A stretch of 64,000 nt of DNA from an uncultured Acidimicrobiia bacterium (GTDB lineage: Bacteria > Acidobacteriota > Terriglobia > Versatilivoradales > Versatilivoraceae), in assembly GCA_963786955.1 (NCBI GenBank), contig CAWBAT010000006.1, positions 448,001 through 512,000 on the forward strand. The letters are read 5' to 3'. Below are positions 1-64,000 of the stretch, piece after piece. The notes under the pieces were generated by a model, which worked only from the letters and a program-made list of their open reading frames with translations, made no database searches and was not told where the DNA came from. Both the position numbers and the translations under genes were made by a program. The stretch's first letter is position 1. Each line of letters opens with the position of its first letter.

Positions 1-332
1 CCCCCAGGAAGCTTTTAATATTGTGAGTAGTGGCCTGCGACGGGACTACCTGAATCCCTCGCAAAACCCTACGCTCCTTCCCTAGACTAGACTTACGCTT
101 CACACGACTGGCAGGAGAAGATTTGAAAGAAAACTCCTACCCATAGCCCGACCTGCTCCGCAATAGAGGACCCATTCGGGGCACCTGACTGCAATGAATC
201 GAATTGTCCAGGAGATACGCTCTTGGAAGCTATTTTCAAAATTTGTATTGTGCGAAGTTGGGATGAGGATGCGCCACACCGCCTGATTCAAAGCGCCATG
301 CCCATTTCAATCTTTCGCAGATTGGAGACATT

Positions 333-2831
333 ATGGTCCGTCCCTTCTCGAGGGTGAAATTCATCCTACTCATTTCATTGTTTCTAGCGGGTCTCGCAGC
401 GACTCTGGAAGGATCCAAGGTACCTGATAAGGCAAGTGCTCAATCCCTGCAACTGGTTCGAGCAGGATCGGCCGAAACTGCCATCGTCGTGGGAAAAGAG
501 CTCAGCGAATCAGCCCGCTTCTCTGCAGCAGAACTGCAAAAATATCTGGCGGCCCTTTCGGGAGTTCAAATCAAAATCATTCCCGAAACCGAAGTTTCCT
601 CACTGTCCGCTCAAACCACACTCATATTGCTGGGGAATCCTGACTCCAATGCACTGATCCGTGAAGCCAGCCTGGCAAAACTCGTGAACTTCACCGGACT
701 GAAACCCGAAGGCTACATTGTGAAAACAGGTCATTTGAAAAAGCGGCCTATTGTGGTCGTTGGCGGGAATGACGACGCGGGGACTCTCTATGCCGTCTAC
801 GATTTCATCGAGCAACTGGGTGTGACCTTCCTTCTCACGGGAGATGTCATCCCGGCCAGGCAAGAAACTCTGGCGCTCGGGGCCTTAGATCTTCGGCGCG
901 AGCCCGCTTTTCCACGCCGGGGGTTTTTACTGCAGGTTTCCGGGTTCGACAATCTGACCCTTTTTTCCACCGCGGACTACGAAAAGTTTGTCGACCAGAT
1001 GGCAAAAATGCGTTGCAACTACCTGCAGGTCTGGTGGTTCGCATTTGCTCCCTGGTTGAAGCATTCCTATCGAGGCGAAACCATGTGGATGGGTGATGTC
1101 TCAACCAAAGAGAGTGGCTATTTGGCTTGGACCCATTCCTCTATGGGCTCCCGCACAACCGATGAGGTCACGATCGGGAAAGAACATTTTCAGGGAAGAA
1201 GAATCGCCCCTCCAGAGTTTCAAAATGTCGAAACTTCTGACCAAGCATTCGACGTCGCTCAAACCATGTTGGGAAAGGTCATCCATCATGCCAAACAGCG
1301 TCACGTGAAGGTCTGGCTCGCTATTGAAATGGCTGCCCTTCCTCCTAATCTGGCTCAATTCGCCGAAAGAGTTGGCACGCTGCCGTTTCATCCAATCTTC
1401 GGGACCTTTGTGCATCCGCTCGATCCAGTGAACCGCGAAATACAGGTAGAGCGGCTCAAAGCACTCATCAACACCTATCCTGAAGCCGAAGGCTACTTCC
1501 TGGTTCTGGCAGAGTTGTACCCCGAGATCAATACCGAAAAGTATCGCGCGTTCTTTGCTCAAGAACGCCCGAAATATCATGAGATGCGCCAACTGCGATA
1601 TCCCTGGATCGAATGGGGAGCAGGCTATAGCAGCGACCGGCTCATCGACAACAATATTGGCTACACGGATCTCTTCAAATTTTTGCTCAACAAAAGTAAA
1701 GAATTCGCTCCTCAGGCCAAGTTGGGCGTGCTGGGCATTGGCCGCGGCTATGTTTTCCCGGTTCTGGATAAGATGTTGCCCAAGGACATCCCCTTTAGCG
1801 ACATGGAATCCAGTGGGGTCTGGACCCCGGCCGGGGTCCCCATGCAGTATTTTGGAGGAATGGGCGAACGCGAGAGGACTCTCGAACAGCGCATCGATGA
1901 CGATGTCAACATGATGGGAATGCAATTTAGCGTGAAGCAGTATGCCTTAAAGGACCGCATCTTTAGCGATGGAGCCCGGTACGGGTTGACGGGCCACGCC
2001 GGCCAAGTCCAACGAGCCCGAGGCACAGAAACTAACAGTCTCTATTCAGCCGAGGCCGCCTGGAATCCTGAGCTAAGCCCGGAAGAATTTTACCGGAATT
2101 ATTCCCGGCGTCTGTTCGGAGAGCGAGCGGCTGACGATATGTTTCAAGCTTTCATGACTCTCGAAGAGAATGAATCTCACCTGGGTTACTACAATCACGG
2201 ATATAGCACGATGAACTGCTGCGGTTCCCTGCCTGAAGTCAGAGCCGCCTATAACTATTCAAAACAAGAGAACCCTTATGACGGGCCCAATACGGCTGAT
2301 TGGAACGCCTATATCATTAAATCACTAGACGTCATCATCCGTTACGAAGCCTCCTTGCAGTACCTGGGCAAAGCTCTAGGATATATGCAAAAAGCGGCCT
2401 TGGTCGTGACTCCCGGCGGAAAATATCAGTTGAGCTACATGATCAACCGGACAGAATCCTATCGTGAGTATATTCAATCCCTGATTACGATGCGCAAGGC
2501 TTACATTGCCTTCGACAAGGCCTTCAAAACCAAACTACAGCTGTCGCGGAAAGATTTCCTAGTGGAGTTGGAAAAAAGCTTGCAGCTTTTTGATGAGGGA
2601 CACCAGCAAGTCCAGCAAGCAACCCGGCGATACACGCAGATCATCGACCATCCCTCGGATCTAGCCGTCCTCTACCACTTGAATGTCCGAGCGATTTTGG
2701 GTTTTGATCTGGCTCGGCAGTGGATGACCAATGTCGTCAATTTTTATCGCGACAAGCCCTACATGGTCCCCGTTGACTTTGATAAGCTTTTCTCAACCGA
2801 GGTTCACTTCATGTGGGGTGGACTCAATTAG
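333..2831 (+). CDS. Secreted glycoside-hydrolase-like protein with a GH67/GH20/GH115-type N-terminal domain
   Basis: 832-aa ORF with a signal peptide. N-terminal pattern AAELQKYL..LSG / EGYIVK / GGNDDAGTLYAVYDFIEQLG / PAFPRRG is typical of the N-terminal domain of these families. Catalytic family not assignable. Confidence 0.6.
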   Translation: MVRPFSRVKFILLISLFLAGLAATLEGSKVPDKASAQSLQLVRAGSAETAIVVGKELSESARFSAAELQKYLAALSGVQIKIIPETEVSSLSAQTTLILLGNPDSNALIREASLAKLVNFTGLKPEGYIVKTGHLKKRPIVVVGGNDDAGTLYAVYDFIEQLGVTFLLTGDVIPARQETLALGALDLRREPAFPRRGFLLQVSGFDNLTLFSTADYEKFVDQMAKMRCNYLQVWWFAFAPWLKHSYRGETMWMGDVSTKESGYLAWTHSSMGSRTTDEVTIGKEHFQGRRIAPPEFQNVETSDQAFDVAQTMLGKVIHHAKQRHVKVWLAIEMAALPPNLAQFAERVGTLPFHPIFGTFVHPLDPVNREIQVERLKALINTYPEAEGYFLVLAELYPEINTEKYRAFFAQERPKYHEMRQLRYPWIEWGAGYSSDRLIDNNIGYTDLFKFLLNKSKEFAPQAKLGVLGIGRGYVFPVLDKMLPKDIPFSDMESSGVWTPAGVPMQYFGGMGERERTLEQRIDDDVNMMGMQFSVKQYALKDRIFSDGARYGLTGHAGQVQRARGTETNSLYSAEAAWNPELSPEEFYRNYSRRLFGERAADDMFQAFMTLEENESHLGYYNHGYSTMNCCGSLPEVRAAYNYSKQENPYDGPNTADWNAYIIKSLDVIIRYEASLQYLGKALGYMQKAALVVTPGGKYQLSYMINRTESYREYIQSLITMRKAYIAFDKAFKTKLQLSRKDFLVELEKSLQLFDEGHQQVQQATRRYTQIIDHPSDLAVLYHLNVRAILGFDLARQWMTNVVNFYRDKPYMVPVDFDKLFSTEVHFMWGGLN

Positions 2832-2841
2832 ACATGGGAAG

Positions 2842-2938
2842 GTACAGACAGGCCTCCTGGCCTGTCTGTCGAGATTGGACATATGAGCAGGCCAGAGGCC
2901 CGCACCACAACCTTGTGGTGCAGGCGTCCACGCCTGCA
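2842..2938. repeat. REP-like palindromes between convergent genes
   Basis: acagacaggcctcctggcctgtctgt and tgcaggcgtccacgcctgca hairpins; the related acaggcatccttgcctgt occurs at about 14074. Confidence 0.55.
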
Positions 2939-3023
2939 TTCAAGCGGCCCGAAAGTCCGCTACTGCGAGTGAGACGCCTGTTGCAACACGTACACCACAA
3001 TCTAGAACGGGTTATAATGGGAG

Positions 3024-4322
3024 TTAGAGATTAATCAGATCGTTCCTTACCGATATTACCTGCTTTGCTTCAATCCTCATGGGCTCAATCTTTCCGGCGA
3101 AGACGACTAACACAATCGCCAAAACATAGGCAGCGCTCGCACAAATAAAGGGGATTTCATACCCCTTCAAGTCGACGATTTGGCCCACAAAATACTGCGA
3201 GATCACTCCCAACCCGGTCCCTACTGCGCCCGTGATCCCGTAAAGTACAGCCACATGCTGCCTGGGAATCACCTCCGTAATCACGGTATGGATGTTCGAA
3301 GCCCACGAAAAATGTCCAAAGAGTGCCAGACTAATAAAGGCGATAGCCAGTGCCTGATCGAAGACATAGTAAGTGCCTATGCCAAACAAACCCAAGAGGG
3401 CGGAGACAACCAATACGATTTTCCGGCTTGGGTCGAGACCATAACCCCGCTGAATCAAGGCACTGCTAGCCCATGCCCCCACAAGGGCTCCAATGTCGGC
3501 AAAGAAAAACGGAATCCACAGCCAGCGCCCCACCTCGATCAAACTGAAACCGCGGATGACCTGGAAGTAGCCCGGCATCCAGAACACATAGAAGAACCAA
3601 GCGGCATCGGTGACGGCCCGAGCCGTGAGGAGAAACCAATATTTTCTGCGCTTGAGGACTTCCGGCAACGGCATTGGCTTTTCATCAACTGCCTCGTTTT
3701 GACTGGCCTTCGTTTCAGGAGTGGAAAGGTCAACATCCCCGAATGTCCTCCGGATGACGCGGTGGAGATAGAGCCAGACTGAGATAAGCAAGAAACCCAA
3801 GGCGCCTGTAAATTGGAATGAAGCACGCCATCCAAATTGAATGGTAATCCAAGCCACAAGGGGTGGAGTTACTAAGGACCCGACGCTTACGCCACATATA
3901 AGCAGGCCGACTGCTTTGGCACGGTTTTCCGGAGCAAACCACTCAGACAAGCCACGCATGGCCGTCGGATAGTAGCCCCCTTCGCCAATACCCAGGAGAG
4001 CCCGGAAGAAACACAGGCTTCCCAGTCCTCGAGCCATTCCGTGGAGCATATTTGCAATGGACCAAAAGATGACGCTGACCGTAAAAGTACGCCTGTATCC
4101 AAACCGGTCTGCCACACGGCCACCGAGAACATAGAAGACCATGTAGGGCACCAAGAACGCATTGACCGCCAGACTGTAGTCGGAATTACTCAGAGACAGG
4201 TCTTTGCGGACCTGGGGCATCACCACGCCCAAGACGGCCCGGTCTAGGTAATTGATCACAGACCCGATGAAGAAGAGCGCAACGATCATCCAAGCAAAGT
4301 GATTTCTTGTCGTAGGCTTCAT
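3024..4322 (-). CDS. MFS transporter, ACS/hexuronate (ExuT-like) family
   Basis: 432 aa with multiple TM segments; INYLDR, GRVADRFGYR and FRALLGIGEGG motifs. Confidence 0.9.
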   Translation of the reverse strand: MKPTTRNHFAWMIVALFFIGSVINYLDRAVLGVVMPQVRKDLSLSNSDYSLAVNAFLVPYMVFYVLGGRVADRFGYRRTFTVSVIFWSIANMLHGMARGLGSLCFFRALLGIGEGGYYPTAMRGLSEWFAPENRAKAVGLLICGVSVGSLVTPPLVAWITIQFGWRASFQFTGALGFLLISVWLYLHRVIRRTFGDVDLSTPETKASQNEAVDEKPMPLPEVLKRRKYWFLLTARAVTDAAWFFYVFWMPGYFQVIRGFSLIEVGRWLWIPFFFADIGALVGAWASSALIQRGYGLDPSRKIVLVVSALLGLFGIGTYYVFDQALAIAFISLALFGHFSWASNIHTVITEVIPRQHVAVLYGITGAVGTGLGVISQYFVGQIVDLKGYEIPFICASAAYVLAIVLVVFAGKIEPMRIEAKQVISVRNDLINL

Positions 4323-4481
4323 CTTCTGGCTGAAAAGGATTGCAGAGGGCCTTTCGAGAGGACACTGTTGAAATTGAAGCTAGTGCTAAGTTGCATAAAT
4401 TCACGGTAATTGCTGTAGCAGGGGTCGTTGACCCATGAGCGCTAACTTTATAAGGCTTTCCTCGCCTGCCGCCGGTAGAAT

Positions 4482-4505
4482 GAAACGCCAAGAGCGCCAA
4501 GAAAA
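4482..4505. repeat. Left 9-mer repeat arm (cgccaagaN) flanking the GxxExxY gene
   Basis: gaaacgccaagagcgccaagaaaa; the first 12 nt are the exact reverse complement of 4966-4977. Confidence 0.7.
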
Positions 4506-4534
4506 GAGGATCCACTTCGGTCAGCCGCCTGATC

Positions 4535-4935
4535 TTATCCTACCCGCAGTTCTTCAGGATGGTTTCTGGCTACCCGCTGGATGCCGTCGCGTAACAAAAT
4601 CACGTTCCAATTGATGATCAACCCCGAAGACAAGCCGCTCAATTTCAAGTAAGTCAGCAACTCGGCGAGGTGGATGGGAAGAACTTTTTCGACCGTCTTG
4701 TTTTCCACCAGCACCAACTGGTCGATTCGCATGTCGATGCGGTAACCGACCTCAATAAGCACTCCTTCAAACTCTAGCGGAACAGCGACTTCGCATTCAA
4801 CCCTGTGGCGACGTCTTTGGGGCTCGTGTGCCAGACAAGCCTGATAGGCCGATTTTCCAGCAGCCCGGGCCCCAAGGCGCGATGTAGCTTGAGTGCAGCG
4901 TCAACAATATCCTTAGCTACTTCGTCGGCGGTCAT
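4535..4935 (-). CDS. GxxExxY protein (PD-(D/E)XK-like), frameshifted
   Basis: Reconstructed MTADEVAKDIVDAALKLHRALGPGLLE-SAYQACL...GYRIDMRIDQLVLVENK...HLAELLTYLKLSG; Shine-Dalgarno taggag before the ATG. Confidence 0.88.
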
Positions 4936-4948
4936 GAAGGCTCCTACT

Positions 4949-4977
4949 CTTGGCGAACCTTGCGTTCTTGGCGTTTC
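4949..4977. repeat. Right 9-mer repeat arm (inverted) flanking the GxxExxY gene
   Basis: cttggcgaa ccttgcgtt cttggcgtt tc. Confidence 0.7.
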
Positions 4978-5113
4978 CCAATTCTGGGCGTTATCTGCTC
5001 ACCGAGGATCCCGGAATGAACCGATCATCCAAGCTCAGGTTAGCGCTTATGGGACGTTGACCCCGGCCAACCCCAGCGGGGCCAGCTACAACATAGACTT
5101 CCGCAACTTAGCG

Positions 5114-6142
5114 CTACACGGACAAAGGATATTTGCCGTATTTCTTAACTGCCTCGGACATGGCCAAAACGTTTTCGGGAAGGAGGTAGCCCGCCAGACT
5201 GTTACCACTGGACACCATATAACCGCCACCAGGTCCGACATCACGCACCAGTTGACGCACTTCGTCATCCACTTCACTGGGAGTTCCCATGCCTAAAATA
5301 TTCAGATCAACGTTTCCCACCAAACAGATTCTCTTGCCGTAGCGCTCTTTCATCATCCGTATATCCAAAGCACCTTTTTCGTTCGGGTGGATAGCCGAAA
5401 TACCGACGCTCAACAAATCATCTACAAAAGGAAGGAGGTTCCCGTCGCTGTGGATGATCCACGGAAGCGTAATCTTCTGCCGGATTCTCTGGTAACGGGG
5501 AAGAACCAGATCGCGAAATACTTTTGGCGAGAAAAAGGGAGCGGTCTTAAATGCCATGTCATCCGTAGAAACAAACACATCAAAACCCATCTCGCAAACC
5601 CGCTCGGCCACTATAACCGCCCAGTCAACATAGCGATCCAGTACTGTTTCTACAAAGGTTCGATTCTCAAAAAGCGCGACCGAAAAATTCTCCAATCCCA
5701 TGCTCAGCCAGGTCGGGAAAATCCCAATTCGAGTAACGAAGCAGGCGGCGTAATCCCCCTTCTGCCTTACAAACTCCCTGGCTCCGTCATATAATGAGTC
5801 ATTGGTAGGATCCGGAAACTTCATGATAGAGAGGTCGGCTTCCGTTTTGATCATCCCATCCCCATAAAAGAGACGACCATCCTGACCGGGGATCCTTTCC
5901 GCCCACACGGGTGCGCGCAAGACATAGTAAATGTTGTCCATTTTCAGATGGCTCGCAATCGACTTTATTTCCTCCACCGTATAAGGATTTGTTTCCAAAC
6001 TGGCAGCCTGACTTATGGGTTCCCCCCAGGACATGAGCGTTTGAGCCAGTGCGCGATCCACACCGATCTCGACATAAGGGATACGGTCAGGTTGTTCACC
6101 ACGAAGTGCCGCAAGGACACGTTCTCGTGAAGTCATCACCAT
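5114..6142 (-). CDS. Uroporphyrinogen decarboxylase (URO-D/MtaA-like) family protein
   Basis: MTSRERVLAALRGEQPDRIP start, HSDGN, GNVD and GGGYMVSSGNS motifs. Start placed at MVMTS, downstream of the ORF-track start. Confidence 0.85.
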   Translation of the reverse strand: MVMTSRERVLAALRGEQPDRIPYVEIGVDRALAQTLMSWGEPISQAASLETNPYTVEEIKSIASHLKMDNIYYVLRAPVWAERIPGQDGRLFYGDGMIKTEADLSIMKFPDPTNDSLYDGAREFVRQKGDYAACFVTRIGIFPTWLSMGLENFSVALFENRTFVETVLDRYVDWAVIVAERVCEMGFDVFVSTDDMAFKTAPFFSPKVFRDLVLPRYQRIRQKITLPWIIHSDGNLLPFVDDLLSVGISAIHPNEKGALDIRMMKERYGKRICLVGNVDLNILGMGTPSEVDDEVRQLVRDVGPGGGYMVSSGNSLAGYLLPENVLAMSEAVKKYGKYPLSV

Positions 6143-6637
6143 AGGACTCTCCTTGTGTAGGTTCCTAACAAAAGTTATTTTTGAATGCCGAGCGTTGCCG
6201 AACGCAAAATGTGAATCAGGAACTTCTGATACAAGAGTATACAAATAAATTTGCAATTTGGATGCCAGCATTTACCTAGGGCATAGGCAAAATAAATCGA
6301 GGAGAAACGTGAATGGTTTACTTCTTTTGATGAGCAGTGACCATTTTGTATCCCGAGCCGAATATACCTTTATGGGAGGGGGCTGTCCTCAATCCCAACA
6401 CTCAACAGTGAGCGCAAGTTTCTTTTTTGGGGGTTTTCTATGAAAGAATTTGTTTTCAGCGCCCACTTATTTGGGCCAGACACCCCATTTGATTTGAATT
6501 TTCCCCCGTTTTTGAACAGTAGCCACGCCAGCCCTTTTGTCTATTGGCACGACTGCCGACGGTCCTTAAGTGTGGGACTATATCCGAGAGCGGACATCTT
6601 CGTTGGGGCTGGGGGATTTTCTCCGGGAGGTAACCAA

Positions 6638-6910
6638 ATGAGTGACACCCCGCCAGAAGTTCAGCGGATATATCAGGCGATGGTCCTGGCTAAAAGCGGG
6701 TCGGAACGTCTGCGCATGGGTTGCGATCTTTTCTCCACTTCAAGGGAATTGGTGATTGCTGCTCTTGGAAATAAGAACCTTGGGGATATGAGGGAACATC
6801 TTTTCTTGCGCTTCTACGGCTCGGAGTTCACCCCTGCTGAACGAGCCTGCATTCTGTCCAGTATTCGAGCTTGCAAGTCATGGGCTCACTCCCCACAGAA
6901 AGCTGAATAA
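6638..6910 (+). CDS. Small hypothetical protein (MxDTxPE...ERLRMG type)
   Basis: SD ggagg upstream of ATG 6638; MSDTPPEVQRIYQAMVLAKSGSERLRMGCDLF...FLRFYG. Confidence 0.65.
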   Translation: MSDTPPEVQRIYQAMVLAKSGSERLRMGCDLFSTSRELVIAALGNKNLGDMREHLFLRFYGSEFTPAERACILSSIRACKSWAHSPQKAE

Positions 6911-7059
6911 CGACCCTTTTTCTCCTGTGCGATTTCCCGACCGTTCTGCCGCTTGTATCGGCTCAAGCGACCAGACACTATCCTCTTGGACTTCCCATCT
7001 TTCTCCGCGAAATACACAAAATATGGGCTGACCATTGAAACACCCCACAACATTTTGCG

Positions 7060-7088
7060 TTTACAGTGTTATGCCTTGGACCTATAAT
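7060..7088 (+). promoter_or_regulatory. Sigma70-type promoter of guaA
   Basis: TTTACA-17 nt-TATAAT ending 30 nt upstream of the guaA ATG. Confidence 0.65.
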
Positions 7089-7118
7089 GCGTTCTTCAAT
7101 AGGTTGAAGGAGACCTGA

Positions 7119-8660
7119 ATGTCTGTTAGCCACGAAACCATTTTGGTGCTGGATTTTGGAGCCCAATATACCCAGTTGATTGCGCGGAGAGTCCGTGAAG
7201 CCCATGTCTACTGTGAAATCCTGCCCTTTAATACGTCTCTGGACGAAATCCTGAAGCGAAAACCTAAGGGTGTGATTCTATCGGGAGGTCCCTCTTCTGT
7301 TTATGGAGAAGACGCGCCACATAGCGATGCGGGATTATGGTCCACCCCATTGCCTGTCTTGGGGATCTGTTATGGGTTCCAGCTCATGGCCTACCAGCTG
7401 GGGGGGAAAGTTGAAGGGGCTCAGAAACGTGAATATGGCCTCGCCACTCTGGATGTGCGGCAAGCCAGTCCCCTCTTCGCCGGCGTCCCTCCCTCCTCGA
7501 AGGTATGGATGAGTCATGGCGATCATATTGCCTCGCTCCCGGCGGGCTTTGGATTGATCGCAACTTCCGCCAATTCCTTGGCGGCCGCCGAAGACGGAGA
7601 ACGGCACTTGTATGGGCTTCAGTTTCATCCCGAAGTCATCCACACCGAATATGGAAAGAAGATTATCGAGAACTTTCTCTTTCAAGCCTGCCGGTGCCGT
7701 GGGGACTGGACTCCTGCTTCGTTCATTGAAGAGTCTGTTGCGCGAATCCGCCAGCAAACCGCCAGCGGTAAAGCAATTTGCGCCCTCAGTGGCGGTGTGG
7801 ACTCCACTGTTGCGGCGGTTCTGGTCGATCGTGCCATTGGGAAGAAGCTGACCTGTATCTTTGTGAATAACGGGGTTCTGCGCAAGAATGAGTTCTCGAA
7901 GGTTCTGGCAAGTCTGCGCGACCGGCTTAATTTGCAAGTTTTGGGTGTCGATGCGAGCGAGATCTTCTTGGGCAAGTTGTCTGGCGTTGCAGATCCTGAA
8001 AAAAAACGAAAAATCATCGGAAATACCTTCATCGAAATCTTCGATGAAGAAGCCGCCAAGTTAGGCGATGTCGACTTCCTCGTACAAGGGACGTTGTACC
8101 CTGATGTGATCGAATCGGTTTCTGTGAAAGGCCCGTCGGCTACGATTAAGTCCCATCACAATGTAGGCGGGCTTCCAGAACGCATGAAGCTCAAGCTCGT
8201 CGAACCGCTGCGCGAACTATTCAAGGATGAAGTGCGCGCCATTGGAAAGGAATTGGGCCTCAGCGATGAGATCATTCAACGCCAGCCCTTTCCAGGACCA
8301 GGCTTGGCAGTCAGGATCTTAGGCGAAATCACGCCGGAGCGAATTCACATCCTGCAGGAAGCCGACGAAATCGTGGTCGGTGAAATCAAACAAGCCGGAC
8401 TTTACCCCAAGATTTGGCAGTCGTTTGCGGTCCTTTTGCCCGTTAGAAGCGTGGGAGTGATGGGTGACGAACGGTCCTACGACTACACCGTCGCAATTCG
8501 TGCCGTTCATTCTCAGGATGGCATGACCGCCGATTGGGTCCGTCTTCCCTATGATGTCTTAGAACGGATGTCGACTAGAATTGTCAATGAAGTCAAAGGA
8601 GTCAACCGGGTGGTCTACGACATCAGTTCAAAGCCTCCGGCAACGATTGAGTGGGAATGA
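7119..8660 (+). CDS. guaA: GMP synthase (glutamine-hydrolysing)
   Basis: [31 protein letters not shown] and KPPATIEWE motifs. Confidence 0.99.
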
Positions 8661-8664
8661 AGAG

Positions 8665-8776
8665 GAGCAAGGTACAAGTGGAAAGGGTCAAGCTAGAAGG
8701 ATCGATAGGCAAGGGTTAAGGATTAAGCTCAATGGATCGAGGGGCAAGCGTTAAGGGTCAAGGGGAAAGCGAAAAC
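8665..8776 (+). repeat. Degenerate heptamer tandem array (NNNNAAG)n, upstream arm of four-helix-bundle cassette 1
   Basis: AAG in strict 7-nt phase at 8669, 8676, 8683, 8690, 8697, 8711, 8718, 8725, 8746, 8753, 8760 and 8767. Confidence 0.85.
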
Positions 8777-8813
8777 ACAGTAAGCAGAAAATACTGGTGC
8801 AAATGGGCTATCG

Positions 8814-9172
8814 ATGTCGCACGACGAATCGTTCGAGAATCTCGTAGTATGGAAAAAGGCCATGGACCTCGTCGTAAAGGTCTATCGACTTTGTCAACAA
8901 AGCCCACTTTCCAAAGACTGGGGCATGCGAGATCAGATGCAGAGAGCGGCTGTTTCAGTTCCGAAGGATATGAGCGGGGTGGCAGAAAAGAATATATCCG
9001 TTACTTAACAATCTCTAAAGGTTCATCTGGGGAGCTTCGCTGTTTATTGACCGTTGCTTGCCAATTAAAATATCTTTCAAAAGAAGTCGGCGTTGATGTT
9101 CTTAACGATGCGGTGGAAGTTTCAAAAATGCTGAAAGGGCTTATCAATTCTCTAAGCCCCGATCGTGATTGA
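8814..9172 (+). CDS. Four helix bundle protein (23S rRNA IVS protein / Avd-like family), frameshifted
   Basis: SFENLVVWKKAMDL...DWGMRDQMQRAAVSVP joined to EGYERGGRKEYIRYLTISKGSSGEL; the expected SNIA segment appears lost at the frameshift near 8960. Confidence 0.88.
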
Positions 9173-9179
9173 ATTTGCA

Positions 9180-9236
9180 CTTGCTCTTTTATTCTTTTCA
9201 ACTTGACGCTTGACGCTTAACCCTTAACCCTTTTTT
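9180..9236 (+). repeat. Heptamer array (CTTNNNN)n, downstream inverted arm of cassette 1
   Basis: cttgacg cttgacg cttaacc cttaacc ctt at 9202-9232; inverse of the upstream units (e.g. ggttaag). Confidence 0.8.
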
Positions 9237-9269
9237 ATTTTACTCTGCGTTCATTCGCGGCCATACCAC

Positions 9270-12200
9270 ATGTCTAATACCAAATTCGTCCATCTCCATC
9301 TCCACACCGATTTCAGCTTGCTCGATGGAGCTTGCGAAATCGAGACGGTGATGAACCGGATGTCCGATCTTAAGATGCCGGCTGCCGCGATTACGGACCA
9401 CGGCAACCTCTTTGGTGCTGTTAGCTTTTATGAGGCGGCCCGAAACCGAGGCATCAAACCCATCATCGGCTGCGAAGTCTATGTCGCTAGGAAAAGCCAT
9501 ACCGACCGAACAGCCTCTGACGGAGAAAAGACCAATCACCACCTCGTTTTGCTTTGCGAGAATAATCAAGGTTACAAGAACCTCGTCAAGCTTGTTTCCC
9601 ATGGTTTCTTGCAAGGCTTCTACTATAAGCCGCGCATCGATAAAGAACTTCTGGCCAAACACAGTGAGGGACTCATTTGTTTATCCGCTTGCTTGAGCGG
9701 TGAAGTGTCTTCCAATCTGGTCCACGGGCAATATGAAGCGGCCAAAAAATCCGCCGGTGAGTACATCGACATATTCGGACGCAATCACTTCTATCTTGAA
9801 ATACAGGACCAAGGGTTAGAAGCCGAGCACCGGATCAATCCCGAGCTGGTCAGACTTTCACGGGAACTCGAGGTCCCCCTGGTTGCCACCAACGATTGTC
9901 ACTATGTCACTAAAGAGGATTCCCGAGCGCATGAAGTGCTGCTTTGTATTCAAACCGGCAAGACCATGAGTGACAACAACCGGATGCGCTTCTCTACGGA
10001 CCAGTTCTATGTAAAATCTCAAGACGAAATGATTGCGCTCTTTGGGGAGATTCCTGACGTTTTGACTCGAACCCTTGAAATTGCGGAGCGCTGCGATTTT
10101 AGCTTGGAGAAGGCCGCTCAACCTTTCCCTCATTTCGACGTGCCACCCGACCGAACCCTCGACGAATTTTTTGAAGAGATTGTCTGGAAAGGATATGAAG
10201 AGCGCCTACCCCACCTCGTGCAAGCACAGCAGAAGGGGCAATTGCGTCATCCTCTGACCGTTTATCAAGAGCGCCTCACCCAGGAAATCCAGATCATCAA
10301 GCAAATGCGGTTCCCCGGTTATTTTCTAATCGTCTGGGATTTCATCCGTTTTGCCAGGCAAAACAAGATACCGGTGGGGCCCGGAAGAGGCTCTGCTGCC
10401 GGAAGTCTGGCTTCCTATTGCCTTCGGATCACGGATATTGATCCTATTCAATACGGGCTCCTCTTTGAACGATTCCTGAATCCGGAACGCATCTCCATGC
10501 CCGACATCGATATCGATTTTTGTACGAATCGCCGGGGTGAAGTCATTAATTACGTCACGCACAAGTACGGGCGCGAAAATGTCTCTCAGATCATCACGTT
10601 TGGGACGATGGCGGCCAAGGCAGCCATCAAAGATGCGGGACGAGCACTAGACATGCCCTATGCCGAGGTTGACAAGATTGCCAAGCTGGTGCCCGCCGAA
10701 CTGAACATTACCTTGGCTAAGGCGCTCGCTCAGTCTGAAGGGTTGAGAGAACTCTCGGCCAAGGACGAACGGGTCAAGGATCTGCTCGACATCGCCAAGC
10801 GTCTCGAAGGCATGGCACGCCATGCCTCTACTCATGCGGCAGGTGTAGTCATTTCTCCGGTGCCATTGACCGACATTGTGCCACTGCACAAGACGAACAA
10901 AGATGAAATTACGACCCAGTATTCGATGAATGATCTGGAAAAGATTGGCCTGCTGAAAATGGATTTTTTGGCTCTCACCACCTTGACCGTTTTAGATGAG
11001 GCCATCAAATTAATTGCGGAAACAACTGGTACAACCGTCGAACTGGACCAGATTCCCATGGACGATGCAAAGACCTACGAGATCTTTTCCAAGGGCCTCG
11101 CAAACGGCATTTTCCAGTTTGAAAGCAGTGGAATGAAAGATATCCTGCGCCGCTTCAAACCGGAAAAACTGGAAGACCTCACTGCCTTAAATGCCTTGTA
11201 CCGGCCCGGTCCGATTGGCGGAGGAATGATTGACGATTTCATCAAGCGGAAGCACGGTGAAAGGCGAGTTTCCTATCATTTGCCGGAATTGAAAGAGATT
11301 TTGGAAGAGACTCTCGGAGTCATTGTCTACCAGGAGCAGGTCCAGCAGATTGCGAACAAATTGGCCGGGTACTCGCTAGGGGAAGGAGATATCCTGCGCC
11401 GTGCCATGGGGAAGAAGAAACCGGAAGAGATGGCAGCCCAACGTGAGAAATTTGTGGCTGGGGCGAGAGCTCGCGGCCTTGACCAAAAAAAGGTCACCAA
11501 GATCTTTGATCTCATGGAACAATTCGCAGGCTATGGGTTCAACAAATCCCATTCGGCCGCTTATGCACTCCTGGCCTATCAGACCGCCTTCCTCAAAGCC
11601 CACTACCCGGTTTGCTTCATGTCCGCTCTGCTGACCAGTGAAATTAGCAATACCGATAAGATCGTCAAATACATCAATGAATGTCGCGACCTGAGCATTA
11701 AGATTTTGCCTCCTGACATTAACATCAGCCACCTCCACTTCACTCCAGCAGAGCATGAAATCCGCTTTGGACTTGCCGCAATCAAAAATGTCGGGGCAAA
11801 TGCCATTAATTCCATCATCGAGGCCCGAGGAAGGAATGGACGATTCACTTCGCTTTTCGACTTCTGTGAGCATGTTGACTTGCGCGTGGTCAACAAGCGT
11901 GTCATTGAAAGCCTGATCAAGGCAGGAGCTCTTGACTCAACCGGTCAGAAGAGATCCCAGTTGTTTGCGGTAGTGGATAGAGCCATTGAGACAGCCCAAA
12001 AAGTCCAGCGGGATCGTGAGTCGGGTCAGAAAGGATTGTTTGGCCTCGGAGTCAGTGTGGCTCAGGATTCCCATCCTCAGCATTCAGCTTCTTCCCTGCC
12101 AAACTTGCCGGAATGGGAGGAGTCCCTGCTTCTTTCCTATGAGAAGGAAACTCTTGGGTTCTATATTACCAGCCATCCTCTTTCCAAATATGTCAGTCAA

Positions 12201-12753
12201 CTGAAGGAGTTTGCTGCTGCAACGACTGAAACCTTGAGTGAATTGGAGGCCGGAAAAGAAGTATTCATTGGTGGAATCTTAACGAGTCTGAGACTTCTCA
12301 AGACCAAGAAAGGCGATCGCATGGCCGTTTTCCATATTGAGGATCTGACCGGATCCGTTGAAGCCGTTCTTATTCCCGGAGCCTTTCCAGCGCTTTGAAA
12401 AGTGGCTCAAGATCGACGCTCCCTTGCTGATTAAAGGAATTCTGGACGTGGAAGACTCCGGCGCGCGAAAACTCAAGACTATTGAGGTTCAGCCCCTGGA
12501 AGGCTTCCGCGAACGCGCCGCGACTTCGGTGACCATCCGAGTCAACCTAGCCGGGATGGGTCAAAGTGGAGCGGCAAAGATCCAATCGATACTTAGTGGT
12601 TACCCCGGTGAAACGCGGGTCATCTTTGAACTTGAACACCCAAAGGCCTATCTGATAACCTTACGCCCGAATCAGTTTGTGAGGGTGAAGCTGGATCCAC
12701 AATTTGTACAAGCAGTCGAAAACATTTGCGGGGCAGGCGCCGTGAGATTCTAA
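9270..12753 (+). CDS. dnaE: DNA polymerase III alpha subunit (indel near 12375)
   Basis: FVHLHLHTDFSLLDG PHP domain, GRGSAAGS, PDIDIDF and YGFNKSH; the OB-fold/C-terminus continues in ORF 12358..12753. Confidence 0.98.
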
Positions 12754-13739
12754 TGGCTGATGAAACCATTCCCGAACGAGAAGAAGTCGATCAGCTCGAG
12801 AAGCAAATTGAAGAATTGTCTAAGCTGATTCTGGACGACAGTACCGCGCGCGAACTGGAACGGCTCAAGAGACGGCTCGAGAAGCTCGGAAAAGAGATCT
12901 TTGCCAAACTGACGCCCTGGCAAAAAGTCAAACTTGCCAAGCATCCTCAACGCCCTTATGTCCTCGATTATGTCGAACTGATCTTTGAAGACTTCATGGA
13001 GTTGCATGGTGACCGGCGCTTTGAGGATGATCCGGCCATGATTGGAGGAATGGCCTCATTTCACGGTGAGCCATGTATGGTCATCGGGACACAGAAAGGA
13101 CGAGATACCAAACAAAAACTGTTTCGTAATTTCGGCATGCCCAAGCCTGAAGGGTATCGCAAAGCCATGCGCCTAATGAAGTTAGCAGAGAAATTTTCCA
13201 GGCCTGTTTTTACTTTCATCGACGTGGTCGGCGCTTTCCCGGGAATTGAGGCTGAAGAACGGGGACAAGCCGAAGCGATCGCTTATAATCTGAGGGAAAT
13301 GGCTCGACTGGAAGTTCCTGTGATCGTGACCATCACGGGGGAAGGCGGCAGTGGAGGGGCCTTGGGAATTGGCGTGGGGGATCGGGTTCTGATGCAGGAA
13401 TTTGCCTATTATTCCGTGATTTCTCCGGAGGGGTGTGCAGCGATTCTCTGGAAAGACCAGGATAAAGTGGAAGAAGCAGCAAACGCCCTCAGAATTACGT
13501 CAGCCGATCTGAAGTCGATGGGGATTATCGATGAGATCATCACTGAACCAGACGGCGGAGCCCACAACGATTTTCCCCTTGCAGCCTCCTATCTCGATGA
13601 GAAGTTAAAGCTAACCCTTGCAGAGCTTAAGTCCATCCCTCTTCCCAGGTTGCTTGAACAACGCTATCAGCGATTCCGAGCCCTCGGATCGTTCCTGGAA
13701 ACAGGGAAAGGGACCGGAACCGGAACAGCCTCGAGTTAG
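12753..13739 (+). CDS. accA: Acetyl-CoA carboxylase carboxyltransferase alpha subunit
   Basis: LHGDRR, NFGMPKPEGYRKA, GEGGSGGALGI and YSVISPEGCAAILWK; ATG overlaps the dnaE stop. Confidence 0.97.
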   Translation: MADETIPEREEVDQLEKQIEELSKLILDDSTARELERLKRRLEKLGKEIFAKLTPWQKVKLAKHPQRPYVLDYVELIFEDFMELHGDRRFEDDPAMIGGMASFHGEPCMVIGTQKGRDTKQKLFRNFGMPKPEGYRKAMRLMKLAEKFSRPVFTFIDVVGAFPGIEAEERGQAEAIAYNLREMARLEVPVIVTITGEGGSGGALGIGVGDRVLMQEFAYYSVISPEGCAAILWKDQDKVEEAANALRITSADLKSMGIIDEIITEPDGGAHNDFPLAASYLDEKLKLTLAELKSIPLPRLLEQRYQRFRALGSFLETGKGTGTGTASS

Positions 13740-13838
13740 GGCTCAGCAATAGCGAAAAATTAGACCGAAAATTTTCGATAAACCCGTTTTTGCTGACTAT
13801 TTGAACGACCAGAGCAAAAGTTCTCTTCCATTACTAAT

Positions 13839-14072
13839 ATGAAACCTGCCGTCAAGAAACTTAAGACTTGTCAATTTTCCAAGCCGATCGTCGCCGATTT
13901 CTTCGGCAAAGAGAACGCACATACACACCGATTAACCTGCGATCATCCTGAAAAGAAAATCGATTGGGAACTCGATGTGTGCAATTCCTGCGACGTATAC
14001 GTCAACCGGAACAAACCTTCAGAACCAGAATCTCCCAAAAAGAAAACTCGCGCCCGAAAACCAGCAAAGTAG
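13839..14072 (+). CDS. Small Cys-containing hypothetical protein with a basic tail
   Basis: 77-aa ORF with four Cys (CQF, TCDH, CNSC) and a Lys-rich C-terminus. Confidence 0.55.
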   Translation: MKPAVKKLKTCQFSKPIVADFFGKENAHTHRLTCDHPEKKIDWELDVCNSCDVYVNRNKPSEPESPKKKTRARKPAK

Positions 14073-14247
14073 CAACAGGCATCCTTGCCTGTTGTCCTCC
14101 CAATAAAAAAGCCGACAACCAGGATGGCTGTCCTACTCCCGGAAAGCTGGTAGCCACAAGCATCCACCCCTGTCGTAGTCGAGTGTGAGGCTTTGTTGTA
14201 GCCGGGGCCGCTGGCCCCGGACAACAGGCCCGGAGGCCGTTGCTACC
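14068..14247. repeat. Cluster of REP-like palindromes
   Basis: gtagcaacaggcatccttgcctgttg, accaggatggctgtcctac and tgtagccggggccgctggccccgg (related inverted copy at 51720-51742). Confidence 0.55.
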
Positions 14248-14270
14248 AGGAACCAGCCATTCCGAATCCA

Positions 14271-14975
14271 TCAAAAGCTCATGAATTCTTTGCTGATGGA
14301 AAACTTTTTGGAAATATCCGAGGGGCAGTGGAGCACATGCTCCAAGAAATCGCGCGGTTTCAGTAGCCCCCCGGTCTCAGGTTTAACAGAAACCGTAAAA
14401 ACAAATTTCGGCCGCTCATCGTTTTCAACACAGAGATTAATAATTTGTTCATGATCTTTAGAGCTGCACCAGAAGTCGTTCCCTTTGCTGTGGTCGCTCA
14501 GATGGTTTATCAGATCGTTTAGACGGCTCAGCAAAAGTGACAACGCAGGGCCATCCCCATTCAAGGGACCGGCTGGGTAAATCGCCCGATAGGTTACTTG
14601 TAAAGGCTGGGTAATCGCTCCCCTTCCTTTCTCCACGAGCTCAATACTCTGTACGCACAATCCGTCGATTAAACATTCGTTGATACCCTTGACGGCGCAT
14701 TCAGGCAACTCACCAAAGTGTTCAAACTGCACATACTCCGACCGGCTGCTCATGCCTAGAGGGATGGCTGGGGAGGTTTGAAATTTCGGACGTGGAGTAA
14801 ATCCCTCGGTAAACCGGAGCTTAAACCCGGATCGCAGCATGGCCTTCTCGATCAAGCACATAACATTCAAGTGCGAGAGGAACCGCGCGGGCCCTTCTTT
14901 CCAATAGTGGAGAATGTAAACTTTGGCCGGCAACGCACTCCCCATTTTTCGTTCTGTAGAATCCTCAATACTCAC
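14271..14975 (-). CDS. Radical SAM-associated protein (DUF2344/TIGR03936-like)
   Basis: KEGPARFLSHL, FTEGFTPRPK and AIPLGMSSRSEY motifs; coupled to the upstream radical SAM gene. Confidence 0.85.
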   Translation of the reverse strand: MSIEDSTERKMGSALPAKVYILHYWKEGPARFLSHLNVMCLIEKAMLRSGFKLRFTEGFTPRPKFQTSPAIPLGMSSRSEYVQFEHFGELPECAVKGINECLIDGLCVQSIELVEKGRGAITQPLQVTYRAIYPAGPLNGDGPALSLLLSRLNDLINHLSDHSKGNDFWCSSKDHEQIINLCVENDERPKFVFTVSVKPETGGLLKPRDFLEHVLHCPSDISKKFSISKEFMSF

Positions 14976-17012
14976 TACGGCGGATTGTCAACCCGCAATT
15001 CCACTTCCCCCACTTTGTCCTCGCTAATCGAAAGTGATTCGCCGGGCTCCGGAAAGGATTCCTGCCTATTCTGCGCTGTCGTGGGACTTATGACAGGCAG
15101 TCCAATATGAACTAAGTTCTCTTCCACAATCTGATTCGGGATTTCTGCCAGTTTGATATCTGCATAGTTGCCAGGAATGCCACAACCGCGACAATCGCCC
15201 CACTTACAGTCGCAGGTTTGAACCTCGTTATAAGAGCGTTCGCGTTCTTTCAGTAGAAATTTTTTCGAAACTCCAATATCAACGAAATCCCAAGGGAGTA
15301 CTTCATCAAGACCAATGTCCCGATTGTAGTAATAAGGATCCACACCGGATTCTTCGAAAGCCTTCATCCAAAGATCAAACCGGAACATCTCATTCCAGCC
15401 GTCAAAACGGCATCCCAGTTCGTAAGCCTTGAGGATGGCGCGCCCCACCTGACGGTCTCCGCGGGACAGCACTCCTTCTACAAAGCCTTCCTTGGGCTCA
15501 TGCCATTTAAGCCGGGCAAAAGGGAATCGAACGGCCGATTTCAAGATAATTCAATCGATCCGTCGTCACCTTGAGATCTTCAAAGCGATCCCACTGAAAT
15601 GGGGTAAATGACTTGGGGACAAAGGTCCCGATGCTGGCATTGACGTTTTTCTGTCCCTTGAATCGATACCCGATCTTGCCAACCTCACGAATCAAATCCA
15701 CTAATTCACGGATGTCGGCATCGGTTTCTGTTGGCAACCCGATCATGAAATAAAGTTTGATGAGATTCCATCCTTGACGATAAGCGGTTTCAACAGCCTG
15801 GAAAAGTTCTTCATTGCTGATATTTTTATTGATGAATTTCCGCATGCGGACGCTGCCTGCCTCCGGAGCAAAAGTAAAGCCATTCTTCTTCACTTCGCCA
15901 ACATTTTCCGCTAATGAAACCGAAAACATATCGGCCCGCAAGCGATGGCAGTGAGATGGAGACTTTATCTTTGGAGAACTTCCTTGCCATCTCCTTCGTG
16001 AGACACCCAATCTGGCTGTAATCGGACGTGGAGAGGGAAAGCAAGCCAATCTCGCGATTTCCCGTATTTTTCAGGGTCTCCGAGGTCAGATCGCACCACG
16101 TCGTCCACATTCAGTTCTCTGGTTGGGCGATACCAATACCCTGCCTGACAAAACCGGCAGCCCTGCGTGCAACCACGCATGACTTCGACACTGACGCGAT
16201 CTTGAATGATGTCAATGACCGGTACTACGGGCTTGGTCGGATAAAATTCCGGAGAGAGTGCCTCAACCCAACGCCGTTTGACAAGAGTCGACGGCTTGCC
16301 AGATCGGGTTCCGCCGTACCACGGACCAGGGGGGTGATGAATCTGGGGGACATAGATGCCAGGAATCTCGATAACGCCTTTAGGATCTGCCACCGTCTTC
16401 GCCCGTTCTCTTTGGCGTCTCGAAAACAATCGATAATCTCGCAACGATTTCTTCACCATCTCCGATCACAAAAAAGTCGATAAAATCAGCCAGCGGCTCC
16501 GGATTTGCGGTGCACGGACCTCCGGCGCACACCAGTGGCTGGGCCTCACCTCGTTGTTCCGCCAACAGAGGAATTCCGGCCAGATCTAGCATATAGGGAA
16601 CATTGATATACGTCTGCTCGGCTTGAAGGGAAAATCCGACAATATCAAATTCCCGAATAGGGGTTTTGGTTTCAAGACTGAGAAGGGGAATTCCTGCGAA
16701 CTGGAATTGCTCCGCCATGTCCACCCATGGGGCAAACACGCGTTCGGCATAGACATCTTCGATCTTGTTCAGGATGTGGTAGAGCATCCGGATCCCATTG
16801 TGCGACATCCCGATCTCATACACTTCTGGGAAGGCCAGCGCGAAGCGAACGTTTACTTGCCCCAAGTCTTTCAGGATCATATTCGGCTCGCCGCCAATAT
16901 AGCGCCCTGGTTTTGCTCCTTGTTCCAGCAATGAAAAATATTGATCTTTGAACTCTGCCAGTTGTGTTCGCAAGTGAGAGTCCTCCCCGACAGATAAGCT
17001 TCTATCCGGCAA
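14975..17012 (-). CDS. TIGR03960-like B12-binding radical SAM protein, split by several indels
   Basis: KPGRYIGGEPN, AFPEVYEIGMS, EVMRGCTQGCRFCQAG, FTFAPEAG, KLYFMIGLPTE and FDGW motifs across four overlapping ORFs. Confidence 0.9.
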
Positions 17013-17049
17013 TTATACCAAGTCGCATTCAAACGGTGACTGTCTGAAT

Positions 17050-17180
17050 TCCCCTCCTCCGGAAGGGGTGTAGGGGTGGGTTCGTCAGTGACGAAAAGCG
17101 GGCACCCTGTCTGCGTTCCCAGTGGTAATCATACCCACCCCTGGCGCCTAAGGTCGCCTTCCCCTCCCATAGAGGAGACT
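17050..17180. repeat. Inverted-repeat intergenic element (cccctcc..ggggtggg / cccacccc..cccctccc)
   Basis: Preceded by gtgactgtctgaattcccctcc, which recurs at about 22304-22325. Confidence 0.5.
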
Positions 17181-17385
17181 TGTTTCGATTCACCCCCGCT
17201 GGAGAGGCTAGCTCGTTTCTATGTATCCATTTGTTTGCAACTTGGCATTATAGAGTAGTCGCCTGTGAATTCAAATCTGTTCGGGAATTACCGATGGGAG
17301 TGAACGCCTGCACAATTGCCCAAACTCTCCACATCAGGCGAGGACGCCTGTCGCTACCGAATTTGCGAGGGGTAGAAAGTCCTCC

Positions 17386-17880
17386 TTATCCACCGCAGCG
17401 CAATGTGTTTCCTGAAATGACTTCCAAGGCATGCCCCAAGATTGCAGCAATGGCACCCAGGGACTCTCGAACACCCTTGACGCTTCCGGGCAAGTTGATA
17501 ATGAGAGTTTTATTGCGGATGCCCACTAAACCGCGGGAGAGGGAAGCCCGAGGATTTGCTTTCATCCCTTCGAACCGCATCAGTTCGGCCATTCCCGGGA
17601 CAGGCTTTTCAATTACCGCAGCTGTGGCTTCAGGGGTTACATCTCGCGGCGCTAAACCGGTACCACCCGTTGTGACAATGAGATCGATGTCCGAAGAGTT
17701 GATACTTTCAAGTAGCCGCGATTGAATCGCATCAATTTCGTCCGCGACGATCAAGACAGCAAGGACTTCACAACCGATTATTTCCAGCCCTTCCTTCGCT
17801 GCCGGGCCCGATAAATCCTGGCGCTCGCCGCGAGAAGCGGAGTCACTGATGGTAATCACTATAGCGTGAGGTTTTCGCAA
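17386..17880 (-). CDS. mog: Molybdopterin adenylyltransferase, MogA/MoaB family
   Basis: TISDS, DLSGP, TTGGTGLAPRDVTPEAT, SRG and NLPGS motifs. Confidence 0.9.
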   Translation of the reverse strand: MRKPHAIVITISDSASRGERQDLSGPAAKEGLEIIGCEVLAVLIVADEIDAIQSRLLESINSSDIDLIVTTGGTGLAPRDVTPEATAAVIEKPVPGMAELMRFEGMKANPRASLSRGLVGIRNKTLIINLPGSVKGVRESLGAIAAILGHALEVISGNTLRCGG

Positions 17881-17893
17881 GTTACTTAAGGGT

Positions 17894-17945
17894 TTCAGAG
17901 TTCAGAGTTCTAAGTTCAGAGTTTAGAATCGAGAGCTTCAAGTTC
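17894..17945 (-). repeat. Heptamer array (ttcagag)n, downstream arm of four-helix-bundle cassette 2
   Basis: ttcagag ttcagag ttctaag ttcagag tttagaa tcgagag cttcaag. Confidence 0.85.
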
Positions 17946-18325
17946 TATTGCAGCGGAAGTTCCTTTTTGTTTAAGTAAGCCATTAGCCGGGTGGTCATCG
18001 AAATCACTTCCTCCGCCTTGTGGTACAACATATCAAATTGACTTCGATCCATTCCCGTGGTGTCGAGGGCAACATACAGCAGAGATTGAACCTCGACTGC
18101 CGATGCCCTGGCGAAGCTGAGGAAATGAGAGAAATCCTTGCGACTTTTTCTGGCAAATCCTTCAGCAATATTACTCATAGCCGAGACGGCTGTCCTCTGG
18201 ATCTGGTCTCTCAGTCCGTAATCTTTCCCAATCCTCCCAACTGAGCTTGTTTTGTAGATTTCTTGAACAAGTTCTCTTGCCTTCTGCCATGCCTGAATAT
18301 CTTCGAAACGCCTAATCGTCGCCAT
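17945..18325 (-). CDS. Four helix bundle protein (23S rRNA IVS protein / Avd-like family)
   Basis: IRRFEDIQAWQKAREL...DYGLRDQIQRTAVSAMSNIAEGF...FLSFARASAVEVQSLLYVALD. Confidence 0.93.
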   Translation of the reverse strand: MATIRRFEDIQAWQKARELVQEIYKTSSVGRIGKDYGLRDQIQRTAVSAMSNIAEGFARKSRKDFSHFLSFARASAVEVQSLLYVALDTTGMDRSQFDMLYHKAEEVISMTTRLMAYLNKKELPLQ

Positions 18326-18436
18326 TTTACAAATGTAATCCTGAAAATCTGATAACCACAGGTCACCCTGCCTTATGGCAAATAACTAATAGTTTAGATT
18401 ACGAACTCCCTATTTTAACTTTGACTCCAAAAGCTG

Positions 18437-18520
18437 CTAGCTCAATACTTCGAACTCTTCACTCCGAACTCTGAACTCAGGACTCGAGACTCCGGACTTC
18501 GGACTCCCGACTCTAGAACT
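18437..18520 (-). repeat. Heptamer array (NNNactc)n, upstream arm of cassette 2, inverted relative to 17894-17945
   Basis: ctagctc aatactt cgaactc ttcactc cgaactc tgaactc aggactc gagactc cggactt cggactc ccgactc. Confidence 0.88.
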
Positions 18521-19007
18521 TTTCAAGATCTGCCAAGGCGGCGACGCCATGCTTCTTCAAGTAACTGATGATCCCTCCCTCCTCATAAAGCCGCAACATC
18601 ATGCTTGGAATCTGGACTCGGATTTCCTGCTTTTTGGTCTTGTTATTCAAAACTTGTAATTTAACATCCAACTCTAGTTCATCTGTGTCTTCAATAGAGT
18701 CGGTATCGGCAATGACGCAAAGCAAACCAAGATTGATCGCGTTCCGGAAGAAAATGCGGGCGTAGGACTTGGCCACGACAGCACGAATCTCAGAGGCCTT
18801 GAGCGCTACCGGGGCGGTTTCCCGGGAACTCCCGCAACCAAAATTCTCGCCCGCGAGAACAAAATCGCCTGCACAAACCTTCTGCCTGAATTCGGGGCGG
18901 TATTCAACAAAGCAGGCCTTGGCCAATTCTTTGGGATCCGTCGTGATGTTGTAACGTCCAGGGGTGATGAGGTCGGTGTTGATGTTATCCCCAAATTTCC
19001 AGTTCAT
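18513..19007 (-). CDS. leuD: 3-isopropylmalate dehydratase/homoaconitase small subunit
   Basis: WKFGDNINTDLITPG, GENFGCGSSRE and ARIFFRNAINLGL. Substrate specificity is uncertain. Confidence 0.85.
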   Translation of the reverse strand: MNWKFGDNINTDLITPGRYNITTDPKELAKACFVEYRPEFRQKVCAGDFVLAGENFGCGSSRETAPVALKASEIRAVVAKSYARIFFRNAINLGLLCVIADTDSIEDTDELELDVKLQVLNNKTKKQEIRVQIPSMMLRLYEEGGIISYLKKHGVAALADLEKF

Positions 19008-19019
19008 TGTTTTCCTTTC

Positions 19020-20272
19020 TTAGTGTATGAACGCTCTCGGATCCGTAATAAAACCGGTGAGCGCTGAGGCTGCCGCGGTAGCGGGGCTGGCTAGATAAAT
19101 CTTGGCCTTCGGGCTTCCCATCCGCCCTTCGAAGTTGCGATTGCTGGTGGACACGCACACCTCATGATCGTAGAGCACCCCCCCTGCCCTACCGAGGCAA
19201 GGTCCGCAACCAGGGCTGGAGACAATAGCCCCCATTTTCATAAACTCTTCGATGTATCCCTTCTTCAAGGCCTGCAAGTAAACCTTTCGTGAAGCTGGAG
19301 TCACGATCGTTCGCAATCCTTCTTTTAGCTTCTTTCCCTTCCACACGCCATAGACGACATCCAGATCTTCAATCCGGCAATTGGTACAGGATCCGATGAA
19401 GACCTGGTCTACCCGAATCCGCTCAGCTTGCACTTGTTCCACTGGCACATCATTGTCAATGTCCGGAGGGCAGGCAATCATGGGCTTCAATCTGAAATGT
19501 CAAAATGAAGGACTTTCTCAAATCGGGCGCCGTCGTCACTGCGAATCTCCTCAAAGTTGTAGTCGCGTTCATTTTCCACAAGATATTCTCGCGTTTTCTG
19601 ATCAGGAGGAACAATGGCCGCTTTGGCTCCCATTTCAGCGCTCATATTCGTCAGGGTGAGTCGAGCGGGGACATTGAAGTTTTCAACGGTGTCTCCCCAA
19701 TATTCAATAACCCTATAATTCGCTCCGTCTGCCCCTAATTCTTTCGCAACCCTGAGTATGACATCCTTGGAAAAACACCCATGAGGAAGCTTCCCGGTGA
19801 TATTGATTCGAATGGTCTCGGGAACACGGAACCACGCTTTGCCAGTTGCCATGGCAATGGCAGCGTCAGTAGAACCCACACCAATCGTTAAGGCACCCAC
19901 CCCTCCTCCGGTCGGGCTGTGCGAATCCGCCCCCAGGATAAGGTTGCCGGGGTTGATCAGACGCTCAGACATCACTTGGTGACAAACTCCCTCGAAGCTG
20001 ATCGGGATCCCTTGCTCTTCAGCGAATTTCCGGATTTCAGCCTGTAGCTTGGACATCGCCACACTGGGACTGGGAAACGCATGGTCGAAAGGAATAAATA
20101 TCTTCTTAGGATCAAAGACTTTGGTCGCGATCTGGTAGAACGGCTCAAGGGCCCAAGCACAGGTCGTGTCGTGTGCCATGATGAGATCCAATTCAGCTAA
20201 AACAAAATCACCCGCATGAACTTTTTTTCCACAATGACTTGAAAATATCTTCTCTGCGATAGTTTGTCCCAT
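19020..20272 (-). CDS. leuC: 3-isopropylmalate dehydratase/homoaconitase large subunit (indel near 19490)
   Basis: [33 protein letters not shown] and NRNFEGRMG motifs. Confidence 0.87.
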
Positions 20273-20486
20273 AATCCTCGCCCTTGAGTTTAATACCACT
20301 CTAAAATATGCCGGCCCTCATCATAGCCGTTTCGGAGATTTCTAGCCAGTGTCCGCACTGCTCTCCGCCTGTTTCGATTATAGTGAATCATCCAGAAGCG
20401 GGCAAATCGTCAGAACCGATTTAAAGTTGACCGGAAGTAGCGTGAGGCTTAAGATACAGCCTCATTCGGTACTAAGCGAGAATACG

Positions 20487-20982
20487 ATGCATTCACAAGC
20501 AAAGCCGATCGTCGGTGTCATCATGGGGAGTAAGTCGGATTGGGAGACCCTTCGTCATGCCGATGAGATCTTGACACAGTTTGATGTCCCGCATGAATGC
20601 CGTGTGGTCTCCGCCCATCGCACCCCTAAATGGTTGGCCGAATATGCTGCGCAGGCAGAGTCGAATGGAATAGAAGTGATTATTGCGGGTGCCGGAGGAG
20701 CTGCCCATTTGCCGGGAATGGCAGCGGCCCAAACGATCGTCCCGGTTCTGGGCGTTCCGGTCGAGAGCAAAGCCTTGAAGGGATTAGATTCATTGCTTTC
20801 GATCGTGCAGATGCCAGGAGGCATTCCCGTAGGGTGCTCTAGCTATTGGGAAAGCGGGAGCGATCAACGCTGCGCTTTTGGCAATTGCCATCCTCGCCAA
20901 TTCTCGTCCAGATTTACGCGAGAAACTGCGCGAGTTCCGGAAGAAACAAACCGAAGCCGTTTTGAACGATAGCCTGCCGTAG
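20487..20982 (+). CDS. purE: N5-CAIR mutase (frameshifted)
   Basis: [28 protein letters not shown] and [11 protein letters not shown]; the C-terminus ([14 protein letters not shown]) is in another frame. Confidence 0.95.
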
Positions 20983-21157
20983 GTGAAATCCACAGTGCCA
21001 TCAGTGTTCAGAGAAATTCATTCACAAGAATGAGTCATACTCTCCCACAAGAACGAGCCTGCTGCGAAAAGAGTCTATGGTGGCGGGGAGAGAGCCTGGA
21101 GCACCCCCATCAATCTGGATATTTTGAAGCTCGCATATTTCAGCGCGTCAATCTCCC

Positions 21158-22307
21158 ATGATTCATCCGATCTTACCTGGAGCCGCGATTGGAGTCCTTG
21201 GAAGCGGCCAACTCGGCCGAATGTTTGCCATTGCGGCCCGGCGAATGGGTTATCGTGTCCACACCTTCTCACCCGAAAGCGACACCCCAACCGGCCAAGT
21301 CGCCGATTTAGAAATTAATTCCCCCTACTTAGATCTTGACCGGGTGCAGGGATTTCGCACGAGGGGTAAGTGTCGTTACCTTTGAATTTGAAAATGTCCC
21401 TGCGGCCACTGCCCGCGCAGCTGCGGAAATCGTCCCAGTCCGGCCGGCCGGTGAAGTCTTGCACATCACCCAGAATCGATTGCGTGAGAAGCTGTTTCTT
21501 TCTCAGCACGGATTGCCGATAACCCGATTTTCGAGGATTACGTGTTGGGACGATCTCGAAAAAGGCATGAAGGAATTGGGCTTTCCTTCCGTGCTCAAGA
21601 CTGCGGGGTATGGTTATGATGGGAAGGGTCAAGTGAAGCTCTATGATTTTGAACAGGCAAAGCAGGTCTATGCGTCATTGGCTCCGCAGGAACTGGTATT
21701 GGAAGAATTTGTGGATTTTCAGAAGGAAGTCTCGGTCGTGGGGGGCAGAAGTCTCGACAGGAAGTTTGCCCATTGGGGGGTCATCGAAAACACCCATGCC
21801 CATCATATTCTGGACGTCTCCATCGCTCCAGCCATTGTCTCCCCCAAAGTCACGCACCAGGCAATTGAAATTACCCGGACCATCATGGAGGAACTCAACG
21901 TAGTCGGCTTATTATGCGTGGAGTTCTTTTTGACTCAAGGCGAAAAGCTGCTCGTTAATGAAGTTGCCCCGCGCCCCCATAACTCGGGACATCTGACTTT
22001 CGATGCTTGTGTCACCAGCCAGTTTGAGCAACAACTTCGTGCGGTCTGTGGCATTCCATTGGGTTCCACGGAACTCCTCCGCCCGGCCGCCATGGCCAAC
22101 ATTCTTGGCGACCTTTGGGGGAATGGAGAACCTGATTGGGTAGCTGCCTGCTCTTTCCCAGAAGTCAAACTACATCTTTATGGGAAACTGACTCCGAAGA
22201 AAGGCCGCAAGATGGGGCATCTCACCGCGTTGGCAGAATCCCCTCAACACGCCGAAAAAATTGTGCGGAGAGCACGATCGGCTCTCACGGCCATGGCGGC
22301 ATGGTGA
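21158..22307 (+). CDS. purK: N5-CAIR synthase (frameshifted)
   Basis: GSGQLGRM, TFEFENVP, GYDGKGQ, NEVAPRPHNSGH and RKMGH motifs. Confidence 0.95.
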
Positions 22308-22399
22308 CTGTCTGAATTCCCCTCCTGGAGATAAGGTGTGAAGATTCAATTTTGGTTTCTCTGCTTGGGTAAGGAGGGGGCTAGGGGGTGGTCGCTCTG

Positions 22400-22662
22400 G
22401 TAGGGCGTGCACGCCGTGCGCGCCGCCATGCCCAAACTGGAGTCGGCGGTCTCAGCGAGACCGCCCTACCCTACCCCCTGGATTCCCCCTTAACCGAGAG
22501 CAGCGCTCGCAGAGCGACAACGAAACCAATTCATTCAAACATTCAGGGGATCTCTGAAAAAATGGAGCTCTCTGTAGGGAACGGACGCTGTTCCGTTCCT
22601 TGTAGAGGGACAAAACCATTTAAGTCTAGCAGCGGGGAACGCTGCGGCGAGCGCTCCCTACA
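22400..22662. repeat. Two GTAG-type REP-like inverted pairs
   Basis: gtagggcgtgcacgccgtgcgcgcc..ggcggtctcagcgagaccgccctac and gtagggaacggacgctgttccgttcc..ggaacgctgcggcgagcgctccctac; related copies at about 29204, 51775 and 61852. Confidence 0.7.
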
Positions 22663-22703
22663 ACGATGCCTGTACCTACCTCTGACCTCGATTCGCTGAG
22701 GAC

Positions 22704-23099
22704 TTAGCTTCTCAACAAGCCTTTAACCCAAACCATCGCGACAAGCGCTGCCGGTTCCTCGCCACGAATGCATACACAATAATTTCCCCGAGCAAGAAAA
22801 GTGGGATGACATAGAACAAAATCACGAGGAATGTCCACGGGGGATAATGGTAAAAGAAAGTAATTCATCCCAAACGCCCCGCCGTAAGTGCGGCCTTGGG
22901 GAGTGACGACCTGCATTTTCTCGCTACATTGCTTGTAACTCATTCCCCAGGATTTCAATTTTTCTTCTGAATAGGTCTGGTAGGGAATAATTTCGAATTG
23001 CTTCTTGAGATCAACCTTTGCAGCAAACGTCGCAAAAGAGGTACAAATGCCACAATCACCATCAAATAACATGAGGGCTTTCGGGTGCTTGTCATCCAT
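22704..23099 (-). CDS. DCC family thiol-disulfide oxidoreductase (DUF393); C-terminus probably frameshifted
   Basis: N-terminal LFDGDCGIC (DxxCxxC) motif. Confidence 0.8.
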   Translation of the reverse strand: MDDKHPKALMLFDGDCGICTSFATFAAKVDLKKQFEIIPYQTYSEEKLKSWGMSYKQCSEKMQVVTPQGRTYGGAFGMNYFLLPLSPVDIPRDFVLCHPTFLARGNYCVCIRGEEPAALVAMVWVKGLLRS

Positions 23100-23400
23100 G
23101 TGTTTTACGAAAGTATTTCAACCAAGACCCTCGATTCCATATCCGGTTCGGACAAGACTTCTACCAATGCGTTGCAGCCTCTTACCCGGAATCAGTATAA
23201 CAAAGCTGACTCATTAAGGTCATGACACCCCCACTTCCTTTAGAGATCCGGTACAATAACGTTTCTTCTTTGATTCTGTCATTCTGTGGCAGGATTGTAT
23301 TATTTCACTCTGTAAAAGGCAACGAACAGACCATAGACGGCCAATAGAGTGGCTGGACTGAAGAAGGCACGCATAACCGACAGCCAAGGAGGGACTTCAT

Positions 23401-24142
23401 ATGAGACTTCAGAACAAAATCACACTCATTACCGGCGCGGCCCACGGGATAGGTCTTTCCACAGCCATCCGGTTTGCTCAGGAAGGGTCCATTGTCATCT
23501 TGACAGACCTTGAAGGACAGCCGGTGAAAATGCTCAGGCCGAAGTCCGAGAGATCTCTCCTCAAAGCACTTTTGTCTGCATGGACGTGGCGAATCGTGAA
23601 TCGGTTCAATGCCGGGTCAATGAGATTCACGAACGTTTTGGCCGAATCGATATATTAATAAACAATGCAGGAATTATCGCAGACGCGCAGTTTTTGAAGA
23701 TGTCGGAACAGGACTGGGACCGTGTCATCGATGTCAACTTGAAAGGCGTTTTCAACTGTACCCAGGCCGTGGCCCCCTTTATGACAGCCCAAGGTTATGG
23801 CAAAATTGTCAACGCCTCCTCAATTTCCGGAGTCTACGGAAATTTCGGACAAACCAATTATGCCGCAGCCAAAGCTGGGGTGATTGCCATGACAAAGGTC
23901 TGGGCACGAGAACTAGGCCCCAAAGGGGTCCTCGTCAATGCACTGGCACCCGGGATTCATTGAAAGCGAAATGATTGCCGCCGTCCCTACAAAAATCCGC
24001 GAAAGTGTCCTTACATAAAACTCCAATGGGCCGAGTAGGAAGGCCTGAGGAAGTTGCCAATGCCTACCTGTTTCTGGCATCCGATGAATCTAGTTTCATT
24101 AACGGGGCCGTCCTCCAGGTCGATGGAGGACTTGTCTTATAG
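23401..24142 (+). CDS. FabG-like short-chain dehydrogenase (3-oxoacyl/acetoacetyl reductase), frameshifted
   Basis: [27 protein letters not shown] and a final VDGG motif; strong SD aaggagg. Confidence 0.88.
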
Positions 24143-24400
24143 CCGCTTGAGAGCCCTTTTCAGGGAGAATTTGGAATATTGCGGCCGTTTCTGTGATTTG
24201 AAGTTCATCAGTCCCAATTGTGACGGTCGGAGAACACTAATCTGTTCGCGACTCCAAAATCTAAGACCTTCCGGACTTCACACCGGAATCTGAGACTCTG
24301 AATCAGACTCTAAAACTGCCCTCTGCACTCCTAAACTCACAATTTGCGCGGATCTTCCCTTCCAATCACACTTTTCAAACGCTAACATTTTTTACAATAT

Positions 24401-24430
24401 TGTGACACTTTCTTACATAACTGTGACACT
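24401..24430 (+). promoter_or_regulatory. Direct repeat TGTGACACT (21-nt period), candidate regulator site
   Basis: Exact 9-mer at 24401 and 24422 in an AT-rich leader upstream of the TonB-dependent receptor. Confidence 0.4.
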
Positions 24431-24511
24431 CAGTGAATGAAAATCCAGTCTAATCTCCTCCGCGCGTCACTCACATCAATTTCTATAGACAGAGGAAAAG
24501 GTTTATCTCTT

Positions 24512-27500
24512 ATGAGACAAAGATGCTTTCAACTCGTCGTGGAGAAACTCAGTCTTCTTGTAATGTTGTTGAGCCTGCCGATGATTTTGCTCGGCCAGGA
24601 CGCAACGGGAAAGATCGAAGGAGTCCTTAAAGACCCGCAAGGCGCGGTCGTCACTACGGGGATGATCACGGCAAAACACTTACCAACGGGACTGGAAAAG
24701 TCTACCCACCCCGACGGAGATGGACGGTTTGTCTTTAATTTGATGCCGATTGGCCCCTATCGAATTTCCGTGAATGTGGATGGATTCTCCAGCATCGTTC
24801 GTGAGCCCGTCACGCTCAGTGTGAACGCTTCGCTAAACCTTGTGTTTGATCTCAAAGTGGGATCGACGCAGGAGACGATTGAGATCAAGTCGGATACCCA
24901 GCAGGTCGAGCTCGTCTCCAACACGATTGGAAAGGTGACCACTGAAAGAGAGATCCTGGATTTACCTTTGAACGGGAGGAACTTCGCGCAACTCGGGTTG
25001 CTGCAACCCGGCGCGGCTCCGCTGACTCCGGGGCTGGCGCAAGCCGGCGGGGCCTTGCGAGCCGGTCAGATGTACTCCATTAACGGCCTGCGCCCAGAGT
25101 CCAACAATTTCCTGATCGACGGCGGAAGGAACATGAATAACGTCGATTCGGGTTTTGCATTGAAACCTCCTCTTGATTCGATCGCTGAATTCCGGATTTT
25201 AACGGGAGGCGTACCCGCCGAATTCGGTGAAGCGGCGGCTTCAGTGACCAACCTGGTTTCCCGTTCCGGATCCAATTATTTCCACGGAAGCCTCTATGAA
25301 TTCTTCCGGAATGACGTCTTCGATACGCGAAACTTTTATTCCGAAAATACTCCTCCTCTCAAGCAGAACCAGTTTGGCGGAACCATTGGTGGCCCCATTC
25401 AAAAGAATCGCACCTTTTTCTTCGGATATTACGAAGGATTCCGCAACCGTGAGGGAATCACACGAACCACTACCGTACCCACACCCCTCGAGCGCCAAGG
25501 GGATTTTTCACAGTCTGTGGATGAGTCCGGGCAGGTCCCACCATTATTCAACTATCCTCTTCAGACAACCCTATCCCGGGAATAAATTGCCACCGGGTTC
25601 GATCAATCCAACTTCCCAGCAACTGCTTCAATATTTTCCTCAGGGGAACCTGACACCCAGCCTCTACTCGAGCACGCCGGTTGAGGAGAACGATTCTGAC
25701 CAATTTGGGGTCCGAATTGATCACCGATTTTCCAACACCGACGAGCTATTTGGCCGTTACACCTTCTCCCAAGGCTCTGCTTATGAGCCTATTTCGATCG
25801 CCGGGGCAGACGTGCCCGGATTCCCCATCGGAAATAACTTGCGCACTCAAAACTTCCTAGTCGCGGAGACCCACACATTTTCTCCGGTCATCTTGAATTA
25901 TTTCCGCTTTTCATATTTCAGAAACAACTTTGACTTTGATCAGCGCTTTAACCAGACACCCCCGTCTTCCGTGGGATTCAATATCACCCCAACACTGCCT
26001 GATGCGGCAGGGATTCCCTTCATCAACACCGTTGGATTTGCCGCCATCGGCAATCCCATTACAGGGCCGCGTGAGACGCTTCAAAATTCCTATGAAGTCA
26101 ATGATTCCGTTACGTGGATTCATGGCCATCACAATATTAAATTTGGCGGCGAGTATCGGCGGAATCTGGTCAACGTGACGCAAGGGATTGCCAGCAATGG
26201 TTTTTTCGTCATGGCGGGCTTCCCGGTAACCAATCCCTTTGCCAATTTCCTGCTGGGCGCGCCGGTCGTCTTCCTCCAGGGCGGAGGCATACTCCCCCGC
26301 GAATTGAAAAATAATGACTTGGTGTTTTTTGGACAGGACGAGATCAAAGTAAGCTCACGACTCACTCTCAACCTCGGCCTGCGATATCAGATCAACACGC
26401 CTAACATCGAGGCGAACGACCGTCTAGCGGGTTGGGAACCGGGAGTCCAGTCGGTCGTGATGCCCTCAGCTCCAACAAACCTTGTCTATCCAGGTGATCC
26501 AGGGGTTCCACAAGGTCTCATCCCAACCTATTGGAAAGGGTTGTCGCCACGTGTTGGATTCGCCTGGGATCCAACCGGAAGCGGCATGATGAGCGTGCGC
26601 GCATCGTATGGAGTCTTTTTCGAGTCGATTGCTAGTGGCCAGGGGGGGATCATTCAGGCGCCCATAAGTGCCCCGCCCTATTTGCAGACTCCTCAGGTGA
26701 ACAATATATTTCTGTCGCCCTTCGGATTTCCGGCTCCTACTTTCCAGGACCCGTTCCTTGGAAATCCCAACCCATTTCCCCCTGGGCAATTTGTTCCCTC
26801 CCTGACCCACCTGACCCTTGATAGCAACCTTAAGCCGCCTTATGTTCAAAATTGGAATCTGTCCATTCAGCGCTTGTTTGCCCAAAATTATCTTTTTGAA
26901 ATCCGTTATGTCGGAACAAAAGGCACTCGCCTTCCCCGGTTCATTGAAGGGAATCCGGCAATTTATAACCCTAATGGGCCCGATAAGCCCAGTATTGATC
27001 GACGCCGAATCTACGCTGGGTGTATAGAACCGGACGGCCCTTGTGACTTCGCTTCGATAGGCCTGATTTCAGGCTCGACCAACTCCACGTATCATGCGAT
27101 GCAAGTCAGCCTCAATCGCCGTTTCTCGAATGGGTTGTACTTCAATCTCGCCTACACGCTTTCCAAGAGTTTGGACTACGTCTCATCCCTCAATGAGTCT
27201 GGCTCATCCAATAACAACATCGTCGGAGAAAACGACCTTCCCCAAAATCCCTTTGATTGGCGGGCAGAGCACGGAGCTTCATTATTTGACGCACGCCACC
27301 GCTTTGTGGTTAGTGCCTCATGGGAAATCCCTGTGCCCAAGGACCTGTCCAAAGGGGCCCGCGTCCTCTTGGGAAATTGGCAATTGAATGCGATTGGAAA
27401 TTTCAGCAGCGCTACTCCTTTTTCGGTCTATGACAGCACCGACGTCTCCCAGCAGGGTAGCGCGCCGGAGATCACGGGGTTTTCGGCCAACCGTCCAAAC

Positions 27501-27839
27501 CTCGTCAGTGACCCGAACACAGGTCCCAAGACTCCTGATCAATGGTTCAACACGCAGGCATTTCAGCGACTCGACCCGGTCTCGAATGCCGGACAGTTTG
27601 GTAACGAAGGTCGCAACGTCGTTCGGGGCGATGGCTATCAAGTGTTGGATTTGTCGCTCTTGAAGAGTTTTCCCTTCCAGGAGTCCAAACAGATTCAATT
27701 TCGCGCCGAGTGCTTCAACGTTGCCAACCATCCAAATTTCTATGCTCCCCAAACCGACATTGGGTCACCGAATTTTGGAAGAATGTTGCAGGCCGGCCCT
27801 TCCAGAGTCTTTCAATTTGGGCTAAAATTCATATTCTAG
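24512..27839 (+). CDS. TonB-dependent receptor-like outer-membrane protein with a carboxypeptidase-regulatory-like N-terminal domain (indel near 25555)
   Basis: GVLKDPQGAVV, LPLNGRNF, HGSLYEFFRN, NQFGGTIGGPI, PRVGFAWDP and the C-terminal QFGLKFIF. Confidence 0.92.
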
Positions 27840-27962
27840 TGTTGACCGAGGAAACGATCGGGGTAAATGCGCACAGGTCAAGGGGGTACGGCACGTTACA
27901 CTTTGACTTGTTGGTGCATTATCTCTTTTCTTTTTCAATGAGAATGGAATGAGGATTGGCGA

Positions 27963-29176
27963 TTGATAAAGCGATTGCTTTCTGTTTTTCTCACCCTGCT
28001 GACTCTTATTTCCATTGCACTGGTCTTTATCCCTGCGTTCTTAATTCGTCCCTTTGCCGCCCAATCGTATACCGGGTTGCTGCTCTCCTTTCGGCTTCGA
28101 AGCCTAAGCCCCAATCTTACTTTTTGGTTACTGGCGGCTGCATTATTACCGATTCTCTTCCTGTGGATAAAGAGTTCTTCTCGAAGGACCAAGACTCTCT
28201 TGGCATTGGCCGGCACCTTGCTTTTAGCTTCCGCCATCCTCTCCCGGCAAAACCATTTTGAATGGATGTTTCATCCTGCTCCTCCAGCAAAATTCCTGGA
28301 GGCTGCAAAATCATCCCACATCAAAGATTCCGATATGGTGTTAGGCGTCCAGGTTGGGAGCGAATCTCGAGCCTATCCGGTCAGAATGATGGCATATCCA
28401 CCATCTCATCAATGACACTATTCATGGTGTGCCCATCGTTGTGACCTACTGAACGCTCTGCCACACCGGTCTGGTGTGGAAATCGACCGTGGATGGTCAA
28501 ATTTTGCACTTCCGTTTGGCGGGTATTAACAACCAGAATTTCATCATGCAAGATGAAGAAACGGGACTTGGTGGCAGCAAGTGTCCGGAGAAGCGATTTT
28601 AGGTCCACTCAAGGGGAAACGCCTTGAGCCGATTGAGTGGGACGAAGTCAGTTTTGGGTTGTGGAAGCATGAACACCCTCAAGGCGTTGTACTAAAAGAC
28701 GACGAAAAGCAGCGAAAAAATTACGCCACGGAGGATTGGGAAACCCAGATTTTGAAGCGGCCCGTAGTGACCCGCCATAAATCGGATGATCCTTTGAAAC
28801 CCAGGGACCTCGTGTTTGGGGTTGAATGGAACGGGATTGCAAAGGCTTATCCTTTTGAAACCCTCAAAAAACAGAACCCCGTAATGGATACCATTGGGAA
28901 CCTGCCTCTCCTCATTGTCGTGGACATTGATGGGAAATCCCTTCGCTGCTTTGACCGCGGGGTGGATGGCAAACCCTACGATTTCTTCCTGAGGCCAAGC
29001 CAGAATCACTTTGACCCTTTTCGATAGCCAGACGGGGAGTGAGTGGGATTTTTCCGGAACTGCGAGTAAGCGGTGCCATGAAGGGAAAGACTCTGAGGCG
29101 TATTCCGGCACTCAAAGACTTCTGGTTTGACTGGAAAATCTATCATCCACTGACTAAAGTTTATATGGGAACGTAG
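27963..29176 (+). CDS. DUF3179 domain selenoprotein (UxxC) with N-terminal TM helices; several indels
   Basis: Reconstructed RAYP..MAYHHLINDT..VVTY-TGA(28450-28452)-TLCHTGLVW...NFIMQDEETGxWWQQVSGEAILGPLKG; the TGA aligns with the first Cys of the family TYCxLC motif. Confidence 0.85.
28461..28479 (+). promoter_or_regulatory. SECIS-like hairpin of the DUF3179 gene
   Basis: ccacacc-ggtct-ggtgtgg, separated from the TGA by 8 nt; the loop starts with GG. Confidence 0.7.
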
Positions 29177-29400
29177 CGGGCTTTCCGGACCTGCGGCCAT
29201 TCTGTAGGGAACGCTCGCCGTAGCGTTCCCCTTCTTCTGCGGCAAACATTGCAGATTCGTGGTTCATGTGTATTTAAACACCTCATAAAAATCTTGCCAA
29301 AGACACTAACCGGAATTCATATTAAGATCAGGATTAAACCAGAACGTCAGTGAACGCAGACGAGAGGCGCAGGATGACAGCAAATCAAGAGAAGAGTCCG

Positions 29401-30585
29401 ATGGAAAAACAAGGCTGGATACAGATGTTTGGAATCGCCCAGGCCGAGGGCGAGTTGAAAGCGCTATACGAATCAATGAGATCGCATTCCGGGGCTCGAC
29501 CCACCGTTTATGACTCGCCTTCCGGCGACGCAGCCAATATTGTCAAGGCCCACAGTCTTGATCCTGAAGGGCTTCGACTGACTTTTTCTTGCAGTTCCGC
29601 CATCCATTGGAGTCCCTATTCGTTGCCTTGGGAGAAGCGGGAGATGATCAACACGGTCACTTCCGGGGCAAACAATTGTTATTACTGAGTGTCTGCTCAC
29701 GCAGAGTTTCTGCGTGCTGCCACAAACGATGCGTATCTAGCCACTCAGATCAAGTCGGATTTCCGCCACGCCAAATTAAGCGGACAAGATTTCCGGATGC
29801 TGGAGTTCGTTGAGAAATTAAGTCTCTATCCTTGGATGGTGGCAGCAAACGATATCCAGGGGTTGAGAGATGTTGGTTTCAGCGACTTGGAAATTCTCCA
29901 TGTTGTGCTCGGGTGTTCCCATTTCAACTACCTGAATCGAATCGCGGATGGAGTAGGCATTCAATTCGAATACCATACTGATCTGCCTGATTTTGAAAAA
30001 CCTCCAGCCGATTCACCCCAAAAGGAGCCATCTACGCGAGGCGCGTCTTCTCAGCCTCCTTCCCATCTACTATCGGGCCCTTGGATTGACTACCCCCGGA
30101 ATCAAGACCCCTTCTTTGGCCCCGACGAACCAAGGCTCTTCTTTCTGATCATGGGACCCAATCCTGACGCACAGTCTTTGGTCAGAGCTTGGCGGGCCTA
30201 TCAATTGGCACCCAGCCCTTTATTGGACGCCCGCCTTCGTGGCCAATTGGCGCTGTATGTCTCAGGAATTAACTATTGTGAGTATAGCTGTGCCTGGTTC
30301 ATGCAAACCCTCAAATCCTTGGGAGAAAGTGCATCCGCGATGAGTCAACTCTCTTCGGGTCAAAGGCCTGCTCATCTCTCCGACGTGGAGACTTCTCTAT
30401 TCGACTTTGCCGAGCTTTTGACTCAAGAGGCCTGGAAAACGACCGAATCTCATATCGAGAATTTTCGGGCGCACGGTTTGGACGACAGGACTCTGCTGAA
30501 GGTCATGATGCTCGTAAGCTATGTTAACTTCGAAAACCGGGTTGCCCTGGGTCTGGGACTTCCTCCTGAAAGCCCTGCCAAATAA
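29401..30585 (+). CDS. AhpD/carboxymuconolactone-decarboxylase-like selenoprotein (CxxU), tandem-domain
   Basis: ORFs 29350..29688 and 29689..30585 are in one frame, joined by TGA 29686-29688: NNCYY-U-VSAHAEFLR. A second repeat has NYCEYSC. The start may instead be 29374. Confidence 0.88.
29698..29716 (+). promoter_or_regulatory. SECIS-like hairpin of the AhpD-like gene
   Basis: cacgcaga-gtt-tctgcgtg, a perfect 8-bp stem; the apical G is 18 nt after the TGA. Confidence 0.75.
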
Positions 30586-30773
30586 GGAATGAGTTGGGGG
30601 TCTATTTCCAGAAAACAGTTTGATCTCATTAGCTTTGCCCGTCGGCAGGCCATTCAAATGGACCTGTGATTTCTTATAACCTAATCTTAGCTAAAGTTGT
30701 GGTAAGCTAAGGGTTGGCCTAATTATCAGTCTCTTTGGAGACTTGAATAGAATTGAGGAAAGGGAGAACATTC

Positions 30774-31682
30774 ATGAACAGTTTCACAGACGGTAAGCCT
30801 CTGGATCAAGGTCCGGGAGGGGGTGCCCCCGTCGTCATTACGCGCCCAAAAACAACCCCACGTTATGGTTTGTTTGCCGTCCTGGCGGGTCTCGCCCTTC
30901 TAGTTTATATCGTTTATGAATTACAAATGACCAAGTCGCAGCTCAAGGCGTTCCAAACTTCTCAAATGGCAAGATCAGCCGCCTTGGAAGAGAAGCTGGT
31001 CGGCCGCTTGGGTGAAAATGAGAAATCTCTTGATTCGCTTCATGCCGATTTCAAAGTTGTTCAAGACAAATTGGGAGTTACTCAACGTGAACTCGATTCT
31101 GCTCGGGCTATGGCCCAGAGAGTCAGAGCAGACACGGAGCAGACCGTCCAGCAGTTGAACCAACAAATATCTAAGAAAGCCGACTCTCAGCAGCTGAGCG
31201 CCTTCAAAGAAGAGGCTTCCACCAAATTGGGCGCTGTTAACAAAGATGTCACAGCGGTCAAGTCCGATGTTGAGGCTACGCGTAAGGAACTGGAAGGCAC
31301 CCGGCGAGATTTGACCGATGTGAAAGATACCTTGTCGCAACAAATTGCACGCAACCGCGATGAACTCCAGCAATTGAGACTCAAGGGAGAAAGAAATTAT
31401 TATGAGTTCGCAATCGACCAGAAAAAGAAGGTAGTTCTGGTTGGCGATATCCGGGTGATGTTGCTAGACGCCAATCCAAAAAAGAAGACTTATGGAGTCC
31501 GAATTGTTGTCGATGACAGTCAACTGGAAAAGAAGAATCGCAGCGTAAATGAATCCATCCAATTCTTAGTCGGTAAAACAAAACTTCGGTATGAACTAGT
31601 CGTGAACGAGGTAAAGAAGGACAACATTTCCGGTTATCTCAGTGTTCCTAAGGACAAAGCGCTTGGTGCCGAGCGGGGCTAG
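30774..31682 (+). CDS. Hypothetical single-TM coiled-coil protein with a C-terminal beta domain
   Basis: N-terminal hydrophobic helix, long heptad-rich region, GERNYYEF and SGYLSVPK. Confidence 0.8.
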   Translation: MNSFTDGKPLDQGPGGGAPVVITRPKTTPRYGLFAVLAGLALLVYIVYELQMTKSQLKAFQTSQMARSAALEEKLVGRLGENEKSLDSLHADFKVVQDKLGVTQRELDSARAMAQRVRADTEQTVQQLNQQISKKADSQQLSAFKEEASTKLGAVNKDVTAVKSDVEATRKELEGTRRDLTDVKDTLSQQIARNRDELQQLRLKGERNYYEFAIDQKKKVVLVGDIRVMLLDANPKKKTYGVRIVVDDSQLEKKNRSVNESIQFLVGKTKLRYELVVNEVKKDNISGYLSVPKDKALGAERG

Positions 31683-31947
31683 TCCGTAATCTATTTGTAA
31701 CAAGAATGTAAATTCCCTTCTTTGATCACGAATTCGCCATTAACATCCAGGCCGACAACTGATTCCTATGCACCAAATCGCTGTCGACATCATGTCGACA
31801 AATTAGCCTGGACTGAATTACGATTTTGCGTATAATACCTCCCCATGATGGTCCATTCTTTGAGATTTCTTCATTCGACCCGGAAATAACAGTGCCTAGT
31901 GGGCAGGTGAAACGATGAAGAATCGCTTCCTGAGAATATAGCCGTAG

Positions 31948-32974
31948 ATGGGGCAACCGTTTTTCTCTTCGGAGCAGGATAGGACTGGGGATAACTCTTT
32001 CCAGGATTATCTTCCTGCCTGTCATCTTCCTTGCGATCTATTATATTGCCGGAATGGTGACAGCGACCAATCGGATTGCCAAGGTCGATGCCAGCGTCGG
32101 CAGGATGGCGGATCAGATCTTGGCCGAAGTTGGAGAAATGCGGAAGGCTGAGAAGAACTTCATCCTCTTGAAGGATCCCACCTCATTTAGAAAAATCAAA
32201 GAATCAGCCCAGAAAATCATTTCTTTAGCCGAAGATGGACTGATCCTCTCTCCCTCCGAGCGAAACCACTTTTCGCAAATGCGTGAGTCGGTAATGGCAT
32301 ACATGGCACTTCTGGAGAACTTTTCGCAGTCAGGAAACACCCCCCAGCAGGATATGTCCACGTTGAAACGATTTTCTGGAGGGGTCGAAGATTACCAGAA
32401 AAGAATCGATAGCCTTCTGAGCGTCGCCAGAAGATCCAGAACCCAGGAAGAGATTGCGCAGTCGATCGATGAAGTCAGCACAACGGCCATGTCATTTGAC
32501 CAATTTATTATTCAATCGGCCATTGGCTCTGAGCCTTCTCGTCTGAAGCTTCTCTCAGAATTGCAAACCCGGGGCGAAGAAGTCGCCGCTCAGGCCCGTC
32601 TGGTCAATGACAATGGATGGAAGAATGTGGAGGAAGAGAGGGCTCGAACCGAAAGCTTAGGCCACCGCGCAACTCTGCTGATCACGTTGACCTTGATTGT
32701 GACGTTTCTCTTTAGTTTTGCATTGACGTGGTACCTTCCCCGACGCCTGCTTCAACCCGTTCGGGAAATTACCCAAGCGTTGAGGCGGGCTTCGAACGGA
32801 AATTACGACGTATTTCTAAACTTGAACGCTAAAGACGAGTTGGGAGATTTAGTGAAGGAGTTTCACAATTTGGTCCATCACATGAGAGGGAGGGAAAACA
32901 ACAGGAATCAGTTGAACGGGAAATCACACCGCTCTAAAGAGGAAGAGCGCGAAAATTCTTATATTGTATTTTGA
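31948..32974 (+). CDS. Membrane protein with a periplasmic helical domain and a HAMP domain but no output domain (N-terminal indels)
   Basis: Two TM segments; PVREITQALRRASNGNY...DELGDLVKEFHNL HAMP followed by a short tail. Confidence 0.75.
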
Positions 32975-33047
32975 AAAAGCAAGTCGGTCGCAGGAAAGTC
33001 CACAGTCTTCTCCACCCGATAATGATCAAATCCCAGGGATGTACCCT

Positions 33048-33413
33048 TCAAGTCCAATCCTCTCCTGGAAATATGACCCCAAAAAAGTCCGTTGTTTGAA
33101 TGAATTCAATGCCGACGTGACCGAGAGAGTCGTCTTGTTGTGATCCAATCCACACAATCCGAAAATCGGACCAGTGTTCGCTGGATTTAATCCGCACCTG
33201 CAAGATCGAGTCTTCCCCTAATTCATGAACTGAGAAGATACGCGCCCCGTATTTACTGACAACAAAAGTCTCTGTTTCTTCTTCGAATTCATAGCCATTT
33301 TGGTCGATTCCCCTAATTACCACAGGGATGCGAACCATGGCTCGAGGACTGCGACGCAGGACATATCCTTTCACGTCACCAGAGTTTTCTGCGTTGGACT
33401 CTTTTGCTTTCAT
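33048..33413 (-). CDS. PilZ-like domain protein
   Basis: RRSPRAMVRIPV (RxxxR), VVSKYGA and VGIEF. Confidence 0.75.
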   Translation of the reverse strand: MKAKESNAENSGDVKGYVLRRSPRAMVRIPVVIRGIDQNGYEFEEETETFVVSKYGARIFSVHELGEDSILQVRIKSSEHWSDFRIVWIGSQQDDSLGHVGIEFIQTTDFFGVIFPGEDWT

Positions 33414-33531
33414 AAATCCTCGCAAGTACAGGATGATAACAGACAGTTTTTGCCAGAGCGGCCGAGCCTCTCCGGCAATCGACACTCTTATATTTCGGAA
33501 AAATGGACATAAAAGATAAGCGTTTATTTTG

Positions 33532-34582
<1,051 letters not shown>

Positions 34583-35038
34583 TCAGGAATTGTGCCTTCC
34601 TCAAAGTTATCGGCAACCCCTATAAACACATTAGACTTGCATGGAAGATTCTAGTTGAGCAGATGCATGGAAAAGTTTCACGGGGGCCCAAAGGTCGCTC
34701 CTCTGGAATTTCAGAATCGGTGGGCACTGTTTCCCACAAACTAAAGGCTCCTAGCGGAGCCAAAGGCAATCGATGAACATTCATTTGACTCCGGGATTTG
34801 CGAAGAACATAATTTCAGGGCTCTGGATCTTACCCAATCAATCTATTTTTCGGAGATCAGTCGCCGTCTATTCCCCTTTCGGTAGGGCAGGTTGAACGAA
34901 GTCTAATGGAGGAATTTTTCCCGTTCATTCAAAATATTCCTCCGGCTGATATCGGTCTTCAAATTGGAATTCACTAACCAAAGCAAGAGTGATCAAGCCA
35001 AGCTATTATACTTAAGCCGACAATAAGGAACGCAACGT

Positions 35039-35972
35039 ATGAAAATTGCTCTTGACCCATGGATGGTGCGCGACCGATCTCTTGATCAGGTCTGCCAATT
35101 TGCTGCGGAAACCGGCTACCAGTGGATTGAGCTATCCCCTCGCGAAGATTTCTTGCCCTTCTATGTTGCTCCGCAAGCTAACCGAGAGCGCATCACCGAG
35201 TTAAAGCGGGCTTTGCAGCGTCATGGCGTCAATTGGCGTCGCTCTGGACCGTCTATCACTGGTCTGACCCGAGTGATTTAGAGGCTCGCGAAATGGCTGT
35301 TCGCTATTGGAAGCATGCCATCCAGATTGCCGTCGAATTGGAATGCTCTCATCTCAACTCAGAATTCAGTGGCCGCCCGGAATCCGCGAAAAAGAGTCGG
35401 CATCGTTCTGGCGTTCCATGGAGGAACTGGTCCCCATTCTCGATAAAGAAAAAATCACTCTCAGCATTGAGCCCCACCCGGATGATTTCGTGGAAGAAGG
35501 CAATGCGGCGGTGGATATTATCCGGGCTCTCGGGTCGCCACATGTCCGGTATCTTTACTGTGCGCCGCACACCTTCCATATGGGTGGTGACATCTCCGGG
35601 ATGATCCGCTACGCGGCCCGGTGTTGGCGCACGTACACGTTGCCGACACCTTAGATCACCGGATTCCTGTCCGTTACATTGTCAATCCCTCAGGCTCCGA
35701 CAGTACGCATTCATCAACACACTAATATCGGGGAAGGAGAACTGGACTGGGACATATTTTTCCGCACGTTGCAGGAGATCGAGTTTGGCGGAATCATGAC
35801 CAACTCGGTCTTCGCTTGGCCAGACCAGGCAGAGCAGTCAGCACGGCTTATGTTGGAACGAATAAACAGTGTATTTGGCTCAATATCCACCGAGCACAAA
35901 AACTTAGATCAATGGCCGATGAGAATGGAATCGGTAAGCAGTATTAGCCATTTACCCAAGGAGGAGCAATGA
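35039..35972 (+). CDS. Sugar phosphate isomerase/epimerase, IolH-like (several indels)
   Basis: MKIALDPWM, IELSPREDF, IEPHPDDF, YLYCAPHTFH and HQHTNIGEGELDW. Confidence 0.8.
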
Positions 35973-36820
35973 GAGGAAGTTCGATTACGCTGGAAGATTA
36001 CACCCTGGAAGAGGTTGTGCGCATTTTTCGCGACAATGGATTTGATCGGGTGGAAATGTGGAAGCATCAATTGCGGCGTTGTAAAACGGATGAGCTTCGC
36101 CAGAAATTTGCAGCCTACGCTAAGGGAATGGGAATCGCGATGGGTGGGCTGAACGCCGTGGGGGAGGATTATTTCCAGCCGTTTGGGACAGATCAACAAT
36201 TCCAGGCAACATTGGACGGGCTGAAGGCCGACACGGAATTTGCCCTGTCTCTGGGAACCAAGGATGTCTTGATCTGGGAAGGGCGTGCCCCTCAGGGAAG
36301 CACGGAGAGTGAATGGTTGGACCGTTTGCTCCCTCGGCTAGTTGAACTATTACAGTCCGCCATCGCCTTTGCGGCCCCAAGGGCGTGCGTTTGCATGGTC
36401 GAACCGCATCCGTTCACGATAGGAATGAGCGATCGCGTACTCGTAAAATTATGTGACAAGCTGGATTCGGCTCACTTCGGAGTAACGTATGACTTTTGCC
36501 ATTATGGAGTCGGAAGGCCTAAGGACTATGTGACCGCGGTCCATGCTTTAGGGCCGAGAATTCGGCACATTCACTTCTCTGATTCCGACCAAAAAAGTTC
36601 AGAGTTGCATTTCCCCCCCGGGCAGGGCCGAATGGATTTGGAGTCTCTATTGAAGGCATTCAAAAACATCGGTTATGACGGGACCATGGCCTTGGATATG
36701 TATGGGTATCCATTGCCAGTGCAGGCTCTGCCGGGTGCGGCATCTCGAATGCGTGAGGCATGCGAGTTCTTAGGACTGAGGGGTGACGCCTGCCGAAAAG
36801 AGCGGCGCAACGGTCTGTGA
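35969..36820 (+). CDS. Sugar phosphate isomerase/epimerase (AP endonuclease 2 TIM barrel)
   Basis: VEPHP, YDFCHY, HIHFSD and PGQGRMD motifs. Confidence 0.85.
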   Translation: MRGSSITLEDYTLEEVVRIFRDNGFDRVEMWKHQLRRCKTDELRQKFAAYAKGMGIAMGGLNAVGEDYFQPFGTDQQFQATLDGLKADTEFALSLGTKDVLIWEGRAPQGSTESEWLDRLLPRLVELLQSAIAFAAPRACVCMVEPHPFTIGMSDRVLVKLCDKLDSAHFGVTYDFCHYGVGRPKDYVTAVHALGPRIRHIHFSDSDQKSSELHFPPGQGRMDLESLLKAFKNIGYDGTMALDMYGYPLPVQALPGAASRMREACEFLGLRGDACRKERRNGL

Positions 36821-36947
36821 CTGCCCTGTTCTCCGAACTTCACGAGCTGCCAGTGGGATGAACGCGCGTGAGGGACCGGCGTCGCAGAGCTCTGCCCTCC
36901 AGATTGGATTGTCAAGGGCTTGGGGGGAGAAGTCATTAAGGCCCTCA

Positions 36948-38733
36948 TTATTCCCTTTCTCGATCTACAATCAAATCAAAGTCACCTTCCAGTACTCGGT
37001 CGAGTTTGCCGGTTCGCCACCCACGGACACCATCGCGCACCAAAGGCGAGGGATGCTCGCGGTACCGCCGCACTACCGTGAGGTTTGCCGGCCCATGAGA
37101 ATCAAAAGCATGGATCGCTTGCTGACGAAGAGGTTCTAGACCAGGTCCGACGGGCTCATCCGGTTGAGGCACAACACGCACTTGCATCCGGCAACGCTTA
37201 AACGACTTTTCCTCTTGCTCAGGGATCTCTAAAATGTGTAGGCCATCTTCAGGGTGCAGAATCGGAAATGCGGCGAACCCAGACAAGCCAAGAAGGAGAT
37301 GGTAAGGAGTTTTTCCGTCTCCTCCGACTTCTTCGAGAAGTTGAATCTGCATGCGCCGTTTTTCGGCCCAACCGCGGTACATCTTACCCAACCTAACGGC
37401 AAATTCATCATTCAATGATGCCGCCACCCCGGAATCTCTGCTGGCTTGAACCAAGAGAAACGCTTCAGACGGGTGCTTCGTTTGGAGGTTGGAGCAAGCC
37501 TTCTCAAGCAAATACAATTGTTGGGCGAGTCGCTTCATCAAATCGCGAGGAAAGTGCAGTCTATTTTCGTTTCTTCCGCCTGACAAACGCCTTAGCAGCG
37601 ACCCGGCCGTCTCAAATCCTGACTCAATCCGGTCCAAATACTCTACTTTCCCAAGGATCGCAAATCGATCGGACGAGTTCCAAAAATCAGGGCAGGAAAT
37701 TAAGGAAAGTGAATCCATCTTGCTGTCTTGCCATTCTGTGCTTCCTACGATCTGACCCAGCCTTTCATGGTGTGAGCGGAGGCAGCTCATCTCAGGGGAC
37801 GTCCCCAGAGCATCCAGAGCGATCTCCTCTATCTGGACGGCATCATCCGGCTCCACCGCACCCATCACTAAACCAATTCCCTCAGTTGCCGTATCATCGA
37901 CCGCATCAGGATCGACAAATTCAACCCTCAAGTCCTTGCCATCACTTCTGACAAAGAGAAACTGGTCTCCCTCCGGAAATTGATGGTTGACAATCGTATT
38001 GGCTAACGGTGAAAGCAGATAGCGCTCAATCGCACGCTTGAGAGGCCGCGCACCCAAATCAGGCGTAAAGCCTTTTTCGAGGAGGAATTCGGTCGCCGCA
38101 TCGTCACATTCTACGGCCCACGCACGATTCCGTAGTCCGCGACGCTGAAAGACCTCATCGAGTTCTTTGCGCAATATCTCACGCATAGTATCCCGACTGA
38201 GCGGACGAAACACGATTACCCGGTCAATACGATTTAAGAATTCCTTTCGGAAGGAATGATTTACTGCACGCTCCACGGCTGCCGGGTTAAACCTGGAACT
38301 GTCGGGACTGAACCCCAGACTCGCACCGCTTGGAACCGTACCACCAAGGTTGGATGTCATGATGATGGCGTGACGGAAGTCTGCCGTGATCCCACTCCGG
38401 TCGGTGAGTCTTCCATCGTCAAAGACTTGCAGGAAAAGATCCCATATCCTGGAATTCGCTTTCTCAAACTCATCCAATAAAATCACTGAAAACGGCTGCT
38501 TCTGGATGAGCTGAATTCTGATAGTAATCATTCAGTGCAGAGGCTAGGGTGTAAGGTAATGCGAGATCGGGCTTTACCGGCGGCTTCGAGGTAGCATGGT
38601 CCGAAGGTTGAGAACGCGGGAGATCTAACTTGGTCAGCTTTGGTGGAGCTTTCAGCATATGCTGTGAAATTTGCCAGAGCAAGTATAAGAGCCCAAGAAA
38701 AAGGGCCAAAAAAAAGACTTCCGTGCTGCTCAT
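36948..38733 (-). CDS. ClpA/B-like AAA+ ATPase fused to a GGQ-less release-factor-2-like domain; apparent internal deletion near 38500
   Basis: PFSVILLDEFEKA, LQVFDDGRLTD, IIMTSNLG, FRKEFLNRID and GARPLKRAIE, then RF2-like PDFWN, MYRGWAEKRR, EDGLH and VRRY..P..LVRD..GWRTGKLDRVLEGDFD. An N-terminal TM segment lies in ORF 38470..38733 in another frame. No Walker A is present. Confidence 0.78.
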
Positions 38734-39565
38734 AACTCACTCTCTAGGGAAAATCTGGAATAAGAATAGCAGATAGAGTATGCAAATTCAGCAAGTGGAT
38801 TTAGAATTCTCCGCCGGAGTTCCGTACTTGCAATCACAGGTCACCCCTCTGGAAGCTATAGAAGCGAACGCGGCTGGCGACTACAATCAGTAGGCTTCTA
38901 GCGGAACCCATGACTTGCTTAATGAGTTATGATGAGAGTAAGCTGCGAAGAAATGATTTTCAACTAAGTGGTTTTTCATAAAATGAGAAGAAAAGCCACG
39001 GACCCCGATTTCTGGTCCGCGTTACAGCCCGCAAGCCGCAGCGCGGCGGCCTGATTATTGAACCTGAAATTCTATCAGAGGCGAAGCTCCGTCAGGAGCG
39101 ACCCGTTGGCGTTTGTGCTGCGCCGAATCAACGCACAAAGTGGAAATATGACACACGACATACTAAGACTCAACGGCTTCGAGCTCAAATTCTCAAGTGT
39201 AGGAAAGTGTTGGCCCCACAGAGCCGATAAGACCTTAGATCGTATATAATAATTTTGTTTTTTTCAGCAATAGTGTGATGTGCTAACTGAGTTTGGGCGA
39301 GCGTGGGAGCTATACTCATCCATCAACTGAACAGCCAATGAGAAGCATTGGGGAATATCAATAGAAATAGATGCAGACAACCAATCTCGTCTGACGATTT
39401 GAAAAATAACCCATCATGAAACGACCGACTAACATTAAAATTCCAGGATTTGCTCTTTATCCGTCTAGACTGGTTCGAAAAAACAGTTCCTCTGGGTAAC
39501 ATCTCGTCCTTTTGTTCGTAGTCTGTTCCCATTTTTTGAAAAAAACAGAAAGGAGTTTTTATTAG

Positions 39566-40687
39566 ATGCAAATCTCTAACAGTAAGGTCCTCATCACTGG
39601 TGGAGCAGGCTTGATTGGTTCCCACCTTGCTGATGCGCTTCTAACACGAAATTGCCGGGTTAAGCTCCTGGATAGCCTTGAACCCTATACCCATCCACAC
39701 GGAGTACCTGAATGGATCCCTCGGGAAGTGGAGTTTATTTCCGGCAATCTCCGAGATAAGGGCACTCTTGAGGAAGCCCTTCATGACGTGGACTTGGTAT
39801 TCCACCAAGCTGCATTCACCGGATTTGATCCTGAGTCCACACGTTATCTCGATGCAAACACTTTGGGTACTGCACAAATCTTCGACGCCATCGCAGAACA
39901 GCACTTTCCGGTACGAAAAATCATAGTCGCCTCTTCTCTTTCCATCTATGGAGAGGGGAAGTACCAGTGCCAGAACCACGGGGTCAGTTATCCTGAGATG
40001 CGCCCCATAGCAAAGCTCAAGCAACATCATTGGCAGCCTGAGTGTCTTTTGTGTGGCAAGGTCCTAGAATGGCTGCCCACCGACGAAGCGAGTCCTACAC
40101 TGCCCTTCACACCCTACGCAGTCTCTAAGTACGCTGCTGAGCTTCTTGCACTTGCGCTGGGAAAACGGCTGGAGATACCAACCGTAGCGCTTCGTTACGC
40201 TGTGGCCTACGGCCCTCGCCAGTCCATATTTAACGCATACAGCACTGTCATCACTACCTTTGCTACTTTACTGGCTAATGACCGGCCTCCAGTACTCTAC
40301 GAAGATGGCCAGCAATGCCGCGACTGGACGTACGTGGAAGATATCGTCCGCGCAAATCTTTTCGTGATGGAAGACGAGCGTACAAACTACCAATCCTATA
40401 ACGTGGGGACTGGAGAGGCAGGAAGTGTCAGACAAATCGCCGAACTGCTTGCCAAGGGTCTAGGGCGATCTATTGAGCCCGTAACACCTGGGCAGTTTCG
40501 ACCTGGAGACATCAGGAACTTGGTTCTCGACGTCAGCAAGCTGCGGGCTCTTGGTTTCGAGACCCGCTTGTCTTTAGAGGAGGGTATTGCTCGGTTTTTA
40601 ATTTGGTTTCAGTCCTTGGGAAAAGTCCCACAGTACTACTCTATTCTTGAAGAACGAATGCGAACTAGCGGCGAACTCCTCTCTTAA
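39566..40687 (+). CDS. NAD-dependent epimerase/dehydratase with a Cys-rich insertion
   Basis: TGGAGLIG, YAVSK, YGPRQS and FRPGDIR; CxxH..CxxC insert. Confidence 0.92.
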   Translation: MQISNSKVLITGGAGLIGSHLADALLTRNCRVKLLDSLEPYTHPHGVPEWIPREVEFISGNLRDKGTLEEALHDVDLVFHQAAFTGFDPESTRYLDANTLGTAQIFDAIAEQHFPVRKIIVASSLSIYGEGKYQCQNHGVSYPEMRPIAKLKQHHWQPECLLCGKVLEWLPTDEASPTLPFTPYAVSKYAAELLALALGKRLEIPTVALRYAVAYGPRQSIFNAYSTVITTFATLLANDRPPVLYEDGQQCRDWTYVEDIVRANLFVMEDERTNYQSYNVGTGEAGSVRQIAELLAKGLGRSIEPVTPGQFRPGDIRNLVLDVSKLRALGFETRLSLEEGIARFLIWFQSLGKVPQYYSILEERMRTSGELLS

Positions 40688-40837
40688 GAGAAGGTGATGC
40701 GTAGGGAACATGCCAGTCGATAGGACGCAAGTATTGGCCTCGGAAATATCACTATTCAGGAACTGACTATTTACATGGCCGAAATCTGATTCCAGAATAG
40801 GGCTTACGAGGGCCCATCTGTTTACGTTTCGACATCT

Positions 40838-42820
40838 CTAGCGACAGTAGCTTATATCCCAGAGGATGAGTGGCTTGGGTAAGGATACACCATTGACAGG
40901 GTTCTTATCCAGGCGGTCAATTTCTTGCAGCGCAACGCACTTGTCAAGTAGGAGTCTGGGATATCCCATAGTATATAGGTGAGTCGCACCAAGCTCTTTC
41001 AAGGTAGATAATCTTAAACTGTAGGCATCAGACGCCTCTTCTGCATCCAGATTCCATAACCAGGCTTTCTTAGGTGGCTCCTCTGCTAATATACGGATAG
41101 ACTCCATAAAATTCACAACCCGATTCTGAAGAGTTTTACCATAGAGGCCATAATTGTTAGGACGAGAACTTAGATTAACTATGACAGAACCTTGGGGAAG
41201 ATTGTCGATCGCTGAAGGATAACCATAGAAAGCATGACGGGTGAAATTTCTTGAATGAAGAAAACTACTGCCGAATTCAACAAGTTGCTGGGAAAAGATA
41301 ACAAACAACATGAAGCAGATGCATAGGGCGATCACAAATTCCAAACAGGTTCGAGATAGTCCTCTTGTCTGACTTACCGTCGACGCAACCAGAGGCACAA
41401 GAAATATCAGTGCTCCCATGCAATATCTGGGCTGGCGATCACCCAATACCCACCAAACTGAAAAAACGAGAATCCCACCCACGAGTAATGAGGCAATTGC
41501 ATGCCTCCTCCGGGTTCTTCCCTTGAATACACGGATCAGGCTCGTTAGACAAGCGACTGGAACTGCACATGCGAAAAAAGCCCCCAATCCTGACGACCCC
41601 TTGTAGTTCTGACCAATATAGTGCCACTCGAGCCACGGATAGGCGTACCATTCAATTGAGGAGCGCACAAACTCGAATTGAGTGTCGAGTATTTGGGAGC
41701 GACGCAAGTAGTCAATGTCCGGCGCTTTCGTCCAACCAAACGTCTCGAACAAAGGCAAGTACACAGGATAGAGCGGATTTCCCAATTGTGTTTGGTTTCG
41801 CAAAAGCCAAAAAGCAGCCATGCTAAAGAAGGAGATCAGGAAAACGAGTGCGGGGTAGACGCTGCTCGTAAACCCAATTTTTGGCAGTTTATCCCGAGAT
41901 TTCCTGGAAGCCAGAAGTAGAATTAAAAAGAACAAGAACGCAGCACTTATCAAGTGCAAGCTCTTAAATCCGAAAGCCAGTCCTGCCGCCAGACCCCCCA
42001 GAACCTGATGTGACAGTGGATGATCCGATTTCGATATCGTAAAAAAGACGGCAATTGCCAGAAACGTAACTCCTCCAAGGTCAGCTTCTGTCTCAAAAGC
42101 AGCAATGCCTATCATCGGAATACTCAAAATGCCGAGTGATGCCAGCAAGCTGGCGATCTTGTCGGCTCCGATTGCTTGGCCAAGTCCATAGGTGGCAATA
42201 ACCAGGGTAACCACAAATACCAAGTTGGAGACTGCCAGAAGATGTTCAGATATGAATCCCAGAAAAAAACTGAAATAAATGCTCGCATTTGCAGGATGAG
42301 TGTGGAGAAATGAGGTGTCCCATATCTTAAGCGACTGCGATTGAATGATGTTGACCGCGAGCGGTAAATGATAAGCACTCGCTTCAAATCCACGGGGGAA
42401 CCCTGGGATGATCATTAAGGCTATCAAAACGAAAGTAAAAAATGTGGTGATCCCAAGTGCTCGGCTTAAACCCTTCCCCGGCATGGAAACTCCATCCACG
42501 ACATTTTGTACTTGACCGAAATGGTAGTCACGCTTCGTCAGCACAGATCCCATTTCGGGGAAGTACAAACAACTCGCGCCAAGCGCAACAAGGGCAACCA
42601 CGGAGCCATAATAAAGATTCACGACAGGAATATTAAAAGCTAGATTTATGAAGCCTAGGACAAAATATCCACCAAAAAAAATTGTAAAGAAAAGAACCAC
42701 CCAAGTCAGAAACGCTGTAACGCTATCTTTCTCTTTAGACCTAACCATCATTTGTCGCGCTGACAAGCTGGCAAAGACGACACACGTCAAGAGATAGAGA
42801 ACTGAAGCAAGAGTGCTCAT
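40838..42820 (-). CDS. Polytopic membrane protein, probable GT-C-fold glycosyltransferase
   Basis: 660 aa with many TM segments; YHLP, GLAFGFK, RNxxxxGNPLYP and QPRY motifs. Confidence 0.65.
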   Translation of the reverse strand: MSTLASVLYLLTCVVFASLSARQMMVRSKEKDSVTAFLTWVVLFFTIFFGGYFVLGFINLAFNIPVVNLYYGSVVALVALGASCLYFPEMGSVLTKRDYHFGQVQNVVDGVSMPGKGLSRALGITTFFTFVLIALMIIPGFPRGFEASAYHLPLAVNIIQSQSLKIWDTSFLHTHPANASIYFSFFLGFISEHLLAVSNLVFVVTLVIATYGLGQAIGADKIASLLASLGILSIPMIGIAAFETEADLGGVTFLAIAVFFTISKSDHPLSHQVLGGLAAGLAFGFKSLHLISAAFLFFLILLLASRKSRDKLPKIGFTSSVYPALVFLISFFSMAAFWLLRNQTQLGNPLYPVYLPLFETFGWTKAPDIDYLRRSQILDTQFEFVRSSIEWYAYPWLEWHYIGQNYKGSSGLGAFFACAVPVACLTSLIRVFKGRTRRRHAIASLLVGGILVFSVWWVLGDRQPRYCMGALIFLVPLVASTVSQTRGLSRTCLEFVIALCICFMLFVIFSQQLVEFGSSFLHSRNFTRHAFYGYPSAIDNLPQGSVIVNLSSRPNNYGLYGKTLQNRVVNFMESIRILAEEPPKKAWLWNLDAEEASDAYSLRLSTLKELGATHLYTMGYPRLLLDKCVALQEIDRLDKNPVNGVSLPKPLILWDISYCR

Positions 42821-43077
42821 TTTAGAATCACAATTGTTTTCTCAATGGTTCGGACAAGAAAAAGGATGTGGTTTTTCACGGCATAGCTGGTTAAAAAATA
42901 AACGAGCGCTGAAATCCCACTAAGCCAGACTGACATGATTGCGATCCAATCCTCTCCTTTGGTTCCCTCAATCAAAGAAGATTGCAGGCTGTCTTCTGAG
43001 CCATTTCTAGAATTCTGTGACCTTTCCTCCATCCGGAATCTCCTGATAACAGAATAGAGTAAGCTGGGGCCTGCCAT
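42817..43077 (-). CDS. Small hypothetical membrane protein
   Basis: One hydrophobic helix; the stop overlaps the next ATG (ATGA). Confidence 0.5.
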   Translation of the reverse strand: MAGPSLLYSVIRRFRMEERSQNSRNGSEDSLQSSLIEGTKGEDWIAIMSVWLSGISALVYFLTSYAVKNHILFLVRTIEKTIVILK

Positions 43078-43279
43078 TCCGCGAATCTCGGCTACAGTGG
43101 GAACCGAAGCTTTGCGTGAGTATATTCCCGGTCACGCTCTTGTAAGTCATTGTCACGAATTACAGTGGTGGGCTTGTTACAATCCAGCAGAAAACGGGAC
43201 AATGACTCTCACCTTCGAAAAGGATTTCCATTAGCTAGAGATGACACTAGATGGCAATCCTAAATTGGAAAGTTTCCGA

Positions 43280-44323
43280 TCATGTATCGCTTTTGAAAAG
43301 AGCTTCCTCGGTGGTTCTTGTATTTAATGGCAATCCATAAGACTGCTTAACGGTGTAGAGTGGACGTGCTCTGACCTCGTCATAAATTCTGGCAATATAC
43401 TGGCCGATGATCCCGAGAGAGAGCAAAATCATGCCACCTAAGAACAGCAGAACACAGATAATCGTGGCAAAGCCATAGGGACCTGCATGCGAGATCAGCC
43501 GGCGATAAGCATAGAAGAGGGCCAATACAAAGCTGCATGCCGAGATGACACAACCAGCATAGTAGATCAGCGTCAAGGGAACAGTTGAAAACGAAAAAAT
43601 CCCGTCCAAGGCAAACTTGGCTAAGCTTCTCACCCCAGACGACTGGCCGGCATAACGAGGTGGACGTTCGTAGGGAATCCCTACTTGCCGAAAGCCAATC
43701 CACGTACGAATCCCGGGAATGTACCGATTATGCTCCCGCATTGATTTCATCAGGTCCACAACTTGACGGCTCATCAAGCCAAAGCACCCTGCGTTCAACG
43801 GCATGGGTGTAGAGGACACGCGGTTCAGTATCTTATAGAAAGTGGCAAAACAAAATCGCTTGAATATACCTTCTTTTCGTTTTTGACGAACTGCGTAAAC
43901 TACGTCGTTCCCTTCTTCCCATCTTCTCAAGAATTCTGGGACAAGCTCTGGTGGATCCTGTAAATCAGCGTTTAATAAGACCACAGCTTCTCCTGAAGCT
44001 TGATCGATACCGGCGCTGAATGCCGGCTGGTTACCGAAGTTACGCCCCAAATCGATAATCTTGTACCGCGAGTCTTGGGTCTGGAGTTCCAACAGAATGG
44101 TAAGAGAACTGTCTGTGCTCCCATCATTGACAAATATCAATTCGAAGTCATACCGATTAGATCTCAAAACTTCCTCGAAATGCCTCGCCAACACTGGAAG
44201 TGATTCTTCCTCGTTATATACAGGAATGACAAGAGAAACTCGACGCTTGGTCATCCCTACCTCCAAATCAGACCTATCCACGAACACCTCTTTCCCCCAT
44301 ACAGCTTGCTTATTGTCTTTCAT
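43280..44323 (-). CDS. GT2 polyprenol-phosphate glycosyltransferase (GtrB/ArnC-like)
   Basis: VIPVYNEE, VNDGSTD, RNFG, ADLQDPPE, two C-terminal TMs and IYDEVRARPLY. Confidence 0.92.
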   Translation of the reverse strand: MKDNKQAVWGKEVFVDRSDLEVGMTKRRVSLVIPVYNEEESLPVLARHFEEVLRSNRYDFELIFVNDGSTDSSLTILLELQTQDSRYKIIDLGRNFGNQPAFSAGIDQASGEAVVLLNADLQDPPELVPEFLRRWEEGNDVVYAVRQKRKEGIFKRFCFATFYKILNRVSSTPMPLNAGCFGLMSRQVVDLMKSMREHNRYIPGIRTWIGFRQVGIPYERPPRYAGQSSGVRSLAKFALDGIFSFSTVPLTLIYYAGCVISACSFVLALFYAYRRLISHAGPYGFATIICVLLFLGGMILLSLGIIGQYIARIYDEVRARPLYTVKQSYGLPLNTRTTEEALFKSDT

Positions 44324-44348
44324 TAACCGTTTCCAGCAAAAATGCTAT

Positions 44349-45395
44349 TTATGCAAAGAATCTGTACAAAATAGAGCCACCGGCAGCCGTGATTGGATCA
44401 GGCACGGATTCATCGGTGAACAACTGGGTTAGCTTGCCTAGCAGGTTTCTCGCTTCTTCTCGTGACTGCTGACCGTTCAAATTGGCCGGAAGGTAGCGTT
44501 GATGGACGATGTTTTTCTCGGTGCAGCCGAACTGGCGTTTGAATCGAATTAACCCATCCTGATCATCATCGCTCAGGCCAAGGTCGAGCCCTGTATATCC
44601 ACGCTGTTTAGCCAACTTGATGGCTTCCCAAATCAGTAAATCGTTGGGACGAGAGCCTAGATATATCGGATCCGAAGCGTTGAATTTGTAGTATAAAGTT
44701 CGATCCCATCCTATGAATAAGCTTCCAGCAATTATCTTCCCTTGATAGATCGCAACCATCATAAAGAGCTTTTCGGCCTCAAGAAATGCCTGCCAAACAT
44801 TCTCAAAGAACTGATAGGGTTGCGCCAGGAGACGGTATTTATTCTTTCGAACCTTGAGGTGCATCTGGAAAAATCTTTCCAGGATATTAATGTCCGACAC
44901 GATCTCTACGCGAACACCCTCTTTTATAGCCTTGTTGACCGCCCTTCTTACTGAATTGTGCATCCCTCTCCACAACCGATCAAGGTCCGGTTCGACACTC
45001 AAACCATGCCACTTAGCCCGTTTGTCTGCAGCCAAGCGACTGTCAAGGAGAACGATCGAATTATGCAAACAGCGAAATACCGCCGAGCAGTTTTCCTGAG
45101 CGACGACTTCAAAAATCTTTTCCCAGGTTAGCTTGTCTTCAACCAGCGGGTCACAATAATCTGAAAATGGAAGCGAAACGATCCTTTCCCCCAGAAAATC
45201 ATTAATCTTACAACAAGGGACACCTGCGATTGGTTCACCACTTTTGTCTAGAACCACTATTGCAGATGTTTCAAAGCCATAAGTGGACTGCAAGGCTTTG
45301 ATCCACAACGGTGAATGAAACAGGCTGGAGTGCTGTCGTTGAACCAAACGATCCCAAAGTGGGTTTTTGCAGGGGTCGATTTGGAGCACCGTCAT
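44349..45395 (-). CDS. GNAT/FemAB-like acyltransferase
   Basis: FHSPLW, SLPFSDY, RPNDLLIWEAI, DLGLS and GLIRFKRQFG. Confidence 0.85.
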   Translation of the reverse strand: MTVLQIDPCKNPLWDRLVQRQHSSLFHSPLWIKALQSTYGFETSAIVVLDKSGEPIAGVPCCKINDFLGERIVSLPFSDYCDPLVEDKLTWEKIFEVVAQENCSAVFRCLHNSIVLLDSRLAADKRAKWHGLSVEPDLDRLWRGMHNSVRRAVNKAIKEGVRVEIVSDINILERFFQMHLKVRKNKYRLLAQPYQFFENVWQAFLEAEKLFMMVAIYQGKIIAGSLFIGWDRTLYYKFNASDPIYLGSRPNDLLIWEAIKLAKQRGYTGLDLGLSDDDQDGLIRFKRQFGCTEKNIVHQRYLPANLNGQQSREEARNLLGKLTQLFTDESVPDPITAAGGSILYRFFA

Positions 45396-46417
45396 CTCGG
45401 TACCTCAACGTTTGTCCCATCATTGCGAATCGATTCTTGGATGGCATTAATAACCTTGACAACCTCTAAGCCGTTTTGACCGTCAGTCAAAGGCTTCGCC
45501 CCCTGCTGAATGCAATCAATAAAGTGATTGCATTGATTTTGTAAAGGCTCGCTCATTTCCACCTTCGGACTAATGATATCGCCATCCCGCATTGATAACA
45601 CAAATTGCCCAAAACTTTCGGTGTCCGTGCCGGAACAGACGACCGCTTTCTCATAAACACGAACCTTTTCCAGAATTTCAATGTCGTCAAAAACTACTCG
45701 CTTCTGGCTGCCTACAATCACCACCTCTCGAACACGATTTGGATCTGCCCAACTGACGTGGACGTTAGCAATCACCCCATTCGGGTAAGTCAAAGTGATA
45801 AAGGCTACGTCTTCCCGGCAGTTTCTCAGGACCTTTGCCGCTTTTGCGCTAACGTGATGCGGTTGTTCATTCAGAAGATAGGAGAAGATTGAAATATCAT
45901 GGGTAGCCAAATCCCAGACGACATTCACGTCATTTCGGATCGGTCCCAAACTCGTTCTGGTGGCATACAAATAGTAGATATCACCGATGCCATTTCCGCC
46001 ATTTCTGAGATATTGCTTGAGCTTGCGAATCCCCGAATTATAAAGGAAAACGTGTCCCACCATCAGCGTTAGCTGGTTTCTTTCTGCTAACTCAATTAAT
46101 TCTTGGCCTTCGTGATTTTCCAGTACAAACGGCTTTTCGACCAATACGTGTTTGCGAGCCAATAAGGCGGCTCTTGTCACGCCGTAATGCAACGTTGCCT
46201 GCGTCGCCACGACAATGGCATCTACGTTTCCGTGTGCCAGGAGTTCCTTGTGGTTCGTAAATAGTTCGACTTGCGGGTAGCGTTGACGGATGATTTTTAA
46301 GCGAGTTTCATCCTGATCACAGACTGCCACAATCTGAGATTCGAGAAGCTCGTCAAATACTCGGACATATTTTTGCCCCCACATACCACAGCCGACAACT
46401 CCTATTCGTAAAGTCAT
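45392..46417 (-). CDS. Gfo/Idh/MocA family oxidoreductase
   Basis: GVVGCGMWG, HVLVEKP, MVGH and DLATHD. Confidence 0.92.
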   Translation of the reverse strand: MTLRIGVVGCGMWGQKYVRVFDELLESQIVAVCDQDETRLKIIRQRYPQVELFTNHKELLAHGNVDAIVVATQATLHYGVTRAALLARKHVLVEKPFVLENHEGQELIELAERNQLTLMVGHVFLYNSGIRKLKQYLRNGGNGIGDIYYLYATRTSLGPIRNDVNVVWDLATHDISIFSYLLNEQPHHVSAKAAKVLRNCREDVAFITLTYPNGVIANVHVSWADPNRVREVVIVGSQKRVVFDDIEILEKVRVYEKAVVCSGTDTESFGQFVLSMRDGDIISPKVEMSEPLQNQCNHFIDCIQQGAKPLTDGQNGLEVVKVINAIQESIRNDGTNVEVPR

Positions 46418-46430
46418 CGTTGGTCCTTTT

Positions 46431-47675
46431 TTAGTTATTTAAACGACAAAAATCCTCGATAACCTCGCAGACGTGCACCACCTGTTCGTGGGTCAATTCA
46501 GGAAACATCGGCAAGGAAAGGATTTCATTTGCATATTTTTCAGCTATTGGGAAATCCCCCTTGTTGTAGCCTAAGTCTTTGTACGCTTCCTGAAGATGGA
46601 CTGGGATCGGATAATGAATGCCGGCAGAAATTCCGTTTTCCCGCAATTTGTTTAAAAGGGCGTCTCGATCTTTCACCCGAATGACATAAAGATGATAATT
46701 GTGTTTGACACCATCTATTTCACGAGGCGTGATCACATCGAGATCTTTGAGGTATGTGGTGTATTCACGGGCATGTTCTCTTCTGGCAGAGTTCCACTCG
46801 CCCAGTTTTCGCAATTTCACCCTCAAAATGGCGGCCTGTATTGAATCCAGCCGGCTATTGAAACCCTCGATGATATGTTGGTACTTAACTTTTTGTCCGT
46901 AATTCCTCAGCATTCTTACCTTTTCAGCAATTTCCGGGTTTTGAGTCACAACCATGCCCGCATCACCATAGGCCCCTAGATTCTTGCCCGGATAAAAACT
47001 GAAGCATCCAGCGTCCCCCCATGAACCACATGGTCTGCCTTTGTATTCCGCACCATGTGCCTGACAGGCATCCTCGATTACTTTCAATTGATGCCTTTGA
47101 GCAAGGTCAGCTATTTTTTCTAGGTCGGCAGACTGACCATAAATGTGGACGGGTACGATAGCTTTGGTTCTATTGGTCAATGCACTCTCTATTTTGTTTA
47201 CATCAATGTTGTAGCTTACTGGATCGATGTCGACCAAAACCGGTTTCGCACCCACACTTGAGATCGCCAAAACGGTCGCGATAAAAGTATTTGTTACGGT
47301 GATCACTTCGTCCCCCGGCCCGATATGACAAGCCTTAAGTGCCAGCCGAAGGGCATCTAGACCACATCCGATTCCGACAGCAAAATTTGACTTACAAAAG
47401 GAAGCAAATTCTCTTTCAAACAATTCGACTTCCTCCCCCAGGATGAAGTCTGTGTTTCCCATGACCCTGTCGAGGCCACGGTGCAATTCCTTTGAAAGAA
47501 TCTGATGTTGAATTTTGAGGTCAACGAAAGGCACCTCCAAATTCTTACTCTTTATTTTCGCAGGCCACGCCAATCCATGAGATTTCGGTGTAGATCCACG
47601 CTCAAAACCAATCGGTTTTGATATTCTTAGGGCAATTTTTTTTGGAGCTTTTGAATAATTGGTAGAGTTTTTCAT
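46431..47675 (-). CDS. DegT/DnrJ/EryC1/StrS aminotransferase
   Basis: [37 protein letters not shown] and NSRLD. The true start may be downstream. Confidence 0.95.
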
Positions 47676-48229
47676 TTATTTAACATTAAACCCAATTGCT
47701 TTCATGATGGTAGAGAAACACCGACGATTCAGGTTTCGCCCGAGCCAGCCCCTTACTTGGGCCTATTCATAAAAACGAAATTCAATAGACCAACACAGCA
47801 TTTTCGTTGCCAGCAAAGATTGAGTCGATTGGTGAGTCTTTGGAAGGCTTTTCTCAACTATTAGAGGCCGATGCGAAATCTTTCATTAAGTAATCCTGGC
47901 GATGGAGAGACTCATTTTCTGCTTTATAGCATTCATTTTCCCTTTTTGGGGAATCACTGTCTTGGCTTCAAGCCATTTAGAACAGTATGTATGAACAGAG
48001 GGATCTAACGGGGGGCACCGAACGGAGCCGATGATTCTTTGGTTAGGGTGGAGGGACGAGCTCTTGCGAAACCGCAAGCTAGGACAGACCGGGGGCCTGC
48101 CGATATCAAGAGACTGAATAAATCAGGCGTCGCAGAGCTCCGCCCTCCCGCTCGAATTCTCAAATGGAGGGCAGAGCGTGATTTTAAGAAAAGATCAAAC
48201 CTTAATTGAAGATATTGACTGAGTTTTTT

Positions 48230-50059
48230 TTAGCCTCTGAAATACAGGTAGGCTCCAAGAATGCAAGCCAGAATGAAGCCTGAAGCGGTCACTTCGCGCC
48301 AATCCCAACCAGAACGGGTTCGAAGCTTGTCTTCCTTGGTGGTTGTTTCAAAGGTAAGGCTTTGAATTTTCGCGTAGTCCGGCTCTGAAGTCGCATAGCT
48401 GACAACAACCATGACAATTGCCGAAACTATCGTGATCAACACACTGAAGTACTGAAAATAAATGTTGTTGACCATCCAGAGGATCCCACCGGCGGGGTAT
48501 CCGTCCTGAAATCCCTGCAAACCCAATGTGACCGGAGTGTCAACCAGCATCCGGAAGATGCCCAAGACAAATCCAACGATCATGGACCAGAGCGCACCTT
48601 GGGCGTTCATGCGCTTGAAAAAGACTCCGAGGAAAAAGACGACGAAGATTGGTGGAGCCAGGTAACCTTGAATGGCCTGGAGGTAATTATAGAGTCCGTG
48701 GGCGTTCTTGATGACGGGTATCCAGGCCAACGCAATGAACACCATGATCGCCGTCGCAATGCGGCCAGTGCGCACCAATTGATGCTGCGAAGCGTTCGGC
48801 TTCCACTTCTCATAAAGATCTACCGTGAACAGTGTGGAGCAAGCGTTGAAGACGCCAGCCAGTGACCCCATCAACGCGGAAAGGAGGCCGGCAACCACAA
48901 TCCCTCTGAGCCCAGGAGGCAGGAGAAATTGCACCATCATGGGAAACGATCCTTGGGCAACCGCTGGAATTGCCTGTCCATCAGGCCCGAGCATACTGGC
49001 CAGCTCAGGAATTTTTCCGCTCTTAGCCAAGGCATAGCAGACGAGACCTGGGATAATGAAAAGGTAGACGGGAAAAAGTTTGAGGAATGCCGCGAAGATG
49101 CTGCCTCGGCGAGCGATGGTCTCGTTGGGTGCTCCCAGCGCACGCTGGACGATATACTGATCCGTACACCAGTACCACAATCCGATAATCGGCGCGCAAA
49201 AGAGCATCCCTAACCAAGGAAAATTGCCATTAAAATACCAGGCTTGTTTTACAATCTGTCCGGCGACATTCTTTTCAATGACCGGGGCCCACGTGCCCTC
49301 TACTCCCGCCGGGATTAGCGGTTTCCAGAGATTGAACATATCAGAGCCACACCAATGCCGGAGTTCGCTCCACCCTCCCAGTTTGTTCAAACCGTAAAAT
49401 GTTAAAAGCCCCGAACCCAGGATCAAAATTAAGACTTGAACCGCATCGTTATAAGCGACCGCACGCATGCCTCCGACTATGGTATACAGACCCGTCAAGC
49501 CAATGACCAACACAGAGCCAATCCAGAAGCTGTCAATCACCAGGCTCCCGATGCGTATTTGCATTTCGGGTAGAAGAGTGCTGAAGACAACTCCACCGGC
49601 GAAGATCCCCACCGCAATTTTCGAAACCACGAACGTAATCAGAGAGACGATCGAAAGCACATATCGGGAATTTGTGCTGAAACGCCGCTCCAGAAATTCC
49701 GGCATCGTAAACACCATCGAACGCATGTAAAATGGCACAAATACCCAGGCAAGGACTAACAAACACCAGGCGTGCAATTCATAGTGAGCCATGGCCACGC
49801 CGCTAGTGGCCCCTGCGCCCGCCAGTCCCACCACATGCTCTGACCCGATGTTTGAGGCAAAGATGGAGGCGCCAATGACCCACCAGCCGAGATTCCGACC
49901 AGCCAGGAAGTAATCAGTGGCTGAATCCTTTCCCTGCCGGACCACCCACCAGGCCACACAGAGCAGAATGCTGAAGTAAATAGCGATCACGAGCCAATCG
50001 ATTCCAGTGATATGGGAGTGAACTGAAGCTGTAAGGAGCCAAAGAGGAGCATGGATCAT
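48230..50059 (-). CDS. Sodium:solute symporter (SGLT-like)
   Basis: DYFLAGR, SIFASNIGSEH, TMPEFLERRF and WYWCTDQYIVQR. Confidence 0.95.
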   Translation of the reverse strand: MIHAPLWLLTASVHSHITGIDWLVIAIYFSILLCVAWWVVRQGKDSATDYFLAGRNLGWWVIGASIFASNIGSEHVVGLAGAGATSGVAMAHYELHAWCLLVLAWVFVPFYMRSMVFTMPEFLERRFSTNSRYVLSIVSLITFVVSKIAVGIFAGGVVFSTLLPEMQIRIGSLVIDSFWIGSVLVIGLTGLYTIVGGMRAVAYNDAVQVLILILGSGLLTFYGLNKLGGWSELRHWCGSDMFNLWKPLIPAGVEGTWAPVIEKNVAGQIVKQAWYFNGNFPWLGMLFCAPIIGLWYWCTDQYIVQRALGAPNETIARRGSIFAAFLKLFPVYLFIIPGLVCYALAKSGKIPELASMLGPDGQAIPAVAQGSFPMMVQFLLPPGLRGIVVAGLLSALMGSLAGVFNACSTLFTVDLYEKWKPNASQHQLVRTGRIATAIMVFIALAWIPVIKNAHGLYNYLQAIQGYLAPPIFVVFFLGVFFKRMNAQGALWSMIVGFVLGIFRMLVDTPVTLGLQGFQDGYPAGGILWMVNNIYFQYFSVLITIVSAIVMVVVSYATSEPDYAKIQSLTFETTTKEDKLRTRSGWDWREVTASGFILACILGAYLYFRG

Positions 50060-50400
50060 AGTGATGTCCTTATGCAGAAGATGAGCTGCTTAAAAAACTG
50101 AACTGGAGATTCAGGATTCAATGCTTAAAGGCAAGCTTGAGACATGAATTCTAAAAACTCAGAAGATCCCGGCTGCCCCCAGCGGAGCCAGCTACAAAAC
50201 AGACTTTTGCAACTTGGTACTAGGGAATCCTAAAACACGTTGGTACGAACGTCAACGGAATCGCTCGAATTCGTTGCCTAGGAGTTGACGGTAGGTCGAA
50301 AAGATTCTCCCTTTGAAGGGGGGAAGGATGTCTCTGTCGCAGCTAGCACGGTGTTCATAGAGCACCGCGCTAAAAGGTCGGCCAACCGCGGTCATTCCAC

Positions 50401-50700
50401 TTTGGAGTGCGGGAGCTTGCTCCCGCTTTTGGTACGCTAGTTAACTGTCGTCCCGCTTTCAGTTCCAAGTCTGTCACTAGCGGCAGCTTGCTGCCGCCTT
50501 GCGTACCTGCCATCGCGACCTGGCCGCGCTCACTGCAGCGCCAGCTTTAGAAAACCTGGGGTTTACCTCAGAAAACTGATCTGATTCCATTATGTCGCTA
50601 GCAACCTGGCGAGCCTGGACTGCGGAAGCAAGCTTCGGCAGTCCAAATTTCAAAGCGGGAGCAAGCTCCCGCACTCCAAATTGCCTACTCTTTTTCCCAA
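50401..50700. repeat. REPIN-like unit 1 (inverted REP pair ggagtgcgggagcttgctcccgc)
   Basis: REP at about 50403-50429 and inverted at about 50652-50680; the spacer is homologous to that of unit 2. Confidence 0.85.
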
Positions 50701-51237
50701 ACCACCTCGAAGTCGTCATGAATCGAAATGCTGTCCGTCTTAAATCCACTGACTGTCTTGACAAAGGCTCGACTCGCGGTTCGCTCAAACCACGCCGCCG
50801 AACACCAGGGATAGCACGAGGAGACCGGCACCACCCTGTGCCGACATGGATTCTGATGTACGTAGTTCAACCGGGCGTAGTAGGAACGTTCATATGTCAA
50901 ATGAGTATCCCAATACTGATGCCAGACCCGCTGCCCGTGGCTGCCGTTCACTCGGTTGGCTTCCCTGGCGGTGATGGAGTGGAGCCGCCGGAGGAGATCA
51001 GGAAGATTGTTCGGATCAAACGGTGAGAGCGCAACGAAGTGATAGTGATTGCTGAAGACCGACCAAGCTTGCAACCGCCAGCCAAATCGGTCCGCTTCTA
51101 CCAACAGGGTAGACTGAAGAAAGTCTAGCAAGATCGGCTTCCTGAAATGGTGGGCCTTCAAGTAAGTTCCTGCCGTAACGATGAAGGCTCCAGGCTCGCT
51201 AAGCTTGTGTACCGGAGGGGTGTGGCCACTGAATCAT
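50685..51237 (-). mobile_element. REP-associated tyrosine transposase (RAYT, Y1/HUH), N-terminal indel
   Basis: FIVTAGT, AWSVFSNHYH (HUH), WHQYWD and YVHQNP; flanked on both sides by REP pairs. Confidence 0.9.
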
Positions 51238-51246
51238 ATTCTTTAT

Positions 51247-51480
51247 GGAGTGCGGCTGCTTGCTCCCGCTTTCACCTTCCACCTCTGCCATCAGTGGCAG
51301 CTCGCTGCCGCGGGAACCTGCCATTTCGACCTGGCTGCGCTCACTGCAGCGCCAGCTCTAGAAGACCTGGAGTTAACCGCAGAAAACTGATCTGTTTCCA
51401 TTATGTCGCCAGCAAGCTGGCGTGTTCAAAAAGCGGGAGCAAGCTCCCGCACTCCAAATTGCCTGCTGTTTTTCCAAAAT
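51247..51480. repeat. REPIN-like unit 2, direct repeat of unit 1
   Basis: REP at about 51247-51273 and inverted at about 51428-51458; shared spacer gcgctcactgcagcgccagct..agaaaactgatctg.ttccattatgtcgc.agcaa. Confidence 0.85.
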
Positions 51481-51646
51481 CGCCCCGAAATAGCCAGATT
51501 CTGTCGTAAGGCTATGGGTTGGCTCCTGATTAGAAAAGTGGGACGCAAAATGGTGGCAGGGTCCATCGAGACCTGTCAAGAATTTTGTGTGAATGGCTGG
51601 GTGGCAAGCGCGCGTGGGACCTCGCAGTGAACATAGCGAAGCTTTG

Positions 51647-51686
51647 GTAGCCACGGCTCGTCCGCCGTACGGCGGACGAGCCGTGG
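51647..51686. repeat. GTAG followed by a perfect 36-bp palindrome
   Basis: gtag-ccacggctcgtccgccgtacggcggacgagccgtgg. Confidence 0.8.
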
Positions 51687-51970
51687 TCATAGGGATTTGA
51701 GCATTCTTTTGCGGACAATCGGAGCCACCGGCCCCGGCTACAAAATCTGGCCCACACAAACGGCCAAGCTCTTGCGGCGGTCTCGGCGAGGCCGCCCTAC
51801 CAACTTATGGACCCAACAACAGATAAGAGGCTCCCCTTTAACCATCGTTATAAGGTATTATGGGTGGGGCAATCTTTGGGTAGAGACTCGAAAACGGCAG
51901 TGTTTTTTGGACTCCTCACTATTCCGGGCGCCGAGAACAAGAGCTTAAATGACTTTTTCAGGAGATATTC

Positions 51971-53335
51971 ATGGAAAGTGTGTTGAGCTATATCGAAGCC
52001 AATAAAGACCGTTTCCTTGAAGAGTTAAAAGAATACTTGAGAATTCCGAGCATCAGCAACAACCCTGAAAACAGGCAAGATATGTTGCGTTGTGCGCATT
52101 ACTTGATAAATCAGCTCAAGCGGATCGGCATGCAACAAACTCAACTCTTCCCGACTCCAGGTCACCCGATTGTCTATGGCGAATGGCTGGGAGCCCCAGG
52201 CCAGCCGACAGTTCTTTTCTACGGGCATTATGACGTTCAACCTGTCGATCCTCTCGAGCTCTGGGTTTCACCTCCTTTGAACCCACCATTCGAAATGGTG
52301 AGCTTTATGCCCGAGGAGCTGTAGACGACAAGGGCCAGGTTCAAATGAACCTTAAGGGGGTAGAAGCCCACTTAAAGGCTACAGGCAGTCTTCCCGTCAA
52401 CGTGAAGTTTTTGATCGAAGGAGAGGAAGAGGTGGGCAGCGCCAATCTCGACAGCTTCATCGCCGCTCACCCGGAATTGCTCAAGGCTGATGTGGTCTTA
52501 ATCTCTGATTCTCCCATGTTTGATCGAGGGATTCCTTCCATTTGCTACGGTTTGCGAGGCTTGGTTTATATGCAGATTGATCTTAAAGGTCCGCGAGCGA
52601 TCTTCATTCCGGCTCTTTTGGCGGAGCGGTCATTAATCCTAATTTTGCGCTCTGCACAAATCATCTACCCAGCTTAAAAGAGGCACTGGAAGAGTACAAA
52701 TCCCTGGTTTTTACGACGATGTTCTTCCTTTAAGCGACGAGGAGAAAGGAGGAAGTCCGGCGATTGCCTTTCGATGAGGAGAAATACAGTGGAAGATCTG
52801 GCGCCCCAGCTCTATTTGGAGAGGAAGGTTATGGAGTCCTGGAACGACTGTGGGCGCGCCCAACTTTGGAGGTGAATGGTATTTGCGGGGGCTTCATCGG
52901 CGAAGGCGCTAAAACAGTCATTCCGGCTAAAGCCATGGCTAAAATCAGTATGAGATTGGCGCCTAATCAAGACCCAGACAAAATCGCGCAACTTTTCGAG
53001 GATTACGTTAAGAAGATCGCCCCACCGTCTGTAGAACTGACGGTCACCCGGATGCACGGCGGCAAGCCCTGGGTTGCCCCCATCCATCACCCGGCCATCC
53101 AGGCAGCGGCACGTGCACTAGAGAATGGATTCGGAAGCGCCCGGTTTACGTTCGTGAAGGCGGATCCATCCCGGTCGTCGCCACATTTCAGGAGCTGCTT
53201 GGTTTGCCCAGCGTCCTGATGGGTATCGGACTGCCGGATGAAAACTCGCATGCGCCAAACGAAAGGTTGGACCTATTTAACTTCCACCACGGCGTCATCA
53301 GCTCTGCATGGTTCTTTAATGAGATGAAGAAGTAA
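51971..53335 (+). CDS. M20 family dipeptidase (several indels)
   Basis: YGHYDVQP, ARGAVDDKGQ, IEGEEEVGS, PTLEVNG and HAPNE. Confidence 0.9.
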
Positions 53336-53385
53336 GCGGTTGGCGCACTTCAATTCCAAAGGTCGCCTTTCACTCCTTCCGTTCC

Positions 53386-56037
53386 TCACTTCGCAACCGC
53401 CCGCAGACGTTCCAGGATCTCTGTCATTTGAAAACTGCTGGTAATCTTCTCTCCTTCTTTCGTCTGCACATAAAAAACGTCAAAGGCATATCCTTTTTCT
53501 GTTGCCAATTTGGCTGAGAGAATATTGAGGCCCAGGTTGGCAATGGCGGAGGCCAGTCGGAAACCGAGTCCCAGCTTGTCCCCGGCCTGCACTTCAATCA
53601 CGGTGCATTGTGACGCGATCTCATTATCAATACGGACCCGGGGCGCGATCGGCGGTTTAGAGGAATTTCCCGGATCTGTTTGCAGATGTGCTCCCAATAC
53701 TTCATCCAGGCTTTTCATTCCGGTGATGATATCGAGGAGAAGACGATCCACCCGATTCCAAACCTCGGAATCGAGAATGGCATTGCCGGTGGTGTCCCCC
53801 ACTTGGAACGTATCGATCACGATTTCATCATCTCGCGTATTCAACTGGGCACTCAAAATACAGATCCCGAGAGCTGTCAGAGTGCCCGCGATTTGGGCAA
53901 ATCGACCGGGAAGGTCGAGAGTCGAGACAACCAATTCCGTGTACCCTGACTGCGGATGAGGGGTCCACAGGGTCACAACGGGTTTATCATGCAGGCGTTC
54001 ACAGAGCCGAATGTGAGACAAGATCTGTTGAAGAGGAGTATAAAGGGCATACTTTTCCGGAAGTAGGGTGAAATGCCGCAGCACTGTCTCGACATCGAAC
54101 TCGCCAGAAAGCTGCTCCAGGACCTTTTGCTGAACGGCAGTGACTTCGGCATGCTCGGGTTCGCTAATCTCGTCGCCAAACATCAGACGGTCATACACTC
54201 TGAAGTAGAGAGACCAAAGTAAGAAGTCCTTTCGGTCATTCCATTCTTCTTCTCCCCAAGAGATCGAGTCCGCATAAGTAAAAAGGAGCAGCATATTCAA
54301 GTTGTCCGCCGCCTCAAGTTTCTCGGAAACCTCCTGCAGGATGAAAGGATCGTCAAGATCCCGTCGTTGAGACACACGGGTTAACAAATGTTGCTCTCGA
54401 ATGAGCAGTAATACCTTTTCAACGCTTTCAGAATCGAGATTGATTCGCCGGAGCGCCTTGGCGGCATAATGTTCATGATTGGGATGATCCTGAACTGTGA
54501 CACTCTTTCCCGTTTCGTGCAGCAATAACGCCAGGTAAATGAGTGAAGGATCTGCAACTTCGTCCAGCACTCTCTGGTAATCATGAAGGCCTGGACTCTT
54601 GGTGTTGACGATCGTATCCAAAGTCTCAATCGCATTTAAAGTGTGCTCGTCGACAGTCACGACTCGATAGGGTTCCAATTCTGGCAGGCAGTCTAACCGC
54701 CCAAACTCAGGCAGATAGTTTTTCAGAAAGCCAAGTCCATGCATCCGCCGAAGCGCGATCGCCACTTTCCCTTTGTTCTTCATGAGCTGCCGGAATTCCG
54801 AATGAACGGCTGGCCCATCATAAGAATGAATATCCCAATGGGCTTGGTCTGACAAGAGACTGTCTTCGACCACCCGATCGAAAAGCGCCGGTTCGGCCTG
54901 ACTATAACGGAAGCGTTTCATCCATTTTTCAGGTCCCTCAGGATTACTTTGGGTTACTCCGTTCTCGCTCCATCGACTCCTTTCCGCAACGGGAAACGAG
55001 CTGAACTTCAGGTAGCGCAGTTTGCTTTCTTCCGAGCCGGCACCGTAGCTGAGGCGAGCCTGTTCGAGAAAGCGGGACACCACCTGGCTGATCTTACGGC
55101 GCTGAATGACGACCTCGTGCAAGAACTGAGCGCAGGAAACGTGCACAGAAGAATGGTTGTATCCCATGAACCGGGCATATCCTTCCAAGCTGTCCGTGGA
55201 AAGGACATCCCGATCGAATTTCGACGAAAAATGAAGAGCGTTTCGAACCCGCAGCAGAAACTCCCGTCCCCGCTGAATGAAAGTCCAGTCACGCGGACTT
55301 AGATGACGATCTTCGAGAAGTTTTTCAGGGCTTTCCGCTCCAGTCAGAATTCTCAAACACCCTAAAAAAGTCTGTCCATCCAGAATTCCGCCTGTCCCCC
55401 AGGTCAGGTCCGAATCGATTCTATAAATATCTTTTCCATGACCTGCATGCATTTCTTTCAAATAATCAGTGATCTGAAAGACGAAAGAGAGCGGGTTTTT
55501 AAGAACGTTTGCGCGAAAGCGCTGCATCAAGTCTTTAAACTGGGTGGGATCTCCACCGATATGGCGAGCCGACAGCAATTTTACTCCGAAAGAATAGCTA
55601 TTGAGAGCCCGGTGGAGACATTCCTTCGGGTTTGCCACCGTGACTTGAGGGTGAATCCCGGAGGCCTGCAGCATCAGTCGAAGCTCTTCGATCGCCTCCT
55701 CTGGAATAGGCTGTTGATTCGACCTCAGCAGGATCAACAAATCGACCGGAGAGCGCGGCGACAAATCCAGACAGCCGTATTCTCCGATCGCGATCCAGGC
55801 GCCAGGGAATTGTGCCCCGGATGCGACTCCCGCAGACAAAGGCGCCGCCTGCAGTGTCTGATGGACAGACTGAAGGATCTGATCCAAAAGGATGCCTCGG
55901 CTCGTTGCAATGACAAACCCCCCTTCCCCGTTCAAGTGGCGGGACCGAAGTCTGTTCATTTCCGCTCGGTGCGTGCGTTGACAATAGCGCAGCAGAGAGC
56001 CATCCTCAAGGCGGAGGGGATCAGTGTTGTTCATCAT
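53386..56037 (-). CDS. glnD: GlnD-like protein (NTase-HD-ACT-ACT) with degenerate active-site motifs
   Basis: 883 aa with GlnD architecture: TVDEH, SQRRDLDDP, LFTYAD, DLPGRFAQIAG and RIDNEIASQCTVIEVQAGDKLGL. Confidence 0.8.
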   Translation of the reverse strand: MMNNTDPLRLEDGSLLRYCQRTHRAEMNRLRSRHLNGEGGFVIATSRGILLDQILQSVHQTLQAAPLSAGVASGAQFPGAWIAIGEYGCLDLSPRSPVDLLILLRSNQQPIPEEAIEELRLMLQASGIHPQVTVANPKECLHRALNSYSFGVKLLSARHIGGDPTQFKDLMQRFRANVLKNPLSFVFQITDYLKEMHAGHGKDIYRIDSDLTWGTGGILDGQTFLGCLRILTGAESPEKLLEDRHLSPRDWTFIQRGREFLLRVRNALHFSSKFDRDVLSTDSLEGYARFMGYNHSSVHVSCAQFLHEVVIQRRKISQVVSRFLEQARLSYGAGSEESKLRYLKFSSFPVAERSRWSENGVTQSNPEGPEKWMKRFRYSQAEPALFDRVVEDSLLSDQAHWDIHSYDGPAVHSEFRQLMKNKGKVAIALRRMHGLGFLKNYLPEFGRLDCLPELEPYRVVTVDEHTLNAIETLDTIVNTKSPGLHDYQRVLDEVADPSLIYLALLLHETGKSVTVQDHPNHEHYAAKALRRINLDSESVEKVLLLIREQHLLTRVSQRRDLDDPFILQEVSEKLEAADNLNMLLLFTYADSISWGEEEWNDRKDFLLWSLYFRVYDRLMFGDEISEPEHAEVTAVQQKVLEQLSGEFDVETVLRHFTLLPEKYALYTPLQQILSHIRLCERLHDKPVVTLWTPHPQSGYTELVVSTLDLPGRFAQIAGTLTALGICILSAQLNTRDDEIVIDTFQVGDTTGNAILDSEVWNRVDRLLLDIITGMKSLDEVLGAHLQTDPGNSSKPPIAPRVRIDNEIASQCTVIEVQAGDKLGLGFRLASAIANLGLNILSAKLATEKGYAFDVFYVQTKEGEKITSSFQMTEILERLRAVAK

Positions 56038-56445
56038 GAATAGAAAACCGCCGTCTCAACTAACTCAAATTGCAGGAACCCGTAACGCATGCGATCATAG
56101 CATGGCAGATGGTAATTCTGATTCATACTCTTCGTGTCTGTTTGAATGGAATGATTCTTTTATTTTTCTACTAACCAAGAAAGAAGTTTGTTCGAAACGA
56201 GGGCTCTGTCGATTTATCGTCCGAATTTGAATATAATTGAAGTAAATTGGCAATAAGACTCATCGCAACAAGATTTTTGCACAGCCTCTCATGAGTATTC
56301 TGGGAGTAGGAGCTCTCATTCCTCTCTATGCAGTGTACCGTATTCCGCCCCTTTGGCTCACGCTCACTGGGGTTGAAGTTCTCTTTCTCCTTTCTTGGAT
56401 AGGGCACTGAGACTCCCACCCCTGATTTTCTTGGAGGAAAACAAA

Positions 56446-56970
56446 ATGAACGATTTGAGATACCCTATCGGAAAGTTTGAGGCCCCCAAGACCATGACGA
56501 AGGAATCTCGCCTTGAACTGATCTCACAAATTGCCGAGGCTCCTTCACAATTGCGCGTCGCTGTCTCCGGCCTCAATTCAAAACAATTGAACACACCCTA
56601 TCGCGACGGGGGGTGGACCGTCATCCAGGTCGTTCACCATCTTCCCGATAGCCATATGAATGCCTACACCCGCTGCAAGCTGGCCGTCACCGAAAACGCG
56701 CCCACCATCAAACCCTATAACGAAGCACGGTGGGCGGAACTTCCGGATGCCAGTGGATTGGATATAGAGATTTCTCTCGTGCTCCTGGATGCTTTGCATC
56801 GACGCTGGGTCGTCTTTCTACAGTCACTCACTGAAGAACAATTCCAATACATCTTCCATCATCCAGATGCTGGAGTCATGTCGCTGGACCGAACATTCGC
56901 GTTGTATGCCTGGCACGGTCGCCATCACATTGCTCACATCACTGCTTTACGGCAACGAATGGGATGGTGA
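56446..56970 (+). CDS. YfiT/BstA-like DinB-superfamily thiol transferase
   Basis: DLRYPIGKF, TPYRDGGWT..QVVHHLPDSHMNAY and YAWHGRHHIAHI. Confidence 0.93.
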   Translation: MNDLRYPIGKFEAPKTMTKESRLELISQIAEAPSQLRVAVSGLNSKQLNTPYRDGGWTVIQVVHHLPDSHMNAYTRCKLAVTENAPTIKPYNEARWAELPDASGLDIEISLVLLDALHRRWVVFLQSLTEEQFQYIFHHPDAGVMSLDRTFALYAWHGRHHIAHITALRQRMGW

Positions 56971-56971
56971 G

Positions 56972-57587
56972 ATGTCGTCCGGGACAAACAAGTCAGTGAT
57001 CAACAAGGTTTGCTGTCTATTGTGCTTCCAGCCGCCAGTCAGACACCGCCTATTTCGAAGCGGCAACCGACTCGGCCAAACATTGGCACGGCACTCAATC
57101 ACGATTATTTATGGTGGGGGATCCTTAGGGTCGATGGGACAACTCGCCGCTGGAGCATTGGCGGAAGGCGGCAAGGTCATCGGAGTTCTTCCGCGATTCA
57201 TGAATGATCTTGAGTGGGGACATCGAGGGACTCACGGAGTTGCGGCTAGTCGAGAGTCTCCATCAGCGAAAGCGCTTGATGCTGGAGGAAACGGATGCCG
57301 TTGTCGCATTACCCGGCGGATCGGGCACATTAGAGGAATTGTTCGAGGCGATTACTTGGAAACGATTAGGACTTTTTGTGAAGCCAATCATTCTCGTCAA
57401 CGTGAGAGGATTCTTTAATCCTTGTATTGAACTTTTAGAGACCTGCATTCGCGAAAGGTTCATGAATGACCGCCATCGAGCCATGTGGACGGTTGTCGAG
57501 AAGACCCGAGGATGTCATCGACTCGATTCGGAACGCCGTTGGTATGGGACGCGGATGCCCGAGGGTTTGCCCTCGTCTAGGGAGTAA
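56972..57587 (+). CDS. LOG family (TIGR00730) protein, frameshifted
   Basis: VYCASS-like start, YGGG..GSMG and LPGGSGTLEE. Confidence 0.88.
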
Positions 57588-57651
57588 CCATCGACCGAGG
57601 CGCGCAGGGACCTCGTCTATATCCCAATATTATAATAAAGGTGATGAATAG

Positions 57652-58185
57652 ATGATGCTCTACGACAATAAAGCCCGGCCGGCCGAAGATGAATATGGCC
57701 CTTTCTATGGCAACTACATCAAGGCGGTCCCCTCCAGGATCTCATCCAAGTGCTCATGGACCAAAAAGACACTACAGCCAGATTGTTGAGTACGATTTCT
57801 GAGGACCAGGCACGAAGCGTTACGCTCCGGACAAGTGGAGCATTAAAGAGGTTGTCGGTCATATCTGCGATACCGAACGAATTATGACTTACAGGGTTTG
57901 AGAATAGCTCGAGGTGACGAGACACCCCTGCCCGGTTTTGAACAAGACGACTTTGTTCGCCACGCAGGGTTTGATTTACGCCCGCTAGAGGAGCTGGTCT
58001 CAGAGTTCAAGACGGTTCGGGAGGCCACTCTTTCGTTGTTTCGAGGTCTCGACGACCAGTCCCTTCAAAGGTGAGGCACCGCCAACAATACGGGCGTCAG
58101 CGTTCTGGCACTTGCGTATATCATCGCGGGCCACGAACGTCACCATGTCGGCATTCTTCGCGAACGGTACCTTCCGCTGGTCTAA
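57652..58185 (+). pseudogene. DinB family protein with indels and an internal TGA (pseudogene or sequencing error); absent from the ORF track
   Basis: RPAEDEYGPFYGNYI, KWSIKEVVGHICDTERI, PLPGFEQD and LAYIIAGHERHH. Confidence 0.8.
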
Positions 58186-58347
58186 ACTTTTCAATCCCAG
58201 ACAGCGATTGGCAACGCCCTCTTTCTTGGACCGGAGAATAGCACTGGAATGGAGTCGGCGGGGACGGCGGATCCACTCATTTTCATTCGAGGGGTAGAAA
58301 CGTAGTCCACTTGGAGGCCCCCGCCTATTCACATACGACCGAACCTC

Positions 58348-60079
58348 TCAGCCGGCAGTCTCCATCACTTCAAGGGTAGCTTTCGATGAGGTATGGGCGA
58401 CTAGTTCACTGGCATCGACCATGTTGAGACCCGTGGTCGTCTTGAAACTGGGCAGAATTTCGCGCTCAAAAGGCTTTAATCCATTCCAATCGCGTTTGTA
58501 ACCGGAAAGGTTCAGATAGAGATGCTTCTGGAAAAATTTTTCCGGAAATCCTGCAAAACGATAGAGAGGATACTTCACTCCAGGACCAAACAGTTTCTTG
58601 GCGAGGAGGTGATAATAAAATGGCGCACCCAGAGAGAACTTCAGCTGCTTAAAAGTTCCACCACGCCAAATATCGACATTATACTTCCAACAAGTAAACA
58701 AGAACTCCCACTGCAGGTCCGTCATTTCGATCAGTCGGGCCCCGGTTTTTTCTGCATCCGGGTATTTTCAAGTGGCACAAAAAATGTTGGAACAAACATT
58801 CCCTTGGCATCTTTAAGGTCATAGAGCATATCTAACGACAACTTCGTGTCTTCCTCGGTTTCGCCCGGCAAGCCGAGAATAAAAGTGTTGAAAGGGTACC
58901 AGTTATGCCGATTCAAGATTTCCATTCCCTTAAGCACGACATCCCGCCACTGATGCGCTTTATAGGGATAGGCTTTCCCTTTCATGTAGGTCTCAAACAC
59001 GCGTGGGCTGCCTGTTTCCAATCCGATAATGGGATCCACGATGCATTTATTGGGATCGGTAGAAGACCAATGTTTCAAGTGCGAGTAGGGGACCGTCAAC
59101 GGAGTCAGTCTCTCGATCACGGTGGGATCTTTGACGACTGGTGCAAGGGTAATGTGGGAAAGCTGAATCGTCTGGAGGCTCAGGGACGGAAATGACTTGT
59201 CGGAACAGATTCTCTAATGCAGGGATATTCGTTTCGAAATTGGGCAACTGCTCATAGAGAAACATATCCTCCGAAGTAATCATGACTTCCGTGGCGCCTT
59301 CACTGACATTGAGCCTCACACTTTCCAGGATATGCTCCAAAGGAAAGGAGCGACCCACTTTTGTCGCGGGGGAGCAGAATTGGCAACCCCGTCCACAGCC
59401 CCGCGTAATTTCCACAACTCCAAAGGTCGAGCGATGACGCACAACGGGAATTTCTTCTACGGACGGTTGCATCGTCTTGGGGATTTTGATAATCCGTGGC
59501 AGATTGGGGTCCCCCGCTATGATCCGCTTGAAGAGATCACTAAAAACATGTTCAATCTCACCATCGATCAAATAATCAACATTGAATTCATCCAACCGAT
59601 TTGCTTTTTCGAGCTGCCAAGCCCCCGGTCCTCCGACAATGATCTTGGGTCTGTATTTCCGCAGGATCGGATGGTTCACGATCCGGAGGAATTCCTGCGC
59701 ATTCAACGGCATCAGGTTTTCCCCGCCCATTTTCGAGTAAACATCCGTCGCATAGGAAATTCCCAACGGATTATGGGCATGAATCGCCAAGACCTTTGTG
59801 TCAGGCCCTACAAAACGATCCAGGATTCTCGACGTAACAGGTAACCACATCATCTTCGGAGTAGTCCCGCAGGAGTAGCGTCTCTACCATGCGCAAACCA
59901 TTCGGCACATACTTTGCCCGACCATTCGGCCAGGACTCATTAATCATCGATTCCGGAGCAATGAAGGTTTTGCTAAATTTGGCAGGAATGGTTGCCGAGA
60001 GCATCTGCTGCCAAATACTGTGTCTCCATTCATTAGCTTCGGTCGAAGAAGCGGCAAGAACAATCTTGGGCGAATTCAC
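58348..60079 (-). CDS. B12-binding-domain radical SAM protein (several indels)
   Basis: PNGLRMVE, VGGPGAWQ, VEITRGCGRGCQFC, GLETGS and ILGLPGET. Confidence 0.85.
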
Positions 60080-60547
60080 AACTTTCCCTCCACATGAAAA
60101 TAGAACCTAAAATCATCCTGAAATTTTGAATTTGCAGACGGTCGTTTTAAGCCAAACAAAAATCATATTATCTCCGACGCATCTTAGCTACAAAATAACG
60201 CTCTTTAATATCAAAGACTTAAAAGGGTCGTCAATATTTTTTCAACCAAATCTACGCCTCGAGGCCAAAGATCAGTCCTTATCCTTAACATTCCAAATAG
60301 TGAGTTTCCCGGCGATCAAGTTCTGAAGAAGTGAATAGGCCCGCTTTGCAGAGGATGTTTCCGACTGCAATCAGGTTCAAGGTGTTGAGAAAGACATCAG
60401 TAATAAATACTCGGCGACTTCAAGTGGATAAAACATGCCATTCGCTTATCTTAACGGCAGAATCGATAAATTCAATTCCCTCCATTGATTCTGAGAGTGG
60501 AAACTTATTGTAAACTTGGGTCGAAGAGATTAGGCTTGCCCAAACTT

Positions 60548-61855
60548 ATGACTCTTGAAGCACTTTTCCTCGTTTTTGCTTGCCTCGTGATCCTAAAAGG
60601 CGTGGTCGGCGTCTTGGAAGGGAGGCGCTATCTTCATTATATTCGCGCACACTTTTCCCATTTACCCATCTCCTGGATGCCCTTTGCTTCGGTCATCATT
60701 CCTTGCAAAGGACTTGAATATCAACTAGAAGACAACATTGCGAGTGTGCTTAAACAGGTCTATCCCTTTTTCGAACTTGTGCTTGTAACAGCCACAGAGG
60801 ATGATCCGGCCCGCCCAGTCTTGAATGACTTGGTCCGCAAATTCCCTGGGCACAGGATCAAGCTAGTGACCGCTGGGATCAGTGACGAGCGCGGTGAAAA
60901 AGTCAATAACCTGATGCAAGCCGTCACCCGAACGGATTCAGGTTCGGAAGTGTTCGTCTTCATGGATTCCGATGCCCAACCTCACCTGAACTGGCTACAG
61001 GCCTTAATTTCCCCGCTTCGGGATGACCGGATTGGCGTGTCTACAGGCTATCGCTGGTACTTCCCAGAGCGCGGAAATTTGGCTGGTGTGTTCCGGTCTG
61101 CCTGGAACGGTTCGGTTGCAACATTACTGGGAGATCACGGCCGAAATTTTGCATGGGGCGGCTCCATGGCGATTCGGCGTTCAACTTTTGTGCACGCAAA
61201 GGTATTGAGTTACTGGTCGCATTCGATTAGCGATGACTATTCGGTGACTCAAGCAATGCGGGACTCCAAGCTTAGGGTCCATTATGAGCCTCGTTGCTTA
61301 ATAGGATCTGCTGGAAAATGCTCATGGCGAGAATTATTTGAGTGGTCAACACGCCAAATCATCATTACCCGAATCTATTCCCGAAAGCTGTGGAGAATTG
61401 CCTTCCTCTCCCAAGGGTCATTCCTCATCGTGTGGTGGACGGCATTCCTGTGTGTACTCGCTTTACTGCTTCAAACACTTCTAAGCGATGCCGCTCTCAA
61501 TCCACAGAATTACTAACACCTGGTCAAATATGGCTTTATTTCGGGTTCGATCTTTATCTTAGGAGTTATTCGAGGCTGGTTCCGGCTGAGAGCAATCCAC
61601 CATATTTTTCCAGACCAGCAGCCGAACATCACCCCTTTCTGGTGGGGATATACGTTGCTGTTTCCATTGGTCTCAACGTTGACTGGCCTTAACCTACTGG
61701 TTTCGGCCTTCAAGAATCAACTAAAATGGCGTGGAATTCGATACGAGTTTCAACCGAACGGCACACTCCGAGTCATCCGAGAAGCAGGTATGGCGAACGA
61801 GAAAACCCCCACTGCTTCTGCTTCGAAAGATACGCAGAAATTAGGAGCTTCGTAG
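60548..61855 (+). CDS. Ceramide-glucosyltransferase/HpnI-like glycosyltransferase (indel near 61510)
   Basis: IIPCKG, KVNNL, FMDSD, WGGSMA, SDDY and RQ motifs. Confidence 0.85.
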
Positions 61856-62046
61856 GGGATGGACGCTCTTCTGTTCCTCGCTGAGATAGGGAACCATTTC
61901 ACAGGGTCCGTTACTAGCTGGGACACTGCGGTGAGAATTCCCTAATGCGGGTTAGCCAAACTTCTTACCGTTCCATATTTCCTAACGAGGACTCCAAGAG
62001 ATGCCTGAAAGGAATTCAAAATTTAGCGGACAAGGCTGGAAGGGTG

Positions 62047-62289
62047 TTAGCTGGCTCTGCCAATTTCTGAGAAATTGATCTCTTTAACCTCCAGCGTGCT
62101 GCGAAGCCCGAGACGAATACAACACCCATCGTAGATCTGCTTAACGGCTTTCTTGGCCTGCTGCAGCTCAAGGAGTTTTTCTTTGACTCTGGCAAGTTCA
62201 CCTTCGATGTCTCTTTCGATCTGGTCCAATTCTGACTTTGCCATTTGGCGGGTATTTTCATACTTGAGTTTTTGATCTTCAGTTAACAC
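62047..62289 (-). CDS. Small coiled-coil hypothetical protein
   Basis: 80 aa; GTG start with SD aagga; heptad pattern. Confidence 0.7.
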   Translation of the reverse strand: MLTEDQKLKYENTRQMAKSELDQIERDIEGELARVKEKLLELQQAKKAVKQIYDGCCIRLGLRSTLEVKEINFSEIGRAS

Positions 62290-62547
62290 GGTTTATCCTT
62301 CCTCAAGAGATTGTAAGTTTCCCAAAGACAAGAGAAAATTTTCCGTCGTCCAGACAATGCCGACTTTGCAAAAAAATTGAATCGGGTAATAGCGGAACCT
62401 GGACCCGTTTGCTTTCCAAATAGCTGTGAGTCAGGACCTTAAGGAAAGCAGGGTTCAATCTATTGATCGGCAAACAGGTCACAGACATTAGACTTTTCTA
62501 GACTTGAATTGCTTTTCAAGGGTTGTCTCCGTAGAATGCCACCCGTG

Positions 62548-64000
62548 ATGATGAACTTGGAAAAAGAGTTAAATCCTGCGCAACTCGAGGCGGTTCAATA
62601 CCATGAAGGGCCTCTTCTCATTTTGGCTGGTGCGGGGAGCGGAAAAACTCGAGTTATTACCTACCGGATTGCTTGTCTCATTGATCACTGCCAGGTCCAA
62701 CCCGAGCGTATTCTTGCCGTCACCTTCACCAACAAAGCTGCCGAGCAGATGAAGAATCGAGTCGCTCATTTGCTGCGATCTCATCGAATCAGCCACCCCT
62801 TGATTTCAACTTTTCATTCTTTTTGCGTCCGGATGCTCCGTCGACATATCCAAGCCCTCGGTTACAAGAATGATTTCAGCATCTATGACGAAACTGACCA
62901 GTTAAACATCGTCAAGAGCTGTTTGAAGGAGCTGAGCCTGGATGACAAAGCCTATTCCCCCCGCTCTGTCCTCTCTCGCATTAGCTATGCCAAAAACCAC
63001 GGAATCTCCCCTGAAGACTTTTATTCGCAATCCTATGATTCAAAATCGGAGCGGATGGCAGTCCTCTATAGCCACTATGAGAAACGTTTGAAGAGTTCCG
63101 CTGCATTGGACTTTGATGACTTGTTACTCAAAGCGGTCCTTTTGCTGAGTCAAGAACCAACCATTTGTGAACTGCTCAACCACCAGTATGAGTATATTCT
63201 GGTGGACGAGTATCAGGACACCAATCGGGTCCAATATCAGCTGATCCGACTACTGACACAGATTAGACAGAATCTTTGTGTCGTCGGAGACGAAGACCAG
63301 TCTATCTATGGATGGCGCGGAGCCGATATCCAGAACATCCTGAGTTTCGAGCAAGATTATCCAACCGCCCGAATTATCAAACTGGAGCAGAACTACCGCT
63401 CCACTCAGGCTATCCTGGACGCAGCCGGGGCAGTCGTGAGTCACAACGAGGAACGCAAAGGCAAGACTTTGTGGACCGATAAGAAAGAGGGCGAGCTGGT
63501 TTCCCTTTTTGAAGCCCCTGACAGCGAAGCGGAAGCCTTATTCGTAATTGATAACATTCTCGATTACCTGCGACGAAACCCATTGGATTCGGCCGCTGTT
63601 CTCTACCGAACCAATTTTCAATCACGCCTTTTTGAAGAGGCCTGTCGCCGCAGCAACCTCAAATATTTGGTCGTTGGGGGATTCAGCTTTTATGAAAGAG
63701 CTGAGATTAAGGACATTTTAAGCTATCTCAAGCTGTGTTCAAACCCCAGCGATTCTCTCAGTTTTGCTCGAGTGATTAATACCCCGCCGAGAGGACTAGG
63801 GAAATCCACTTTGGATGCCTTGAACCAGGAAGCATCTATTTATGGCCTCTCGCTGTGGGAATCGATGATTCGGTCTATTGAGAGCAAGATCCTAACCGGC
63901 AGAGCCACCAAGTCGTTGGAGGATTTCCGTAAGTTGTTGCAACCCTGCATGGAATCGTTGACCTCACTTCCACTTTCCAAATTCGTGAAGCAAGTGGTTG
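62548..64000 (+). CDS. pcrA: UvrD/PcrA ATP-dependent DNA helicase (runs off the window; not in the ORF track)
   Basis: LNPAQLEAV, LILAGAGSGKTRV, VTFTNKAA, VDEYQDTN, VGDEDQSIYGWRGA and LEQNYRST. Confidence 0.95.
   Translation, partial: MMNLEKELNPAQLEAVQYHEGPLLILAGAGSGKTRVITYRIACLIDHCQVQPERILAVTFTNKAAEQMKNRVAHLLRSHRISHPLISTFHSFCVRMLRRHIQALGYKNDFSIYDETDQLNIVKSCLKELSLDDKAYSPRSVLSRISYAKNHGISPEDFYSQSYDSKSERMAVLYSHYEKRLKSSAALDFDDLLLKAVLLLSQEPTICELLNHQYEYILVDEYQDTNRVQYQLIRLLTQIRQNLCVVGDEDQSIYGWRGADIQNILSFEQDYPTARIIKLEQNYRSTQAILDAAGAVVSHNEERKGKTLWTDKKEGELVSLFEAPDSEAEALFVIDNILDYLRRNPLDSAAVLYRTNFQSRLFEEACRRSNLKYLVVGGFSFYERAEIKDILSYLKLCSNPSDSLSFARVINTPPRGLGKSTLDALNQEASIYGLSLWESMIRSIESKILTGRATKSLEDFRKLLQPCMESLTSLPLSKFVKQVV

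Follow-up and report, generated by a model that had tools for sequence, protein, structure and literature searches.

The three small genes at positions 4535-4935 (-), 8814-9172 (+), and 17945-18325 (-) of the window (the whole stretch of 64,000 nucleotides that was analyzed) are each located between inverted arrays of 7-9-nt repeats, and the data point to widespread, little-described small mobile cassettes rather than pieces excised from mRNA. The explanation that we favor, with a probability of roughly 0.55, is that these belong to a broad class of small, promoterless, selfish cassettes of a gene plus its arms, the protein of which recognizes the core of its own repeat word, most likely on DNA. 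Each unit would place one gene of ~120 amino acids between a short-word array and its inverted counterpart; the gene product would be either a minimal PD-(D/E)XK nuclease or a four-helix-bundle protein, for which there is a pentameric relative, and the invariant core recognized would be RGT for the leuD subfamily and CRC for GxxExxY. The arms would serve both for binding and as the ends for exchange. Such cassettes would land, in the sense orientation, within transcribed genes or downstream of them, remain there for long, and be exchanged where a site is already filled; their decay would leave hairpins that lack the gene, and isolated arms. Hitchhiking in ordinary transposons also occurs, as for this GxxExxY copy. 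Since we know of no activity for the four-helix-bundle fold, the catalytic partner of such cassettes would have to come from elsewhere.

Architecture of the three cassettes

A preliminary description of this DNA reported inverted tandem arrays around the three genes. This was confirmed, with arms that pair in several registers, as were the neighbors (URO-D-like/MFS, guaA/dnaE, and leuD/mog) and the co-orientation with both of them at these loci. Across the genome, a bias toward co-orientation was seen only for the upstream gene (26/27; background, 71%; downstream gene, 17/27), according to rough gene calls.

In the guaA-dnaE cassette (+), the upstream arm of 7-nt units (8661-8769) begins at the guaA stop codon; its inner units are of the AAGGGTY type, and its outer 2-3 units are common to the different allele of a sister genome. 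The four-helix-bundle gene (TIGR02436/PF05635; 8814-9172) has lost its frame through a 13-nt deletion near 8965, and the downstream arm (7-nt units; 9174-9232) is clearest at 9202-9232. Just 5' of dnaE, a solo half-arm of the 10-nt GxxExxY type was read from the sequence (9240-9261, +), and is a probable remnant of another element. In the leuD-mog cassette (-), both arms consist of 7-nt GAGTTCR-like units: the upstream arm (18447-18516), with an RGTY core, begins at the leuD stop codon, and the downstream arm (17894-17943) ends 14 nt before the mog start. The intact gene between them (17945-18325) encodes a four-helix-bundle protein of 126 amino acids (TIGR02436, 101 bits; PF05635), which matched the pentameric Xcc0516 (2GSC; E-value of 3.7e-17). 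The idea that the arm word is a copy of the end of the upstream gene fitted leuD by eye, failed for guaA, and was dropped.

The arms of the GxxExxY cassette (-) contain 2.5-3 copies of a 9-nt unit: three CRC-cored units with 9-nt spacing upstream (4948-4977), and 9-nt units downstream (4482-4504). The gene (TIGR04256/PF13366; 4535-4935; 77 bits against a cut-off of 35) is shifted in frame by a 2-nt insertion near 4853. The frameshifts of two of the three genes in this assembly (GxxExxY and guaA-dnaE) may be assembly errors, because dnaE, leuC, and a radical-SAM-like gene are also split. Among 37 GxxExxY proteins, E30, D70, K82, and Y98 were invariant, and E80 and Q94 were conserved in at least 90%. 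For a structure model of an intact copy (93-94% identical; pLDDT of 93.5), the best Z-scores were to PD-(D/E)XK chains including Cas4 SSO0001: 8.1 (rmsd of 3.3; 100 aligned), 7.8, and 7.4. There was no single close structural match (none at E≤0.001 by Foldseek), and no solved structure was found among the sequence relatives. From this model and the conserved residues, the protein is predicted to be a nuclease of the PD-(D/E)XK (restriction-endonuclease-like) fold with an E...D...ExK motif; in a preprint (10.1101/2021.01.26.428298), the sole mention of GxxExxY is a cas4-like annotation.

This cassette is the passenger of a 618-bp non-autonomous IS4-family (IS186/IS421-type) element (4434-5051, -), with terminal inverted repeats at 4434-4446 and 5039-5051, which itself lies within a palindromic host repeat (4380-5117). 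The latter, ~110 bp, CTAG-ended, and REP/MITE-like, has 26 uninterrupted copies in the genome; its halves (4380-4433 and 5052-5117) include the two 11-bp copies of the target-site duplication (4423-4433 and 5052-5062; 10/11 identical). The ends of the element are those of an autonomous 1,346-bp element (L128) in the relative G011, the transposase of which matched NF033592 (159.7 bits; cut-off, 115), and also those of Escherichia coli IS421. The element has no transposase of its own; the genome (G000) holds nine left ends (a tenth match is unconfirmed), and the copies retaining both ends are 321-625 bp long. Target duplications matched at 7-10 of 11 positions in seven two-ended copies of the genome and at all 11 positions in 6 of the 14 elements of relatives, both inflated by the palindromic target. 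A tblastn search of this genome (93% complete) with the L128 enzyme revealed no cognate transposase, and IS4 matches in five relatives were not matched to the ends of 4434-5051. IS186/IS421 (IS4 family, CAT-ended) generates 10-12 bp duplications (PMC2266710, Table 1) at GGGG-N6/7-CCCC targets (PMC6925257). The 618-bp unit resembles these elements, and IS231-type mobile insertion cassettes, in its terminal repeats, its 11-bp duplicated target (a GG-N7-CC palindrome), its passenger gene, and the autonomous partner present in a relative. The likeness is limited to the outer shell of GxxExxY, such ends being absent from the inner arms and from the two four-helix-bundle cassettes. On account of the IS186-type ends and the 11-bp duplication, therefore, the spread of this GxxExxY copy was ordinary transposition, and these ends explain the growth in copy number of the unit here; "transposase-less," as previously proposed, does not apply to it. 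The shell is a warning that the apparent mobility of such genes can be ordinary hitchhiking.

Family specificity of the arms and repeat words

Multi-register arm-pair scores were 11 for GxxExxY and 16 each for guaA-dnaE and leuD-mog. Among 4,881 control genes of the same genome, 54 scored at least 4 and one at least 11, compared with scores of at least 4 at 8/8 four-helix-bundle and 10/14 GxxExxY loci. An earlier, cruder score was noisier: the guaA value was reached by 3 of 200 shuffles, and 8 of the 22 targets failed to reach significance. Arms were found at 27/30 four-helix-bundle loci of the phylum (2/55 controls), at 61 of the 75 scorable four-helix-bundle loci from GTDB (2/141 controls; 5 of 80 loci were left out because of short flanks), and at 19/29 GxxExxY loci (2/56 controls); they were undetected at 3/30 and 14/75 of the four-helix-bundle loci, respectively. 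The arrays were thus commoner around these families than around other genes in all control comparisons and across phyla, in agreement with what had been anticipated. Gene-less hairpin-like spacers also occurred: 46 of 3,410 scored at least 5 (none when shuffled), some of them being other palindromic repeats. Of 151 sampled genomes of the phylum, 87 had TIGR02436 and 49 had TIGR04256, with up to 22 matches per genome. Obligate pairing of the two families was unsupported, 52 of the 87 TIGR02436 genomes having no strong TIGR04256 match (a hand count with differing thresholds). The sole control gene scoring at least 11 adjoins a four-helix-bundle cassette.

Of 56 relatives of the leuD gene, spread across phyla (median protein identity of 56%), 50 had the RGT core, with its polarity fixed on the sense strand; the corresponding values were 3/56 for the reverse complement, a mean of 22.7 and maximum of 36 for letter shuffles (n=1,000), and 8/22 for other subfamilies. 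CRC triads on both sides were detected in 28/40 GxxExxY genes but in 0/39 controls, using a pattern that admits mixed spacing; a fixed-spacing pattern (16/40) overlooked mixed 8/9 spacing. In these sequence comparisons, the repeat word tracks the protein; because the loci are not independent, common ancestry may account for part of this linkage. The earlier suggestion of binding or recombination arrays fits these protein-linked cores together with the swap described below, and knowing the cognate word of each subfamily allows binding to be assayed directly.

Occupied, empty, and exchanged sites

Empty-site alleles, the existence of which had been predicted, were found for all three sites in some relatives. 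The URO-D/MFS junction was empty in G001 (~90 bp); guaA-dnaE was occupied in 4 of 20 syntenic loci, the other 16 being spacers of 54-227 bp; and leuD-mog was occupied in 4 of 25, with 13-78 bp in eight. For the four-helix-bundle cassettes, no target duplication or fixed end was found, the junctions being unreadable because empty relatives are only 70-80% identical. There were no near-identical dispersed copies: both four-helix-bundle cassettes of the window matched only themselves over the gene. The guaA-dnaE and leuD-mog alleles each formed a site-specific clade, and arm remnants were present in distant family members; from this pattern, the cassettes at both sites seem to have resided there for long and to have been lost in some genomes, and not to be fresh insertions. 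The leuD alleles of G000 and G002 were 93% identical (flanks, 86-89%), and inheritance between them is vertical. In contrast to its flanks (92-94%), the guaA-dnaE cassette was only 65% identical to that of the sister genome (AU test, p=1e-6), which identifies it as a swapped allele: the left breakpoint lies within an arm, and on either side the exchange ends no more than 60 nt from the flanking gene. Five of 120 loci had sporadic cassettes inside conserved genes, inserted in a hairpin turn with the arms as their ends; one such site, in a methyltransferase gene, was empty in all 22 readable homologues (of 23). The host frame stays open through nested cassettes, and these were sense to the host gene in 5/5 cases; the sense bias also extended to transposon-borne copies (9/9).

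Alternatively, the genes may have no mobility of their own and encode domesticated small proteins with autoregulatory arrays, spread only by hitchhiking in known elements and by ordinary gene transfer and lost by deletion. The IS186-type carriage of GxxExxY, the location of gene-less hairpin families within other repeats, and the long residence suggested by site-specific clades and remnants are consistent with this, and 18 PF05635 genes in cas loci, in the accessible portion of PMC3936711, hint at a host function. However, members of this GxxExxY subfamily lack transposon ends at L092, L094, and L105, the swap stops close to both flanking genes, insertions into hairpin turns of conserved genes have the arms as their ends, and cassette ORFs are often decayed. 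This explanation is unlikely, although slightly more probable than the two below.

RNA-based explanations and known systems

It was previously proposed that the arms loop the ORF out of an mRNA, and RNase III might then release it as in 23S rRNA intervening sequences (IVSs). The link to these IVSs is real, because the Coxiella IVS has tandem heptamers 5' of the S23p ORF and RNase III cuts at the first repeat (PMC4990558, available text); among IVSs, heptamers are mentioned there for this element only. The two four-helix-bundle cassettes share the protein family (S23p/PF05635), complementary stem-closing ends, and heptamers before the ORF with rRNA IVSs, and, as in Coxiella and Leptospira, the sense orientation and a sporadic distribution with horizontal transfer (same text). 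The arms close a stem in predicted folds, and the sense bias toward the upstream gene is also compatible with release from a transcript. On the other hand, arm mismatches showed no G-U excess (228 G-U against 244 A-C; 74/77, 59/54, and 95/113 in the three sets), although register slippage may blur this, and whole-cassette folding exceeded that of shuffles for the leuD copy only (z of -3.1; -1.15 and -0.75 for the others). If the cut ends were not re-ligated, host genes would be disrupted, yet their frames stay open through nested cassettes. Among 15 joints listed from four runs (contigs of related strains, and hence weak evidence), none was an RNA-only joint across a cassette; the 20 runs screened, as contigs, covered at most 44% of sampled words. 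The skip at 4507-4950 also occurred in DNA runs and probably derives from gene-less relatives. No Rfam match was found within 1-25000. Unlike rRNA IVSs, the cassettes lie between or inside protein genes, excision is not indicated, and a second, unrelated family (GxxExxY) shares the design. Excision from mRNA is thus improbable and ranks below the absence of self-mobility; RNase III-type cleavage may be a side effect.

Retro-mobility, in which an Avd-like ring would bind the repeated word on the transcript that encodes it and enlist a reverse transcriptase of the host, making the cassette a non-autonomous retroelement, is the least probable alternative: the resemblance of PF05635/Xcc0516 to the pentameric ring of Avd from diversity-generating retroelements (PMC10053308, in part), the fixed polarity of the core, the sense orientation of 5/5 nested and 26/27 genomic cassettes, and the lack of a visible target duplication agree with it, but the sense bias, shared by the 9/9 transposon-borne copies, is equally explained by read-through expression, the GxxExxY nuclease cassettes of the same design are left unaccounted for, and, unlike in those retroelements, no reverse transcriptase gene in the ORF list adjoins the window cassettes, the neighbors being guaA/dnaE and leuD/mog.

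In REP/REPIN-RAYT systems, a small gene lies between inverted copies of its cognate repeat, accompanied by many gene-less hairpin derivatives. The cassettes resemble these in the flanking inverted repeats and the gene-less hairpins, but their arms are arrays of a periodic word instead of single palindromes and their proteins are TIGR02436/TIGR04256, not HUH/Y1 transposases. No description of the cassettes as a class was found in the literature searched, mostly outside subscription papers and supplements. Beyond the recognition of cognate words favored above, the cassettes may represent a categorically new, transposase-free class, in which a ring-forming or nuclease protein would recognize, on each arm, the invariant core of a periodic DNA word and drive both insertion into DNA that is transcribed and exchange where a site is occupied. 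Its members or debris would include rRNA IVSs, the inserts that methyltransferase genes tolerate in frame, and a large part of the bacterial 7-nt repeat excess; we advance this tentatively, at somewhat less than even odds.

Heptamer arrays are found in Xanthomonas (GGGAATC) and Nostoc (PMC4692102) and in Beggiatoaceae (TAACTGA; PMC4679880). As in the cassettes, these are intergenic 7-nt tandem arrays, often in inverted pairs and often ending just before start codons; in the available parts of both papers, they are linked to no gene family or mobile element. Cognate words would make the origin of ORF-bearing rRNA IVSs testable, as well as the abundance of bacterial 7-nt repeats (PMC4692102, in part), 70-75 inverted heptamer pairs of which are reported in xanthomonads in the text available.

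Window genes and their repeat arms

The three cassettes, in each of which one small gene lies between two inverted arrays ("arms") of a short repeat ("word"), comprised a GxxExxY gene (TIGR04256/PF13366; 4535-4935) between URO-D-like and MFS genes, and four-helix-bundle genes (TIGR02436/PF05635) between guaA and dnaE (8814-9172) and between leuD and mog (17945-18325); the preliminary description had identified these genes and neighbours correctly. Structural modeling predicted a PD-(D/E)XK fold for the GxxExxY protein, in which E, D, ExK, and QxxxY are conserved; we take the last of these to be RecB/Cas4-like. The leuD-mog protein matched Xcc0516, described as pentameric in a passage of PMC4990558. 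The reading frame of its gene was intact; the GxxExxY gene carried a 2-nt insertion near 4853 that was absent from other copies, and, by comparison with the allele of another genome (G008), 13 nt were missing from the guaA-dnaE gene near 8965. Since the assembly of the present genome (G000) was 93% complete in 9 contigs, and genes other than cassette genes were split too, these two breaks may be assembly errors; the assembly looks indel-prone. dnaE, a radical-SAM-like gene, and leuC were broken across frames at 12358-12398, 14975-17012, and 19487-19490, respectively.

Pairing between the window arms was possible in several registers. When arms were scored as 6-mers shared in secondary registers (period, 7-10) within 260-nt flanks, the three cassettes scored 11, 16, and 16, whereas among 4,881 control genes of G000 (rough ORF caller), 54 scored at least 4 and one at least 11, the latter adjoining a four-helix-bundle cassette. 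Scores of at least 4 were found at 8/8 PF05635 loci in G000 and at 10 of the 14 PF13366 loci scored out of 20 matches, short fragments being excluded. Thus, the proposed enrichment of arrays around these genes over other genes was borne out. Elsewhere in the window, an ORF at 6440-6910 (+), between the URO-D-like gene and guaA, had no Pfam or NCBIfam match, and this stretch did not align to the sister genome (G002); a GC-rich palindrome cluster at 17050-17220, covered by many metagenome contigs, is probably another repeat family.

Recurrence of the design and association of the word core with the protein

TIGR02436 and TIGR04256 (E<=1e-30) were present in 87 and 49 of 151 phylum genomes, respectively, tallies that alone include the unpublished genome G069. 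Among recurrence loci, which were best hits rather than a random sample and include non-independent kin, arm scores of at least 5 were obtained at 27/30 four-helix-bundle loci of the phylum (versus 2/55 displaced controls) and, for relatives of the leuD gene in many phyla, at 61 of 75 scorable loci (versus 2/141 controls; 5 of 80 loci dropped for short flanks), with periods of 7 (44), 8 (10), 9 (4), and 10 (3); GxxExxY loci scored at least 4 in 19/29 (versus 2/56 controls). The cassette design is real and widespread. Some contigs (G140:C223 and G176:C7) carried three four-helix-bundle genes 3-4 kb apart, and whole cassettes were tandemly duplicated, with the junction within the arms, at loci L307 (G020:C1:733000-736500; 491-bp period) and L092.

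In leuD-protein relatives with a clear word (n=56; median pairwise identity, 56%), the upstream arm read on its sense strand contained RGT in 50, compared with 3/56 for the reverse complement and, over 1,000 letter shuffles, 22.7 on average and 36 at most; positions outside RGT varied, and words of other subfamilies contained RGT in 8/22. In GxxExxY arms, three CRC-N-RR units with 8-10 nt spacing, a pattern picked after inspection of the arms, occurred on both sides in 28/40 loci versus 0/39 controls (polarity: 24 usual and 4 reversed). If the cognate protein recognises the word, a core that stays constant from phylum to phylum while the positions around it vary would be expected. At one site in two genomes (L201 and L209), GxxExxY alleles had different arm words. 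Our preferred reading, with a probability of roughly 0.55, is that the cassettes are selfish, that each protein would bind its own word, and that the arms would act as exchange ends at the DNA level; we infer both the binding and the chemistry.

Transposition, insertion, and proposed exchange at the DNA level

The window GxxExxY copy was carried by a 618-bp unit (4434-5051) that had terminal inverted repeats and a direct repeat matching at 10/11 positions; this unit interrupted a ~110-bp palindromic repeat, of which G000 had 26 uninterrupted copies. Nine left ends of this element type were found in G000, 7 being two-ended and many internally deleted. These ends recurred in an autonomous 1,346-bp element of a relative, which had a perfect 11-bp duplication and encoded an IS4 transposase, and in E. 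coli IS421, whose duplication was 10 bp and whose enzyme was 34% identical. The site of the unit agrees with published IS186 targets (passages of PMC6925257 and PMC12102499; PMC2266710 Table 1). Judging from these shared ends, duplications, and targets, this copy has spread by conventional transposition, and the outer shell is an ordinary IS4-family derivative; the term "transposase-less", proposed previously, is not supported for this passenger. The inner gene-plus-arms design is separate from the shell because the same subfamily elsewhere had arms without transposon ends. A gene at G000:C6:573725-574201, flanked by the REP core of the repeat hosting this element, is presumably a REP-associated tyrosine transposase from its motif; in the window, more REP-like cores of the host-repeat family were located at 14080-14250 and 51721.

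Cassettes were nested in sense orientation within another gene at 5 of 120 loci (L181, L192, L313, L315, and L316), the hosts being two N6_N4 methyltransferases, a D12-like methyltransferase, a Toprim protein, and an Ig-domain protein. The host frame continued through the insert in the -1 frame, which was open in 5/115 non-nested loci, a comparison biased by two of the five nested cases having been spotted through the open frame itself. At the methyltransferase site, all 22 readable homologues (of 23) lacked the insert (16-31 residues versus 162), a comparison that shows insertion in which the arms form the ends. The nested cases suggest that the host reads through the insert rather than removing it.

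That the cassettes are not self-mobile is unlikely. Alleles at guaA-dnaE and leuD-mog formed site-specific clades, by which these cassettes are apparently old residents, counting against recent mobility. The empty-site alleles anticipated in relatives were seen: the guaA-dnaE cassette was present in 4/20 syntenic loci, with 54-227 bp in the other 16 (by eye, 5 gene-less hairpins of other words and 2 arm remnants), and the leuD-mog cassette in 4/25; at the latter site G004 had a decayed copy, and the interval measured 13-78 bp in 8 loci. The URO-D/MFS junction was about 90 bp in G001, and G002 had neither the MFS gene nor the cassette there. Between G000 and G002, the guaA-dnaE gene was 64.9% identical (flanks, 91.8 and 94.2%) and the leuD-mog gene 93.0%. 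Trees of the former joined G000 with G008 (support 96/81, protein; 89/94, DNA), and a G000+G002 constraint, named after the identities were seen, was rejected (p-AU 1.2e-6), while the host tree joined this pair (100/100). Flanking coding DNA resembled that of G002 as far as the stop codon and again from the start codon onward; within the left arm, similarity to G002 was lost after two to three heptamers. At this site, therefore, the cassette of G000 was swapped for a different allele.

RNA-level alternatives and related repeats

It is quite unlikely that the arms exist for RNase III excision of the cassettes as mRNA intervening sequences (IVSs). Selected RNA helices usually favour G-U, and in the best arm alignments G-U and A-C mismatches were about equally common in three locus sets: 74/77 for four-helix-bundle arms (32/36 loci), 59/54 for GxxExxY arms (33/38 loci), and 95/113 for GTDB leuD-gene relatives. 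Only 1/3 cassette RNAs folded better than shuffles, and no RNA-only joint was found among the joints listed for public runs (contigs of related strains). Together with the suggested read-through of the nested hosts, these results weaken the earlier suggestion that the ORF is looped out of mRNA. Of the claimed co-orientation with both neighbours, the upstream half held (26/27 cassettes in G000 against a 71% background; 58/72 in the GTDB set) and the downstream half was weaker (17/27, at least one miscall included); the upstream bias fits promoterless units needing read-through. In favour of excision, the Coxiella IVS has tandem heptamers and is cut by RNase III at the first repeat (a passage of PMC4990558); it is best read as a cassette of the present kind that landed in rRNA. 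Retro-mobility is the least probable alternative.

The inner design lies outside the rRNA IVSs, REPINs, and DGRs, yet resembles the first two. No description of it as a class was found in the literature searched (listings, abstracts, and passages), and it may, somewhat less probably than not, be a new class.

Outside the window, many spacers in a polysaccharide-synthesis-like region of G000 (C5:200954-265935) were made up of successive single arms belonging to several word families (7-, 9-, and 10-nt), with one polarity within each spacer that flipped across the 220-243 kb block; a ~204-bp composite was tandemly repeated near 254900-255500. Some twelve gene-less 7-nt hairpins, almost identical to one another (for example, C5:609214, C6:98167, C6:912028, C8:79894, C8:116509, C8:133595, and C9:215700), had one loop in common and adjoined or sat within other GC-rich palindromic repeats, which suggests their amplification as a unit.

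What the first reader, a model, noticed from the sequence alone, without database searches (positions are those of the whole stretch)
36948..38531. ClpA/B-type AAA+ module fused to a release-factor-2-like domain lacking GGQ
Seen: after the Clp D2 and small domain, the sequence follows RF2 in order. PDFWN resembles domain 1; FAVRLGKMYRGWAEKRR, GFAAFPILHPEDGLH and QVRVVP resemble the PCRF domain; VRRYREHPSPLVRD..GWRTGKLDRVLEGDFD resembles RF2 IRSYVLHPY..VKD.RTG..TGN...VLDGDLD. The catalytic GGQ domain is replaced by about 30 aa and SPF is absent. Established: RF domains 2/4 dock in the ribosomal decoding site, GGQ hydrolyses peptidyl-tRNA, and Clp ATPases are unfoldases. Inference: an ATP-driven ribosome rescue or remodelling factor, or a conflict-system effector, possibly membrane-tethered.
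Basis: partly seen in the sequence, partly recalled or inferred. Interest (0 to 1): 0.8.

Follow-up and report, generated by a model that had tools for sequence, protein, structure and literature searches.

The report
Broken Clp ATPase with release-factor tail
This open reading frame is the surviving back half of a gene for an unstudied, widespread bacterial machine, a membrane-anchored Clp-type ATPase that ends in a copy of release factor 2 without its catalytic part; in this genome a 1.65-kb deletion has removed the front half.

Summary
The last ~300 aa of ORF 36948-38531(-) are an RF2 paralogue. A family profile hits only release factors in the PDB (best E 9e-17). The AF2 model (pLDDT 92) matches E. 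coli RF2 at Z 20.4 over 274 residues. Domains 1, 2 and 4 are present. About 71 aa, the GGQ domain, are missing and SPF is absent.

The window copy is broken. Compared with a same-genus genome, 1.65 kb are deleted at 38504-38510, out of frame. This removes the N-domain, ring D1 and the D2 Walker A. Contigs 90-99% alike from other samples carry the undeleted gene.

Intact relatives are about 1100-1360 aa: N-terminal membrane helix, alpha-solenoid, D1 without Walker B acids, active D2 without an aromatic pore loop, an [IVLM]GF loop where ClpC has its ClpP-docking loop, D2-small, then the RF2-like module. There are 386 clusters at 50% identity with E<=1e-30, in several phyla.

I found no conserved neighbours, no specific defence-system match and no paper. 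A ribosome-directed role is inference, about 0.35.

The parts
36948..38531 (-). 527-aa ORF: 3' remnant of the Clp-RF gene. The first ~7 codons are the N-terminal remnant read out of frame, and the ATG is fortuitous.
38220..38507 (-). Back part of the D2 AAA+ module (residues 9-104). Walker B (VILLDE) lies at 38469-38486, followed by sensor-1 TSN and the FRKEFLNR arginine-finger region. There is no Walker A.
   Evidence: AAA_2 profile positions 71-165 of 166; for motif names
38310..38318 (-). LGF tripeptide (residues 72-74), at the position of the ClpP-docking loop of ClpC-type ATPases.
   Evidence: 52 of 53 family members have [IVLM]GF here; own ClpC has LGF, own ClpB has none
37962..38201 (-). 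ClpB_D2-small domain (residues 111-190).
   Evidence: E 1.2e-18
37479..37832 (-). RF2-like domain 1, a helical bundle (protein residues ~234-351; includes PDFWN).
37167..37463 (-). RF2-like domain 2 (protein residues ~357-455: helix FAVRLGKMYRGWAEKRR, strands GFAAFPIL / GLHILE / QVRVVP). The loop where RF2 has SPF is short and variable.
37077..37166 (-). ~30-aa connector with one helix, standing where RF1/RF2 carry the ~100-aa GGQ domain 3.
36972..37076 (-). RF2-like domain 4 (VRRYREHPSPLVRD..GWRTGKLDRVLEGDFD).
38470..38733 (-). 87-aa ORF: the 5' remnant of the same gene. It holds the membrane helix (about 38665-38721) and the first ~79 codons, then runs out of frame to a stop.
   Evidence: 40% identity to the first 79 aa of the L007 gene, E 1e-8
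38504..38510 (.). Deletion junction. 7 bases fit both flanks (microhomology). About 1.65 kb present in the same-genus genome G002 are missing here.

Best explanation
Shown:
- ORF 36948-38531(-) is the 3' remnant of a gene of a widespread, unnamed family of ClpA/ClpC-like two-ring AAA+ proteins.
- Their C-terminus is a paralogue of release factor 2 that keeps domains 1, 2 and 4. It has lost domain 3 (GGQ) and the SPF loop, so it cannot hydrolyse peptidyl-tRNA.
- In this assembly a ~1.65-kb out-of-frame deletion with 7-bp microhomology joins codon ~79 to the middle of D2.
- The copy therefore lacks the alpha-solenoid N-domain, D1 and the D2 Walker A. It cannot be an ATPase and is best read as a recent null allele.

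Inferred for the intact protein:
- A single N-terminal helix anchors a hexamer on the cytoplasmic face of the membrane.
- D1 binds ATP but does not hydrolyse it. It acts as an assembly ring and keeps the pore-loop tyrosine.
- D2 is the motor.
- An [IVLM]GF loop docks ClpP.
- The RF2-like module, on a 40-60 aa tether, serves as a docking or sensor module for the ribosomal A site. This would bring ribosomes, or what hangs on them, to a membrane-bound unfoldase/protease, without reading stop codons.
For: RF2 module:
- 41 of 41 PDB hits are release factors, best E 9e-17; pLDDT 92; (Z 20.4).
- Loss of GGQ and SPF.
- Canonical prfB (438.6 bits, over cut-off) and a prfA-like gene exist elsewhere in the genome, so this is an extra paralogue.

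Deletion:
- No N-terminal half upstream or elsewhere in the genome.
- The syntenic relative L007 and same-genus G002 hold the whole gene.
- Breakpoints fall within an 11-base overlap of the two alignments, narrowed to 38504-38510 by the contig ends.
- Contigs of runs X2, X3 and X4 stop matching exactly at 38510 or 38504 and run on. By eye, their loose ends read as the expected family sequence on both sides.
- dN/dS against G002 is 0.05-0.11, against 0.078 for the neighbouring gene. The gene was under selection until recently.

Family anatomy:
- 53 complete ORFs, 1101-1364 aa, median 1145.
- Pfam layout, with PCRF over its cut-off in 4 of 5.
- One contiguous ClpA-type alignment over both rings.
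- Membrane helix in 49 of 53.
- N-domain model with helix 2-25 followed by an alpha-solenoid.
- D1 Walker B reads LWxVPNFHEL; the D1 pore loop AGQxYIGQLE is kept; D2 Walker A, Walker B, sensors and arginine finger are kept.
- [IVLM]GF in 52 of 53.

Precedent: an RF homologue without GGQ or a codon motif that sits in the A site, namely Balon (PMC10901736, passages read).
Against: - No test of ribosome binding was possible.
- The two elements that read the stop codon in RF2 are not conserved. The SPF loop is short and variable, and the segment aligned to RF2 GGTEA is variable.
- GVHRLVR of RF2 is GLHVLE here, with an invariant Glu. Canonical decoding-centre contacts may be lost; my assignment of those contacts is recalled, not tested.
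- 49 of 52 members have no aromatic residue in the D2 pore loop. This argues against ordinary threading into ClpP.
- No ribosome-related gene is a conserved neighbour.
- No contig bridges the junction in X1, the run with contigs 99+% alike. The window's assembly carries frame errors in mreB and a TIM-barrel gene. An assembly fault is therefore not excluded.
Confidence: 0.6

Rival explanations
1. The RF2-like module has nothing to do with ribosomes. It has been reused as a substrate- or adaptor-binding, regulatory or assembly domain of a membrane-bound Clp-type ATPase. The machine would then be a membrane protein quality-control unfoldase like FtsH or Msp1.
For: - The decoding motifs are lost or variable, and charge is reversed in GLHVLE against GVHRLVR.
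- The entry face (N-domain and D1) lies next to the membrane anchor.
- No translation genes are conserved nearby.
- The model sits closest to the compact crystal form of RF2, 1gqe.
Against: - All three retained RF domains are kept in order with high conservation, including domain 1 and the basic domain-4 motif (30 invariant columns in 36 sequences).
- Outside the designed helical bundles that match only domain 1 (Z about 11), every chain shown in the fold searches is a ribosome A-site factor.
Confidence: 0.3
2. The deletion is an assembly artefact. The organism really carries the intact ~1150-aa gene.
For: - Frame errors in mreB (1) and in a TIM-barrel gene (~4) show an indel-prone assembly.
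- Contigs 99+% alike in run X1 cover 38200-38434 and 38519-38790 but not the junction.
- Contigs 90-99% alike from X2-X4 carry the undeleted flanks.
- dN/dS is as low as for an intact neighbouring gene.
Against: - Losing 1.65 kb of unique sequence is not the usual indel error.
- The 7-bp microhomology at the junction is the usual mark of a real deletion.
Confidence: 0.15
3. The 527-aa ORF is expressed on its own as a shortened, ATPase-dead protein that still uses its RF2-like module.
For: - The frame is open for 527 codons and starts with ATG.
- Conservation against G002 is strong.
Against: - The ATG lies inside the out-of-frame 5' remnant, and I saw no Shine-Dalgarno-like sequence before it (by eye).
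- Half an AAA+ fold without Walker A is unlikely to be stable.
- Low dN/dS is explained by the deletion being recent.
- Promoter-like sites occur at chance level (4 found, 3.1 expected).
Confidence: 0.07
4. The family is the effector or sensor of an anti-phage or other conflict system.
For: - Distribution is patchy across phyla.
- Only 4 of 41 related genomes hold it.
- PADLOC DolB and PDC-M37B models match D2.
Against: - Those PADLOC matches cover only the generic Clp D2 region.
- No partner gene is conserved across 79 loci, and the neighbours are housekeeping genes.
- Purifying selection resembles that on a housekeeping neighbour.
Confidence: 0.05

Closest known systems
Release factor 2 (PrfB; PF03462 PCRF + PF00472 RF-1)
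   Same: - Fold and order of domain 1 (helical bundle), domain 2 and domain 4: Z 20.4 to 1gqe, profile E 9e-17.
- Shared motifs: P.FW, MY..WA, G.H, R.Y..P..V.D, VL.GD.D.
   Different: - No domain 3 or GGQ (~71 aa shorter).
- No SPF (0 of 77).
- The segment aligned to GGTEA is variable.
- Scores 31 bits against a cut-off of 370 for TIGR00020.
- It is the tail of an ~1150-aa AAA+ protein.
ClpA / ClpC (two-ring Hsp100 partners of ClpP)
   Same: - D1-D2 layout without a ClpB-type middle domain: contiguous alignment to ClpA 195-720.
- D2-small domain.
- D2 catalytic motifs.
- [IVLM]GF at the place of the ClpC LGF loop.
   Different: - A membrane helix and an alpha-solenoid in the N-terminal region, where no Pfam match was listed.
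- D1 Walker B acids replaced.
- No aromatic D2 pore loop.
- RF2-like C-terminus.
- Far below every NCBIfam cut-off.
PrfH (RF-H), the release-factor paralogue that acts on damaged ribosomes with RtcB
   Same: A specialised paralogue of bacterial class-I release factors. Its domain 2/4 core matches the model at Z 9.4-10.8 (9mq4, 9mor, 7sa4).
   Different: [quoted passage not shown] That it keeps the catalytic GGQ domain is recalled. Here domain 1 is kept and GGQ is lost. RtcB was not among the annotated neighbour clusters.
Balon, and Pelota/Dom34 with ABCE1 (aeRF1 superfamily)
   Same: The logic is the same: a release-factor homologue without GGQ and without a codon-reading motif that still occupies the A site (Balon: PMC10901736, passages read). 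Pelota works with an ATPase to clear stalled ribosomes (recalled, and PMC6514570 passages).
   Different: The fold is unrelated (archaeo-eukaryotic RF type). These are separate proteins, not fused to an ATPase. They have no membrane anchor and no Clp module.
Vms1-Cdc48, and the membrane-anchored AAA+ machines FtsH and Msp1
   Same: - Vms1 is an RF-like protein that recruits an AAA+ unfoldase (PMC6514570 passages).
- FtsH and Msp1 are AAA+ rings held at a membrane by N-terminal helices (recalled; the Msp1 abstract was seen in the listing).
   Different: In Vms1-Cdc48 the RF part is of the aeRF1 type and binds the ATPase non-covalently. FtsH and Msp1 are single-ring and have no RF-like part.

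Membership tests
Bacterial class-I release factor RF2 (PrfB) | PCRF region (domains 1 and 2) | tested here: met
   - Pfam PCRF: 21.7 bits in the window (cut-off 24); over the cut-off in 4 of 5 intact relatives.
- Profile against PDB: E 9e-17.
- Structure: Z 20.4.
Bacterial class-I release factor RF2 (PrfB) | Catalytic domain 3 with GGQ (PF00472) | tested here: not met
   - No PF00472 hit.
- Spacing is 55 aa against 126 aa in own prfB and prfA.
- GGQ is absent from that place in 79 of 79 loci.
Bacterial class-I release factor RF2 (PrfB) | SPF tripeptide in the domain-2 loop | tested here: not met
   0 of 77 loci. The loop is short and variable. Own prfB has SPF.
Bacterial class-I release factor RF2 (PrfB) | Whole-protein score over the TIGR00020 cut-off (370 bits) | tested here: not met
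   31 bits for the window; 35 bits for L056.
Bacterial class-I release factor RF2 (PrfB) | Binds the ribosomal A site | not testable with these tools
   Needs biochemistry or cryo-EM.
Clp/Hsp100 two-ring ATPase (ClpA/ClpC type) | Two AAA+ modules plus the D2-small domain | tested here: met
   Met in intact relatives. In the window only D2 profile positions 71-165 and D2-small remain.
Clp/Hsp100 two-ring ATPase (ClpA/ClpC type) | Walker A and B in both rings | tested here: not met
   - D1 Walker B is LWxVPNFHEL, with no Asp-Glu; D2 is intact in the family (53 sequences).
- The window copy has no Walker A at all.
Clp/Hsp100 two-ring ATPase (ClpA/ClpC type) | Aromatic pore loop in D2 (GYVG) | tested here: not met
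   49 of 52 have no aromatic residue in the segment. The D1 pore-loop Tyr is kept.
Clp/Hsp100 two-ring ATPase (ClpA/ClpC type) | ClpP-docking [LIV]-G-[FL] loop (the motif definition is recalled) | tested here: met
   52 of 53 have [IVLM]GF aligned to the LGF of the genome's own ClpC; own ClpB has none. GF is invariant in 28 of 28. This tests the motif only; binding was not shown.
Clp/Hsp100 two-ring ATPase (ClpA/ClpC type) | Clp_N amino-terminal domain | tested here: inconclusive
   - No Pfam hit in residues 1-260 among the rows listed (best 25 shown).
- The model is a membrane helix plus an alpha-solenoid.
- Foldseek gives only weak armadillo-repeat rows, E>=0.04.
PrfH (RF-H) | No domain 1 and association with RtcB; GGQ retained (recalled) | tested here: not met
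   - Domain 1 is present and GGQ is absent.
- RtcB was not among the annotated neighbour clusters.
- Z 9.4-10.8, against 14.1-20.4 for the full RF1/RF2/mtRF chains.
Known anti-phage defence systems (PADLOC) | Specific model match and conserved partner genes | tested here: inconclusive
   Only generic AAA matches on D2. No partner is conserved in 79 loci.

The most novel reading that the evidence does not exclude
The intact family may be a bacterial, covalently fused counterpart of Pelota-ABCE1 or Vms1-Cdc48. It would be a membrane-anchored, ClpP-coupled AAA+ machine whose GGQ-less RF2 module enters the A site of ribosomes stalled or idle at the membrane, for instance on a jammed translocon, without reading a codon. 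The ATPase would then extract and degrade the nascent chain or strip the ribosome. [quoted passage not shown] That domain is described as an insertion in PMC6514570.
Probability: 0.25. Interest if true: 0.9.

Novelty: new variant of a known kind. Interest (0 to 1): 0.65.

Why it matters
Bacteria are known to rescue stalled ribosomes with tmRNA, ArfA, ArfB, PrfH, RqcH and others (recalled). None of these joins an RF-like A-site module to an AAA+ motor, and none is membrane-anchored.

This family is sizeable: 386 clusters at 50% identity with E<=1e-30. Record titles place it in Acidobacteriota, Gemmatimonadota, Calditrichota, Planctomycetota, Krumholzibacteriota, KSB1, Hyphomicrobiales and others.

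Databases call it only 'AAA family ATPase' or 'ClpC'. It combines three oddities: an RF2 without its catalytic domain, a dead D1 with a live D2 that has no aromatic pore loop, and a membrane anchor.

If the RF module docks on ribosomes, this is a new rescue or quality-control route. If it does not, it shows a release-factor fold reused for another purpose. Either result is directly testable with one purified protein.

For this window the practical message is narrower. The copy is a recent deletion allele (or an assembly fault) and should be annotated as disrupted.

Tried and rejected
- **tblastn for the missing half.** Six intact or longer homologues and the L007 fragments were searched against the whole window. 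Only chance-level hits (E>=0.058) lay outside 36963-38531 and the 79-codon 5' remnant. A search of the whole genome found no second copy and no N-terminal half. The other hits are ClpB/ClpC paralogues and one broken Clp-like stretch.
- **Conserved neighbours.** 588 ORFs in 79 loci were clustered. The best cluster covers 16 loci and all clusters are lineage-specific. Eight representatives annotate as peptidases M48 and S46, aconitase, a TPR response regulator, a metallo-beta-lactamase-fold protein, DUF2911, a methyltransferase, and one with no match. Operon logic was therefore rejected.
- **Defence-system idea.** PADLOC gave only generic matches.
- **N-domain fold.** Foldseek against the PDB gave nothing at E<=0.001. 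pdb_via_wide was not run.
- **ClpP docking.** Complex prediction was run with two ClpP copies and the D2 module of the same genome. The verdict was 'no answer', score 0.01, and the controls were not folded. This is no evidence either way.
- **Read support for the junction.** No contig of X1-X4 bridges 38504-38510, and in X1 the stretch 38435-38518 has no cover. That absence proves nothing.
- **Rfam.** No match at E<=0.1 on 36500-39700.
- **Promoter and terminator scans.** Counts were at chance level.
- **dN/dS against L007.** Synonymous sites were saturated; the script failed and the comparison was dropped.
- **Literature.** Six full-text searches found no paper on a Clp/AAA+ protein fused to a bacterial RF-like domain. 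In PMC6514570 I read only the passages returned by two term searches: 'Clp' occurs 0 times, and AAA+ occurs only with CDC48. Its supplementary lists, which I could not see, might include such architectures. A tree to decide whether the module is derived from RF2 or older was considered and not built, because three long-branched clades cannot be rooted here.
Full report
**What is at the coordinates**

The finding's span is exactly one ORF, 36948..38531 on the minus strand, 527 aa. Pfam finds three things in order:
- The back part of a Clp-type AAA+ module: AAA_2, residues 9-104, profile positions 71-165 of 166, E 2.9e-21.
- ClpB_D2-small: residues 111-190, E 1.2e-18.
- PCRF, the release-factor domain: residues 332-440, E 2e-4, 21.7 bits, just under the 24-bit cut-off.

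NCBIfam adds prfB (TIGR00020) at E 1.3e-7 over residues 295-434, and nothing specific.

**Is the release-factor likeness real?**

Yes, by sequence and by fold.
- phmmer of the last 307 aa against all PDB sequences returns 34 hits at E<=10. Every one is RF2 or RF1, best E 3.1e-6.
- A profile of the C-terminal part of the window protein plus 35 relatives (alignment A2) gives 41 hits at E<=0.01, all release factors, best E 9.3e-17, covering RF2 residues 5-203. A weak second stretch puts VRRYRE..VLxGDFD on IRSY..VLDGSLD.
- AlphaFold2 on A2 gives pLDDT 92.0 and pTM 0.89.
- Foldseek against the PDB gives 51 hits at E<=0.001. All rows shown are RF1, RF2 or mitochondrial RFs, best 2.2e-13.
- VIA-align gives Z 20.4, rmsd 4.9 Å, 274 residues aligned, model 22-303 on RF2 5-360, for the E. 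coli RF2 crystal structure 1gqe. The domain 2/4 core alone scores Z about 17 at rmsd about 3 Å on RF1 and RF2 chains.

**What is missing**

- In 75 loci the distance from GLHV to VRRYR is 38-69 aa, median 55. In this genome's own prfB and prfA it is 126 aa, with GGQ 53 and 52 residues after GVHR. About 71 aa, the GGQ domain, are gone.
- The model has a ~30-aa connector with one helix in its place.
- 'GGQ' occurs in 1 of 79 loci examined, at position 21 of the region, in the linker before the RF part. SPF occurs in 0 of 77.
- The segment aligned to RF2 GGTEA, and the loop where SPF would sit, vary freely in A2. RF2's GVHRLVR reads GLHVLE, with an invariant Glu.
- That these elements read the stop codon in RF2 is recalled knowledge.
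- The genome has a canonical prfB (438.6 bits, over its cut-off) and a prfA-like gene, so this module is an extra paralogue.

**The window's copy is broken**

- Longer homologues align only from about their residue 382-390 onward, and nothing upstream matches. No other part of the 5.65-Mb assembly supplies the missing half.
- The syntenic locus L007, titled a Terriglobia MAG in its record, has the same neighbours: two TIM-barrel genes and mreB. It holds the gene's whole length, in four frames. The window's small upstream ORF 38470..38733(-) matches the first 79 residues of that gene, including a membrane helix (E 1e-8). Similarity then resumes at ..LIRKQPFSV just before Walker B.
- Against G002, a same-genus genome 88% identical in DNA, window 38877-38500 aligns to L099 5663-5278 and window 38510-36942 aligns to L099 3639-2066. 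About 1.65 kb are therefore absent.
- The two frames differ. The 5' remnant stops 11 codons after the junction, and the ATG of the 527-aa ORF lies in the remnant read out of frame.
- Contigs from other public runs settle the polarity of the event. X2 record 6 and X3 record 9 match down to 38510 and then run on unlike the window. X3 record 10 and X4 record 13 match from 38504 and run on the other way. Read by eye, the loose ends continue as ..SGSLVD before LIQKQPFSV, and as HPDALLNHPKF after ..NSA. That is what the family consensus requires.
- So strains 90-99% alike carry the undeleted gene, and the window's junction has 7 bases common to both flanks.
- dN/dS against G002 is 0.05 and 0.11 for the two long segments (211 and 284 codons) and 0.28 for a 28-codon piece between them, at dS about 0.5. 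The intact neighbour gives 0.078. The gene was under selection until very recently.
- I read this as a recent deletion allele. An assembly fault is the main alternative. The assembly has a frame error in mreB and about four in a TIM-barrel gene, and no contig of the best-matching run bridges the junction.
- G002's and L007's copies are also split over several frames while their neighbours are whole. I cannot say whether that is decay or sequencing error. G017, a different genus of the same family, has one open frame to its contig end.

**The intact family**

- Of 80 loci, 53 hold complete ORFs of 1101-1364 aa, median 1145, counted from the first start codon and so possibly a little long.
- The layout is: about 260 aa without any listed Pfam match, D1, D2 (AAA_2), D2-small, then PCRF, which passes its cut-off in 4 of 5.
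- ClpA aligns in one piece over both rings (residues 265-789 on ClpA 195-720), far below its cut-off (312 bits against 993). There is therefore no ClpB-type middle domain and no NCBIfam model of its own.
- 49 of 53 begin with a hydrophobic helix (Kyte-Doolittle 19-residue mean above 1.6). The residues after it are basic, which by the positive-inside rule puts the bulk in the cytoplasm (inference).
- The N-domain model (L056 residues 1-280, pLDDT 86.6) is a helix at 2-25, a disordered linker and an alpha-solenoid. Foldseek gives only weak armadillo-repeat rows, E>=0.04.
- Motifs over the 53 sequences, with this genome's own ClpB and ClpC as rulers (my labels, from recall):
  - D1 Walker A is kept (GxxGxGKT).
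  - D1 Walker B reads LWxVPNFHEL where ClpB and ClpC have FIDELH.
  - The D1 pore loop AGQxYIGQLE keeps its tyrosine.
  - D2 Walker A, Walker B, sensor 1, arginine finger and sensor 2 are kept.
  - The D2 segment that is GAPPGYVGYEEGG in ClpB and ClpC is polar and acidic, without an aromatic residue, in 49 of 52.
  - 52 of 53 have [IVLM]GF exactly where ClpC has LGF and ClpB has nothing. The window has SLGFS.
- That this tripeptide docks ClpP is recalled knowledge. A complex prediction gave no verdict (see Tried and rejected).

**Distribution, context and prior knowledge**

- 100 of the 120 best database hits carry a precomputed PF03462 match (my count from the table). Their source names are 'AAA family ATPase', 'ClpC', 'ATPase family protein', 'ATP-dependent Clp protease ATP-binding subunit', 'hypothetical protein' or 'unnamed protein product'.
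- Among 1.84 billion cluster representatives, 386 score E<=1e-30. In the 150 rows listed the RF-like part is C-terminal in all. The short entries may be fragments.
- Among 41 related genomes, only four hold the RF-bearing gene: the three of this genus and G017.
- No neighbour is conserved beyond single lineages, and the neighbours are housekeeping genes. PADLOC matches are generic.
- Six literature searches found no description. The survey of release-factor evolution, PMC6514570, describes the catalytic domain as inserted into the stop-codon-recognition domain. It does not mention Clp in the main text ('Clp' occurs 0 times; I read only the returned passages).

**How it most likely works**

Shown: the anatomy above. 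The following are inferred.
- The protein forms a hexamer on the inner face of the membrane, with the N-domain and D1 entry side near the bilayer.
- D1 serves as a nucleotide-binding assembly ring, and D2 is the only motor.
- ClpP docks through the IGF-type loop.
- The RF2-like module, on a variable acidic tether, acts as the targeting part.

All retained RF domains are conserved in order, and the only known partners of this fold are the ribosomal A site and its factors. I therefore favour docking on ribosomes that does not depend on a stop codon (about 0.35). Balon gives a published precedent for a GGQ-less, motif-less RF homologue in the A site (PMC10901736, passages read).

Against this reading: the decoding elements are lost, a conserved basic strand has become acidic, the D2 pore loop is not aromatic, and there is no genomic link to translation. 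The main rival is reuse of the fold for a non-ribosomal purpose in a membrane quality-control unfoldase (about 0.3).

**Verdict**

It missed that the AAA+ module here is only a stump. The locus itself is a null allele. The family it points to is a new architectural variant built from known kinds (Clp/Hsp100 ATPase and release-factor paralogue), it is unnamed and unstudied in the sources I could search, and it is worth an experiment.

**Limits**

No ribosome or ClpP binding test was possible. Start codons of relatives are approximate.

Noticed in passing
window 33532-34582 (-): mreB is split into two ORFs by one frame change near 34042. Each half is 88-94% identical in protein to the intact mreB of L007. 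This suggests an indel error in the assembly rather than loss of mreB.
   Followed up: partly
window 35039-35972 (+): A xylose-isomerase-like TIM-barrel gene, 322 aa and intact in L007, is spread over about four frames here. The next TIM-barrel gene, 35969-36820, is intact.
   Followed up: partly
window 38734-39565: About 830 bases without a convincing ORF lie between the 5' remnant and the divergent epimerase-like gene (39566-40687). There is no Rfam match, and promoter and terminator patterns occur at chance level. Only ~70 bases (39033-39099) resemble the G002 upstream region.
   Followed up: partly
G000:C6:186429-187253 (locus L004): A second Clp-like stretch in the same genome contains 5 TGA and 2 TAG stops inside the match. 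It looks like another broken AAA+ gene.
   Followed up: no
G000 whole assembly; locus L135: No canonical clpP was found in this 93%-complete assembly. The only hit is 22.6 bits inside a 341-aa frame. 29 of 31 genomes in that search, this one included, have a match at E<=1e-40. The gene may lie in an unassembled part.
   Followed up: partly
G000:C9:400160-401160 (loci L101, L103): The genome's own prfB matches in two pieces with a stop between them, as expected for the programmed +1 frameshift of prfB. That interpretation is recalled and was not tested.
   Followed up: no
L007 5470-8906; L099 2072-5421: The two other genomes of this genus also carry the Clp-RF gene split over 4-5 frames, while the flanking genes are whole. 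Either the gene is decaying across the genus or it has error-prone sequence.
   Followed up: partly
L072 3672-8852: In a MAG titled 'uncultured Actinomycetes bacterium' the frame is open for 1726 aa upstream of the stop. The database protein from a contig of the same length is called at 891 aa. This is probably over-extension of the ORF, but it was not checked.
   Followed up: no
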